From Thermoflexus sp. (GTDB lineage: Bacteria; Chloroflexota; Anaerolineae; B4-G1; SLSP01), in assembly GCA_020722365.1 (NCBI GenBank), contig DYKY01000008.1, positions 1 through 50,310 on the forward strand: a DNA stretch of 50,310 bases, read 5' to 3'. A program made the position numbers and the translations under genes. This document shows positions 1-50,310 of the stretch, one piece after another (positions within the stretch are counted from its first letter, which is position 1; every line of letters starts with the position of its first letter). Under the pieces are notes generated by a model that saw only the letters and a list, made by a program, of their open reading frames with translations, did not search any database and was not told where the DNA came from.

Positions 1-7548: not shown

Positions 7549-10500
7549 TACGCTACCTCCTCTTCTTTGGTTTGCGTTTTTGATATTTGGATGGGTTGTT
7601 TGAGAATGTGCCGGTACAGGTCAATCACATCGAAATACGATCCATTGAGGATTGCATGATGGATAACCTCACTTCCATTGAAATCCTGCGCCACGGTCTT
7701 TCCGACTAACCAGCGATATGGCTCAGCCCGTGCGCCGTCGGAGTTCTTCGCCAGTTCCCAGGCCTCCCACTTGCGAGCGAGCAACGTCGTCGCCGCCTGT
7801 AAGCGCGATTCGGACATGCCGGGAACGTCGCATATCGTCTCCCACACGTGCGCCAGATCGCCGACGCGCTCCAACAGATAGGGGCGCGGGCTGTGTCGCG
7901 CGCCCAACAGCGGGTGTGGGCGGCGGTTGCGCGCTTCGGGATCGGCGCTCAAGTGCGCCTCCAGGCGGCGGCTCACCGTATCCAGGGAGATAAAATCGAA
8001 CAAATTGGGCAAAAAGCCGATGGTATCGCCCGCTTGAACTTGCGAGACGTGTACCCAGCGTCCGTAAGGGCCAAGCAGGCTCATCCCGCGCTCTTTCAGG
8101 TTATCGCCGTTTCTCACCAGCATGTAAGGGTGATAGTAATCCGGCGCATCGTTGCCCAAACGCGCTGACACACGCCATTGCCAGGTTCCAAAGCGGTCGC
8201 TCTCCATGTGCAGTGTATAGTCCTCGCCATCGCCGGCAGATGCGGGATGCGTCTCGATCGCTGTTACTTTCGCTTCCGTCCAGAGGTTCCCCAGGTCGTC
8301 GAACGTCTCCGCAAAGCGGCGGGCTGTATCCAGCGCGGCGAACATCGGATAGTGCGCATCCATAAAGACCAGCCCCACGTGGAATGGCAGTCGGCCCTGC
8401 ACTTTGCTGAATTCCGCAGCATAGGCGGTTTGCATCTCCTGCGCAATCGCCAACGCCTTATCGGCGGGGACCATTGCCAGCAGCAGGTTAGGACTGGCGG
8501 TGATGACCTGGAAGGGGATGTAAGGTTCTTTGTCTACCTGCACAATGGTATAATCGCCGCCGAGCGCGGCATTGTTTTCTCCCGCCTGGAATCGCAGCGG
8601 CGCGCCGGTTGCCGCTGCCGCGCGGAGGCTTTCGATCTGTTCCGTCGTCACAGGGGTCGTCGTTTGGATTTTTCCATCCCCCCGCACCAGGATTTCAATC
8701 GTACCCAAAGTGGGCAGGTCGGCAGTGTAGTAACCCTTTTTCGGCGCGGTGCCCCACAACGTCAAAACGGCGCGCTGGCGCTCCGGGCCGACAGCGGTTT
8801 TCAGCGCCTTGGCCTGGTCTTGTAAGAATTCTTCAGTGGTTTGCCAGACACGCAACAACCGTGCCGCTGAGAGGTTCTTGCGAGTGACAGCAAGTAGAAG
8901 CGCATCATTATCTGGCAGATAGTAATCCTTAGCTATCCCCGCAGCAATCTTCAATGCTTTGCTCAATCGACCGTACTTCTGCAGATAACGTGCGATGCGT
9001 GCTTCAGTAGAAAGCGGTTGCTGTTGAGCCTCTTGAAGCTTCGTATAGAGACTTTGTGCTTCTTCCTCAAAGATAGCAATTTGAGCTTCCTGCTCTACCG
9101 TTCTACTATTGTTCTCGCGGAGGTTGTGCAGTTTAGCGCACTTGCTTTGCAGAGCAGATTTAGCCTGCTTTATAGCGGCCTCATACGCTGCTAGCTCTGC
9201 TTGCACAGCTTCTGTTGGGGCAACCAGTGTGCCCAGACGTTGCCAATTCCAATCTAGGGCATCTACAATATCCTCGCTCTGCGCCACATCCTGTGGTGAA
9301 GTAATGAACAACGTATGTAGCAGGTCACCCTTCAACCAATCCTCCAGGTCAAAACGGGCGACGATAAGCGCCGTTTTGCCGCGTGCGTCGGCAATCTCAC
9401 CGGTTTGGAACGTCCCACTCTGCTCTCGCCGCTGTTGCGCTCCTGCCCGGCGTCGTTTCGCGCACCAATCGCACAAGGAAGCGTCTCCAGGCGATGGGCG
9501 CTGATGACATACCGGGCAGAGTTCCGGCTTAATATCCCCTTGCCAGGTGGCTACCCATTCCGGCGCGCCGACGACGGGCAGTGTTTTACGTGCCTCCGCC
9601 ATCTGTCGCGCCAGCAGGGTCACGTGCTCGGTCGGGTCGCTCAACGTCACAACCGGCAGCAGCTCGCCGCCGCTCTTTGCATTGACAATCTCGCGCACCC
9701 GCGTGAACAACACATCTTTCTCTGTCTTCCCCTGTTCTATCTCTGCCTCCCACTTGAGATCGGCCACCAGGAAGTGAATGCCATCGTCGTCCTCGTAAAT
9801 GCGGTTGCCGATGGCATATTCCGTCTCGATGGCATCGCGCAAAGCATCACGCACGTCCGCCAACAATGCCGCGCGTCCCGCGACGTCAGAGAGACGGGCG
9901 AAGGGGGTAATGGCTCCCCACGAATCCCATTGCACAGTGAGAAGGCGGAAGGCATTACTTTTGCCAGGTTTTCTTTCTTCTTCCGGCAAAAGCTCATTGA
10001 TCAGATCGCGCGCCACAAAGGCTTTGAAGCGACTGGCGACACCCCAGACGTGCTGGTCCAGGCGTATGTCGTTGGCGGCGCGTTGGGTTTTGCCGAGGCT
10101 CAAGCGAAATACCGCCCCCAAATGCTTTTTCCATAAGTGTGTGCGGTCAAAAGATGGGAAATCTGTATCTGGTTGACATAGCAAAGCTTCAAGTTCCGGG
10201 TATAATGCTTGCCGTTTATCATCCAGTTCTACCAATGCAAGGGGTTCCTCACAACCAAACACGGTAGTGCTCTGCACTGGCGCTGGCTGAGATAAGTCAG
10301 CGGCGTTATACTGATCCTCAGCTGAATCGTTGCCATCGGCTTGTTTGAGCAACTTCAGCAAGTGCGATTTGCTACTGCGATGATGTTCGCTAATTAGGAG
10401 GCTTAACGTCAAATCTCCCAGCGGGGTAGGATGCGGCTGAATCATCCAGGCGTTTAGCTGGTCGCTTAACGGGTTTCCTGCTGCCTCAGAATCGTATTTC

Positions 10501-10757
10501 AACACACAACCATGCACCCATTTCACTTCAGGCGGCTCACTACAAGCCGTTTTTTCCGGACAAGGGTTGGGTTTTCTTTCTGCGCCAGCGATAGGTGGGG
10601 ACATTGCCTCTTCATCTACATCACCATACGCCGCATCGGTCTTACTCTCCACAAAACCTCGGCTCAGCTTGCCCAAATCGTGCAGCCAGGCGCCGAGTTC
10701 GGCCAGCAGGACGGTCTCGCGGTTCGCTTTTGCGCGTTCCAAGAGGGATTCAGGCAT
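7548..10757 (-). CDS. cas10: Cas10 (Cmr2-like) large subunit with an HD domain, a zinc finger, large insertions and a degenerate cyclase motif
   Basis: 1069 aa. HD motif WLHDLGK (aa 24-30) plus SEHH and KQADGNDS. Palm1-like IYEDDDGIHFLVAD. Zinc finger CPVCHQ...CDWC. Palm2 start VARFDLEDW. Where GGDD is expected, upstream of the conserved LLAMVPADKAL, the sequence reads ITASPNL (aa 752-758). Followed by GRLPFHVGLVFMDAHYPMFAALDTARRF. Confidence 0.85.
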   Translation of the reverse strand: MPESLLERAKANRETVLLAELGAWLHDLGKLSRGFVESKTDAAYGDVDEEAMSPPIAGAERKPNPCPEKTACSEPPEVKWVHGCVLKYDSEAAGNPLSDQLNAWMIQPHPTPLGDLTLSLLISEHHRSSKSHLLKLLKQADGNDSAEDQYNAADLSQPAPVQSTTVFGCEEPLALVELDDKRQALYPELEALLCQPDTDFPSFDRTHLWKKHLGAVFRLSLGKTQRAANDIRLDQHVWGVASRFKAFVARDLINELLPEEERKPGKSNAFRLLTVQWDSWGAITPFARLSDVAGRAALLADVRDALRDAIETEYAIGNRIYEDDDGIHFLVADLKWEAEIEQGKTEKDVLFTRVREIVNAKSGGELLPVVTLSDPTEHVTLLARQMAEARKTLPVVGAPEWVATWQGDIKPELCPVCHQRPSPGDASLCDWCAKRRRAGAQQRREQSGTFQTGEIADARGKTALIVARFDLEDWLKGDLLHTLFITSPQDVAQSEDIVDALDWNWQRLGTLVAPTEAVQAELAAYEAAIKQAKSALQSKCAKLHNLRENNSRTVEQEAQIAIFEEEAQSLYTKLQEAQQQPLSTEARIARYLQKYGRLSKALKIAAGIAKDYYLPDNDALLLAVTRKNLSAARLLRVWQTTEEFLQDQAKALKTAVGPERQRAVLTLWGTAPKKGYYTADLPTLGTIEILVRGDGKIQTTTPVTTEQIESLRAAAATGAPLRFQAGENNAALGGDYTIVQVDKEPYIPFQVITASPNLLLAMVPADKALAIAQEMQTAYAAEFSKVQGRLPFHVGLVFMDAHYPMFAALDTARRFAETFDDLGNLWTEAKVTAIETHPASAGDGEDYTLHMESDRFGTWQWRVSARLGNDAPDYYHPYMLVRNGDNLKERGMSLLGPYGRWVHVSQVQAGDTIGFLPNLFDFISLDTVSRRLEAHLSADPEARNRRPHPLLGARHSPRPYLLERVGDLAHVWETICDVPGMSESRLQAATTLLARKWEAWELAKNSDGARAEPYRWLVGKTVAQDFNGSEVIHHAILNGSYFDVIDLYRHILKQPIQISKTQTKEEEVA

Positions 10758-11877
10758 GGTGACCTCCTTTTGTAGTGGTCAATAATCGTATTTCAGCAGC
10801 CCAATCACGCAGGGTCAGTTGTAAATCGGCAAAGGTTTCCGGCTCACTTTCGACCTGTCCTGCCGCCTTGATGCGCCCCTGGTACTCCTGCGCCGCAATG
10901 GCGGTCTGGTATCGCGCAAAATCCGGCGGCTCCAATAACTCCTGCCATTCCACTGCGGTCCACTCATCCAGGGAACCAAACTCTTCTTCGAACTGACTGG
11001 CCACTAGAGGCTTGCGAATTGGGGCGAACTTCGCTACTATCCGTCCGGCAGGCTGGCGGTCATGTTTTTTGACCTTCTCAGCGGCGAATTTCTCATGTGC
11101 TATACCGTGTCCACTACTTGTCTTTGCGCCAAATCCATAAGTACAGAAAAGCAACGGCAGTGCTTTTGCCAACACTTCCCAGTCTTCCGCTACTGTCACT
11201 AACAAGGTCTCATCGTCTCTGTGATGCTTCCATTGCACCAAAGGAAAGTACAGCAGTGAGAAAACGCTCGCTGCGCCGGCCGGCACACTTTCCATAAGGA
11301 TGGGGTTTTTGCCTACTTTACGCTCGCGGTCGTGTGGATTAATGATTTCTACGCCTTGTTCGGTGAAGAAACTAGGAAAAAACTGAAGCCGCCCGGCGAC
11401 AAATTCCTTTTGTTCTTCCTTTTCATTGCCGAGCAAGCGTTGGATGACTGGACGCGCCCCAGCATCGTCGGCTGCCAGCTTGTCCAAAGCAGCCCGTAAG
11501 CTTCCTTTCCACGCTGTTGGGGCAACGCAAGGTAATTGTGAGAGTTTGTCCCGCCGCAATGGATTGTCAATGATATAAAAAGCGCGTTCATCTTTGGAGA
11601 GATACGCGCCAGACAATCGAAAACGGAATTGAATAAACAGCGTGTAATCCGGCAACACGGTCAAATCTACAGTAGGCGCAACCATCCACGGCCAAAACGA
11701 CCACTCTGGGACATCCAACCTACGTTGTTCCAGGCGATGCCTGGCCCATTCTTCACGAATACTCTCAGCGTCTTTCCGCTCCTCTATTTTCGAAGCATAA
11801 TAACGTGCAGTTTGCTTGCTGTTGTCTGCTTCGGCCTCTGCTGAGGGAAGTATATTGACCAGAAATTCATAGCTCAT
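10750..11877 (-). CDS. cmr6: RAMP protein, Cmr6-like by position, with N- and C-terminal extensions
   Basis: RAMP motifs CVAPTAWKGSLRAAL and YGFGAKTSSGHGI. 375 aa. Overlaps the cas10 start by 8 nt and the cmr1 stop by 4 nt (ATGA). Confidence 0.6.
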   Translation of the reverse strand: MSYEFLVNILPSAEAEADNSKQTARYYASKIEERKDAESIREEWARHRLEQRRLDVPEWSFWPWMVAPTVDLTVLPDYTLFIQFRFRLSGAYLSKDERAFYIIDNPLRRDKLSQLPCVAPTAWKGSLRAALDKLAADDAGARPVIQRLLGNEKEEQKEFVAGRLQFFPSFFTEQGVEIINPHDRERKVGKNPILMESVPAGAASVFSLLYFPLVQWKHHRDDETLLVTVAEDWEVLAKALPLLFCTYGFGAKTSSGHGIAHEKFAAEKVKKHDRQPAGRIVAKFAPIRKPLVASQFEEEFGSLDEWTAVEWQELLEPPDFARYQTAIAAQEYQGRIKAAGQVESEPETFADLQLTLRDWAAEIRLLTTTKGGHHA

Positions 11878-13094
11878 TGAATACCTCCTGAAGTCAACTC
11901 AAGCAAATCTCGTCCGAATGTTTTCTGACTCGGAGATGCTGCAAAGACTACTTGCATATACTCCTCACACAAAGAACACAACTCTTCCACACCAATTATC
12001 GCTCGTGGAGCAAAACCAAAAATTACCAGGCGATAGTCTGTATCTTCCTTCAGCGGCATGCTAAAACAGATATGACTGGCTGTGCGTAAGTCATCGCTAA
12101 CTTTGACCGTCTTGCCATAAGCATTTTTCCATTCAGAGCGCGGCCCCATGAGGTTATCCAACGGTCCGAGCATTGATGGATCATCACTCTCCTGCCAGCC
12201 TTTCTCGTCTCGTAGCCAGCGCCGCAGTCCCAAAGGCGCTTCGCCTTTGTATCGCAGATCAAAGGCGCAAGGGATATACCTATCCTCTGTCTTTTTCGTG
12301 ACATTGCCACAATGTGCATTAGGCCGCATAAAGCGATGTAAGACATGTGGGGGCAGGTAATACGTCAAGTGGAAAAAATTACGCAAGTCATAAGCTGTGG
12401 ATTGCATCGGAGCAGTTTGGCATAATCCCCCACCTTCCAATTTAGTTTTGAGCAGCCTCAGACCCTCCTGAACTGAGGTCTCAGCCAGTTTCGGCGGCAA
12501 TACTAAATCAGCGATCTGTCCAAACCCATGCTGTAGTCGCGCTCCCAGTCCTCCATACTCAACGATGAATCTGAACAATAGAGCCAGTTGCGACTGCACA
12601 TAATCAGTGTCGTGACCCCGTAACACAAGATTGAGGGTCGCTGCACCATAGGGTACCTCTAGCGCCTCTATACTATCACCTTGCTGTGGGTCACCCTGGA
12701 AAACCTTTCTTAGCCAGTTCTTGTTGATATCCAAGGTCGTGCGGAAATGTAGCGGTGTTCGTTCTACATGGACAACCTGGAGACGGAACAAACGCGCCCA
12801 ACCCGTAGCGCCAAAGAGATATTCCACAGCCCCTAACGATTTCAACCCTGCGGCTAAAGCTTCCGCTTTTGCGTTCCCATGACGCAAGGTATCCTGGTAA
12901 GCTTTGCTGCCAAACTCGCAGCGATACTCTCTTTCATCCGTCGTGGGGTTGCTGACATATCCATCCAACCCGCGCACAATTGCCTCGTACCACCAGCGCA
13001 GGCTGCCCAGCAGCCCGGTCACTTGTACGCGGTTGGCATGTTTGCTGGCATCCGCCGTCCAAAGTGGGGTCACAAAATTCAAGCTCACTTGCAT
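11874..13094 (-). CDS. cmr1: RAMP protein, Cmr1-like
   Basis: N-terminus LNFVTPLWTADA...VTGLLGSLRWWYEAIVRG matches the Cmr1 pattern (G.lR.W.Ra). Second G-rich loop EYGGLGARLQHGFGQI. GAAGGAGG ribosome-binding site before the ATG at 13094. First gene of the operon. Confidence 0.7.
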   Translation of the reverse strand: MQVSLNFVTPLWTADASKHANRVQVTGLLGSLRWWYEAIVRGLDGYVSNPTTDEREYRCEFGSKAYQDTLRHGNAKAEALAAGLKSLGAVEYLFGATGWARLFRLQVVHVERTPLHFRTTLDINKNWLRKVFQGDPQQGDSIEALEVPYGAATLNLVLRGHDTDYVQSQLALLFRFIVEYGGLGARLQHGFGQIADLVLPPKLAETSVQEGLRLLKTKLEGGGLCQTAPMQSTAYDLRNFFHLTYYLPPHVLHRFMRPNAHCGNVTKKTEDRYIPCAFDLRYKGEAPLGLRRWLRDEKGWQESDDPSMLGPLDNLMGPRSEWKNAYGKTVKVSDDLRTASHICFSMPLKEDTDYRLVIFGFAPRAIIGVEELCSLCEEYMQVVFAASPSQKTFGRDLLELTSGGIQ

Positions 13095-13309
13095 GGATTA
13101 CCTCCTTCATACAGCCCATAGTAAAAAGTGGATACTTTTCGAAACCGTGCTGCCTTGAGAAATTCGTCTGGCCTGACAGCGTCGAACAGATTGAAGCAGA
13201 AGTGATAGTGTCGGTGAAGGGTAAAAAAACGACAAAACTTATTATGGTTAATCGCCTTGCAAAAAGGAACCCCTCTCTTCTCGGAGATGGATTTGCTCAC
13301 CTATTATCG

Positions 13310-15379
13310 TCAGTCCGAATCGTCTAGCGCCTGAACCACAACAATGCTGTGCTCTGTCACGCGATAATAGTAGTCTTCAATCACAGGCGCCGCGTTTGGA
13401 AGGCAAAAATCGTCGGGAGAAGGCAACGCGGTATCGATAATGCGGCGCCAATGCACATTTTCGAGCAACGGCGGCAATTCAAATGTGAGTGGTTCCCAGT
13501 ACGCATTGAGCATCACGTGTAAATGCTCATCAAATGCCCGATGCTGCAATTCGAACGCCAGACTGTGCGATATCGACCGCCAATCTGGTTGACCCAGGTG
13601 GATGCCGTGCCAGGTCAGTCGCGTCCCATGGTTGTTGGCATTGGTGGACCAAAACTGCTCTTCACGGAAGACCTCCAGCTCCTGCGTATACTGGATGAGT
13701 TGGCGCACAAAGCGCAGAATCCCCGCGTGACGCTGTACATCGTCCCAATCGAACCAACTGATCTCATTGTCCTGACAATAGGCGTTGTTGTTCCCGCGCT
13801 GTGTTCGCCGCACCTCGTCGCCCATCAACACCATCGGCGTGCCCTGCGAAAAGAACAAAATCGTGATAAAGTTCTTGATCTGCCGCAAGCGCAGCGCTTG
13901 GACCTCTGGATCGAACGACGGACCTTCGACGCCGCAGTTCCAACTGAAATTGGCGTCGGCCCCGTCGAGGTTGTACTCAAGGTTTGCGCCGTTGTGCTTC
14001 TTGTTGTAGGAGACCAGGTCGTTGAGTGTGAACCCGTCGTGGCAGGTGACGAAGTTGATGCTGCGGTTCGGCTCGCGATCCTCCTGCGGGAAGAGGTCCG
14101 GACTGCCGGCGATGCGCGCGGCCAACCGTTCCACCGTTCCCTCGTCGCCCTTGACGAAGCGGCGCACGTCGTCGCGGAATTGCCCGTTCCACTCCGCCCA
14201 GCGGTGGCCGATGAACGAGCCAAGCTGGTACAGTCCCGCCGCGTCCCACGCCTCGGCGATGATCTTCGTGCCCGCGAGCACCGGATCCGACTCGATTTCC
14301 CACAAAATCGGCGGGTCTTCGAGCAAACGCCCGCGCTTGTCACGCGACATCACCGAAGCCAGATCGAAGCGGAAGCCATCGACGTGCATCTCGGCGCCCC
14401 AGTAACGCAGGCAGTCAATGATCATGCGCCGTACGATTGAGTTGCTGGCGTTGATCGCGTTGCCGGTGCCGCTGTAATCGGCGTAACGCGCCTGATTCTC
14501 CTGGAGCAGGTAATAGGCGCGATTCTCCAATCCGCGGAACGACAGCGTCGGCCCGGTGTGATCGTTCTCGGCAGTATGATTGAAGACGACATCCAGGATC
14601 ACCTCGATGCCCGCCCGGTGCAACGCCTTCACCATGTCGCGGAAAGCATCCACCGGCCCCAATGGATCGCTGTTGTGACAATATCCCTGGTGCGGCGCAA
14701 AGAAGGCAAGCGGGCTGTACCCCCAGTAATTGCTCAAACCCCTGGGCGCATCCTGCGGATCGAATTGCTGCACCGGCAGTAGTTCCACAGCGGTGACGCC
14801 GAGCGATTGGAGGTAGGGGATTTTTTCGATCACGCCGGCATACGTCCCACGCTTCTCCGGCGCGACACCCGAACTGGGATGTTTGGTGAACCCACCCACG
14901 TGCATCTCGTAGATGACGGTGCTCGCGTATGGATGCACCAGTGGCCAGTCGCCCTCCCAATCGTAGGCGCGCGTATCGACGACGACGCTCTTCAGCGCGT
15001 GGGCGGCGTTGTCGCCGCGCCGTTTGGCCGCCTCGCGGTCGTAGTGCGCGCCCATCGCCACCGCGCGCGTGTACGGGTCGAGCAGGACTTTCGTCCCGTC
15101 AAAGCGCAGGCCCTGCTCCGGCACAAATGGCCCATGCACGCGATAGCCGTACAACTGCCCGGCCCCAATCCCACGCACAAAGGCATGCCAGTAGTAAAAC
15201 GTGCGGTGCTTTTGGGGATCGAGGTGAATGACGTGAGAGGGCCGCGCGGCGTCCACGTCATCGAAGAGCAACAGCTCCACCGCGTCGCAGTTCTTGGAGA
15301 AGACGGAGAAGTTCACCCCCCACGGGTATACCGTCGCCCCCAGCGGAAAACTCTGACCCGCATGGACATCTATCGCCAT
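13310..15379 (-). CDS. glgX: Glycogen debranching enzyme (GH13 isoamylase type)
   Basis: 689 aa. N-terminus GQSFPLGATVYPWGVNFSVFS. GH13 catalytic regions VDGFRFDLASV, IAEAWD and FVTCHDGFTLNDLVSY. AAGGAGG ribosome-binding site. Confidence 0.9.
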   Translation of the reverse strand: MAIDVHAGQSFPLGATVYPWGVNFSVFSKNCDAVELLLFDDVDAARPSHVIHLDPQKHRTFYYWHAFVRGIGAGQLYGYRVHGPFVPEQGLRFDGTKVLLDPYTRAVAMGAHYDREAAKRRGDNAAHALKSVVVDTRAYDWEGDWPLVHPYASTVIYEMHVGGFTKHPSSGVAPEKRGTYAGVIEKIPYLQSLGVTAVELLPVQQFDPQDAPRGLSNYWGYSPLAFFAPHQGYCHNSDPLGPVDAFRDMVKALHRAGIEVILDVVFNHTAENDHTGPTLSFRGLENRAYYLLQENQARYADYSGTGNAINASNSIVRRMIIDCLRYWGAEMHVDGFRFDLASVMSRDKRGRLLEDPPILWEIESDPVLAGTKIIAEAWDAAGLYQLGSFIGHRWAEWNGQFRDDVRRFVKGDEGTVERLAARIAGSPDLFPQEDREPNRSINFVTCHDGFTLNDLVSYNKKHNGANLEYNLDGADANFSWNCGVEGPSFDPEVQALRLRQIKNFITILFFSQGTPMVLMGDEVRRTQRGNNNAYCQDNEISWFDWDDVQRHAGILRFVRQLIQYTQELEVFREEQFWSTNANNHGTRLTWHGIHLGQPDWRSISHSLAFELQHRAFDEHLHVMLNAYWEPLTFELPPLLENVHWRRIIDTALPSPDDFCLPNAAPVIEDYYYRVTEHSIVVVQALDDSD

Positions 15380-15889
15380 CTTATCCCTCCTTCAAGAGCA
15401 AACCACGAATCTCGCCAATCCACGCGAGTTTTTCTCGAAATATTAGCGGAAATTCACGTGATTCGCGGTTGAATTCCTACGCGCGTAGTGACGAGGTTGC
15501 CGCATTCGTAGCGCCGCAGGCCCGGCTGCTTCTCCGTGGTCACGAATGTTTTCGTCAAGTCGGTGACTTCGATCATCCTGCCCGCCTCCATCCACATCTC
15601 TACTCCCATTCTAGCCCAAGTTAGGCGCGATGCAAAGTAGAGAAACCCCATATAGAGATATATCAATAGACTGCGATCATGTTCATCCTTTAACCTACAC
15701 GCAGGCAGCATAAAGCGTTGTATAATACCCCAACACGGTTTTGGACTGTCGATTTCGAACTTTGGCACTTTGACTGCGAGTCACAATATTTTACTATGCG
15801 AAAAATAGCGTAAAAAACAATCCTTATCCTGTATTTAGATTTGGGCTTCAAATTTTGGATATTTTTACGGTTGACTAAGGAGTTTTACT

Positions 15890-18800
15890 ATGCAAAAACT
15901 GGTGCGGCTGACAATTATCCTGATAGTGCTCTCAGCTCTGTGGCCGGCTGCGCCGACGGTTAATAGCGCAGCAACCACGGCCTCCGATCCCCCTATCGTC
16001 GAACCGGACGTGCTGCGCGCATTGGACACAGACCCGGAGACGCCGCTGCGCGTCATTGTGAAATTGCGCCCGGCAGGAGCAAGCAGCGCCACGCCGCCGG
16101 CAGAAACGGCGAATACAGCTTCGCACGCACTGCTGGTCGAATCGCTTCAGGACGATTTTGACGACGCCCTAGAACCCGTGACCACACTTCTCGCCGAAGC
16201 CCAGCGCCAGGGCGAGGTGCTGGCGCGACAGGATTTGTGGATCGTCCGCGCCACGGCGTTGACGACCAGCCCTGATTTCGTGCGCCGGTTGATCGCCTCG
16301 CCGGACGTGGCAGAAATTCGCCTGGATCACTACGAGCAGTACATCACCCCCGAACAGGTCCTCGTCCCCGAAAACGCGACCGTCACGACGCCCACCTGGG
16401 GGTTGACGCAAATCCGCGCTCCCGAAGTCTGGGCCACGCTGGGCATCTCTGGGACAGACGCCGTCGTAGCGATTATGGATACCGGTGTGGACATGCTGCA
16501 TCCGGCCCTGAGCAACAACTACCGGGGCAACCTGGGCCACGGATTGCTCGATCACACTCATTCATGGTTCGATGCCGTCAACGCGGGCCTGTATCCCTAC
16601 GACGATTACGGTCACGGTACACACGTCGCCGGGACGGCAGTGGGGGCAGGCGCTATCGGCGTGGCGCCGGGAGCACGGTGGATCGGCGTTAAAGTGCTCA
16701 GCGGCAAAGGCTACGGCTACGATTCCTGGATTCACGCCGGGTTTCAATGGCTGCTAGCGCCCGGCGGCAATCCGGCTTTGGCGCCTGACGTCGTCAACAA
16801 CTCATGGTCTTCGACGGTGAGTTCCAGCACCACCTTTGCAGAAGACATCGCGCTCTTGCAGGCAGCGGGCATTATGCCGCTGTTCGCCGCGGGTAACAGC
16901 GGTCCTACGTCTGGTTCTGTCGGCTCACCCGCCAGCAATCCAGGCGTCTTCGCCGTCGGCGCCAGCGACCCCGATGACGACGTGGCTTACTTCTCCAGTC
17001 GCGGGCCGTCGCCGTGGGACGAGGTGAAACCGCACATCGTCGCACCGGGCATCAACGTTCTCTCTTCTGTTCCGGGGGGTGTCTACGCGCACAGCAACGG
17101 CACGTCGATGGCCACACCGCACGTCGCCGGGTTGGTCGCGCTGCTGTGCTCCGCCGATCCCACGCTCTCTGTCACGGAAATCACCGACCTCATCGCCCAG
17201 ACCGCCATCCCCCTGGCGCTGCCGCTGCCCAACAACGACAGCGGTTGGGGCCGTATCGACGCTTTCGCCGCGGTCGCCGCTGCCACGCACGCCGGGCTGA
17301 TCACGGGCAACGTCGCCGGCCCCAACCAGCAAGCGATTGCCAATGCCATACTCGTCGCCGCGCCGCGCAATCCAGATGGAAATCATGCGCACACGATCAC
17401 CGACGCATCCGGGAACTATGCGCTGAGACTGCTTCCCGCCGTCTATGATGTCACGGCCTCGGCGTTTGGCTACCTGTCCGCCACGCAGCGGAACATCCCC
17501 GTCTTCACCGGAACGCAGCAGCGGCTCGATTTCACGCTCATCCCGCTGCCCACCGGGACCCTGCAAGGGCGCGTCACCGTCGCCGGGACCAACGCCGCCC
17601 CCACACGCACTGTCACCCTGGAGACGCTCGGCATGCCGGTCACGACGACCGTTAACGCTTCCGGCGATTACGGCCTCAAGCTGCCCACGGGCGTCTACAC
17701 CGTGGCTGCGCGTGGATCGGGCTATCGCGTGATCACCGCCACCGTCAGCGTCGTCGCCGGCGAGACCAGCACCCGCGACTTCGTCCTCACCCCCGCACCC
17801 ACACTGCTGCTGATCGACGAGGGTGCGTGGTACTACGAAAGCCAGACTTCCTACTGGAAAGCCGCTCTCGACGCGCTCGCCTATACCTACGACGAGCACC
17901 GCATCAAATACCCGCCCGCCGAAACCCCCATCAGCGCCACCCTCGCGCAGTATGACATCGTCCTGTGGTCATCGCCCAGAAGCGCACCGGGATTGGTTAA
18001 CGGCGGGATGGAACTGGATGCCTATCTCAAAGGCGGGGGGCGGCTGCTACTCAGTGGGCAGGACGTGGCGTATTACGACGGCGGGGGGAGTCTCTCCGGC
18101 CCACAACCCTACCTGCTGGAAACTATCGGCACCGGCTATGTCGCGGACAACGCCCCGGTCCGCCACTTATCCGGCCTGGGGCCGTTCTCCGGCATCACGG
18201 TGACGATTGAAGGCGGCGACGGGGCGAACAACCAAACCTGGCCCGACGTTGTTGAAGTCCGCGATCCCGACAAGGCAGGACTGCTCTGGCAGTATACGGA
18301 CGGCAGCGGCGGCGGCGTCAGTACTTCGGTTTGTACACCGTACCGCACCCTGTTCTTCTCCTTCGGCTACGAGGCCATCGCCGCGCGCGACCAGCGGTCG
18401 GATGTGCTCGCACGCAGTCTGGATTGGCTGATGACATCGCCCCCGACTGTCGCACTCGAACTCAAACATCTGAGCGATCCGTTGCATATCGACCTGCCAG
18501 GCCACGTTGTCACCCACACCCTGCGCCTGCGACACACCGGCTTCGGTGGCCTCGCCGCGCCCGTCACCCTCACAGTGGATTCCGCCGCCTGGCCCGCCAC
18601 GTTGACACCCCCCACGGCCATCCTCTCGGCATGCGAATCCATCACACTCACCGCCGTCATCACCCTCCCCGCCGAGGTCGGGATCAACGTCAGCAACGCC
18701 CTCACCGTGACGGCCGCTTCGCCCTTTTTGACGACGCCGACAACCATCACCCTGAACGTCAAGACGCCCGCGCCGGTGCTTTTGGTGGACGACGACCGCT

Positions 18801-20152
18801 GGTATCCGATGGAAGAGCGGTACACCAGCGCATTGACCGCGCGCGCCATCCCCTTCGACGTGTGGGATACCGCCGAAAACCGGGGCAGCATCCCCGGCCC
18901 ACGGTCGCCGAGCCTCGACATCCTGCGCCGCTACCCCATCATCCTCTGGTTCACCGGCTACGATTGGTATGCCCCGATTCTGGCGCAAGAGGCGGCGGCG
19001 CTGCTGGCCTATCTGGACAATGGCGGGCGGCTGCTGTTGACTTCGCAAGATTTCCTTTACGAACACGACGACAGCCCACTAGCCCGGCGTTTCGGTGTAT
19101 GGCATTGGGATGAAAGCCTCAATCCCACCTATGCCTTCGGCGTCCCCGACCACCCTGCCGGCGGGACGTGGGGGCCGGTTGAACTGGACTTCCCCTTCAG
19201 GAATTGGGCCGATGCCATCGAGCCGGCGCCCGATGCCGCGCCCGTCATCCGCGGGCAACTCGGACAGCCGCTCGGCATCGCCGCCACGGAAGCGGCCGCT
19301 ACAGAAGCGGTTGCCAATTCGCGGACGCTGTTCTACGCCTTCCCGCTGGAAACGTTGCCCTTCGACACGCGCGCGACGGCGCTGGCGCAAGGCGCCGGCT
19401 GGCTTTCGCCGCTAGGAATGAGCCAGTGGACGGTGACGCCAACAACGCCCTTCCCCGGCGGGTGCGTGACGCACACGCTCGTCCTCCACAACGACGCCCC
19501 GGAGATGCTGCCGGTGAACGTCACCCATACACTTCCCCCAGCGGTGACGCTTGCCGTGGACACCTTGCCATCCACGTGGGAGTACGCTGTCATCTCACGA
19601 ACGCTGGCCTGGAGTGGAGCGTTGCAACCGCATACACCGTTGACCTTCACCTGGACCGTCACCGCGACAGGCGATCCGGGCACAATCATCCCGCTTTCGC
19701 TCACGCTGGGACTGCCCACATGGCGCTTTGCATTTGCGCGCGAAGCCGCTCTGCACATCACCGGCGCGGATTTGTCGGCAAGCGAGTGGCTGTCGCCAGC
19801 ATGGGCCACGGTGCGCGCCGGCGTACCGGTGTCGCTGGCCTTCGCGCTGCACAACGCCGGACCAGGCACCGTGACAGAGGGGAAAATGCAGGCGTGGCTG
19901 ACGGTGGGTACATCGCCGGATACGGCGAAGTTGCCTGCCACAGGTGGGTGGGGCCTGAAGGTGTGGGAAGGCGCTCTTGGCGTCGGGGACACGCAAGTGC
20001 TCTCCGTTCCACTGTATGCGTGGACATGGGAGCGCCCCATCCGTGTAGATGCCATCCTGGAGGACGGCGCCGGTCAACGGTGGGAACGCCGGCTGTGGTT
20101 GAACGTGGAACCATGGCAGTGCTACCTGCCGGTGATTTACAAGTCGCGGTAG
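15890..20152 (+). CDS. Large secreted subtilisin-like (S8) serine protease with a long C-terminal multi-domain region
   Basis: Signal-like N-terminus MQKLVRLTIILIVLSALWPAAP. Catalytic triad motifs AIMDTGVD, HGTHVAGT and GTSMATPHVAG. AAGGAG ribosome-binding site. 1420 aa. Confidence 0.85.
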   Translation: MQKLVRLTIILIVLSALWPAAPTVNSAATTASDPPIVEPDVLRALDTDPETPLRVIVKLRPAGASSATPPAETANTASHALLVESLQDDFDDALEPVTTLLAEAQRQGEVLARQDLWIVRATALTTSPDFVRRLIASPDVAEIRLDHYEQYITPEQVLVPENATVTTPTWGLTQIRAPEVWATLGISGTDAVVAIMDTGVDMLHPALSNNYRGNLGHGLLDHTHSWFDAVNAGLYPYDDYGHGTHVAGTAVGAGAIGVAPGARWIGVKVLSGKGYGYDSWIHAGFQWLLAPGGNPALAPDVVNNSWSSTVSSSTTFAEDIALLQAAGIMPLFAAGNSGPTSGSVGSPASNPGVFAVGASDPDDDVAYFSSRGPSPWDEVKPHIVAPGINVLSSVPGGVYAHSNGTSMATPHVAGLVALLCSADPTLSVTEITDLIAQTAIPLALPLPNNDSGWGRIDAFAAVAAATHAGLITGNVAGPNQQAIANAILVAAPRNPDGNHAHTITDASGNYALRLLPAVYDVTASAFGYLSATQRNIPVFTGTQQRLDFTLIPLPTGTLQGRVTVAGTNAAPTRTVTLETLGMPVTTTVNASGDYGLKLPTGVYTVAARGSGYRVITATVSVVAGETSTRDFVLTPAPTLLLIDEGAWYYESQTSYWKAALDALAYTYDEHRIKYPPAETPISATLAQYDIVLWSSPRSAPGLVNGGMELDAYLKGGGRLLLSGQDVAYYDGGGSLSGPQPYLLETIGTGYVADNAPVRHLSGLGPFSGITVTIEGGDGANNQTWPDVVEVRDPDKAGLLWQYTDGSGGGVSTSVCTPYRTLFFSFGYEAIAARDQRSDVLARSLDWLMTSPPTVALELKHLSDPLHIDLPGHVVTHTLRLRHTGFGGLAAPVTLTVDSAAWPATLTPPTAILSACESITLTAVITLPAEVGINVSNALTVTAASPFLTTPTTITLNVKTPAPVLLVDDDRWYPMEERYTSALTARAIPFDVWDTAENRGSIPGPRSPSLDILRRYPIILWFTGYDWYAPILAQEAAALLAYLDNGGRLLLTSQDFLYEHDDSPLARRFGVWHWDESLNPTYAFGVPDHPAGGTWGPVELDFPFRNWADAIEPAPDAAPVIRGQLGQPLGIAATEAAATEAVANSRTLFYAFPLETLPFDTRATALAQGAGWLSPLGMSQWTVTPTTPFPGGCVTHTLVLHNDAPEMLPVNVTHTLPPAVTLAVDTLPSTWEYAVISRTLAWSGALQPHTPLTFTWTVTATGDPGTIIPLSLTLGLPTWRFAFAREAALHITGADLSASEWLSPAWATVRAGVPVSLAFALHNAGPGTVTEGKMQAWLTVGTSPDTAKLPATGGWGLKVWEGALGVGDTQVLSVPLYAWTWERPIRVDAILEDGAGQRWERRLWLNVEPWQCYLPVIYKSR

Positions 20153-20189
20153 GGCGAGCCAACGACTCGCCCTACACGCTCAACACAGG

Positions 20190-20852
20190 TCAGTTCGACA
20201 ATTGGCGAATCACCATCACCACTTTGCCCTGGACGCGCACATCGTTCGCCGGGACAAAGATCGGTTCCATGGTGGGATTGGCAGGTTGCAATCGCACGCG
20301 CGCGCCCTCATAGTAGACTTTTTTCAGCGTTGTTTCGGCGTTGCTGTTCAGCCAAACGGCAGCCATTTCGCCATTCTCGACGCGATCCTGATGGCGCAGG
20401 ATGACGGTGTCGCCATCGTGAATCAGCGCGTCGATCATCGAATTGCCCTGAACTTGCAACGCGAAAAGCCCATTGACATCCCGGCCAAAAAGCGCGCGAT
20501 TGATCTCAACTGTCTCGGTACCGTCGAGGGCTTCCACCGGTATGGGCGCGCTGGCGACGATATAGCCCAGGAAGGGGATCGACAGTGTCGCACTGCTGCC
20601 GGTCAAAAAATCACTCGGCTGATATGGGTTTGAGACCAGGCGGATACCGCGCGAGATGGAGGATTCGCGGTCGATCAAGCCGCGCTCTTCCAACCCCTTA
20701 AGGTAATAGGAAACCAGGGATGTTGAAGGAATATCCAACGCTTCTCCAATCTCACGCACGGTCGGCGGGTAGCCATTTGTGTTGATATAGTCGCTCAAGA
20801 AAGCGTACATTTGGGCTTGTCGTTCGAGCAGTTTCGTCTTCTTCGTTTTCAC
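20190..20852 (-). CDS. lexA: LexA repressor
   Basis: wHTH N-terminus (FLSDYINTNGYPPTVREIGEAL). S24 peptidase C-terminus (ALQVQGNSMIDALIHDGDTVIL ... TLKKVY). The GTG at 20852 is preceded by GGAGGTG and gives about 220 aa. The 71 upstream codons of the tracked ORF look non-coding. Confidence 0.9.
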   Translation of the reverse strand: MKTKKTKLLERQAQMYAFLSDYINTNGYPPTVREIGEALDIPSTSLVSYYLKGLEERGLIDRESSISRGIRLVSNPYQPSDFLTGSSATLSIPFLGYIVASAPIPVEALDGTETVEINRALFGRDVNGLFALQVQGNSMIDALIHDGDTVILRHQDRVENGEMAAVWLNSNAETTLKKVYYEGARVRLQPANPTMEPIFVPANDVRVQGKVVMVIRQLSN

Positions 20853-20909
20853 TATCCACCTCCACTTTGACGCACAATGTTTGCGGTTATCCCAAGTTAT
20901 CCCAAACTT

Positions 20910-20938
20910 ATTATAATTGCACATTTGTTCTATGTCAA
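20910..20938 (-). promoter_or_regulatory. Consensus sigma70-type promoter for lexA (TTGACA - 17 nt - TATAAT) with a candidate LexA box, GAACAAATGTGC (20919-20930), in the spacer.
   Basis: The minus strand reads TTGACA TAGAACAAATGTGCAAT TATAAT (plus-strand tgtcaa at 20933-20938, attata at 20910-20915). The spacer box differs at one position from the GAAC-N4-GTTC Cheo-type SOS box. Confidence 0.55.
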
Positions 20939-21200
20939 GTCCTAAATCGAAAAATGCCGGTGATGACCCATATCTCACCGCAGAGCACGCTGAGGCCGCA
21001 GAGAGATACAAAAGAAGCTTTCTCTGCGTGCTTTGCGACCTCTGCGGTGAATGAATCGCGCGCATCGTGCAACATGTAATGGGATTGCATTACGAGTCAT
21101 TTTCGTGTAAAATAAGATATAGACTCACTGTAGTCCAACAACGCAAGGACATGCAACCATAATGATTGGAACGCACCAGCTGAATTGTAGGCGAGAGACC

Positions 21201-22166
21201 ATGAAATCGATACGGTTTTTTAGAAAGATAAGCATAGTGCTCTTACTCGCCATTGCGGTAGGATTCTTTGCGCCACAAACCAGCCTCGCACAACGTAAGA
21301 CAGAAGAGTTCTTCGTAGAGACTGGGCATCTGGTAAAGGGAGAATTCTATACCTATTTCCGCACGTATGGCGGTTTAGAGATCTTCGGCTATCCCCTTAC
21401 CGATGAGTTTGTCTATCAAGGACTCACAGTGCAATACTTCCAGAAAGCACGTATGGAATGGCACCCGGAAAACCCGGTCCCGTACAAGGTTCAATTGGGG
21501 CTGCTCGGGGAAGAGTTAAAATACCGGCAACCGCCCGTGCCCGAACCAACGCCACGCTCACGGCGCAAGGTCTTTTTCCCTGAGACGGGGCATACCGTGT
21601 CTTACGCTTTCCTCGATTTCTTCAATAAACATGGCGGTATAGATATCTTCGGCTACCCGATCACAGAAATGTACTTTGAGGATGGCCAGATTGTCCAATA
21701 CTTCCAACGTCTAAAATTACTATGGCAACCCAACGATCCTGTTAACACCGTAGCCGTTGGCAATCTTGGATCTGTCCACTACAATATGTATCGTGACCAT
21801 ATGCTATCGGAAACACCTGGTGAAAGCCGCATTCAGACTGAGATTACCAAACTGCGCGCAGTCGTGTCGTTGCGCTACTCAGTTATGAGTACACGGCGCA
21901 ATCAGATCGTGACAGTCCTGGTGACCGACAACAACAGCGGCGCTCCGATAGAAAATGCACAAGTCAATATCAGTTTTGTCGATAAATCTGTGAATGTCAC
22001 TCTGCCTGGCAGCAGTCAAACGCTCATCACAGATAAGCGCGGTTTTGCTAGCGTCTCATTACCCGTCAATGAAGGACACTCCGGCACGAATATTGTCGTA
22101 CTCGCTGTTGTTACCTATGGAGGTTTGAGCACGACAGCTCAAAACGTGTTCCTGTTGTGGTGGTAG
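21201..22166 (+). CDS. Secreted or membrane-anchored hypothetical protein with duplicated G-H-x-V ... GG-x-x-IFGYP motif and an Ig-like C-terminal region
   Basis: Signal or anchor sequence MKSIRFFRKISIVLLLAIAVGFFAPQTSLAQ. Internal repeat ETGHLVKGEFYTYFRTYGGLEIFGYPLTDEF / ETGHTVSYAFLDFFNKHGGIDIFGYPITEMY. No enzymatic motif recognised. Confidence 0.6.
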   Translation: MKSIRFFRKISIVLLLAIAVGFFAPQTSLAQRKTEEFFVETGHLVKGEFYTYFRTYGGLEIFGYPLTDEFVYQGLTVQYFQKARMEWHPENPVPYKVQLGLLGEELKYRQPPVPEPTPRSRRKVFFPETGHTVSYAFLDFFNKHGGIDIFGYPITEMYFEDGQIVQYFQRLKLLWQPNDPVNTVAVGNLGSVHYNMYRDHMLSETPGESRIQTEITKLRAVVSLRYSVMSTRRNQIVTVLVTDNNSGAPIENAQVNISFVDKSVNVTLPGSSQTLITDKRGFASVSLPVNEGHSGTNIVVLAVVTYGGLSTTAQNVFLLWW

Positions 22167-22173
22167 GATACCT

Positions 22174-22217
22174 AACAAACAAAAACAGCGCGGTGATACA
22201 CCGTGCTGTTTTTGTTT
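22174..22217. terminator. Bidirectional intrinsic terminator between convergent genes
   Basis: Stem cagcgcgg (22186-22193) / ccgtgctg (22201-22208) with one mismatch and a 7-nt loop. Flanked by an A-rich tract (22174-22185) and tttttgttt (22209-22217). Confidence 0.65.
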
Positions 22218-22245
22218 CGCCTATGATGCTACTGAATTTACAGTC

Positions 22246-22416
22246 TTACTCTTCGGCGCCATCCGGCATCGGAATTAATCCCAGACGTACTTTGAGCCGC
22301 GCGAACCAGGATGTTTTACGAATAACCGAGGGGGTTCCGCTGGTGCGCATATTGCGCAAGCGATCCACCGTCCGACGTAGCTTCTGCATCTTCACCACAT
22401 TTTCTTTATCTGCCAT
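22246..22416 (-). CDS. Small basic protein (56 aa), absent from the ORF track
   Basis: The minus strand reads GGGAGGGTAGTTC ATG GCA GAT AAA..., encoding MADKENVVKMQKLRRTVDRLRNMRTSGTPSVIRKTSWFARLKVRLGLIPMPDGAEE. Strong ribosome-binding site, and the terminator lies just downstream. No homology assessable here. Confidence 0.4.
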   Translation of the reverse strand: MADKENVVKMQKLRRTVDRLRNMRTSGTPSVIRKTSWFARLKVRLGLIPMPDGAEE

Positions 22417-22490
22417 GAACTACCCTCCCGATTCCTCAAGGAATCAATGACTCTTAAATTCTAACACCAACTCCCGGTAAAGCAAATGTA

Positions 22491-23321
22491 TCACTCTTCC
22501 AGCGTCGTAAGCGCCTGCTCCGGCGAAGAGGCAAATAGATACCCCACACCACGCACATTCAAAATGTAGCGAGGATTTTCAGGATCGGGTTCCAACTTGC
22601 GCCGCAACCGCCGGATGTGAACCCGAACGATTGAACGCGCCCCCCAGGCATCGGTATCGTATCCCTGCGCACAGCGCACTAAATCTTGCGGGGTACAAAC
22701 TTCGCCCGCCCGCCCTATCAAACATTCCAGAAGACGGAATTCCGTCGGCGTCAGTTCGACCGGTTGCCCACGATACGTCACCAGATGTTTACCCTTATCA
22801 ATCTGAATATCGCCGACGACGGTGGCGTCATCTCCCTTTTCCATCTCGGACAGGGCCTCTACACCCATCAAGCCGTCCGTCGTCGCCACCAAAGCCTGTA
22901 GCGTATTTTGAAGCTGGCTGATCAGCAAACGACGGTGACGCCCGGCCTTCAACTCCGAGAGCGCGCGTCGTACAGCGACTAACACCTCTTCTACGGGACT
23001 GGGCTTGAGCAAAAAGTCGTAAGCGCCCTTACGTAACGCCTGGACGGCCGTCTCCAACGTGCCGTAGCCGGTAATGAGGATGACGATGGTTTCCGCAGAA
23101 ATCCTGCGGATGCCGTCCAGCACCTGCAAGCCGTCCATACCCGGCAGGCGCAGGTCAAGAATGGCCAGATCAAACATAGGCTCTTGGCGCACAATCGCAA
23201 GCGCCTGCTCACCAGAGGCTGCTAACGTGACGTGGTAGCCTTCAAGACGCAGCACTTCGCCGAGGGTGATCCGCTCGGCTGCTTCGTCATCCACCACTAA
23301 AATGCGAATATCGTCCATCAA
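22491..23321 (-). CDS. OmpR-family response regulator (REC + winged-helix DNA-binding domain)
   Basis: REC N-terminus ILVVDDE...DLAILDLRLPGMDG. C-terminal LTPTEFRLLECL...VRVHIRRLRRKLE...ILNVRGVGYLF. Confidence 0.9.
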   Translation of the reverse strand: MMDDIRILVVDDEAAERITLGEVLRLEGYHVTLAASGEQALAIVRQEPMFDLAILDLRLPGMDGLQVLDGIRRISAETIVILITGYGTLETAVQALRKGAYDFLLKPSPVEEVLVAVRRALSELKAGRHRRLLISQLQNTLQALVATTDGLMGVEALSEMEKGDDATVVGDIQIDKGKHLVTYRGQPVELTPTEFRLLECLIGRAGEVCTPQDLVRCAQGYDTDAWGARSIVRVHIRRLRRKLEPDPENPRYILNVRGVGYLFASSPEQALTTLEE

Positions 23322-24940
23322 GCCTCCTCGTAGTGCTGCGGCAGACGCACGATAAATGTCGTCCCGGCCCCCGGAGGGCTTTCCACTTCAATCATACCTC
23401 CATGCCGCTCAATAATGCCATAACTGATGGCCAGTCCCAACCCCGTGCCGGTCGATTTCGATGTGTGAAAGGGTTCAAACATATGCTCGCGCATCTCCGG
23501 CGCAATGCCCGGCCCGCTATCGCGGAACGCGACCACGATTTGCCGACGCTCGGCATGATAGGCGCTACCGACCCACAACGTCCCGCCATCAGGCATGGCT
23601 TCCACCGCATTGATAATGATGTTGAGAAACACCTGCGTCAACTGGTTGGGCGCGCCGCGCACCGGCGGCAGATTCGAAGACAGCCGCGACACCACCTCGA
23701 TGTGCGCTTGTTGCAGACGTTTACCGGCAATCGCCAGGGCATCTTCCACCGGGCGATTCACATCCAGGGGCTGCATCGCCGATGAAGGGCGATAGAAATC
23801 CAACATGCGGCGCACGATCTGCACCAGACGGGTCACTTCTTGCTGCGCCATTTCGAGGAACTGCCGTCTTTTTTCCTCCTCCAGCCCTTGATGTAAGGCC
23901 AGGTGCAGGCTATTCTGAATCGCCTGAAGCGGATTGTTAATCTCGTGCGCCAACGAGGCCGCCAGACGCCCCACCGCCGCCATCTTTTCGACCTGGATCA
24001 GTTGGTTTTGAGAACGCTCGACTTCTTCGGCAAAGGACTCCAAATCCTGGAACAATCGCGCATTCTGGACCGCCACCGAGACGGTCGCCGCGAGGTGCTC
24101 CACCAGTGGCATTGATTCCTCATCGAGGCCTGCCGCCTGCTTCAGCACGACCAGCGCACCGATACGCTCACTGCCTTTCGTCAACGGCACGCATAAAATG
24201 TCCAGAGACGTGCAGGCGAGCGCCTCATTCCAAAACCCTTCACGCACCGCCCGGAACAACATAGAGCGGCTATCGGCGACCACGCCGCGCAAGACAGCAT
24301 CGTCAGCAGGAACAACACGGCCTTCAAGCCAGATCCCGGACTGCGCGCGCGCCGTCCGCACCACCCACGCCTGGGATTCTTCGTCATTAAGTACCAGAGC
24401 GAGTGCATCCGTTTCGATCAAGCGCCCCAGACCTTCCAACGCCGAAGCCAGCACTTCGTCCAAATCCAGGCTGGAGGACACCATACGATTGATGTCATCG
24501 AGGGCCGCCAATTCCTGGTTGCGCCGCCGAAGCATTTGCTCTGTCCGGCGGATACGCAGCACCACCCCCACGCGGGCCAGCAATTCCTGGGGATCGAAAG
24601 GCTTGATGATGTAATCATCGGCCCCCATCTGGAGACCGCGCGTCTTTGATGGAATGGAGTCCAGGCCGGTAATGAGGATCACGGGGATCTGTCCCAACTG
24701 CACATCGGCTTTCATCCGCTCCAAAATGCGGAAGCCGTCTTCGCCGGGCATCATCACATCCAACAACACGGCATCAACCGGCGTGGCCTTTACCAACTCC
24801 TGGTGCAGAAGCGCCAATGCCCCCTCCCCCTCGTCGGCGACCAGCGTCTCGCAGGGGATCATATCCAACACCTCTTTGACCAGGTGAATCATTTTGGGGT
24901 CGTCATCGACCACCAGGATACGCGCTTGTGAATCGACCAT
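23318..24940 (-). CDS. Hybrid sensor: REC - GAF-like - HisKA/HATPase histidine kinase
   Basis: REC (ILVVDDDP...VLLDVMMPGEDG). H-box SLAHEINNPL. N/G boxes (NIIINAVEAM, DSGPGI, GTGLGLAISYGI). The ATG at 24940 avoids overlap with the upstream gene. Overlaps the response regulator start by 4 nt. Confidence 0.85.
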   Translation of the reverse strand: MVDSQARILVVDDDPKMIHLVKEVLDMIPCETLVADEGEGALALLHQELVKATPVDAVLLDVMMPGEDGFRILERMKADVQLGQIPVILITGLDSIPSKTRGLQMGADDYIIKPFDPQELLARVGVVLRIRRTEQMLRRRNQELAALDDINRMVSSSLDLDEVLASALEGLGRLIETDALALVLNDEESQAWVVRTARAQSGIWLEGRVVPADDAVLRGVVADSRSMLFRAVREGFWNEALACTSLDILCVPLTKGSERIGALVVLKQAAGLDEESMPLVEHLAATVSVAVQNARLFQDLESFAEEVERSQNQLIQVEKMAAVGRLAASLAHEINNPLQAIQNSLHLALHQGLEEEKRRQFLEMAQQEVTRLVQIVRRMLDFYRPSSAMQPLDVNRPVEDALAIAGKRLQQAHIEVVSRLSSNLPPVRGAPNQLTQVFLNIIINAVEAMPDGGTLWVGSAYHAERRQIVVAFRDSGPGIAPEMREHMFEPFHTSKSTGTGLGLAISYGIIERHGGMIEVESPPGAGTTFIVRLPQHYEEA

Positions 24941-24947
24941 TGTTCCC

Positions 24948-25469
24948 CTACTCAGCAGAAACGGCCCGTTCGACCGCCGCCAACAAGCGCGCAAACCGCG
25001 CTTCGCTGACATTCAAGGCGACCTCGTATGGCGTGTCACTCCATCCGGCGAACACCCGGCGCAAACCCGCGTCAGTTCCCGTGAGAGGGACAAAAAAGCA
25101 TCGTGCCCGGGGATAGAGATGCCGGGTATGGACCTGAACAGACTTGTTGTAGTGCAGTTCCAGAAAACGCCCCGCGGTGCGATAACGTTCCAGACTATCG
25201 TCGGCAAGACGCACATTTCCCTCATAGTCCACCCAATGCGCCACGGCGTCGCCAAAGGCGGACATAATCTCTTCGTAGGCCGCATCTTCGGGGAATACCA
25301 TGTGGGTATCGCCATCCCAGTAGATCGAAATCCAGTCGGCACGTTCGTTGAAGGCGCGCAAAAACCACAGCCGGTCGCTGTTGGCCGTAGAGCCGATCCA
25401 CCAGACCAACAAGCCGGTCGCGATGACCAACACGAACAACACCCCTAGAAAGCCAGGTTGTTTGCGCAT
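24948..25469 (-). CDS. Hypothetical membrane-anchored protein, first gene of the sensor/regulator cluster
   Basis: N-terminal anchor MRKQPGFLGVLFVLVIATGLLVWWI. No recognised motif. Same strand as the kinase gene and 7 nt from it. Confidence 0.5.
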   Translation of the reverse strand: MRKQPGFLGVLFVLVIATGLLVWWIGSTANSDRLWFLRAFNERADWISIYWDGDTHMVFPEDAAYEEIMSAFGDAVAHWVDYEGNVRLADDSLERYRTAGRFLELHYNKSVQVHTRHLYPRARCFFVPLTGTDAGLRRVFAGWSDTPYEVALNVSEARFARLLAAVERAVSAE

Positions 25470-25591
25470 CGTTGTATGCCCTCTCACAATAAATTATACC
25501 CCGCCTTAGCAAATTTGGAAAGCACGCTGAGAAGGCAATGGCAAAAAACGGAGGGATGGGCACCCTCCGCTTTTGCTCTCCACGCAAGGAT

Positions 25592-26617
25592 TTAAGCGGC
25601 GTCTCTGTCCACCAGCCAGCAAGCGACAAGGTGTCCCGAGCCATAATCCTTGAGAACCGGCTCTTCTTGATCGCACAACCCCTTGATGGCATAGGAACAG
25701 CGTGGGTGGAAGTGACACCCCTGGGGCGGATTGATCGGGCTAGGCACATCGCCTTCGAGGATAATGCGCGCACGCGAGCCAGCCTTACGGGGATCGGCGA
25801 TCGGAATAGCCGACATCAACGCCCGCGTATACGGGTGCAGGGGATGCGCAAAGATTTCGTGGCGGTCGGCCAATTCGACCATCTTGCCGAGATACATCAC
25901 GGCCACGCGCGTGCTGATGTGTTCCACCACACTCAGGTTGTGCGCGACGAATAGATAAGTCAACGCCAGTTGGTCTTGCAAGTCCATGAGGATGTTCAAC
26001 ACCTGCGCCTGCACCGACACGTCCAGCGCCGACACCGGTTCATCGGCGACGATGAACTTCGGTTCCAGCGCCAGCGCCCGCGCGATGCCGATTCGCTGAC
26101 GCTGCCCGCCGGAGAACTCGTGCGGGTAGCGCTTGGCGTGAAAGTCTTCCAGGTTGACCATACGCAGCAGGTGAATGACCTTCTCCCAGCGCTCTTCGGG
26201 CGATCCAATGCCATGCACGACCAGCCCTTCCATAATGCTCTCGCCCACCGGCATACGCGGATCCAGCGAGGAGTACGGGTCCTGGAAAACGATCTGCATA
26301 TCCTTACGAATGTCCTTGAGCGCCTTGCCCTGCAGCGTGAAAATGTCGCGACCTTCAAAAAGAACCTGCCCACTGGTCGGCGGAGTCAGGCGCAGCAGCG
26401 TGCGTCCGACCGTCGTTTTGCCACAGCCAGACTCACCGACAAGCCCTAACGTCTCTCCCTGTTTGATGGTGAAACTGACCCCATCGACGGCCTTCACGTA
26501 AGCCTGAACACGCTGTAAGAGTCCGCCGCGGATAGGAAAATGCTTGACCATGTCCTTCACGACAACCAGGTCTTTCTTCGCATTGTCGTAACCGGATTGC
26601 CTTTGTGCCTCAATCAT
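25592..26617 (-). CDS. Peptide/nickel-type ABC transporter ATP-binding protein (OppF/DppF-like)
   Basis: Walker [10 protein letters not shown], signature FSGGQRQR, Walker [14 protein letters not shown]-terminal Opp-type extension ([11 protein letters not shown]). ATGA overlap with the upstream ATPase gene. Confidence 0.9.
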
Positions 26618-27627
26618 CGGATTTCTCCTTGTGGATTCTGGTAGAGCCAGCAACGCACGAGGTGATCCGGTTCATACTCGATCAGGTCGGGTTCGCGCTC
26701 ATTACAAATCGCCAGGTTGTGCTCAAGGCGCGCCAGGCAACGCGGGGCAAACTTGCAGCCCGGCGGCAGATCAATCAGGTTGGGCACCGTGCCGGGGATG
26801 GTGTCGAGCCGCTCTTTCACGACTCCCATCACCGGAATAGATGCCAACAAGCCATGGGTGTAAGGATGTAACGGATTATCGAACAACACTTCGACGGACG
26901 CCTGCTCGACCACGCGGCCCGCATACATCACCGACACCCGCGAGGCCATCTCTGCCACCACGCCCATATCGTGCGTGATGAGGATGATCGAGGCGCCAAG
27001 CTGGCCTTGCAGGCCGCGCATCAAATCCAGAATTTGGGCCTGGATCGTCACGTCGAGCGCCGTCGTCGGCTCATCGGCGATCAGCAATTCCGGTTCGCAG
27101 GCCAGCGCCATCGCAATCATCACGCGCTGCGCCATGCCGCCCGAGAGTTCGTGTGGGTACGAATAGACACGCTTCTCCGGTTCGGGGATACCGACCGTAC
27201 GCAGCAGGTGTATCGCTTTCTTCCACCCCTCCTTCCTGTCCATACCCCGGTGAATCTGCAAAACTTCCGCAATCTGGTCGCCCACGCGGAACACCGGATT
27301 CAGGCACGAGGTGGGCTGTTGGAAAATCATCGACAGCCGGTCGCCGCGCATCAAACGCATATCCGCTTCGGGCAGCTTCAACAGATCCTGACCGTTGAAC
27401 AATACCTCGCCCCCCACGACTTTTCCAGGGGTTCCCACTAACTGCATAATCGAGAATGAGGTGACGCTCTTCCCACACCCGGATTCGCCCACCAGCGCCA
27501 CAATTTCTCCACGCTTGACGTCAAAATCCACCCCATCGACGGCCTTCACGACGCCATCGTCGGTGTAAAAGTATGTTTTGAGGTCGCGCACTTCGAGAAT
27601 CTTATCGATTTGTGTCGTGTTTTCCAC
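26614..27627 (-). CDS. Peptide/nickel-type ABC transporter ATP-binding protein (OppD/DppD-like)
   Basis: Walker [10 protein letters not shown], signature LSGGMAQR, Walker [14 protein letters not shown]-terminal [10 protein letters not shown]. Confidence 0.9.
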
Positions 27628-27801
27628 GGCCCACTCCTTCGAAAATAGCCACCGAGGACACAGAGTTCACAGGGGAAAAAACCTGAGCGCTCTGCTTTCT
27701 CCGTAACCTACATTTTTGTTCTAGTTGGTATGGAATCCCGAACTTCTTTTAACAAATGGTGGCAACGCCTCAACGCTGCCACCGCAAAACAGACGCCACG
27801 G

Positions 27802-29742
27802 TTATTGAATGTCGAACACCTCGATGTTCCACATCGCGGAGTCCTCAGTTGCATCCATGATAAAGCCCTTTACCTCCGGGCGAATCGCCGCCAGTTTGAA
27901 GTGCACAAAGAGTGGCACCACCGGCAATTGCTCGGAGAAAATGCGTTGCGCCGCCTGATGGTTCTCAATGTAGTCGGCGGTACCAGGAAGAGCGCCCAGC
28001 GCACGCTTACAGGCCACGTCAAAGTCGGCGTTCGCAAAGCCGGAAACATTGTCCCCGTTCCAGCCGTTATCGGCGGAGGGGACGGCGCTGCTCAGGTAGC
28101 GTTCGCAAGACGGCTCCACGCTGCTCGAAAAAGAGGTGACATCGAAGCGCCGACCGAACAGAGGCCCATCCGGCCCATTGGCGAAGTATTGCCCCACCGG
28201 GACATTCTCCAGGTTCACCATAAACCCGCAGCCCGCCAGGTTCTGCTGCCAGATTTGCATATATTGAAGGCGTAACGCATCTGTGAAACTCAGCCACGTG
28301 AACTCAAGCCTTGTTCCGTTGGGGATGCCTTCGATATCCTTGGCTTCGCGCACGCCGTCGGCATCGGCGTCCACCCACCCTATTTCTTCAAGCAAGGCCT
28401 GCCCCTTCTCGGGATCGTAGGGATACTCTGTCAAACCACCGGCGTAATAGGGATGATCAGGCGGCAGATAGGAACTGAGGACGCGCGAGAGATTGTACAA
28501 CACGGTGTCCACCACAACCTGGCGATCGAGACAGTAGGCGAACGCCTGGCGCATCCGCACGTCGCCAAAGAAATCTGGACGGTCGTACTCAGGCGCGGAG
28601 CTGATTCCAAAATCCACGTGCTCCCACGCGGTACTGGCGGCGCTGGCAAGCTTGATCACGTTTTCTTGTTCAAGCTTGAGCAACAACGGGGTCAGGTCTG
28701 CCGATAAGGCATCCTGGGTAACGATATCACACTCGCCGGAAATCAATTGTGCCAGGGCGGAGTTGGGATCGGAGACGAAACGGAAAATCACGTTATCCAC
28801 ATAAGGCAATCCCTCGGCAGCGCGGTGATAGAGAGGGTTCTTCTCGACGGTAATGTGATCGCCGGGTACCCATTCTTTGATCATGAACGCGCCCCAGCCA
28901 ATAGGCATGCGGGAAGATTCGGCAGCTTCCAGAAGGTCGGCAGCGCCATAGCCCAACTGCTCCTGCCAGAGATGGCGAGGCAGAGGAGGCCAGAAATTGG
29001 TGAAGTAAGTGTTGTCAATGTAGCCGGGCAAGCCAATCCACACGGCAGTTTCGTCATCCAGGGCTTCGTAAGAGGCCGTGCGGTCGATCGTGAACTTACT
29101 CACAGGCGTGGACGGATCAGCGGCCAGCTCAAAGGTGTAGACGGAATCATCCACGGTCAAATCCTCACCGTCAGACCACTTGAGGCCGTCGATAAGCTTG
29201 AACGTCACAAACATCTGATCCATTTCCATCGGAGGGCCTTCGAACTCCACGGCGCACTCCGACGATCGACAGCCATACGGACGCACCATCATGCCCTCGG
29301 TCAATTCCACAGGATCGCCGGCATCGTTCACAACGATATCACCGGCCTGGACGGTGACGGCGTTGATAATCGCGTCGCCATCTTCGGTGCTCGGCAATTT
29401 CTCCAAGATGACGGCCTGATAAGCATAAGTACGGCTATCAATGGGGCCATCGTATATCGCATGCTGGATGTGTCGTGCTGCCAGCATATCCCCACCATAC
29501 CAATACAGCGTATCAGGTTCCTGGCTCTGGCAGATCACAAGCGTTTTGAGACCGTCGCCAGCCGGTTCCTCGGTCTTTTCAACAACTTTCTCGACAACTT
29601 TCTCGACAATGGTCTCAACGGTCTTCTCAACGACGACGGTTTCGATGACGATCTCAGGAGTCGGGGTTATCATACAGGCGGACAATATTAAGCTCGATAT
29701 CACCAGTGTTCCAAATATAGCCATCCACTTCTTACGCAACAT
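27802..29742 (-). CDS. ABC transporter substrate-binding lipoprotein, family 5 (peptide/nickel type)
   Basis: Lipobox LILSAC followed by a VEK-rich repeat linker. 646 aa, with length and composition typical of family 5 binding proteins. Directly upstream of two Opp-type ATPase genes. Confidence 0.75.
   Translation of the reverse strand: MLRKKWMAIFGTLVISSLILSACMITPTPEIVIETVVVEKTVETIVEKVVEKVVEKTEEPAGDGLKTLVICQSQEPDTLYWYGGDMLAARHIQHAIYDGPIDSRTYAYQAVILEKLPSTEDGDAIINAVTVQAGDIVVNDAGDPVELTEGMMVRPYGCRSSECAVEFEGPPMEMDQMFVTFKLIDGLKWSDGEDLTVDDSVYTFELAADPSTPVSKFTIDRTASYEALDDETAVWIGLPGYIDNTYFTNFWPPLPRHLWQEQLGYGAADLLEAAESSRMPIGWGAFMIKEWVPGDHITVEKNPLYHRAAEGLPYVDNVIFRFVSDPNSALAQLISGECDIVTQDALSADLTPLLLKLEQENVIKLASAASTAWEHVDFGISSAPEYDRPDFFGDVRMRQAFAYCLDRQVVVDTVLYNLSRVLSSYLPPDHPYYAGGLTEYPYDPEKGQALLEEIGWVDADADGVREAKDIEGIPNGTRLEFTWLSFTDALRLQYMQIWQQNLAGCGFMVNLENVPVGQYFANGPDGPLFGRRFDVTSFSSSVEPSCERYLSSAVPSADNGWNGDNVSGFANADFDVACKRALGALPGTADYIENHQAAQRIFSEQLPVVPLFVHFKLAAIRPEVKGFIMDATEDSAMWNIEVFDIQ
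29563..29655 (-). repeat. In-frame short tandem repeats encoding a (V/I)-E-K/T-rich linker after the lipobox
   Basis: Protein IVIETVVVEKTVETIVEKVVEKVVEKTEEP. The DNA shows repeated ctttctcgacaa units. Confidence 0.7.
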
Positions 29743-29891
29743 CTGTCTCTTCCTTCGTGGGGATTATTCTAGCGCCGAGCCCTTAGCTGACACTTTTCTG
29801 CAGCGTTTGTCGTGCTACGCACTTCCAGCATAACGTTGACAAAAGCTATGAGCGTAAAACGGGTTTCATTTGGGTGTGTTTCATTTCAGTT

Positions 29892-29975
29892 GTAGCCTAG
29901 GGCCTTGTGCCCGTTTTGTGCCCGTTTCGTGCCCGTTTTGTACGTCAAAAACACGCCCACAAGGGGCTAGACTAC
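29892..29975. repeat. 84-bp quasi-palindromic intergenic element with three tandem 11-bp units (gtgcccgtttt/c). A second, inverted copy lies at 37768-37839.
   Basis: gtagcctagggccttgtg ... cacaaggggctagactac termini, with internal gtgcccgtttt gtgcccgtttc gtgcccgtttt. The reverse complement of 37768-37839 aligns along its whole length apart from a 12-nt indel and a few substitutions. Confidence 0.85.
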
Positions 29976-30121
29976 GACCGCCCATCATTTGAAACACACC
30001 CATTTCATTTTAGGGACAAAAATCGAAAAGTCAAGATTTGCTACGGAGACACTAGAAAAAATCGCAGCCCCGCAGCCGAGACACGACTGGGGGACTGTAA
30101 TTATAGCTCGCCCGTTAAGGC

Positions 30122-30328
30122 TTATTTCCTGCGCAAATGGGTATACAAGACAGAACCAATCAACCCCAGAATCATACCGGAAAAGGATGCTGCATAGGCG
30201 AAGAAATTCAAGAAGAACGTGGAAGGGAGAACCCGCAGCACCATCAAGAGCGGCAGCAGCACGCCGAGCACCAAGAGGATGAAGGCCAGCAGCAGCAATT
30301 TCCAGGGATGCGCCAGCAGATTGTTCAT
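30122..30328 (-). CDS. Small two-TM membrane protein (68 aa), translationally coupled to the preceding ABC ATPase gene
   Basis: Hydrophobic segments LLLLAFILLVLGVLLPLLMVL and FFAYAASFSGMILGLIGSVL. ATGA overlap with the stop of the 30325-31365 gene. Confidence 0.5.
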   Translation of the reverse strand: MNNLLAHPWKLLLLAFILLVLGVLLPLLMVLRVLPSTFFLNFFAYAASFSGMILGLIGSVLYTHLRRK

Positions 30329-31365
30329 CTATACAACCAACAAGCGACAAAGTGTTTGGGCTCCGGTTCGAAGTACGGCGGTTCCTCTACTTCGCACAGG
30401 CCCTCTATCCGGCGCGCGCAACGCGGATGGAAACGACAACCACTCGGCGGATTGACCAGGCTCGGCGGCTCGCCGGGAGGCACATCCCGGAAGCGCGTCG
30501 CGTTGTTGGCATCAGGATCGGAAGTCGCTGCCAGGAGCGCATCCGTATAGGGATGGAGAGGATTGCGAATCAGGTCATTGATGGGAGAGTTCTCGACAAT
30601 CTTCCCGGCATACATCACGAAGACACGCTCCGAAAAATAACGCACAGTGGAAAGGTCATGGGTGATGTAGATGACCGCCAGATCGTGGGCTTCCTGCAAG
30701 CCACGCAACAGCTTGAGGATCTCCACGCGCACCGAAGCATCGAGCATTGAAACCGGCTCATCGGCCACGATGAGTTTCGGATCCAACAACATCGCCCGCG
30801 CGATCACTACGCGTTGCTGCTGCCCACCGCTGAGCATATGCGGGAATTTGGGCAAGAAGTCGTCCACCGGACTCATTTTGACTTCTTCCATAGCGCGGCG
30901 CAAACGATCATAACGCTCGGCTTTATTCTTGATCCCGTTGATAATCTGCGGCTCTTCAAGAATCCGTTGAATACTCATGAAGGGCGCCAACGCGCCGTAG
31001 GGATCTTGCTGCACATAGCCGACCTGCGAGCGATAGGCTTGCATCTCGCGGCCCCGCAGCACATTCAAGCTTTGCCCTTCGAAAAGAATGTCTCCCTTGG
31101 TGGGACGATGAAGCGCCAGAATCGTCTTCATCAGACTCGACTTGCCACAGCCACTCTCGCCGACGATAGCGATGGTCTCACTGTAATGCAGGTCAAAGTT
31201 CACCCCATCCACGGCGTGCACGTAACCGGCGTGACCGAAGCCAAAGCGCCGCAATTCGAACCACACCCGCAAATCCTGAACCGACAACAACACGTTGTCG
31301 CCGTTGCCGCGTGTGCCGGTCACGACCGCGCCTTCCGTCTGTGCTGTTTCTGTTATGGTATTCAT
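30325..31365 (-). CDS. Peptide-type ABC transporter ATP-binding protein (OppF-like)
   Basis: Walker [10 protein letters not shown], signature LSGGQQQR, Walker [14 protein letters not shown]-terminal PPSGCRFHPRC. Confidence 0.9.
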   Translation of the reverse strand: MNTITETAQTEGAVVTGTRGNGDNVLLSVQDLRVWFELRRFGFGHAGYVHAVDGVNFDLHYSETIAIVGESGCGKSSLMKTILALHRPTKGDILFEGQSLNVLRGREMQAYRSQVGYVQQDPYGALAPFMSIQRILEEPQIINGIKNKAERYDRLRRAMEEVKMSPVDDFLPKFPHMLSGGQQQRVVIARAMLLDPKLIVADEPVSMLDASVRVEILKLLRGLQEAHDLAVIYITHDLSTVRYFSERVFVMYAGKIVENSPINDLIRNPLHPYTDALLAATSDPDANNATRFRDVPPGEPPSLVNPPSGCRFHPRCARRIEGLCEVEEPPYFEPEPKHFVACWLYR

Positions 31366-31378
31366 CGCGATAGCTCCT

Positions 31379-32338
31379 CTATTTCACATGCAGCCAGCAT
31401 TTGACGGTTCGACCATCTTCCGCAACGGTTGGAGGTTCTTCAGCACACCGCGAATGACTCTGCGGGCAGCGCGCCGCGAAACGACAGCCCGTCGGTGGGT
31501 TGATCAAGCTAGGCGGTTGGCCGACGATGAAATCTGGCTCCTGGGTCCCCCGCAAGCGCGGAACGCTGTCCATCAGTTTCCGCGAATAGGGATGCAGCGG
31601 CTCGGCGAAAAAGCGGTGCGCGTCTCCGGTCTCGACAATCTGCCCGGCGTACATCACCGCGACGCTGTCCGCCAACTCGCTGGAGGTGGCGATATCGTGG
31701 GTGATGAGGATAAAGCTCAGCCCCAACTCGCCTTTGAGTTCCTTCAAGACGTTGAAGATATTCGCCTGCGTCAGCACGTCCAACGCCGAGGTCGGCTCAT
31801 CGAGCACGATGAGATCCGGCCAGGTCACCAAAGCCATCGCGATCGCGACACGCTGGCGCATCCCACCGCTCAATTCAAAGGCATAGCGGTTCAGGAAATC
31901 CTGAGGGACACCCACGTGCTGGAACATCTTGCTGGCCTGCTCAAGAGCTTCCTCTTTGTGCATCGCGCTATGGATGATGGAAGGCTCCGCCACTTGGTCG
32001 CCGACCTTGAGGACCGGATTGAGCGCGTTCATCGCCGCCTGCGGCACCATCGACATCTTGCGCCAGCGCACCTGCCGGCGGTACTCCTCATCATTGTAGG
32101 CCATCGTGTCAACGCCGTTCAAATAGATCTTGCCACTATAGCTCTCGACATTGCGCGGCAGCAACCGCAGAATGGCTTTTGCCATCGAGGTCTTGCCGCA
32201 CCCGGATTCACCGACGATAACAACAGCGTGGTTGGATTCAAGATCAAAGTTCACACCATCGACCGCGCGCACGGTACCCTTTCCGGTACGGAAAAACAAC
32301 TTCAGATCTTCAACATGTAATAAAGGCATCTCTGACAT
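31379..32338 (-). CDS. Peptide-type ABC transporter ATP-binding protein (OppD-like)
   Basis: Walker [10 protein letters not shown], signature LSGGMRQR, Walker B LIVLDEPTSALD, C-terminal PPTGCRFAARC. Confidence 0.9.
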   Translation of the reverse strand: MSEMPLLHVEDLKLFFRTGKGTVRAVDGVNFDLESNHAVVIVGESGCGKTSMAKAILRLLPRNVESYSGKIYLNGVDTMAYNDEEYRRQVRWRKMSMVPQAAMNALNPVLKVGDQVAEPSIIHSAMHKEEALEQASKMFQHVGVPQDFLNRYAFELSGGMRQRVAIAMALVTWPDLIVLDEPTSALDVLTQANIFNVLKELKGELGLSFILITHDIATSSELADSVAVMYAGQIVETGDAHRFFAEPLHPYSRKLMDSVPRLRGTQEPDFIVGQPPSLINPPTGCRFAARCPQSHSRCAEEPPTVAEDGRTVKCWLHVK

Positions 32339-32343
32339 CGGCT

Positions 32344-33693
32344 CTACACCTCTCTCAGGCGAGGATTAAAGACGCGATCCAGGGCAAAGCCCACCATTGC
32401 AAAGCCCAGGCCCGCGAGCATCAGAAGCACGGCCGGCTCCAGCACCCAATAATATTGACCGTTGTACAACGCTCCGTTGGCGCGCGCATCGTCAATCAGC
32501 TTACCCCACGTGGGCAACACCGGGTCGCCCAGACCCAACAGCGCCAGAGAGGCTTCCAGGAACACGTAGGTAGGGATGCCGGTGACGAGATTGGGGATCA
32601 ACACCGGAATGATGCGCGGGACCAGGTAGAGGAAAATGATGCGCCAACTACTCGCGCCGTAGGAACGCGCCGCTTCGATGTAGGAAGCCTCCTTGATCTG
32701 CATAAACACGGCGCGAAACCCTATGATCCCTCCGCCGAAGATACTCAGCAAAACAATCCAGCCCAGGATCACCCAAATACTACGGGACTGAAATGTGCCA
32801 ACCATAATAAGGATCGGCAAAGTCGGCAACAAGATATTGACCTGGGTAATACGTTGAATCAACTCATCCACCACGCCGCCAAACCACACACCAATTGCGG
32901 CGATGGACATCGTGATGATACTCGTGCCCAGCGCTGCCAACAGCCCGAACGAGAGCGCAATCGGCGTCCCCCAGAGCAAGGCGATCGTCAGATCACGGCG
33001 GCGATGATCCGTGCCCGCCAGGCCGTGCACCGTACCATACGCCACAAATTTGGCGTCAATATCAGAACCCTCCTCGAAGGTGACAGCGGCAACCTGTAAC
33101 CGATACGTTCCCTTGAGGACCGTGGGGGTTTCCTTATCGGGATCGGCAAACAGGGCGATCTGTGGTTCGACGCCATCAAGCCGGCGCAGCAGCCGGTCGT
33201 CCTGCGCGAAGCGATACGTCTCCGAAGGCTTGGCCGTCACTTCGCCCAGGCGGATTTCTCGCCCATCAGGCGTAATCCAGGACAATGAAACAAAAGGCCC
33301 TTTTTCGGCAAAGGTCGCGTTCATAAAGACGATCAAGTCTTGAGGAAAAGCATCGAAGTCGTAGTCGAAATCGAACGTCATGACCACATCCCACATTTCC
33401 TCCGAAATCTCGGTCACGGTTTTGGCGGTCAGTCCAGATTCATCCCGACTATCGCACACAATCGTTGAGGGCTGCTTTTCCCTGCTGAAGAGATTGGTCC
33501 ACGCCGGCGGCACAATGCGAGGATTGTCGCCCCAGATCTCCTCACCGCCGCGCCAAAGTCGAATGGCCTCATTGTATGGAATGGTGACAATCGCGTAAAT
33601 GGCAAGCAACACCAGCAAAAGAATAATGAACCCTCCGGCAATCGCAGAAGGGAATTTAGCCATTTCCCTTAAATTACGTTTCAAAGCATTCAT
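32344..33693 (-). CDS. ABC transporter permease (OppC/DppC-like) with a large extracytoplasmic loop
   Basis: Multiple hydrophobic segments. EAA-type region (IEAARSYGASSWRIIFLYLVPRI). 449 aa. Overlaps the upstream permease gene by 4 nt. Confidence 0.85.
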   Translation of the reverse strand: MNALKRNLREMAKFPSAIAGGFIILLLVLLAIYAIVTIPYNEAIRLWRGGEEIWGDNPRIVPPAWTNLFSREKQPSTIVCDSRDESGLTAKTVTEISEEMWDVVMTFDFDYDFDAFPQDLIVFMNATFAEKGPFVSLSWITPDGREIRLGEVTAKPSETYRFAQDDRLLRRLDGVEPQIALFADPDKETPTVLKGTYRLQVAAVTFEEGSDIDAKFVAYGTVHGLAGTDHRRRDLTIALLWGTPIALSFGLLAALGTSIITMSIAAIGVWFGGVVDELIQRITQVNILLPTLPILIMVGTFQSRSIWVILGWIVLLSIFGGGIIGFRAVFMQIKEASYIEAARSYGASSWRIIFLYLVPRIIPVLIPNLVTGIPTYVFLEASLALLGLGDPVLPTWGKLIDDARANGALYNGQYYWVLEPAVLLMLAGLGFAMVGFALDRVFNPRLREV

Positions 33694-34829
33694 GAGCGAG
33701 ACCCTCCACCGCCAACGCGTACCCGTGGGTCAACCAGGGCATAGATAAAATCCAACAGGAAGACCGTAATCGCCAGAAGATAGGCGTTGATGACGGTCGT
33801 TCCGATGATAACCGGCGAGTCATAGAGGCCGATGGCCTGATAAACCAGGCGTCCTATCCCCGGCCAGTTAAACACGGTTTCCAAAATGGTCGCGCCATTC
33901 CACAGACCGATCAATGTCAAAGCGAAGTTCGTAATGATATTCGGCAACGTCGGGCGTAACACGTAACGCCGCTCGATATCTTTGGACGTCAAGCCCTTGG
34001 CGCGGGCCAACTCCACGTAATCCTCCATCGAGAAAATGAGGAAAAACGTGCGATAGCCGTAGACGCCGGCAAAGAACCCGCTGATGATCCAGGCGACGAC
34101 CGGCAGGATCAAGTGGCGCAGCACACTTAACGCATAGGCGATAGGCGCGTCTGGCGGCGGTGCGGCAACCATGCCGCCGAACGGCAACCAGCCCAACACA
34201 GAGGCAAAGAGCAGCAGCAGGAAAATCCCGTAAAACCAGGCCGGTGCAGCAGACGTGGGCGACAGTGCGATGACCAATTTGTCAAGAAGATTGCCGTAGT
34301 TGCGAGAGAGATAGAGCGCAAAGAAAAGCGTAATAAAGAATAAGAGTAAACTGGACGACGACATTAATAACAAAGTTGGCGGAAGACGTTCAAGAATAAT
34401 GTTGCGCACCAGCTTCGAGCCACTGTCGCTCGCCATGTGTTGCGCGCGTCCCAGGTTTAGCACCATCGCGTGGCCGAGGAAACGGAAACTGCGCATGAGA
34501 AAAGGCTGGTCTAACCCCAGGCGATGCTCTTCAATGGTCACCAACTCATCGATAAGTTTATTGCGCTCCGCCATCGTCAGATTCTGTCGGGTTGGATCCA
34601 GACCGATTTGGACAGAAATCCTCTCACGGATTTGTCCTTTAAGGATCTCATCGACGTAGCCGCCCATATTGGCGATCAAGATGGTCAGATACACGCCAAT
34701 GGTCACGGCAATCAAGAGCGTAATTAATCTTATGCCAATGTAACGCGCCAATTTAAGGGTTTGATTCTGCGTGGATTTTTTAGTCGGCGCTTCCACGCTC
34801 GCTGGTACAGGCAAAGAGGCTTCGGTCAT
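33690..34829 (-). CDS. ABC transporter permease (OppB/DppB-like)
   Basis: Multi-TM protein with an EAA-type region (YVELARAKGLTSKDIERRYVLRPTLPNI). 379 aa. Confidence 0.85.
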   Translation of the reverse strand: MTEASLPVPASVEAPTKKSTQNQTLKLARYIGIRLITLLIAVTIGVYLTILIANMGGYVDEILKGQIRERISVQIGLDPTRQNLTMAERNKLIDELVTIEEHRLGLDQPFLMRSFRFLGHAMVLNLGRAQHMASDSGSKLVRNIILERLPPTLLLMSSSSLLLFFITLFFALYLSRNYGNLLDKLVIALSPTSAAPAWFYGIFLLLLFASVLGWLPFGGMVAAPPPDAPIAYALSVLRHLILPVVAWIISGFFAGVYGYRTFFLIFSMEDYVELARAKGLTSKDIERRYVLRPTLPNIITNFALTLIGLWNGATILETVFNWPGIGRLVYQAIGLYDSPVIIGTTVINAYLLAITVFLLDFIYALVDPRVRVGGGGSRS

Positions 34830-34915
34830 GGCGCATCTCGCTTTCTATACTTGTTTAGAAAAACGCGCCAGGGGCAAGGGTTCGCCCCCGGCGCGTTTGT
34901 TGAAAAGCTACCTCA

Positions 34916-37516
34916 CTATTTCGCCGTAACGAATGTGAGCGCATCGGTGCTGGGCAGAGCCACCAGCTTCGACACCACGACCACCTCGAGCTGGTTGGAG
35001 CCAGCCTCGAGCTTCTCGGTGACGTCGGCGCCGAGGGTGATCTTCCATTCGCCATCGGCAACCGCTTCAGCCTGACCCACATACGCCACTTCGCCCTTGG
35101 CATCGAGCACCAGGTACTTGACGTTGTCGATGTCAGCCGTCGCATAGGGCTGGTCGTTGAAGGTAATGAAGACATCGTAGACAGCTTCCTTGCCGATATC
35201 CACGCGACCAGGCCCATCCAGTTCGACCACAGGGATGGCGGCCTCGGAGAAGCGCAGCCATTTGTCCGCCATGTCGGGGAAGTCCAGGAAACGCTTCAGG
35301 ATGACGGTGCCTTCGACGGGGAACGCGCGTTCCAGATAGTAGGGACCGGTGCCGATCCAGAAGTGACCGCGCTGGCGGTACCACTCCGCGAGATTGGCGT
35401 AGCGAGCCTGCGCTTCGGCGGCATCCACATACTGACTCAACGTGGGGGAGTAAGGAATCGCGCCAGAGAGGACAACCTCATCCAAATGCGTCTTCAGGAT
35501 TTCGATGGTGGGACCGGCAATGTAGCTGAGCCACTCCACTTGCAGTTCGTCGGCCTTGTCGGCGCTGAAGGCCGCTTCGCCGGCGCCATCGGCCATCAGA
35601 CCCAGGGTCACCGCGTGCCAGGCCCCCTGGCCCTGATCGTAGTAGGGCCACCAGGTGCTGACGCAGTTTTCCGCATCCAGATCATAGCTGTCGCTATAGG
35701 TCTCGATCACCAGTGGGTTCTCGGACACGATCTTCACGCCCTTGAAGTAAGCCATAAAGGCTTCAAAGGACGGTACATACGACGCATCGTAGTTGGCGCT
35801 GGCTTCCTTGGCGCGATCAAAAGTGAGGATCATGCCCATAAGGACATCGCCAAAGGAGAAGTTGCTGCCATCGTGCCACTTCAGGGTATCGTACAGATCT
35901 TCAGGGTAGTAGACGATGCTCTTGCGCTTCACGGTCTGCGTCTCGGTATAAACCTCACCAACGGTGAGGAAGCGCTGCTGCTCGGCGTCCCAGTCCGCCC
36001 ACGCATCGGCAGGCACTTCAATGGAATCCGCAAATTGCAGATCGACCCAGTCGAGGGTCTTGAAGACGGGCAGGCCTGTCTGCACAGTGACCTCAGCGCG
36101 CTCGACGCGTTGTGGCAAAGGAAGGCCGGTGAAGGGATCAGACACGGTTGACGTCTCACCCGTACCGCGGATGAGCATCATATCGTAGATCCAGTTCGTA
36201 CCGGCGATGGGGTTCCACGGCTCGGTGAGGATGCTCGGCATGGCAATGCTCATGGAACCGCCAACCTCGCCCTCGCGCTGCAGCGTATAGGCCCAGAGGC
36301 TCGAACCGGACACGCCACCATACAGATCAGCCGCGACTTTGACTTCTTTGCGCTTGGGGGTCAAGGAAGAGCGATCGTACAGCCAAATGCGGATGGAGTC
36401 CTGCATCGACAGTTCGAGGGCCTTCGCCATCATCTCGGTGCGTTCTTCCATAGTCTTGAAATCGCTGTAGGCCAGTTTCTCAGAAACTTCGTAGAACTCC
36501 GGCGTATTGACATAAGCTTGCCATAGGGGCACGCCCAAACCCTGATTGGTATAGAAGAATTGGAAGTTATCTTGCAGGTTGCGGGGCACCGCCGTAGTGA
36601 TCCAGCCGCCGGTGTAAACGTGGAACAGGCCGTCGGCGGGATTGCCGCGCAGCCAGATCGGGGAGGCTTCCGCTGCCGTCTTGTAGTCGCGGGTCACGGT
36701 GAAGCCAATGTCTTCCAGTTGGTTGGCGACGTAGTCGCCGATGCCACGGCGCTCATCCTCGGTGCGGATGAGGACAATCAGCGTAACCGGCGCGCCATTG
36801 TACTGCCACTTGCCGTCCACCAGGGTGGCGCCCAACTTCTCCATCTCCGCAGAGATGATTTCCTGCGCCTTTTCCTTGTTGTAGGCGTACTTCAGCTCCA
36901 GCCCGCGGGCCACATCCGCCATGCGGGCGTAGTCCGAAGACGCGGTGTTGAAGGGGAGCCAGCGAGGCGTCGCCATACCACCCGCGACTTCCTGGGCAAT
37001 ATAGTTACGGTCCATCAACCAGTTCATCGCCTCGCGCACGGCTGGGACAGCGAAGGGGTTGATCGTGCCGTTTTCCAGTTCCGGACCGGCAGGGTTGAAG
37101 GTCAGTTCATTGTAAGAACCGGAGGACTGGTAAACATCAAGGTCGGGAGATGCGGCTACTTTCGCGGCGGTCTCAGGATTACTGACCTGATACGCATATA
37201 TATCGATCTCACCAACCTCAAGACGGGTCACAGCGGCATCCGCGTTCGGCTCTTCAACGAAGACGATGGTGTCCAGCCAGGCGCCCTTGCGGTCCACCTT
37301 GACAGGTTCGGGGGTCACCAAAACCTCGACCGTCTTCTCGACGACCTTCTCCACCTCAACCGTCTTCTCGACTTCAACCTCGACCGTCTTCTCGACGACC
37401 TTCTCCACCTCGACTGTCTTCTCGACGATCACTTGTTCCGGTGTGGCGCAAGCGGAGAGGGCAAGGCTTAGAAGCACGATCACAGCCATCAGGTTCATCC
37501 ACTTCTTGGTAATCAT
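34916..37516 (-). CDS. Large ABC transporter substrate-binding lipoprotein, family 5-like (866 aa)
   Basis: Lipobox LALSAC followed by a VEKTVEVEKVVEK repeat linker. First gene of the binding protein-permease-permease-ATPase-ATPase cluster. Confidence 0.75.
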   Translation of the reverse strand: MITKKWMNLMAVIVLLSLALSACATPEQVIVEKTVEVEKVVEKTVEVEVEKTVEVEKVVEKTVEVLVTPEPVKVDRKGAWLDTIVFVEEPNADAAVTRLEVGEIDIYAYQVSNPETAAKVAASPDLDVYQSSGSYNELTFNPAGPELENGTINPFAVPAVREAMNWLMDRNYIAQEVAGGMATPRWLPFNTASSDYARMADVARGLELKYAYNKEKAQEIISAEMEKLGATLVDGKWQYNGAPVTLIVLIRTEDERRGIGDYVANQLEDIGFTVTRDYKTAAEASPIWLRGNPADGLFHVYTGGWITTAVPRNLQDNFQFFYTNQGLGVPLWQAYVNTPEFYEVSEKLAYSDFKTMEERTEMMAKALELSMQDSIRIWLYDRSSLTPKRKEVKVAADLYGGVSGSSLWAYTLQREGEVGGSMSIAMPSILTEPWNPIAGTNWIYDMMLIRGTGETSTVSDPFTGLPLPQRVERAEVTVQTGLPVFKTLDWVDLQFADSIEVPADAWADWDAEQQRFLTVGEVYTETQTVKRKSIVYYPEDLYDTLKWHDGSNFSFGDVLMGMILTFDRAKEASANYDASYVPSFEAFMAYFKGVKIVSENPLVIETYSDSYDLDAENCVSTWWPYYDQGQGAWHAVTLGLMADGAGEAAFSADKADELQVEWLSYIAGPTIEILKTHLDEVVLSGAIPYSPTLSQYVDAAEAQARYANLAEWYRQRGHFWIGTGPYYLERAFPVEGTVILKRFLDFPDMADKWLRFSEAAIPVVELDGPGRVDIGKEAVYDVFITFNDQPYATADIDNVKYLVLDAKGEVAYVGQAEAVADGEWKITLGADVTEKLEAGSNQLEVVVVSKLVALPSTDALTFVTAK
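37310..37432 (-). repeat. In-frame tandem repeats encoding a V-E-K-T/V-V-E linker
   Basis: Protein VIVEKTVEVEKVVEKTVEVEVEKTVEVEKVVEKTVEVLV. The DNA shows repeated accgtcttctcgac / gaccttctccacctc units. Confidence 0.8.
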
Positions 37517-37767
37517 CAGTTTCTCCTCCTAAAGTTAAGTATGCTAATGGATTTTCGATTCACGCTTCATCGTCGTACTGGTTCTCATTATATGACTGTC
37601 AAGAAATGACACCACCTCCTTTCCTGATCACACACAAGTTGCACTCAGCAAATGACTCCCTGCGCACTTTCAGCCGGTAGTCGCCTAAAATGAAATCCCT
37701 ATAAATATACCATCAAGGATAGAGAGCGTCAAATACGAACACAGACGGAATTGTTCAGCGTTAGTTA

Positions 37768-37839
37768 GTAGTCTAGCCCCTTGTGGGCGTTCAGACGGGC
37801 ACAAGACGGGCACAAGACAGGCACAAGGCCCTAGACTAC
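37768..37839. repeat. Second, inverted copy of the quasi-palindromic element with three 11-bp units
   Basis: gtagtctagccccttgtgggcgttcagacgggcacaagacgggcacaagacaggcacaaggccctagactac. Its reverse complement matches 29892-29975. Confidence 0.85.
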
Positions 37840-37874
37840 GGGATAACTGTGAACAATTACACGCGAACAACATT

Positions 37875-38222
37875 CTACGATGCCAGACGTAAATCGAACA
37901 TCTGTGTCAAAGCGATATCCCAAAATGGCGAAGGCAGAGAGCGCCCATTTGGGTCAACATAATACGCGCGGTTCGAAAACAACGGCACATACGTCACGTT
38001 GCGTCCCCTCATCCCTGAGAGAGCACCCAAACAACATGAAAAGGTCGCCATAAGCGCGGCAAGCAGCGGATGCTCGATGGAGGCCTCGAGCCCAGTGCGT
38101 ATCGCATGCACGGCACGGAACACGCGCCGCCACACGCGCGCCGACGGTTCAGTTTCGGCAAAGGGATAAAAAGCCTGCCGCAACAGCTCGCCTAGCATGT
38201 CATCAAATTCACGTGAATTCAT
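37875..38222 (-). CDS. Hypothetical protein downstream of, and overlapping, the ECF sigma gene; possible anti-sigma factor by position
   Basis: About 115 aa. The ATG at 38222 overlaps the sigma gene stop by 14 nt. One hydrophobic segment (LLAALMATFSCCLGAL). No zinc-binding anti-sigma motif seen. Confidence 0.4.
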   Translation of the reverse strand: MNSREFDDMLGELLRQAFYPFAETEPSARVWRRVFRAVHAIRTGLEASIEHPLLAALMATFSCCLGALSGMRGRNVTYVPLFSNRAYYVDPNGRSLPSPFWDIALTQMFDLRLAS

Positions 38223-38787
38223 ACGCCATCTCAGGTACAGGCCGCTGGCGCTGCGCCAGGGCATCGCGTAAATGCTTACGTGCATAATGCAGCCGGGACT
38301 TGACCGTCCCCACCGGCAATTCCATCACCTCGGCAACTTCTTCGAGCGATAGGTTTTCCAGATAGAACAGAACAACAACGGCCTGATGGGACATTGGCAG
38401 TTCCGCGATCACATCGCGGATCATGCTATGTAATTCCCGCTCCTCGGCCTTATGGTCAGGTGACGGAAAGATATTGGACAAGCCAGATAGCCATTCCATA
38501 ACATCATCCAGAGGCTGGAGTATCCGCTTTTTCGAGAACCAGTCGTAGGACAGATTGACCGTGACCCGGTAAAGCCAGGGCTTCAGCGGACGCTCAGCGT
38601 CAATGGATGCAACATAGTGATATAAACGCACAAAACATTCCTGAAGAATGTCTTCTGCCACGTGTTCATCGCGGGTAATGGCCAATGCGGTGCGGTAGAC
38701 GTTGTCTTTGAACAACTCGTAAAGCTCACCCAGCGCCGCGAGGTCTCCATCTTGCAGCCGCCGGATCAAGCGAGGCTCAACCCCCAT
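38209..38787 (-). CDS. ECF-type RNA polymerase sigma-70 family factor
   Basis: Region 2 (VYRTALAITRDEHVAEDILQECFVRLY...PWLYRVTVNLSYDW) and region 4 (LSLEEVAEVMELPVGTVKSRLHYARKHL). AGGAGG ribosome-binding site upstream of the ATG at 38787. Confidence 0.9.
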   Translation of the reverse strand: MGVEPRLIRRLQDGDLAALGELYELFKDNVYRTALAITRDEHVAEDILQECFVRLYHYVASIDAERPLKPWLYRVTVNLSYDWFSKKRILQPLDDVMEWLSGLSNIFPSPDHKAEERELHSMIRDVIAELPMSHQAVVVLFYLENLSLEEVAEVMELPVGTVKSRLHYARKHLRDALAQRQRPVPEMAYEFT

Positions 38788-38836
38788 AGGCGAGCCTCCT
38801 GCCCCACCTTTGTCACACGCTCTATATAAATATACT

Positions 38837-39586
38837 TCACTCTGCAACATCGGGTTCATCCAAAGTGCGACGAAATTCTTGCAAAAGCGCTTTATCCTCG
38901 GCGCTCAGGGATGCAATCTCCAAGAGATCGGGACGCCGCGCCAACGTTCGTTGCAAGGCCATCGCGTGTTTCCAGCGCGCGATACGGGCGTGATCGCCCG
39001 ACAACAGAGTCTCCGGAACCTGCCGGCCTTCGAAAACCGGTGGGCGTGTGTACTGCGGACCTTCCAACAGACCACCGGCGTAGGAATCGTCGTGTGCGCC
39101 CTCGGCCGCCCCCAGTACCCCCGGCACGAACCGCGCGACGGCATCCACGATGACCATCGCCGCCAGCTCACCGCCGGTCAACACATAATCGCCAATCGAA
39201 AGCTCGTCGGTGATGACGGACTCACGCACACGCTCATCAATACCTTCGTAATGACCGCATATCAGCATCAATCGAGGATGTTGGGCCAGTTCCTGGGCTA
39301 CCGCGTGAGTGAACGTCCGCCCCTGTGGGGTCAACAAAATCACCGGCGCTTGTGTCCCGCCCAACACCGCGCGTACGGCGCGGAAAACCGGCTCAGGCTT
39401 CATGATCATACCCACGCCCCCGCCATAAGGCACGTCGTCGGTCATTTGATGCCGGTCCAGCGCATAGTCGCGGATCTGGTGGATGATTAGATGAAGCAGG
39501 CCGCGTTGTTGAGCGCGCTTGAGAATGCTCTCTTGCAGCGCCCCGTAGAACATCGTCGGAAATAGCGTTAGAATGTCGATCCGCAT
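38837..39586 (-). CDS. trmD: tRNA (guanine37-N1)-methyltransferase
   Basis: [14 protein letters not shown]-terminus, [13 protein letters not shown], and [21 protein letters not shown]. Confidence 0.92.
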
Positions 39587-39594
39587 CGAACTGT

Positions 39595-39622
39595 ATTCTA
39601 GCATAACATAACGAATGAACAA
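39595..39622 (-). promoter_or_regulatory. Candidate promoter TTGTTC - 16 nt - TAGAAT ending 8 nt before the trmD ATG (leaderless or near-leaderless transcript)
   Basis: The minus strand reads TTGTTC ATTCGTTATGTTATGC TAGAAT ACAGTTCG ATG. No Shine-Dalgarno sequence precedes the ATG. Confidence 0.35.
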
Positions 39623-39653
39623 GAGAAAAGTGATAAATGTTCTATTTTATAGC

Positions 39654-40985
39654 TCAAACTCGCGCCCACAACGCGGCAGCCAGTTCGCGCGAGCGTGCGG
39701 TGATGGCTTCTTCATCCAGCGTAAGCACGCAGCGATCCCGCATCAGGACGCGCCCGGCGCTGATCGTGGTGGTGATGGCCGAAGCCTCATAGCCGAAGAG
39801 GATGTGCCACGGCAGATTACCCGCGTTCAACGGCGTCGTCGGCTTGTAATCCACGAGGATGAGGTCGGCCATCGCCCCCGGTGTGAGCACGCCCAGCGTT
39901 TGCGCGGGCCAGAAGAGCCGCGCGAGTTCGGCGTTGGCGTCATAGGCCAGGCGGAACACGAGGTCGCCGGGCATCGCCCGCGGATCGCGCTGCGCCAGTT
40001 TGTGACCCAGGTAGGCCGTCTTCATTTCGGCGACCATGTTGTTGCTGAAGCCATCGTTGCCCAGCGCAATCCGTACGCCGCGCGCCAGCATCGCCTCCAC
40101 CTGCGCGAAGCCGACCGCGTTGTTCATATTCGAGCGCGGTTGGTGCGTCACCCACGTGCCGCTGTCCGCCAACACGTCCATCTCGCTCTCGTCCACGTGG
40201 ACGGCGTGCGCCACGATGGAACGCGGGCCGAGGATGCCCGCGTCGTGCAGCCGGTGGATGACGCGCTTGCCGGATTTTGCCAAACTGTCCTCCACGTCCT
40301 CGATGCCCTCCGCCGCGTGGATGTGAAACCCCGTTTCCAGCCCGGCAGCGGCAGCAACGGCATCCGCCAGCGTGGCGTCGCTCAACGTCAGCGAGGCGTG
40401 CAGCCCAAACGTTGCCCCCAACTGCGGGTGCGGTTCGGCGCGCATCCGCCGCAGGAAACGCACGTTCTCCGCAATGCCCGCCGCCGCACGCGCATCGCCG
40501 TCGCGGTCGGTCACCTCGTAGCACAGCGCCGCGCGGATACCGGACTGCACCACCGCTTCGGCCAGCACGTCGAGTGAGCCGTCAATGGCGTTGGGGCTGG
40601 CGTGATGGTCGATGAGCGTCGTCGCGCCGTGGCGAACGGCGTCGACCAGACAGACCAGCGCGGAGTAGCGGACGTCATCCATCGTCAAAGCCTTGTCGAG
40701 CCGCCACCACAGCCGCTCGAGAATCTCACCGAAGCGCGTGGCCGGCGGGCCGGGATAGGCCCAGCCGCGCGCAAACGCGCCGTAGAAGTGCGTGTGCCCG
40801 CACAACATCGCCGGCAACGCGAGCTGCCCATCGGCATCCAGGCGCTCCTCGTGCGGGTATTGCGTTGCCAGCGCCATCGTCGTATCCAGCGCCGCGATTT
40901 TGCCGTCGCGGATGAGCAACGCGCCGTCATCCATTACCTTCGGATCATCGCCAAGCGTGGCAATGCGGGCGTGTGTGATTAACAT
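39654..40985 (-). CDS. Metal-dependent amidohydrolase (chlorohydrolase / SsnA / nucleobase deaminase-like family)
   Basis: 443 aa. The HxH metal site in LPAMLCGHTHFYGAF and the overall pattern are those of amidohydrolase_1 family members. GGGAGG ribosome-binding site. Confidence 0.7.
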   Translation of the reverse strand: MLITHARIATLGDDPKVMDDGALLIRDGKIAALDTTMALATQYPHEERLDADGQLALPAMLCGHTHFYGAFARGWAYPGPPATRFGEILERLWWRLDKALTMDDVRYSALVCLVDAVRHGATTLIDHHASPNAIDGSLDVLAEAVVQSGIRAALCYEVTDRDGDARAAAGIAENVRFLRRMRAEPHPQLGATFGLHASLTLSDATLADAVAAAAGLETGFHIHAAEGIEDVEDSLAKSGKRVIHRLHDAGILGPRSIVAHAVHVDESEMDVLADSGTWVTHQPRSNMNNAVGFAQVEAMLARGVRIALGNDGFSNNMVAEMKTAYLGHKLAQRDPRAMPGDLVFRLAYDANAELARLFWPAQTLGVLTPGAMADLILVDYKPTTPLNAGNLPWHILFGYEASAITTTISAGRVLMRDRCVLTLDEEAITARSRELAAALWARV

Positions 40986-41071
40986 AAAGCCTCCCTTGTG
41001 AGCCGGAATTGGTAATCAGGGACAAGGGACTGGGATTGCCTGCTCCCTAATCACCAATTACTAATTACCGA

Positions 41072-42010
41072 TTACCCATCCCTACCCCGCTTGAAACGCG
41101 GGTCTTCCGCCAACGTGCGGCGCAGGCCCTCTTGCAATGTGATCTTCGGTTCATAGCCCAGAATTTGGCGCGCCAGGCGCACATCCGCGCGCAAGCGCGT
41201 CACGCCGCCGCTCTCCACCGGGCTGTTGATGATGTTGCTGGAGGAGCGGGTCAGGGTGAGCACGTGCTGGGCCAACGTCTGGATCGAGGTGTCCTCGCCA
41301 CTGCCGACGTTGATCGTGCGCCGGGTCACGTCGGGCGCGGTCGCCGCGGCGATGAGCGCGCGCACCACATCATCGACGTAGACGAAATCGCGCGTCTGCT
41401 CGCCGCTCCCAAAGATCACCAGCGAGCCGCCACCCAATGCCTGGTAAATGAACCGCGGAATCACCGGGGAGTGCGAAGGCAGCAACGGCTGTCCAGGGCC
41501 GTAAGCATTGAAAATCCGCAAGGCCACGGTCGTCGTGCCCCAGAGCGCCCCAATGGTGTGGACGTAGTATTCCGCCGCGAGTTTACTCACCGCATAGGGG
41601 GATTGCGGGTTGGGCGTGGTTGTTTCGGACACCGGCTGCTCCACCTGCGCGCCGTAGATGGCACCCGACGAGGTGAACACCAGACGGGGTACACCCACGT
41701 CGCGCATCGCCTCCAACAAAGCGACGGTGCCGCCGACGTTCACGTCGTTGTACTCGCGGGGATAGAGGATGGATTCCGCCACCAACACGCGCGCGGCGAG
41801 ATGATACACGCACTGCACGCCCTGCAAGAGCGTCCACAGCTTGGGCCGGTTGGTGATTTCCCCACGATGGAAGAACACTTTCGCGTCCAGCCGCGTTTGA
41901 TCGCCGGCGCTGAGATCGTCCAACACCAACACTTCGTGGCCCTGGCGTACCAACGCATTCGCCAACGCGCTCCCCAGAAAACCTGCCCCACCCGTGACTA
42001 GAATTCGCAC
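41072..42010 (-). CDS. NAD-dependent sugar epimerase/dehydratase (SDR family)
   Basis: MRILVTGGAGFLGSAL Rossmann motif and YAVSK catalytic motif. GTG start preceded by AAGGAGG. Confidence 0.85.
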   Translation of the reverse strand: MRILVTGGAGFLGSALANALVRQGHEVLVLDDLSAGDQTRLDAKVFFHRGEITNRPKLWTLLQGVQCVYHLAARVLVAESILYPREYNDVNVGGTVALLEAMRDVGVPRLVFTSSGAIYGAQVEQPVSETTTPNPQSPYAVSKLAAEYYVHTIGALWGTTTVALRIFNAYGPGQPLLPSHSPVIPRFIYQALGGGSLVIFGSGEQTRDFVYVDDVVRALIAAATAPDVTRRTINVGSGEDTSIQTLAQHVLTLTRSSSNIINSPVESGGVTRLRADVRLARQILGYEPKITLQEGLRRTLAEDPRFKRGRDG

Positions 42011-42102
42011 AAGGCCCTCCTTAAATAGTCCGGTAGTCGTTAGTCGTTAGTCCGATAGTTTTTATTCGCGAAGATTCGCGGTGAAATCCGTGTTCCACTG
42101 CA

Positions 42103-43149
42103 TCAGGTGTAGCGGATGCGCGCCCAGTGATAGCGATGCGCCATCGCCACCGCGCGCGGGCGCAGGAAGGCGTACAGGCGATAGAGCCAGGTTCGCGGCG
42201 TGTAATCATACGCCCCCAGGTGGGGGACAAAGGTCGCCCCAAAGCCTTCCTTAAAACGATACAACCCCCACAACGGATCGGTAACATCCGGTGTGTCGGG
42301 CGCGCCCCAGAGATCGTAAACGGTACAGCCAACCTCTTTCGCGCGGCGGATGATGTGCCATTGTAACAAATGGTTAGGCATGAAACCTCGTCCGGCATCG
42401 CGCGACGCGCCGTACATATACCAGGCGCGCGTTCCAAAATGGAGAGCAATCGCCATCGCCACCGGCGCGCCATTGACTTCGGCAATCAACGCCCACGCCA
42501 TTCCGGCATGCATGAAACGCTGCCACACGTCCCGGTAATAGGCTTCCTCACGGATTACGAAGCTGTCGCGGGCGGCAGTCTCCGCGTACATCGCGCACAG
42601 CAACGAGAGATCATCCGGGGTGGCGTCGCGGATCGTCACGCCCTTGCGCACGGCGAGGTGAATGTTATAGCGCCATTTGGGCTTCATCTGCTCCATCAGT
42701 TGATCCAGCGTGGGCTGCAGATCCAACAGCATCGTGTTGCGGAACTGGACCTGCTCGAAAGAAGCGCGCCATCCCAACTTCGACAGAAGGGCAGCCGTCC
42801 TGCTCCCCACGTCGGTATCGGCGCGCACGTCGGGATCGATTTTTAGCAATAAACACCCACGCCGCTGCGCGTACGTTGCCAACTGTGTCAGGACGGTTTC
42901 CGCCAAAGCGCCATCCGCCCAATCCAACAAGGGCCCCTTGGGGACGTAACCCAGGCGGAGATGGCCGCGCTGCAATACCAACACTTGCGCCGCCGCGACG
43001 GCGCGATCATCTGCACGCCAAAGAAAACGCAAGGGGGTCCAACTACGGCTCCCTTTGAGTTCTCCCCACAACCAGGATTGCAAGATGTGAGCCTGGGGTA
43101 GCGTCAGTAAAGCCGCATCCCAAACGTTAGCTTGAGTCACCGTTTCCAT
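42103..43149 (-). CDS. FemAB-family peptidyltransferase (peptidoglycan interpeptide bridge formation)
   Basis: HILQSWLWGELK N-terminal motif and size (348 aa) typical of the FemX/FemAB family. Confidence 0.7.
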   Translation of the reverse strand: METVTQANVWDAALLTLPQAHILQSWLWGELKGSRSWTPLRFLWRADDRAVAAAQVLVLQRGHLRLGYVPKGPLLDWADGALAETVLTQLATYAQRRGCLLLKIDPDVRADTDVGSRTAALLSKLGWRASFEQVQFRNTMLLDLQPTLDQLMEQMKPKWRYNIHLAVRKGVTIRDATPDDLSLLCAMYAETAARDSFVIREEAYYRDVWQRFMHAGMAWALIAEVNGAPVAMAIALHFGTRAWYMYGASRDAGRGFMPNHLLQWHIIRRAKEVGCTVYDLWGAPDTPDVTDPLWGLYRFKEGFGATFVPHLGAYDYTPRTWLYRLYAFLRPRAVAMAHRYHWARIRYT

Positions 43150-43334
43150 AGTTTCGTATTTATTTTAACATAGGTTGCAGAATTTTCTAACTTTTCGATC
43201 TTGCTCATCTTTGATTTCCGGTTATCATGAATCAGATGCTGTGGCCGGTCTCCGACCGCGCCGCCACGTGTAAAACACAGTCGTCGACCATCCTGACTAT
43301 CTGACTGACGACTATCAAACTATCCAGGAGTTGT

Positions 43335-44717
43335 ATGACCGAACGCGAATCCATTAAAGAGACGATTGCCCCGCCGGAGAAAGCCTATCTGGTGGGGGTG
43401 GAGTGGAAAACCATCCCCGATGGCAAATACAAACCCGAAGCCTGGCCCGCCGAGGAATCGCTCAGCGAGCTGGAGCGCCTGGCGGATACCGCCGGCCTGG
43501 ATGTCCTCGGCCAGACGGTGCAAAAGCTGGAACGACCCCATGCCGCCACCTTCATCGGCAAGGGCAAAGCCGCCGAAATCGCCGCGACGGTGCAGGACTT
43601 GAATATCGACGTGGTCGTTTTCGACAACGAGTTAACCCCCGGCCACCAGCGCGAATTGGAAAAAATCTTCGGCAAGGACGTGAAGGTGCTCGACCGCACC
43701 GGGCTGATCCTCGACATCTTCGCGCAGCACGCGCACACCCGCGAAGGCGCGCTCCAGGTGGAACTGGCGCAGTATGAATACCGCCTGCCACGTCTGACGC
43801 AGACGTGGACGCAGCAGGCGCTCACCCGGCAGGCCGGTGGACGCGCGGGCGGCAGCACCGGCGGCGTCGGTGTGCGCGGCCCCGGCGAAACGAAGCTGGA
43901 AATGGACCGCAACGTGATCCGCCACCGCATCAGCCAGATCAAGCACGAGCTGGAGAACGTGCGCGCGCAACGCGCCCGCTATCGCAGCCAACGCCGTCGC
44001 AGTGGATTGCCCACTATCGCGTTGGTCGGCTATACCAACGCGGGCAAGTCCACGCTCCTTAACTCCCTTAGCGGGGCCGACGTTTACATCGCCGACCAAC
44101 TCTTCGCCACGCTCGACCCCACCACGCGGCGCGTCACGTTGCCGGGCGGGACGGTGGTGCTGCTAACCGATACCGTCGGCTTCATCCAGAAGCTTCCCAC
44201 CGGGCTGATTGCCGCTTTCCGCGCCACTCTGGAAGAGGTCATCGAAGCCGACCTGCTGCTGCACGTCATCGACGCCAGCCATCCACAGGCGCTCGAACAG
44301 GCCCGCGCCGTCTACGCCACGCTCAAGGAGATCGAGGCGGGCAATATCCCGATGATCAACGTGCTGAACAAGATCGACCGGCTCGCCGATCCGGAATCCG
44401 CCTGCGCGGCGCTATGCCATCTTGACGACAGCGTTGCCGTCTCCGCGTTGACCGGTATGGGACTGGACGCGTTGCTCCGCCACATCGAAGACGTCCTGGA
44501 AGCCGAAATGGTGCGCGTCGATGTGGTGATCCCGTTTGACCATGGGGAACTGGTGGGCCTGTTCCACGAGCGCGGCCTCATCGACAAGGAAGAGTACCGC
44601 GAGGCGGGCACGCGCATCGTCGGGCGGCTGCCGGAGACGCTGGCACTGCACTTCGACGCCTTCCGCACGCCCCGTACCCCGCGCCGCACCAAACAGGCCG
44701 TTTTATCAGCAGATTGA
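43335..44717 (+). CDS. hflX: GTPase HflX
   Basis: HflX N-domain (LDRTGLILDIFAQHAHTREGALQVELAQYEYRLPRL). G1 motif GYTNAGKSTL. DTVGF. NKID. AGGAG ribosome-binding site. Confidence 0.92.
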   Translation: MTERESIKETIAPPEKAYLVGVEWKTIPDGKYKPEAWPAEESLSELERLADTAGLDVLGQTVQKLERPHAATFIGKGKAAEIAATVQDLNIDVVVFDNELTPGHQRELEKIFGKDVKVLDRTGLILDIFAQHAHTREGALQVELAQYEYRLPRLTQTWTQQALTRQAGGRAGGSTGGVGVRGPGETKLEMDRNVIRHRISQIKHELENVRAQRARYRSQRRRSGLPTIALVGYTNAGKSTLLNSLSGADVYIADQLFATLDPTTRRVTLPGGTVVLLTDTVGFIQKLPTGLIAAFRATLEEVIEADLLLHVIDASHPQALEQARAVYATLKEIEAGNIPMINVLNKIDRLADPESACAALCHLDDSVAVSALTGMGLDALLRHIEDVLEAEMVRVDVVIPFDHGELVGLFHERGLIDKEEYREAGTRIVGRLPETLALHFDAFRTPRTPRRTKQAVLSAD

Positions 44718-44783
44718 GCGGATTAAGCAGATTTATATCTTCCTAATCCGTTCCATCCGTTAAATTCGTTGAGGTAAACCGAG

Positions 44784-45383
44784 TTGTCGCATTGGCGCAA
44801 ACAACAACGCAAGGAGACCTACTTCCAGAAGGCCAAGCAGGAAGGCTATCGCGCGCGGTCGGCTTATAAACTGTTGCAAATTCAGGAAAGATTTCACATC
44901 ATCCGGCGCGGCGACATCGTGGTGGATTTGGGCGCAGCGCCCGGTTCGTGGTCGCAGGTGACGGCGAACCTGGTGGGCGACAAGGGCCGCGTGATCGCCC
45001 TCGATTTGCAGGAGATTGAACCTATTCCCGGTGTGACGACGCTCCAGGGCAATATGACCGATCCGGCAATCCAGGCGCAGGTGATCGACATGGTCGGCGG
45101 GCGCGCGCACGTGGTTCTCAGCGACGCTGCGCCTTCCACGACGGGCATCAAACTGCGTGATCACGTTCTTTCGATGGAACTGGGCCACGCCGCGCTCGCC
45201 GTCGCCAAGAACCTGCTGGTTCCCGGCGGAAAACTGGTCATCAAAGTCTTCGAGGGCGAGGATTTGCCCGCGCTGCTCCGCGAGGTCAAAATGGCCTTCC
45301 ACCCGGTCAAAGTTCACACCCCGGCTGCCACGCGCAGCGAAAGTTGGGAAGCCTTCATCGTCGCCCAGGGGTTCAAAGGGTAG
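44784..45383 (+). CDS. rlmE: 23S rRNA (uridine-2'-O)-methyltransferase RlmE/FtsJ
   Basis: YRARSAYKLLQIQERF and the SAM motif VVDLGAAPGSWSQV. VLSDAAP. TTG start in the ORF track. Confidence 0.88.
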   Translation: MSHWRKQQRKETYFQKAKQEGYRARSAYKLLQIQERFHIIRRGDIVVDLGAAPGSWSQVTANLVGDKGRVIALDLQEIEPIPGVTTLQGNMTDPAIQAQVIDMVGGRAHVVLSDAAPSTTGIKLRDHVLSMELGHAALAVAKNLLVPGGKLVIKVFEGEDLPALLREVKMAFHPVKVHTPAATRSESWEAFIVAQGFKG

Positions 45384-45457
45384 ACGGTAGACGGGAGCGA
45401 ATGAGCGAATAATGAATCAGCGAATAGATAAATCTGTGAATAAACCCATCTGTCCCC

Positions 45458-45527
45458 CTACTCCCTACTCCTTACTCCCTACTCCTTACTCCTTACTCCC
45501 TACTCCTTACTCCATACTCCTTACTCC
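45458..45527 (+). repeat. Ten tandem copies of the heptamer YTACTCC ending 5 nt before the sbcC ATG
   Basis: Direct read: ctactcc ctactcc ttactcc ctactcc ttactcc ttactcc ctactcc ttactcc atactcc ttactcc, then ctccc ATG. Confidence 0.95.
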
Positions 45528-45532
45528 CTCCC

Positions 45533-48500
45533 ATGATTCCTGAAGAACTACACCTCCGCAATTTTCTCTCGCACCGCGAGACCGACCTGGACTTGCGCGG
45601 GGTTCACCTCGCCAGTCTGGTCGGGGAGAACGGGGCGGGCAAATCCGCGCTGCTCGACGCGATCACCTGGGCCGTGTGGGGGCGGTCGCGCGCGCCTTAC
45701 GGGCGGGATGAAGACCTCGTCTATCACGGCGAGGACAACCTCGAAGTCGAGTTCGTCTTCCGCATGCCCTACCAGGGTGGGGACGAACGGCGTTGCCGCA
45801 TCCTGCGCCGCCGCGAGCGCCAGGGACGGCGCTCCACCGGCTCGGTGCTGGATTTTCAGGTGGAAGGCGACGAAGGCTGGCGCAACCTCACCGCCGACAG
45901 CATCCGCGAAACGCAAAGCCGCATCATCGCGCAACTGGGGCTGGACTACGACACCTTCGTCAACTCGGCCTACCTGCGCCAGGGCCACGCCGACGAGTTC
46001 ACCGTCCAAACGTCCGGCGACCGCAAGCGCGTGCTCGGCGCTATCCTGGGGCTGGATCGCTGGAACGAATACCAGGATCGCGTCAAAAAGCGGCTTTCCG
46101 GCACGCAGGGCCGCATCCAGGAAATGGATCGCCGCCTGAGCGAGACGGAGCAGGAATTGGCCCGTCGCAGCGAATACGAGACGCTGCTCGCCGAGGCCGA
46201 AGCGCAGGTTCAGGCCACTGCGACAAGCCTGGCCGAAATCCAGACGCAGGTGGATGAAATCAACCGCGTGCAGGAACAGGCCCTCGGCCTGCGCCGCCAG
46301 ATCGCCGACCTGGACGAACGTCACCAACAAGAAAGAGCCAGACTGGCGCAACTGGAGCAGCAAGAGGAAACGCACCAGGGCCAGCAGGCGTACTACGCGA
46401 GCATGGTCGAACAGGCCGCCGCCATCGAAACGAACTACCAGGCGCTCCACGCCGCCGTCGCCGAAGAGCGCGCCTGGGGCGAGAAGCTCGGCCAGGCCGC
46501 CCGGCTGCAAAGCGAGAAAAGCGCGCGCGAGCAGGCCATCGCCGCCGAACGCGAGGCGCTCAACAAGCAACTGCGCGCGGCGGAACAGAAGATCGAACGC
46601 ATTGAGCGCGTCATCGCCGCGAACCGCGCCGCTATGGAACGCGCGCTGAGCGACCTGCGCGGGCAAATCGCGCTCCTGCACGAACGCACCGTCGATCCGG
46701 CGCTGCAAGCCAAACTCGACGCCGCGCGCGCCGAACTGGTGCAGTTGGACGCCATCGCCGAAGAGCAGGCGCTGATCCGCGAAACGCTGCAAACCGGCGA
46801 GGTCGAACGCAGCCGCCTCATCGAGCGCAACCGCCAGCTCCGCGAGCTGATGAACGAAGCCAAGAGCCGCATCGAAACCCTGGCCGAGGCCGAGGCCGCG
46901 TGCCCACTGTGCCGCCAACCCCTCACGCCCGAACATCAGGAGCGCCTGCTCAACGAAATCCAGGCCGAAGGCAAAACCATGGGCGACGAACACCGGGCCA
47001 ACGACGCGCGCATCCAGACCCTCAAGGACGAGAAGGCCGCCTTGCAATCACGTCTGCAAGAGCAGGAACGACTGCTCCGCACACGTCCCCAGCAAGAGCA
47101 AACCGTCGCCCGGCTGCAACAGCAGATCGAACAAAGCGACGACGCCCGCAAGCGCATCGCCATCGTGCAGGCGCAGGCCGCCGAGGTCGAGAGCCAACTC
47201 GCCGCCGAAGCCTACGCCGACGCGGAACGTCCCGCGCTGGAACAGGCCCAGGCCGCCGCGCACGCCCTTCAGACGCGCATCGAACAAGAGGATTACGCCG
47301 CCGACGCACGCGCGGAACTTGACCACATCCACGCGGAACTGGCCGAACTCGGCTACGATGCCGGCGCCCACCAGGAAGTCAAAAAGCGCGTCCAGGCCCT
47401 CGCCCACGCCGAAGACGATTACCGCGAGTTGGAGAAAGCGCGCGTCAGCATCGAGAAGGAAGCGGAGACGCTCAAACGGCTCGCGCTGGAAATCGAAGCG
47501 CAGCACGGGCGCATCACTGCGCTGGAAGCTGAACGCGCCACGCAGGAAGCCGCGCTCGACGCGCTGCGCCCCACCCTGGCCGAAGCGCCCCGCCTGACGC
47601 ACCTGCTCAACGAGGCGCGCCAGCGAGAGGCCGTCGCCCGGCAGCGCATCGGCGCGGCGCGGCAAAACCTCGCCGCGTTGGAGACGCTGGAACGCCGCCA
47701 GCAAGAAATGCGCGCCCAACGCGAGGAACTGGGCGCGCGCGTGGGCCTGCTCACCGAACTGCGCGATGCCTTTGGCGTCAACGGCATCCCGGCGATGATC
47801 ATCGAACACACGCTGCCGGAGCTGGAACGCGAGGCCAACCACATCCTGCAAAGCCTCACCGCCGGGCGGATGCACGTCCGCTTCGACACGCAGCGCGAGA
47901 CCAAGACCGGCAACCTGCGCGAAACGCTGGACATCATCATCAGCGACGAGAAGGGCACGCGCCCTTATGAGAATTTCTCAATTGATGGTTCTGAACCGGT
48001 TTGCATTCGCCGCAATGGAAAAATCCTCAACCTTCCCATTCAGAACTTATGGTCTGACAACCGCGTAACGGTTCAGATGGATTCTGGGCACGAGATTCAA
48101 GCAATTGATTTTGAAGCCTTGTGTTATCGAGATGGCAAAGCCGTTTGGTTACCAGCGGCTAATATCCTGCGCCACCCTGCCCCCGAAACGCTACTCAGAG
48201 TCAAACTATCGCCGGGCAATTATTCAATCGCAGTTACATCCAGTCATAGTGTTTATGTTATGACTCCCGAAGGGTTAAGCGTCAAACGCGGCGACGAATT
48301 GCGCCCTGGCGACTGGATGTTGACGCCCCGTCGTATTCCCGAACATGAAATAGTTCCGCAGATTGATCTAAAAGATGGAGATTGGCGAGTGCGCCCAGAG
48401 AAGTCTCAGGCCGAAATTGGAATTACAACAATCAGTCCACAGTTGGTTGCGGATACTGTTTTTCTCTGTCGCCAATTACAGATTTGGGCGAGGGTCGAAA

Positions 48501-49195
48501 AACACGGCGACGCTGGTTTTCGGCGCAATATGAACCATCAAACCTCATATCGTGTAGCCATTACGGGGCAAAACAATGTCCAACGCTTATTTGACGATGT
48601 AAAAATTGCAAACATCGCGCATCCAGGTAAATTTGAGGGAATCCCTTTGGCTTTGCTTAACATTGAACGCAATACTGGTCAGCGGCGGCTCAAACGCGTT
48701 CAGAGTGATGCGAACTTTAAATGTGGGACACTGGTTGTGCCAAAACGTAGTCAAGCGCAATATGAACAAATGCTTCATTGGCTTGAAGATTGGGCTGTCT
48801 TGGAAGTGACTGGAATAGAACCGGTGTCGCCTACGACGCCTTATGTTTATGATTTGGTTGTTCCAGATAATCACTCATTCACAGCAGGAACCGGGGCAAT
48901 TTTAGTACACAATTCTGGCGGCGAGCAATTCCGCGTCAATTTCGCCATCCGCGTAGCGCTCTCGCGGATGCTGGCACAGCGCGCGGGGGTGCGCCTGCGC
49001 TCCCTCTTCGTGGACGAGGGCTTCGGCTCATTGGACACTGAGGGACGGCAGCGGCTGGTCGAAGCCGTCAAAGCCGTGCAGCACGAATTCGACCTCGTCC
49101 TCGTCATCACCCACATCGACGAACTGCGCGAGGCCTTCCCCACGCAGATTCAGGTGACGAAGGGTGAGGGGGGATCCATCGTCGAGGTGGTTTAG
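45533..49195 (+). CDS. sbcC: SbcC/Rad50-family DNA repair ATPase with coiled coil and zinc hook, interrupted by an intein
   Basis: Walker A GENGAGKSAL. Long Q/E/A/R-rich coiled coil. CPLC hook. Signature and Walker B motifs SGGEQF...LFVDEGFGSLD. 1220 aa including a 312-aa insert. Confidence 0.85.
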   Translation: MIPEELHLRNFLSHRETDLDLRGVHLASLVGENGAGKSALLDAITWAVWGRSRAPYGRDEDLVYHGEDNLEVEFVFRMPYQGGDERRCRILRRRERQGRRSTGSVLDFQVEGDEGWRNLTADSIRETQSRIIAQLGLDYDTFVNSAYLRQGHADEFTVQTSGDRKRVLGAILGLDRWNEYQDRVKKRLSGTQGRIQEMDRRLSETEQELARRSEYETLLAEAEAQVQATATSLAEIQTQVDEINRVQEQALGLRRQIADLDERHQQERARLAQLEQQEETHQGQQAYYASMVEQAAAIETNYQALHAAVAEERAWGEKLGQAARLQSEKSAREQAIAAEREALNKQLRAAEQKIERIERVIAANRAAMERALSDLRGQIALLHERTVDPALQAKLDAARAELVQLDAIAEEQALIRETLQTGEVERSRLIERNRQLRELMNEAKSRIETLAEAEAACPLCRQPLTPEHQERLLNEIQAEGKTMGDEHRANDARIQTLKDEKAALQSRLQEQERLLRTRPQQEQTVARLQQQIEQSDDARKRIAIVQAQAAEVESQLAAEAYADAERPALEQAQAAAHALQTRIEQEDYAADARAELDHIHAELAELGYDAGAHQEVKKRVQALAHAEDDYRELEKARVSIEKEAETLKRLALEIEAQHGRITALEAERATQEAALDALRPTLAEAPRLTHLLNEARQREAVARQRIGAARQNLAALETLERRQQEMRAQREELGARVGLLTELRDAFGVNGIPAMIIEHTLPELEREANHILQSLTAGRMHVRFDTQRETKTGNLRETLDIIISDEKGTRPYENFSIDGSEPVCIRRNGKILNLPIQNLWSDNRVTVQMDSGHEIQAIDFEALCYRDGKAVWLPAANILRHPAPETLLRVKLSPGNYSIAVTSSHSVYVMTPEGLSVKRGDELRPGDWMLTPRRIPEHEIVPQIDLKDGDWRVRPEKSQAEIGITTISPQLVADTVFLCRQLQIWARVEKHGDAGFRRNMNHQTSYRVAITGQNNVQRLFDDVKIANIAHPGKFEGIPLALLNIERNTGQRRLKRVQSDANFKCGTLVVPKRSQAQYEQMLHWLEDWAVLEVTGIEPVSPTTPYVYDLVVPDNHSFTAGTGAILVHNSGGEQFRVNFAIRVALSRMLAQRAGVRLRSLFVDEGFGSLDTEGRQRLVEAVKAVQHEFDLVLVITHIDELREAFPTQIQVTKGEGGSIVEVV
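47978..48913 (+). mobile_element. Intein (312 aa, Ser1 ... His-Asn / Ser+1) inserted in the ABC signature motif of SbcC
   Basis: Extein junction YENF | SIDGSEPVCIRRNG ... GAILVHN | SGGEQF. Block B-like VTSSHSVYV. Block F-like VYDLVVPDNHSFTAG. The DNA is visibly AT-richer than both flanks. Confidence 0.8.
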
Positions 49196-49401
49196 CAGGG
49201 GGACATCATCGCGCCATACGCAATAGCAGCCCGGACATCCTCCTCGGTCAGTTGTGGGTACTCTTCCAACACCTCCTCAATGCTCATGCCGGAAGCAAGA
49301 AAGTCCAATAGCAGGGAGACCCACAAGCGTGTACCACGAATACACGGCTTGCCGAAACAAACGCCGGGATCGATTGAAATACGTTCTAGTAACTTGTGCA
49401 T
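49192..49401 (-). CDS. DUF433-family small protein (antitoxin-like HTH)
   Basis: ISIDPGVCFGKPCIRGTRLWVSLLLDFLASGMSIEEVLEEYPQLTEEDVRAAIAY matches the DUF433 pattern. GGAGGA ribosome-binding site before the ATG at 49401. Confidence 0.75.
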   Translation of the reverse strand: MHKLLERISIDPGVCFGKPCIRGTRLWVSLLLDFLASGMSIEEVLEEYPQLTEEDVRAAIAYGAMMSPC

Positions 49402-49470
49402 AAAATCCTCCGCAAGAACCATATGCCTTTCCTCTTATTCTACCGCGAAACCAAGCAATTCGAGCGGAAA

Positions 49471-50310
49471 TCAAACACAAAGTTCCCCCTTGAACACCAC
49501 CACCGCATTGCCCGTCAATTCCACCCGTCCGTTCTCCACCAGCCGCACACCGATCTCACCGCCGCGCGCCGACGCCTGGTAGGCCAGCATCTCCTTCTTG
49601 CCCAGAAGCGCGGACCAGTATGGCGTGAGCAGCGTGTGCGCCGACCCGGTGACGGGGTCCTCGTTGATGCCCACTTTCGGCGCGAAGAAGCGCGAGATGA
49701 AGTCGTAGGGCAAATCGCCGGTCGATTCGCCTACCACCGTCACCATCACACCGCGATAGGCGTCCAGTTCCTCGCAGGCCAGCAGCGCCGAGAAGTCCGG
49801 GCGCAGGTCACGCACCTGTTGCGCGTCGGCGAGCTGGATGAGCAAGTCGCGTGCGCGTGTACCGTAAGCAGCAGCTTCCGCCGACGCCACGCCGAGCGCC
49901 TTGAGCGCCCCGGCAGGCGGCTTGCACGGGACGGGCGTATCCGCCGGGAAATCGAGCGTGATCGTCTCACAATCCGCCGGCCCGCCCGCAACGCGCCGGG
50001 CGACGAGGTCGCCGCTGAGGGTCTCGAAGGTCACGGACGTCGCCTGCACGCCCACCGCACCGAAGAGCACCGCCGCCGTCGCCAGCGTCGCGTGCCCGCA
50101 GAGGCGCACCTCCACCTTGGGCGTAAACCAGCGCAGGGAAAAACGCGCTGTTTCTTGCCAGGACATATCCCCCACCGGCATCACGAACGCCGTTTCGGAG
50201 AGGTTCATCTCGGCGGCAATCGCCTGCATCAGCGTGGCATCGAGCGCGTGCGGCAGCAAACACACCGCCGCCGGATTCCCCTTGAAGGGAACGCGGGTAA
50301 ACGCATCGAC
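49471..50310 (-). CDS. PhzF-family isomerase (5' end outside the window)
   Basis: The frame stays open to the window edge (VDAFTRVPFKGNPAAVCLL...). CGHATLATAAVLF. C-terminal VELTGNAVVVFKGEL. Confidence 0.8.
   Translation of the reverse strand, partial: VDAFTRVPFKGNPAAVCLLPHALDATLMQAIAAEMNLSETAFVMPVGDMSWQETARFSLRWFTPKVEVRLCGHATLATAAVLFGAVGVQATSVTFETLSGDLVARRVAGGPADCETITLDFPADTPVPCKPPAGALKALGVASAEAAAYGTRARDLLIQLADAQQVRDLRPDFSALLACEELDAYRGVMVTVVGESTGDLPYDFISRFFAPKVGINEDPVTGSAHTLLTPYWSALLGKKEMLAYQASARGGEIGVRLVENGRVELTGNAVVVFKGELCV

Follow-up and report, generated by a model that had tools for sequence, protein, structure and literature searches.

Conserved ATPase motifs are a familiar location of inteins, and the homing-cycle model, reportedly due to Goddard and Burt in 1999 and to Gogarten and Hilario in 2006, is said to proceed through invasion, fixation, endonuclease decay, and loss. 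The intein described here lies in a stretch of 50,310 nt, analyzed as a whole and called the window. Its best matches among solved structures are the mini-inteins of Methanocaldococcus TFIIB (5o9i and 5o9j) and PI-PkoII (2cw7), which are archaeal and carried by other host proteins. Blocks A, B, F, and G align with those of the window intein; for instance, VTGSHSV pairs with VTSSHSV, and blocks F and G are aligned over YAYDLTVP..NF.AG...HN. The endonuclease subdomain of PI-PkoII also matches a remnant retained in the window intein. However, PI-PkoII has a complete and active endonuclease, whereas the TFIIB inteins, at ~180 aa, are mini-inteins proper, devoid of any such remnant.

Outside SbcC, the best matches are inteins inserted at the GGE motif of radical-SAM enzymes (E values of 2e-30 to 5e-18, 32–41% identity). 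Their hosts are NrdG (P0123, P0125, and P0126), QueE (P0127 and P0129), and Tes (P0157, described by NCBIfam NF045703, rSAM_Tes_intein). In the radical-SAM enzymes, the GGE ([ST]GGEP) is a SAM-binding motif. Like the SbcC inteins, these elements have a Ser1, a terminal HN, and a C-extein starting with [ST]GGE. They differ by their unrelated host proteins and by the N-extein flank, GVCL or ALVL instead of the YENF of SbcC. They are all of full length (389–526 aa), and their similarity to the SbcC group is far below the level within that group.

The window intein interrupts a gene of a Chloroflexi-type bacterium that encodes an SbcC/Rad50-family ATPase precursor (45533..49195, plus strand), recognized from its ORF and from Pfam and NCBIfam matches. 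This ORF runs for 1220 codons without stop or frameshift, and its translation is reduced to 908 aa once spliced. Profile searches identified the Pfam domains AAA_23, Rad50_zn_hook, SbcC_Walker_B, and SMC_N. The spliced protein displays the hallmarks of SbcC/Rad50 ATPases, the Walker A (GENGAGKS, position 31), the CxxC zinc hook (CPLC, 457), the signature motif (SGGE, 816), and the Walker B (LFVDE, within LFVDEGFGSLD, from 846), followed by ITH at 880. A long coiled coil, a D-loop, and an H-loop also belong to the hallmarks of this family. The unspliced protein used as query scores 253.8 bits against NCBIfam TIGR00618 (sbcc), under the cut-off of 478.5. The host therefore appears to be an SbcC/Rad50 member at the family level only, an assignment that stops short of orthology to Escherichia coli SbcC. 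An adjacent SbcD/Mre11 gene is typical of the SbcC family, although not obligatory; scanning ~35 large ORFs of the window gave no Metallophos match. The sbcC gene is flanked by hflX and rlmE on its upstream side and by DUF433 and PhzF on its downstream side.

The ORF and the DNA alignment delimit an N-extein of 815 aa (45533..47977, plus strand) ending with GTRPYENF. The C-extein of 93 aa plus the stop codon (48914..49195, plus strand), defined from the ORF, motif positions, and in silico splicing, reads SGGEQFRVNF...LFVDEGFGSLD; Ser+1 and the SGGE signature occupy positions 48914–48925 and the Walker B 49004–49018. In between, positions 47978–48913 contain 312 stop-free codons in frame, starting with SIDGSEPVCIRRNG and ending with TGAILVHN, and the insertion point falls between Phe815 and the serine of the SGGE signature motif. 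Four intein-less proteins (P0006, P0007, P0009, and P0010) read YENF immediately followed by SGGE in the protein alignment. By BLASTN, the intein-less allele L002 aligns with the gene on both sides of a gap that corresponds to 47978–48913, with an overlap of ± 3 nt. Following in silico splicing, the SbcC_Walker_B match becomes contiguous (profile positions 9–89, 41 bits, vs. 32–89 and 33 bits for the unspliced protein). The first-pass annotation had proposed a 312-aa intein at these positions in an SbcC/Rad50-like ATPase, whose removal restores F-SGGE near the Walker B; its coordinates proved to be exact, and the natural empty alleles carry the very sequence that it had reconstructed. It had also called the insert AT-rich, which is accurate in a relative sense: at 47% GC, the insert is ~19 points under its flanks (GC 0.471 and GC3 0.42, vs. 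0.665 and 0.82 in the N-extein and 0.645 and 0.83 in the C-extein).

The abrupt GC shift at both boundaries, together with a protein-database search that did not recover the protein encoded in the window itself, would be compatible with low-GC foreign DNA misjoined into a high-GC contig during assembly. We regard this as having almost no chance of being true, as the boundaries coincide exactly with codon edges, the frame is open for 312 codons, and homologous inteins with the same GC contrast occupy the same site in at least seven independent contigs.

Searches with profiles of the Hint domain gave a clear signal. The insert matches Pfam Intein_splicing (PF14890; E value 3.8e-11, 43.4 bits, cut-off 35.8) and TIGR01443 (intein C-terminal; 26.8 bits, cut-off 15.6), and it scores 20 bits against TIGR01445 (intein N-terminal), under the cut-off of 24.5. 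Both its N- and C-terminal halves align with the TFIIB mini-inteins 5o9i (E value 4e-15) and 5o9j (E value 2e-14), and it also matches PI-PkoII, Pho CDC21, and RadA. These profile and PDB matches are far beyond chance. The N-terminal splicing (Hint) half (residues 1–125; 47978..48352, plus strand) aligns with residues 6–131 of 5o9i and contains the block A Ser1 (47978–47980) and the block B TSSH (48236–48247). The C-terminal splicing half (residues 266–312; 48773..48913, plus strand) corresponds to the TIGR01443 match and to residues 152–194 of 5o9i; it contains block F, VYDLVVPDNHSF (residues 290–301; 48845–48880), and block G, VHN (residues 310–312; 48905–48913). All the catalytic positions recognized by the first-pass annotation could be located, namely Ser1, T87-S-S-H90 within VTSSHSV, His311, and Asn312, then Ser+1, and together with block F they are kept in all relatives. 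AlphaFold2 models of the insert are unusable (mean pLDDT of 33 with a single sequence and 43 with an eight-sequence alignment), as expected from alignments of only one to eight sequences; it is the sequence profiles that support a Hint fold. On the basis of the translation, the profiles, the PDB alignment, and the DNA gap, the segment from Ser1 to Asn312 (47978..48913, plus strand) is, as judged from its sequence, a genuine class-1 intein in the ABC/SMC signature motif of SbcC. We rejected a non-splicing insertion domain common to the orthologs, as these are either uninterrupted at this point or occupied by a homologous intein.

A LAGLIDADG intein of 474–476 aa is present at the identical SbcC site in at least seven further metagenomic sequences from Chloroflexota. 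Six of these copies are of full length (L001, L003, L004, L005, L010, and P0122) and a further copy, L009, is frameshifted; the full-length copies share the motifs LAEFLGLAVAE(A/G)SG and LIxGDG. The SbcC-site inteins, which also include P0001, P0003, and P0008, and the window copy have a common insertion point, [FY]/S...HN/[ST]GGE, with a Ser1, a His-Asn, and a serine or threonine at +1. They are 54–65% identical to the window intein, collinear with it outside a deletion, and lower in GC than their own hosts. Unlike these relatives, which retain both LAGLIDADG motifs, the window copy is 312 aa long and lacks both. In public databases, the relatives are named "LAGLIDADG family homing endonuclease," "hypothetical protein," or "exonuclease SbcC." All originate from Chloroflexota/Anaerolineales metagenome assemblies, and the SbcC-site LAGLIDADG intein probably circulates in the class Anaerolineae of this phylum. 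The lineage is rare: it was detected in 3 of ~185,000 species genomes, and a search of 5.8 billion clusters returned only six, all of the long form. No relatives were found in viral contigs, and peptides specific to the window copy, including the junction IDLKDGDW, had no match in metagenome contigs. Surveying the insertion site revealed three states in related hosts: empty (L002 and L006–L008), full length, and, in the window, endonuclease deleted. All three, found here at one site, are states of the homing-cycle model. Decay in the window, however, corresponds to a single clean in-frame deletion in an element that still looks compositionally foreign, and not to slow decay by point mutation.

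The window copy is the sole member of the SbcC-site family with this 164-aa deletion. It lacks exactly 164 alignment columns that are present in all relatives and span both LAGLIDADG motifs, LAEFLGLAVAEASG and AFLxxLIxGDG, of which KDGD alone is left. According to the protein alignments and to DNA comparison with the relatives, the scar DLKDGDW corresponds to residues 130–136 (48365..48385, plus strand), and the junction is the GAT codon of Asp133 (48374–48376). Downstream, residues 133–207 (48374..48598, plus strand) represent what is left of the second LAGLIDADG subdomain, devoid of its LAGLIDADG helix. This segment matches Pfam Hom_end (22.2 bits, cut-off 21.1) over profile positions 23–93 of 110 only, and LAGLIDADG_3 over positions 14–80 of 82 with 15.4 bits, under the cut-off of 22.5. 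In addition, the SbcC-intein family profile matches residues 347–427 of PI-PkoII (E value 1.5e-15). As the coverage of the LAGLIDADG profiles is partial, the segment is best described as a remnant and not as a whole domain. Its identity to the full-length copies (0.65, vs. 0.60 for the same segment among these copies) gave no sign of relaxed constraint. A linker, collinear with that of the full-length relatives, connects it to the C-terminal splicing half (residues 208–265; 48599..48772, plus strand) and shows the lowest identity of any segment, 47%. With 312 aa and ~135 non-Hint residues kept, the window intein is an intermediate form and not a mini-intein of ~130–200 aa with a short linker in place of the endonuclease. 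The first-pass annotation, which saw no clear endonuclease motif, had suggested that the endonuclease was either degenerate or of another type: the former view is borne out by the LAGLIDADG remnant and the 164 lost residues, and the latter finds no support. HNH and other endonuclease types were rejected, as there are no profile matches and the remnant is clearly LAGLIDADG derived.

The window intein would thus derive from a 474–476 aa LAGLIDADG-endonuclease intein of the same Chloroflexota SbcC site. The in-frame deletion was probably microhomology mediated, through two T-GAT-(T)GG sequences that recombined or allowed slippage; the junction codons are consistent with a join at GAT, as judged from diverged relatives and not from the direct ancestor. 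An active endonuclease of the two-motif intein type has two LAGLIDADG helices, each with a catalytic acidic residue; as both helices are deleted, the endonuclease is expected to be dead and the element unable to home, and the intein is most likely splicing competent but immobile. Could it still move? The Asp-Gly surviving in KDGD may match the catalytic Asp of the second motif, so that the remnant nuclease might be active, and full-length copies circulating among related Chloroflexota might mobilize the short copy in trans; GC3 and the flanking codons also point to a recent horizontal arrival. We consider continued mobility quite improbable. The deletion took away both domain-interface LAGLIDADG helices as well as the first of the catalytic acidic residues, neither a second short allele nor the junction peptide was found in metagenome contigs, the six clusters are all long, and for mobilization in trans a single cell must contain donor, recipient, and endonuclease alike.

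Established intein chemistry suggests how the host protein would be restored. After translation of the 1220-aa precursor, Ser1 would perform an N-O acyl shift at the Phe(−1)-Ser1 bond and the ester would be transferred to the hydroxyl of Ser+1. Cyclization of Asn312, assisted by His311, would release the intein, and an O-N shift would rebuild the Phe-Ser peptide bond, placing F-SGGE ~30 residues before the Walker B in a 908-aa active SbcC. The endonuclease remnant, large (~135 residues) and partly unfolded, could slow or impair splicing. The intein would persist by vertical descent, because nothing short of precise excision leaves sbcC functional.

Selection on the host gene was evaluated against the intein-less allele L002. 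The dN/dS of the exteins is 0.18 overall and 0.017–0.054 beside the junction; it is 0.05–0.13 over the final 200 codons of the N-extein and 0.017 over the first 50 codons of the C-extein. These values count in favor of selection on the host gene, but as comparisons with another lineage they average over pre-invasion time and therefore are no proof that it still functions. Alternatively, the intein might be a splicing-defective relic that inactivates SbcC, making sbcC effectively a young pseudogene. The incomplete endonuclease subdomain left inside the Hint fold might disturb folding, AlphaFold2 gave no confident fold, and no sbcD partner was seen among the large ORFs scanned; related loci may also be decaying, with the frameshift inside the L009 intein and a divergent and truncated C-extein in L001/P0002. 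Such inactivation is nevertheless unlikely: the catalytic positions are all intact, no stop or frameshift interrupts the gene, extein dN/dS is low (0.02–0.18), the divergence of the remnant is not accelerated, and the poor AlphaFold2 confidence reflects the shallow alignments. With good confidence, we favor an immobile, homing-acquired class-1 SbcC intein derived from a LAGLIDADG intein, which splices and whose endonuclease has been deleted.

The composition of the element bears on its origin. Intein GC3 is below that of the host in every allele (0.41–0.59 vs. 0.65–0.94). Moreover, three of the final five N-extein codons, CCT TAT GAG AAT TTC (47963..47977, plus strand), carry a T at their third position, against a C in GC-rich alleles with an empty site. 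In GC-rich hosts, all six alleles with an intein have TAT as codon −4, and all three GC-rich empty alleles have TAC; these counts come from alleles that are not phylogenetically independent. The five codons could represent a co-conversion tract or a half-site of the endonuclease. The low GC and the T-ending junction codons suggest that the intein was acquired by homing from a lower-GC donor.

According to the census text of Novikova et al. (2016; PMC4760082), inteins may cluster in the ATPase motifs of proteins for replication and repair because their hosts gain from them. By extension, the SbcC intein might have been co-opted as a conditional switch, with SbcC inactive until DNA damage, temperature, or redox conditions trigger splicing: its position in the signature motif would leave the precursor unable to form the ATP-sandwich dimer, and the remnant of DNA-binding type, being retained, might conceivably serve to sense DNA. 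This is very improbable. Ser1 and Ser+1 provide no disulfide trap, and close hosts do without the intein (P0006 and P0007, 95–96% identical in the C-terminal extein segment, and L002, 87% identical over 712 aligned residues). A patchy distribution, a low GC content, and a decaying endonuclease are together what one classically expects of a selfish element.

In a tree that included the five NrdG and QueE inteins and left out the Tes intein P0157, these five and the SbcC inteins group in one clade (83–87% bootstrap). Such a grouping raises the possibility that an intein jumped ectopically from one [ST]GGE site to another. An origin of the SbcC-site inteins from the radical-SAM GGE-site inteins, or the reverse, through an endonuclease recognizing the shared [ST]-G-G-E coding sequence, is a tentative proposal to which we give somewhat less than an even chance. 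If true, nature would here provide related nonallelic inteins that also have a common flanking target sequence, a feature that was sought and not found in the RPB2, ThrRS, and ClpP cases (Goodwin et al. 2006; PMC1635734).

Our search of the literature on inteins in SbcC/Rad50 and on radical-SAM GGE inteins found no described SbcC/Rad50 intein, with room for rare entries in census supplements, and neither the text nor the top-host tables of the main intein census (PMC4760082) list the SbcC signature-motif site. The window element is a rare yet ordinary kind of mobile element, and what it adds is an insertion site in the ABC/SMC signature motif of SbcC for which we found no earlier description. 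The gene should be annotated as an intein-containing sbcC and not as a LAGLIDADG homing endonuclease. The short allele shows where about one-third of a LAGLIDADG intein is removable in nature and may help to engineer Ser/Ser-junction inteins of reduced size. With the radical-SAM GGE sites, the link offers a testable example of how an intein might colonize an unrelated protein, and the SbcC site, with its empty, full-length, and endonuclease-deleted alleles, provides a compact natural series for studying the homing cycle.

The SbcC/Rad50-type ORF at positions 45533..49195 (plus strand) of the window, defined by ORF translation and by Pfam and NCBIfam searches, encodes 1,220 aa. Pfam recognizes an N-terminal AAA_23 domain, a Rad50 zinc hook (CPLC), a C-terminal SbcC_Walker_B domain, and SMC_N over the entire protein; SbcC and Rad50 are the top NCBIfam families, with scores under their equivalog cut-offs. 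Within this gene, positions 47978-48913 form a stop-free stretch of 312 codons that reads from SIDGSEPVCIRRNG to TGAILVHN and is flanked by ...GTRPYENF and SGGEQFRVNF...LFVDEGFGSLD. The GC content of the insert is 0.47, against 0.66 and 0.65 in the two exteins, and its GC3 is 0.42, against 0.82 and 0.83.

The first-pass annotation had proposed an intein here, in the ATPase signature motif, and its coordinates and quoted residues proved exact on translation. It had also claimed that removal restores F-SGGE. After in silico removal, SGGE lies 30 residues ahead of the Walker B motif LFVDE and the SbcC_Walker_B match becomes contiguous, extending from positions 32-89 (33 bits) to 9-89 (41 bits). 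Natural intein-less alleles, found by searching with the C-terminal third of the window protein, bear this out, being identical at the junction. P0006 and P0007, two homologs without the insert, are 95-96% identical to the window protein over the best local extein alignment, and P0009 and P0010 83-87%; all four read ...GTRPYENF|SGGEQFR... at the site. At the DNA level, the contig encoding P0007 (L002) is 87-90% identical to the window gene on both sides of a gap that corresponds to 47978-48913. The spliced SbcC would be 908 aa long and, owing to a longer coiled coil, exceeds by about 200 aa the ~697-aa form found in most Anaerolineae homologs.

By its sequence, the insert is an intein. It matches Pfam Intein_splicing (E = 3.8e-11, 43.4 bits; gathering score 35.8) and the intein C-terminal region TIGR01443 (26.8 bits; cut-off 15.6), with the N-terminal region TIGR01445 just under its cut-off (20 for 24.5). 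The best matches among solved structures are the Methanocaldococcus TFIIB mini-inteins 5o9i (E = 4e-15) and 5o9j (2e-14), to which both halves of the insert align (residues 2-124 and 270-312), followed by PI-PkoII and the Pyrococcus CDC21 and RadA inteins. The class-1 catalytic set is complete, with Ser1, T87-S-S-H90, block F VYDLVVPDNHSF, His311-Asn312, and Ser+1, and is kept in all the relatives that we found. Two AlphaFold2 runs gave unusable models (pLDDT 33 and 43), so the fold is backed by sequence profiles only.

Relatives of this intein are few. We obtained matches in six clusters of a 5.8-billion-cluster database, in 3 of 185,579 species genomes, and in two metagenome contigs; those with a named source all come from Chloroflexota, Anaerolineae, or Anaerolineales assemblies. 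Scoring site and length only where both junctions are visible, we found the same insertion point, [FY]|S...HN|[ST]GGE, occupied in five contigs (L001, L003, L004, L005, and L010) and in the protein P0122, by inteins of 474-476 aa. In public records these relatives carry automatic names only ("LAGLIDADG family homing endonuclease," "hypothetical protein," or "exonuclease SbcC"). In the text and top-host tables of the main census of bacterial and archaeal inteins (PMC4760082), SbcC and Rad50 are absent, and full-text literature searches returned no description of an SbcC or Rad50 intein. Two short metagenomic fragments, P0130 and P0146, encode more distant SbcC-like or ABC-type C-termini in which the intein ends with ...ILVHN|SGGE or ...ILVHN|SGGQ; the host sequence of P0146 is divergent (SGGQKSQIDLAYRLAL...LWIDEGFETQD). 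SbcC-like ATPases beyond the Anaerolineae group may thus also have an intein at this site.

The full-length relatives carry two LAGLIDADG motifs, LAEFLGLAVAE(A/G)SG and AFLxxLIxGDG. The window intein lacks exactly 164 alignment columns, and both motifs lie inside them. Its residues 133-207 match only positions 23-93 of the 110 of Hom_end, and match the second PI-PkoII subdomain as well. We therefore read the window endonuclease as a LAGLIDADG remnant whose catalytic helices are gone. The first-pass annotation had suggested that it might be degenerate or of another type; the former stands, and the latter is not supported, given the matches to Hom_end and to the second PI-PkoII subdomain. At the edges of the deletion, the DNA of the relatives reads ..(A/C)TT GAT TGG.. 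on the left and ..GGT GAT GG... on the right. A join at GAT predicts the peptide D-x-x-D-G-x-x-R-x-R-P, and the window has DLKDGDWRVRP, which suggests that microhomology mediated this in-frame deletion. The remnant is 65% identical to the full-length copies, which are 60% identical among themselves. As it is no more diverged than they are, either the deletion would be recent or the remnant would still be constrained. Metagenome contigs yielded no match to the junction peptide IDLKDGDW, and so far the short form has been seen only in the window.

Two of the related loci are irregular. In L009 (contig Ga0105092_10000405), this SbcC site holds a full-length intein whose reading frame is broken at ~2450-2590, where ORFs 66-2591 and 2452-3819 overlap directly after ...PGDFVLTPKRIP. 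The frameshift lies within a few codons of the start of the window deletion and reflects either an error in sequencing or decay that struck the same spot independently. In L001 (ERZ25039459 contig_3361), the intein-bearing sbcC at 4578-7707 is called as two genes and has Thr at +1. Its C-extein is divergent and ends early (…RIAISSSWPAAPAHSSRRW), which points to a frameshift or to decay of the host gene; next come a radical-SAM gene and a gene with a Metallophos_2 domain.

Looking beyond SbcC, we searched 1.84 billion representative proteins exhaustively with HMMER, using a query that included no extein residues, and obtained 351 hits at E <= 1e-3. Only three reached E <= 1e-30, all of them SbcC inteins. 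Five of the next seven are inteins of the radical-SAM enzymes NrdG (P0123, P0125, and P0126) and QueE (P0127 and P0129), and P0157, further down the list, is a Tes intein. The NrdG, QueE, and Tes inteins are inserted directly ahead of [ST]GGEP, the SAM-binding GGE motif; their C-exteins therefore begin with the same four residues as that of SbcC. Neighbour-joining on 59 inteins whose junctions are defined places the SbcC inteins in a monophyletic group (bootstrap 100%), which forms a clade with the five NrdG/QueE inteins (83-87%; 72% on Hint-only columns); the radical-SAM inteins by themselves are not monophyletic. Since the sampling is biased to query similarity and the method is simple, we take this possible kinship as a lead. 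Goodwin et al. (PMC1635734) note that ectopic movement of inteins is considered very rare, and their related non-allelic inteins showed no flank similarity. In contrast, the SbcC and radical-SAM inteins have some, on the C-extein side only.

In every allele, GC3 is lower in the intein (0.41-0.59) than in the host gene (0.65-0.94), which together with the codons next to the insert hints at horizontal acquisition. At the window junction, the last N-extein codons and that of Ser+1 (CCT TAT GAG AAT TTC | TCT) include T-ending codons, with C in place of T in the GC-rich empty alleles. The -4 codon is TAT in 6/6 intein-bearing alleles and TAC in 3/3 GC-rich empty ones; the only empty allele with TAT is that of the low-GC relative L007, whose GC3 of 0.40 is close to the intein composition. 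This pattern, drawn from few and non-independent alleles, is compatible with a short co-conversion tract or with a half-site that the endonuclease requires. L007 (GCA_030614825.1, JAUWTG010000101.1) encodes an SbcC closely related to the host protein (~83% identity in the C-terminal region) in a genome much lower in GC (gene GC3 0.40 vs 0.82 in the window gene); within this group, a near-identical protein sequence has thus been maintained despite a very large change in composition. The intein GC3 of 0.42 matches this low-GC type.

Relative to L002, the exteins have a dN/dS of 0.18 as a whole and of 0.017-0.054 within 50 codons of the junction on each side. These low values fit a functional sbcC and, through it, a predicted splicing-competent intein; they are no proof, because the comparison includes time before the invasion.

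Upstream of sbcC lie hflX and rlmE, and downstream a DUF433 gene and a PhzF-family gene. Among roughly 35 large ORFs scanned across the window (1-50310), there is no sbcD/Mre11 or Metallophos gene, and sbcC has no such partner next to it. By its best hits, the host would belong to Chloroflexota, probably to the class Anaerolineae. The DUF433 gene (76 aa; 49192-49422, minus strand) has a 4-nt overlap with the sbcC stop codon and sits in a patch of lower GC (about 0.50). As the PhzF-family gene directly follows sbcC, without DUF433, in the syntenic contig L006, the window DUF433 gene was apparently inserted on its own. In L001, too, a DUF433 gene lies near sbcC, beside a HigB toxin gene. Elsewhere in the window, a type III-like CRISPR-Cas cluster with a separate reverse transcriptase occupies 720-13094 on the minus strand. 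It encodes Cas1 (720-1793), an RVT_1 reverse transcriptase (1975-2889), Cas6 (2903-3712), three RAMP proteins (6445-7548, 10750-11877, and 11874-13094), and a 1069-aa protein (7548-10757) with a weak Cas10/Cmr2 palm match, all on that strand; ORFs 3844-5133 and 5138-6088 have no Pfam match. GC is lower (0.48-0.53) in the distal part of the cluster (10.2-13.8 kb). A low-GC island (20190-22800; GC 0.47-0.52) encodes a 291-aa LexA-like repressor whose DNA-binding domain starts only at residue 77, so that the protein is either extended at its N-terminus or annotated with the wrong start; the adjoining 334-aa ORF (21162-22166) matches no significant Pfam family.

The chemistry of intein splicing is established and is the basis for the steps proposed here. 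An N-O acyl shift at Phe-Ser1 would be followed by trans-esterification to Ser+1, cyclisation of Asn312, and an O-N shift that would rebuild the F-SGGE signature motif. Before splicing, this motif would be parted from the strand ahead of it, and the ATP-sandwich dimer of SbcC heads should not form. The insert is a typical class-1 intein of the LAGLIDADG lineage, in an endonuclease-deleted state, at a rare and apparently undescribed site. With its endonuclease core deleted, homing would be impossible for this element, which may be retained because any imprecise deletion would damage sbcC.
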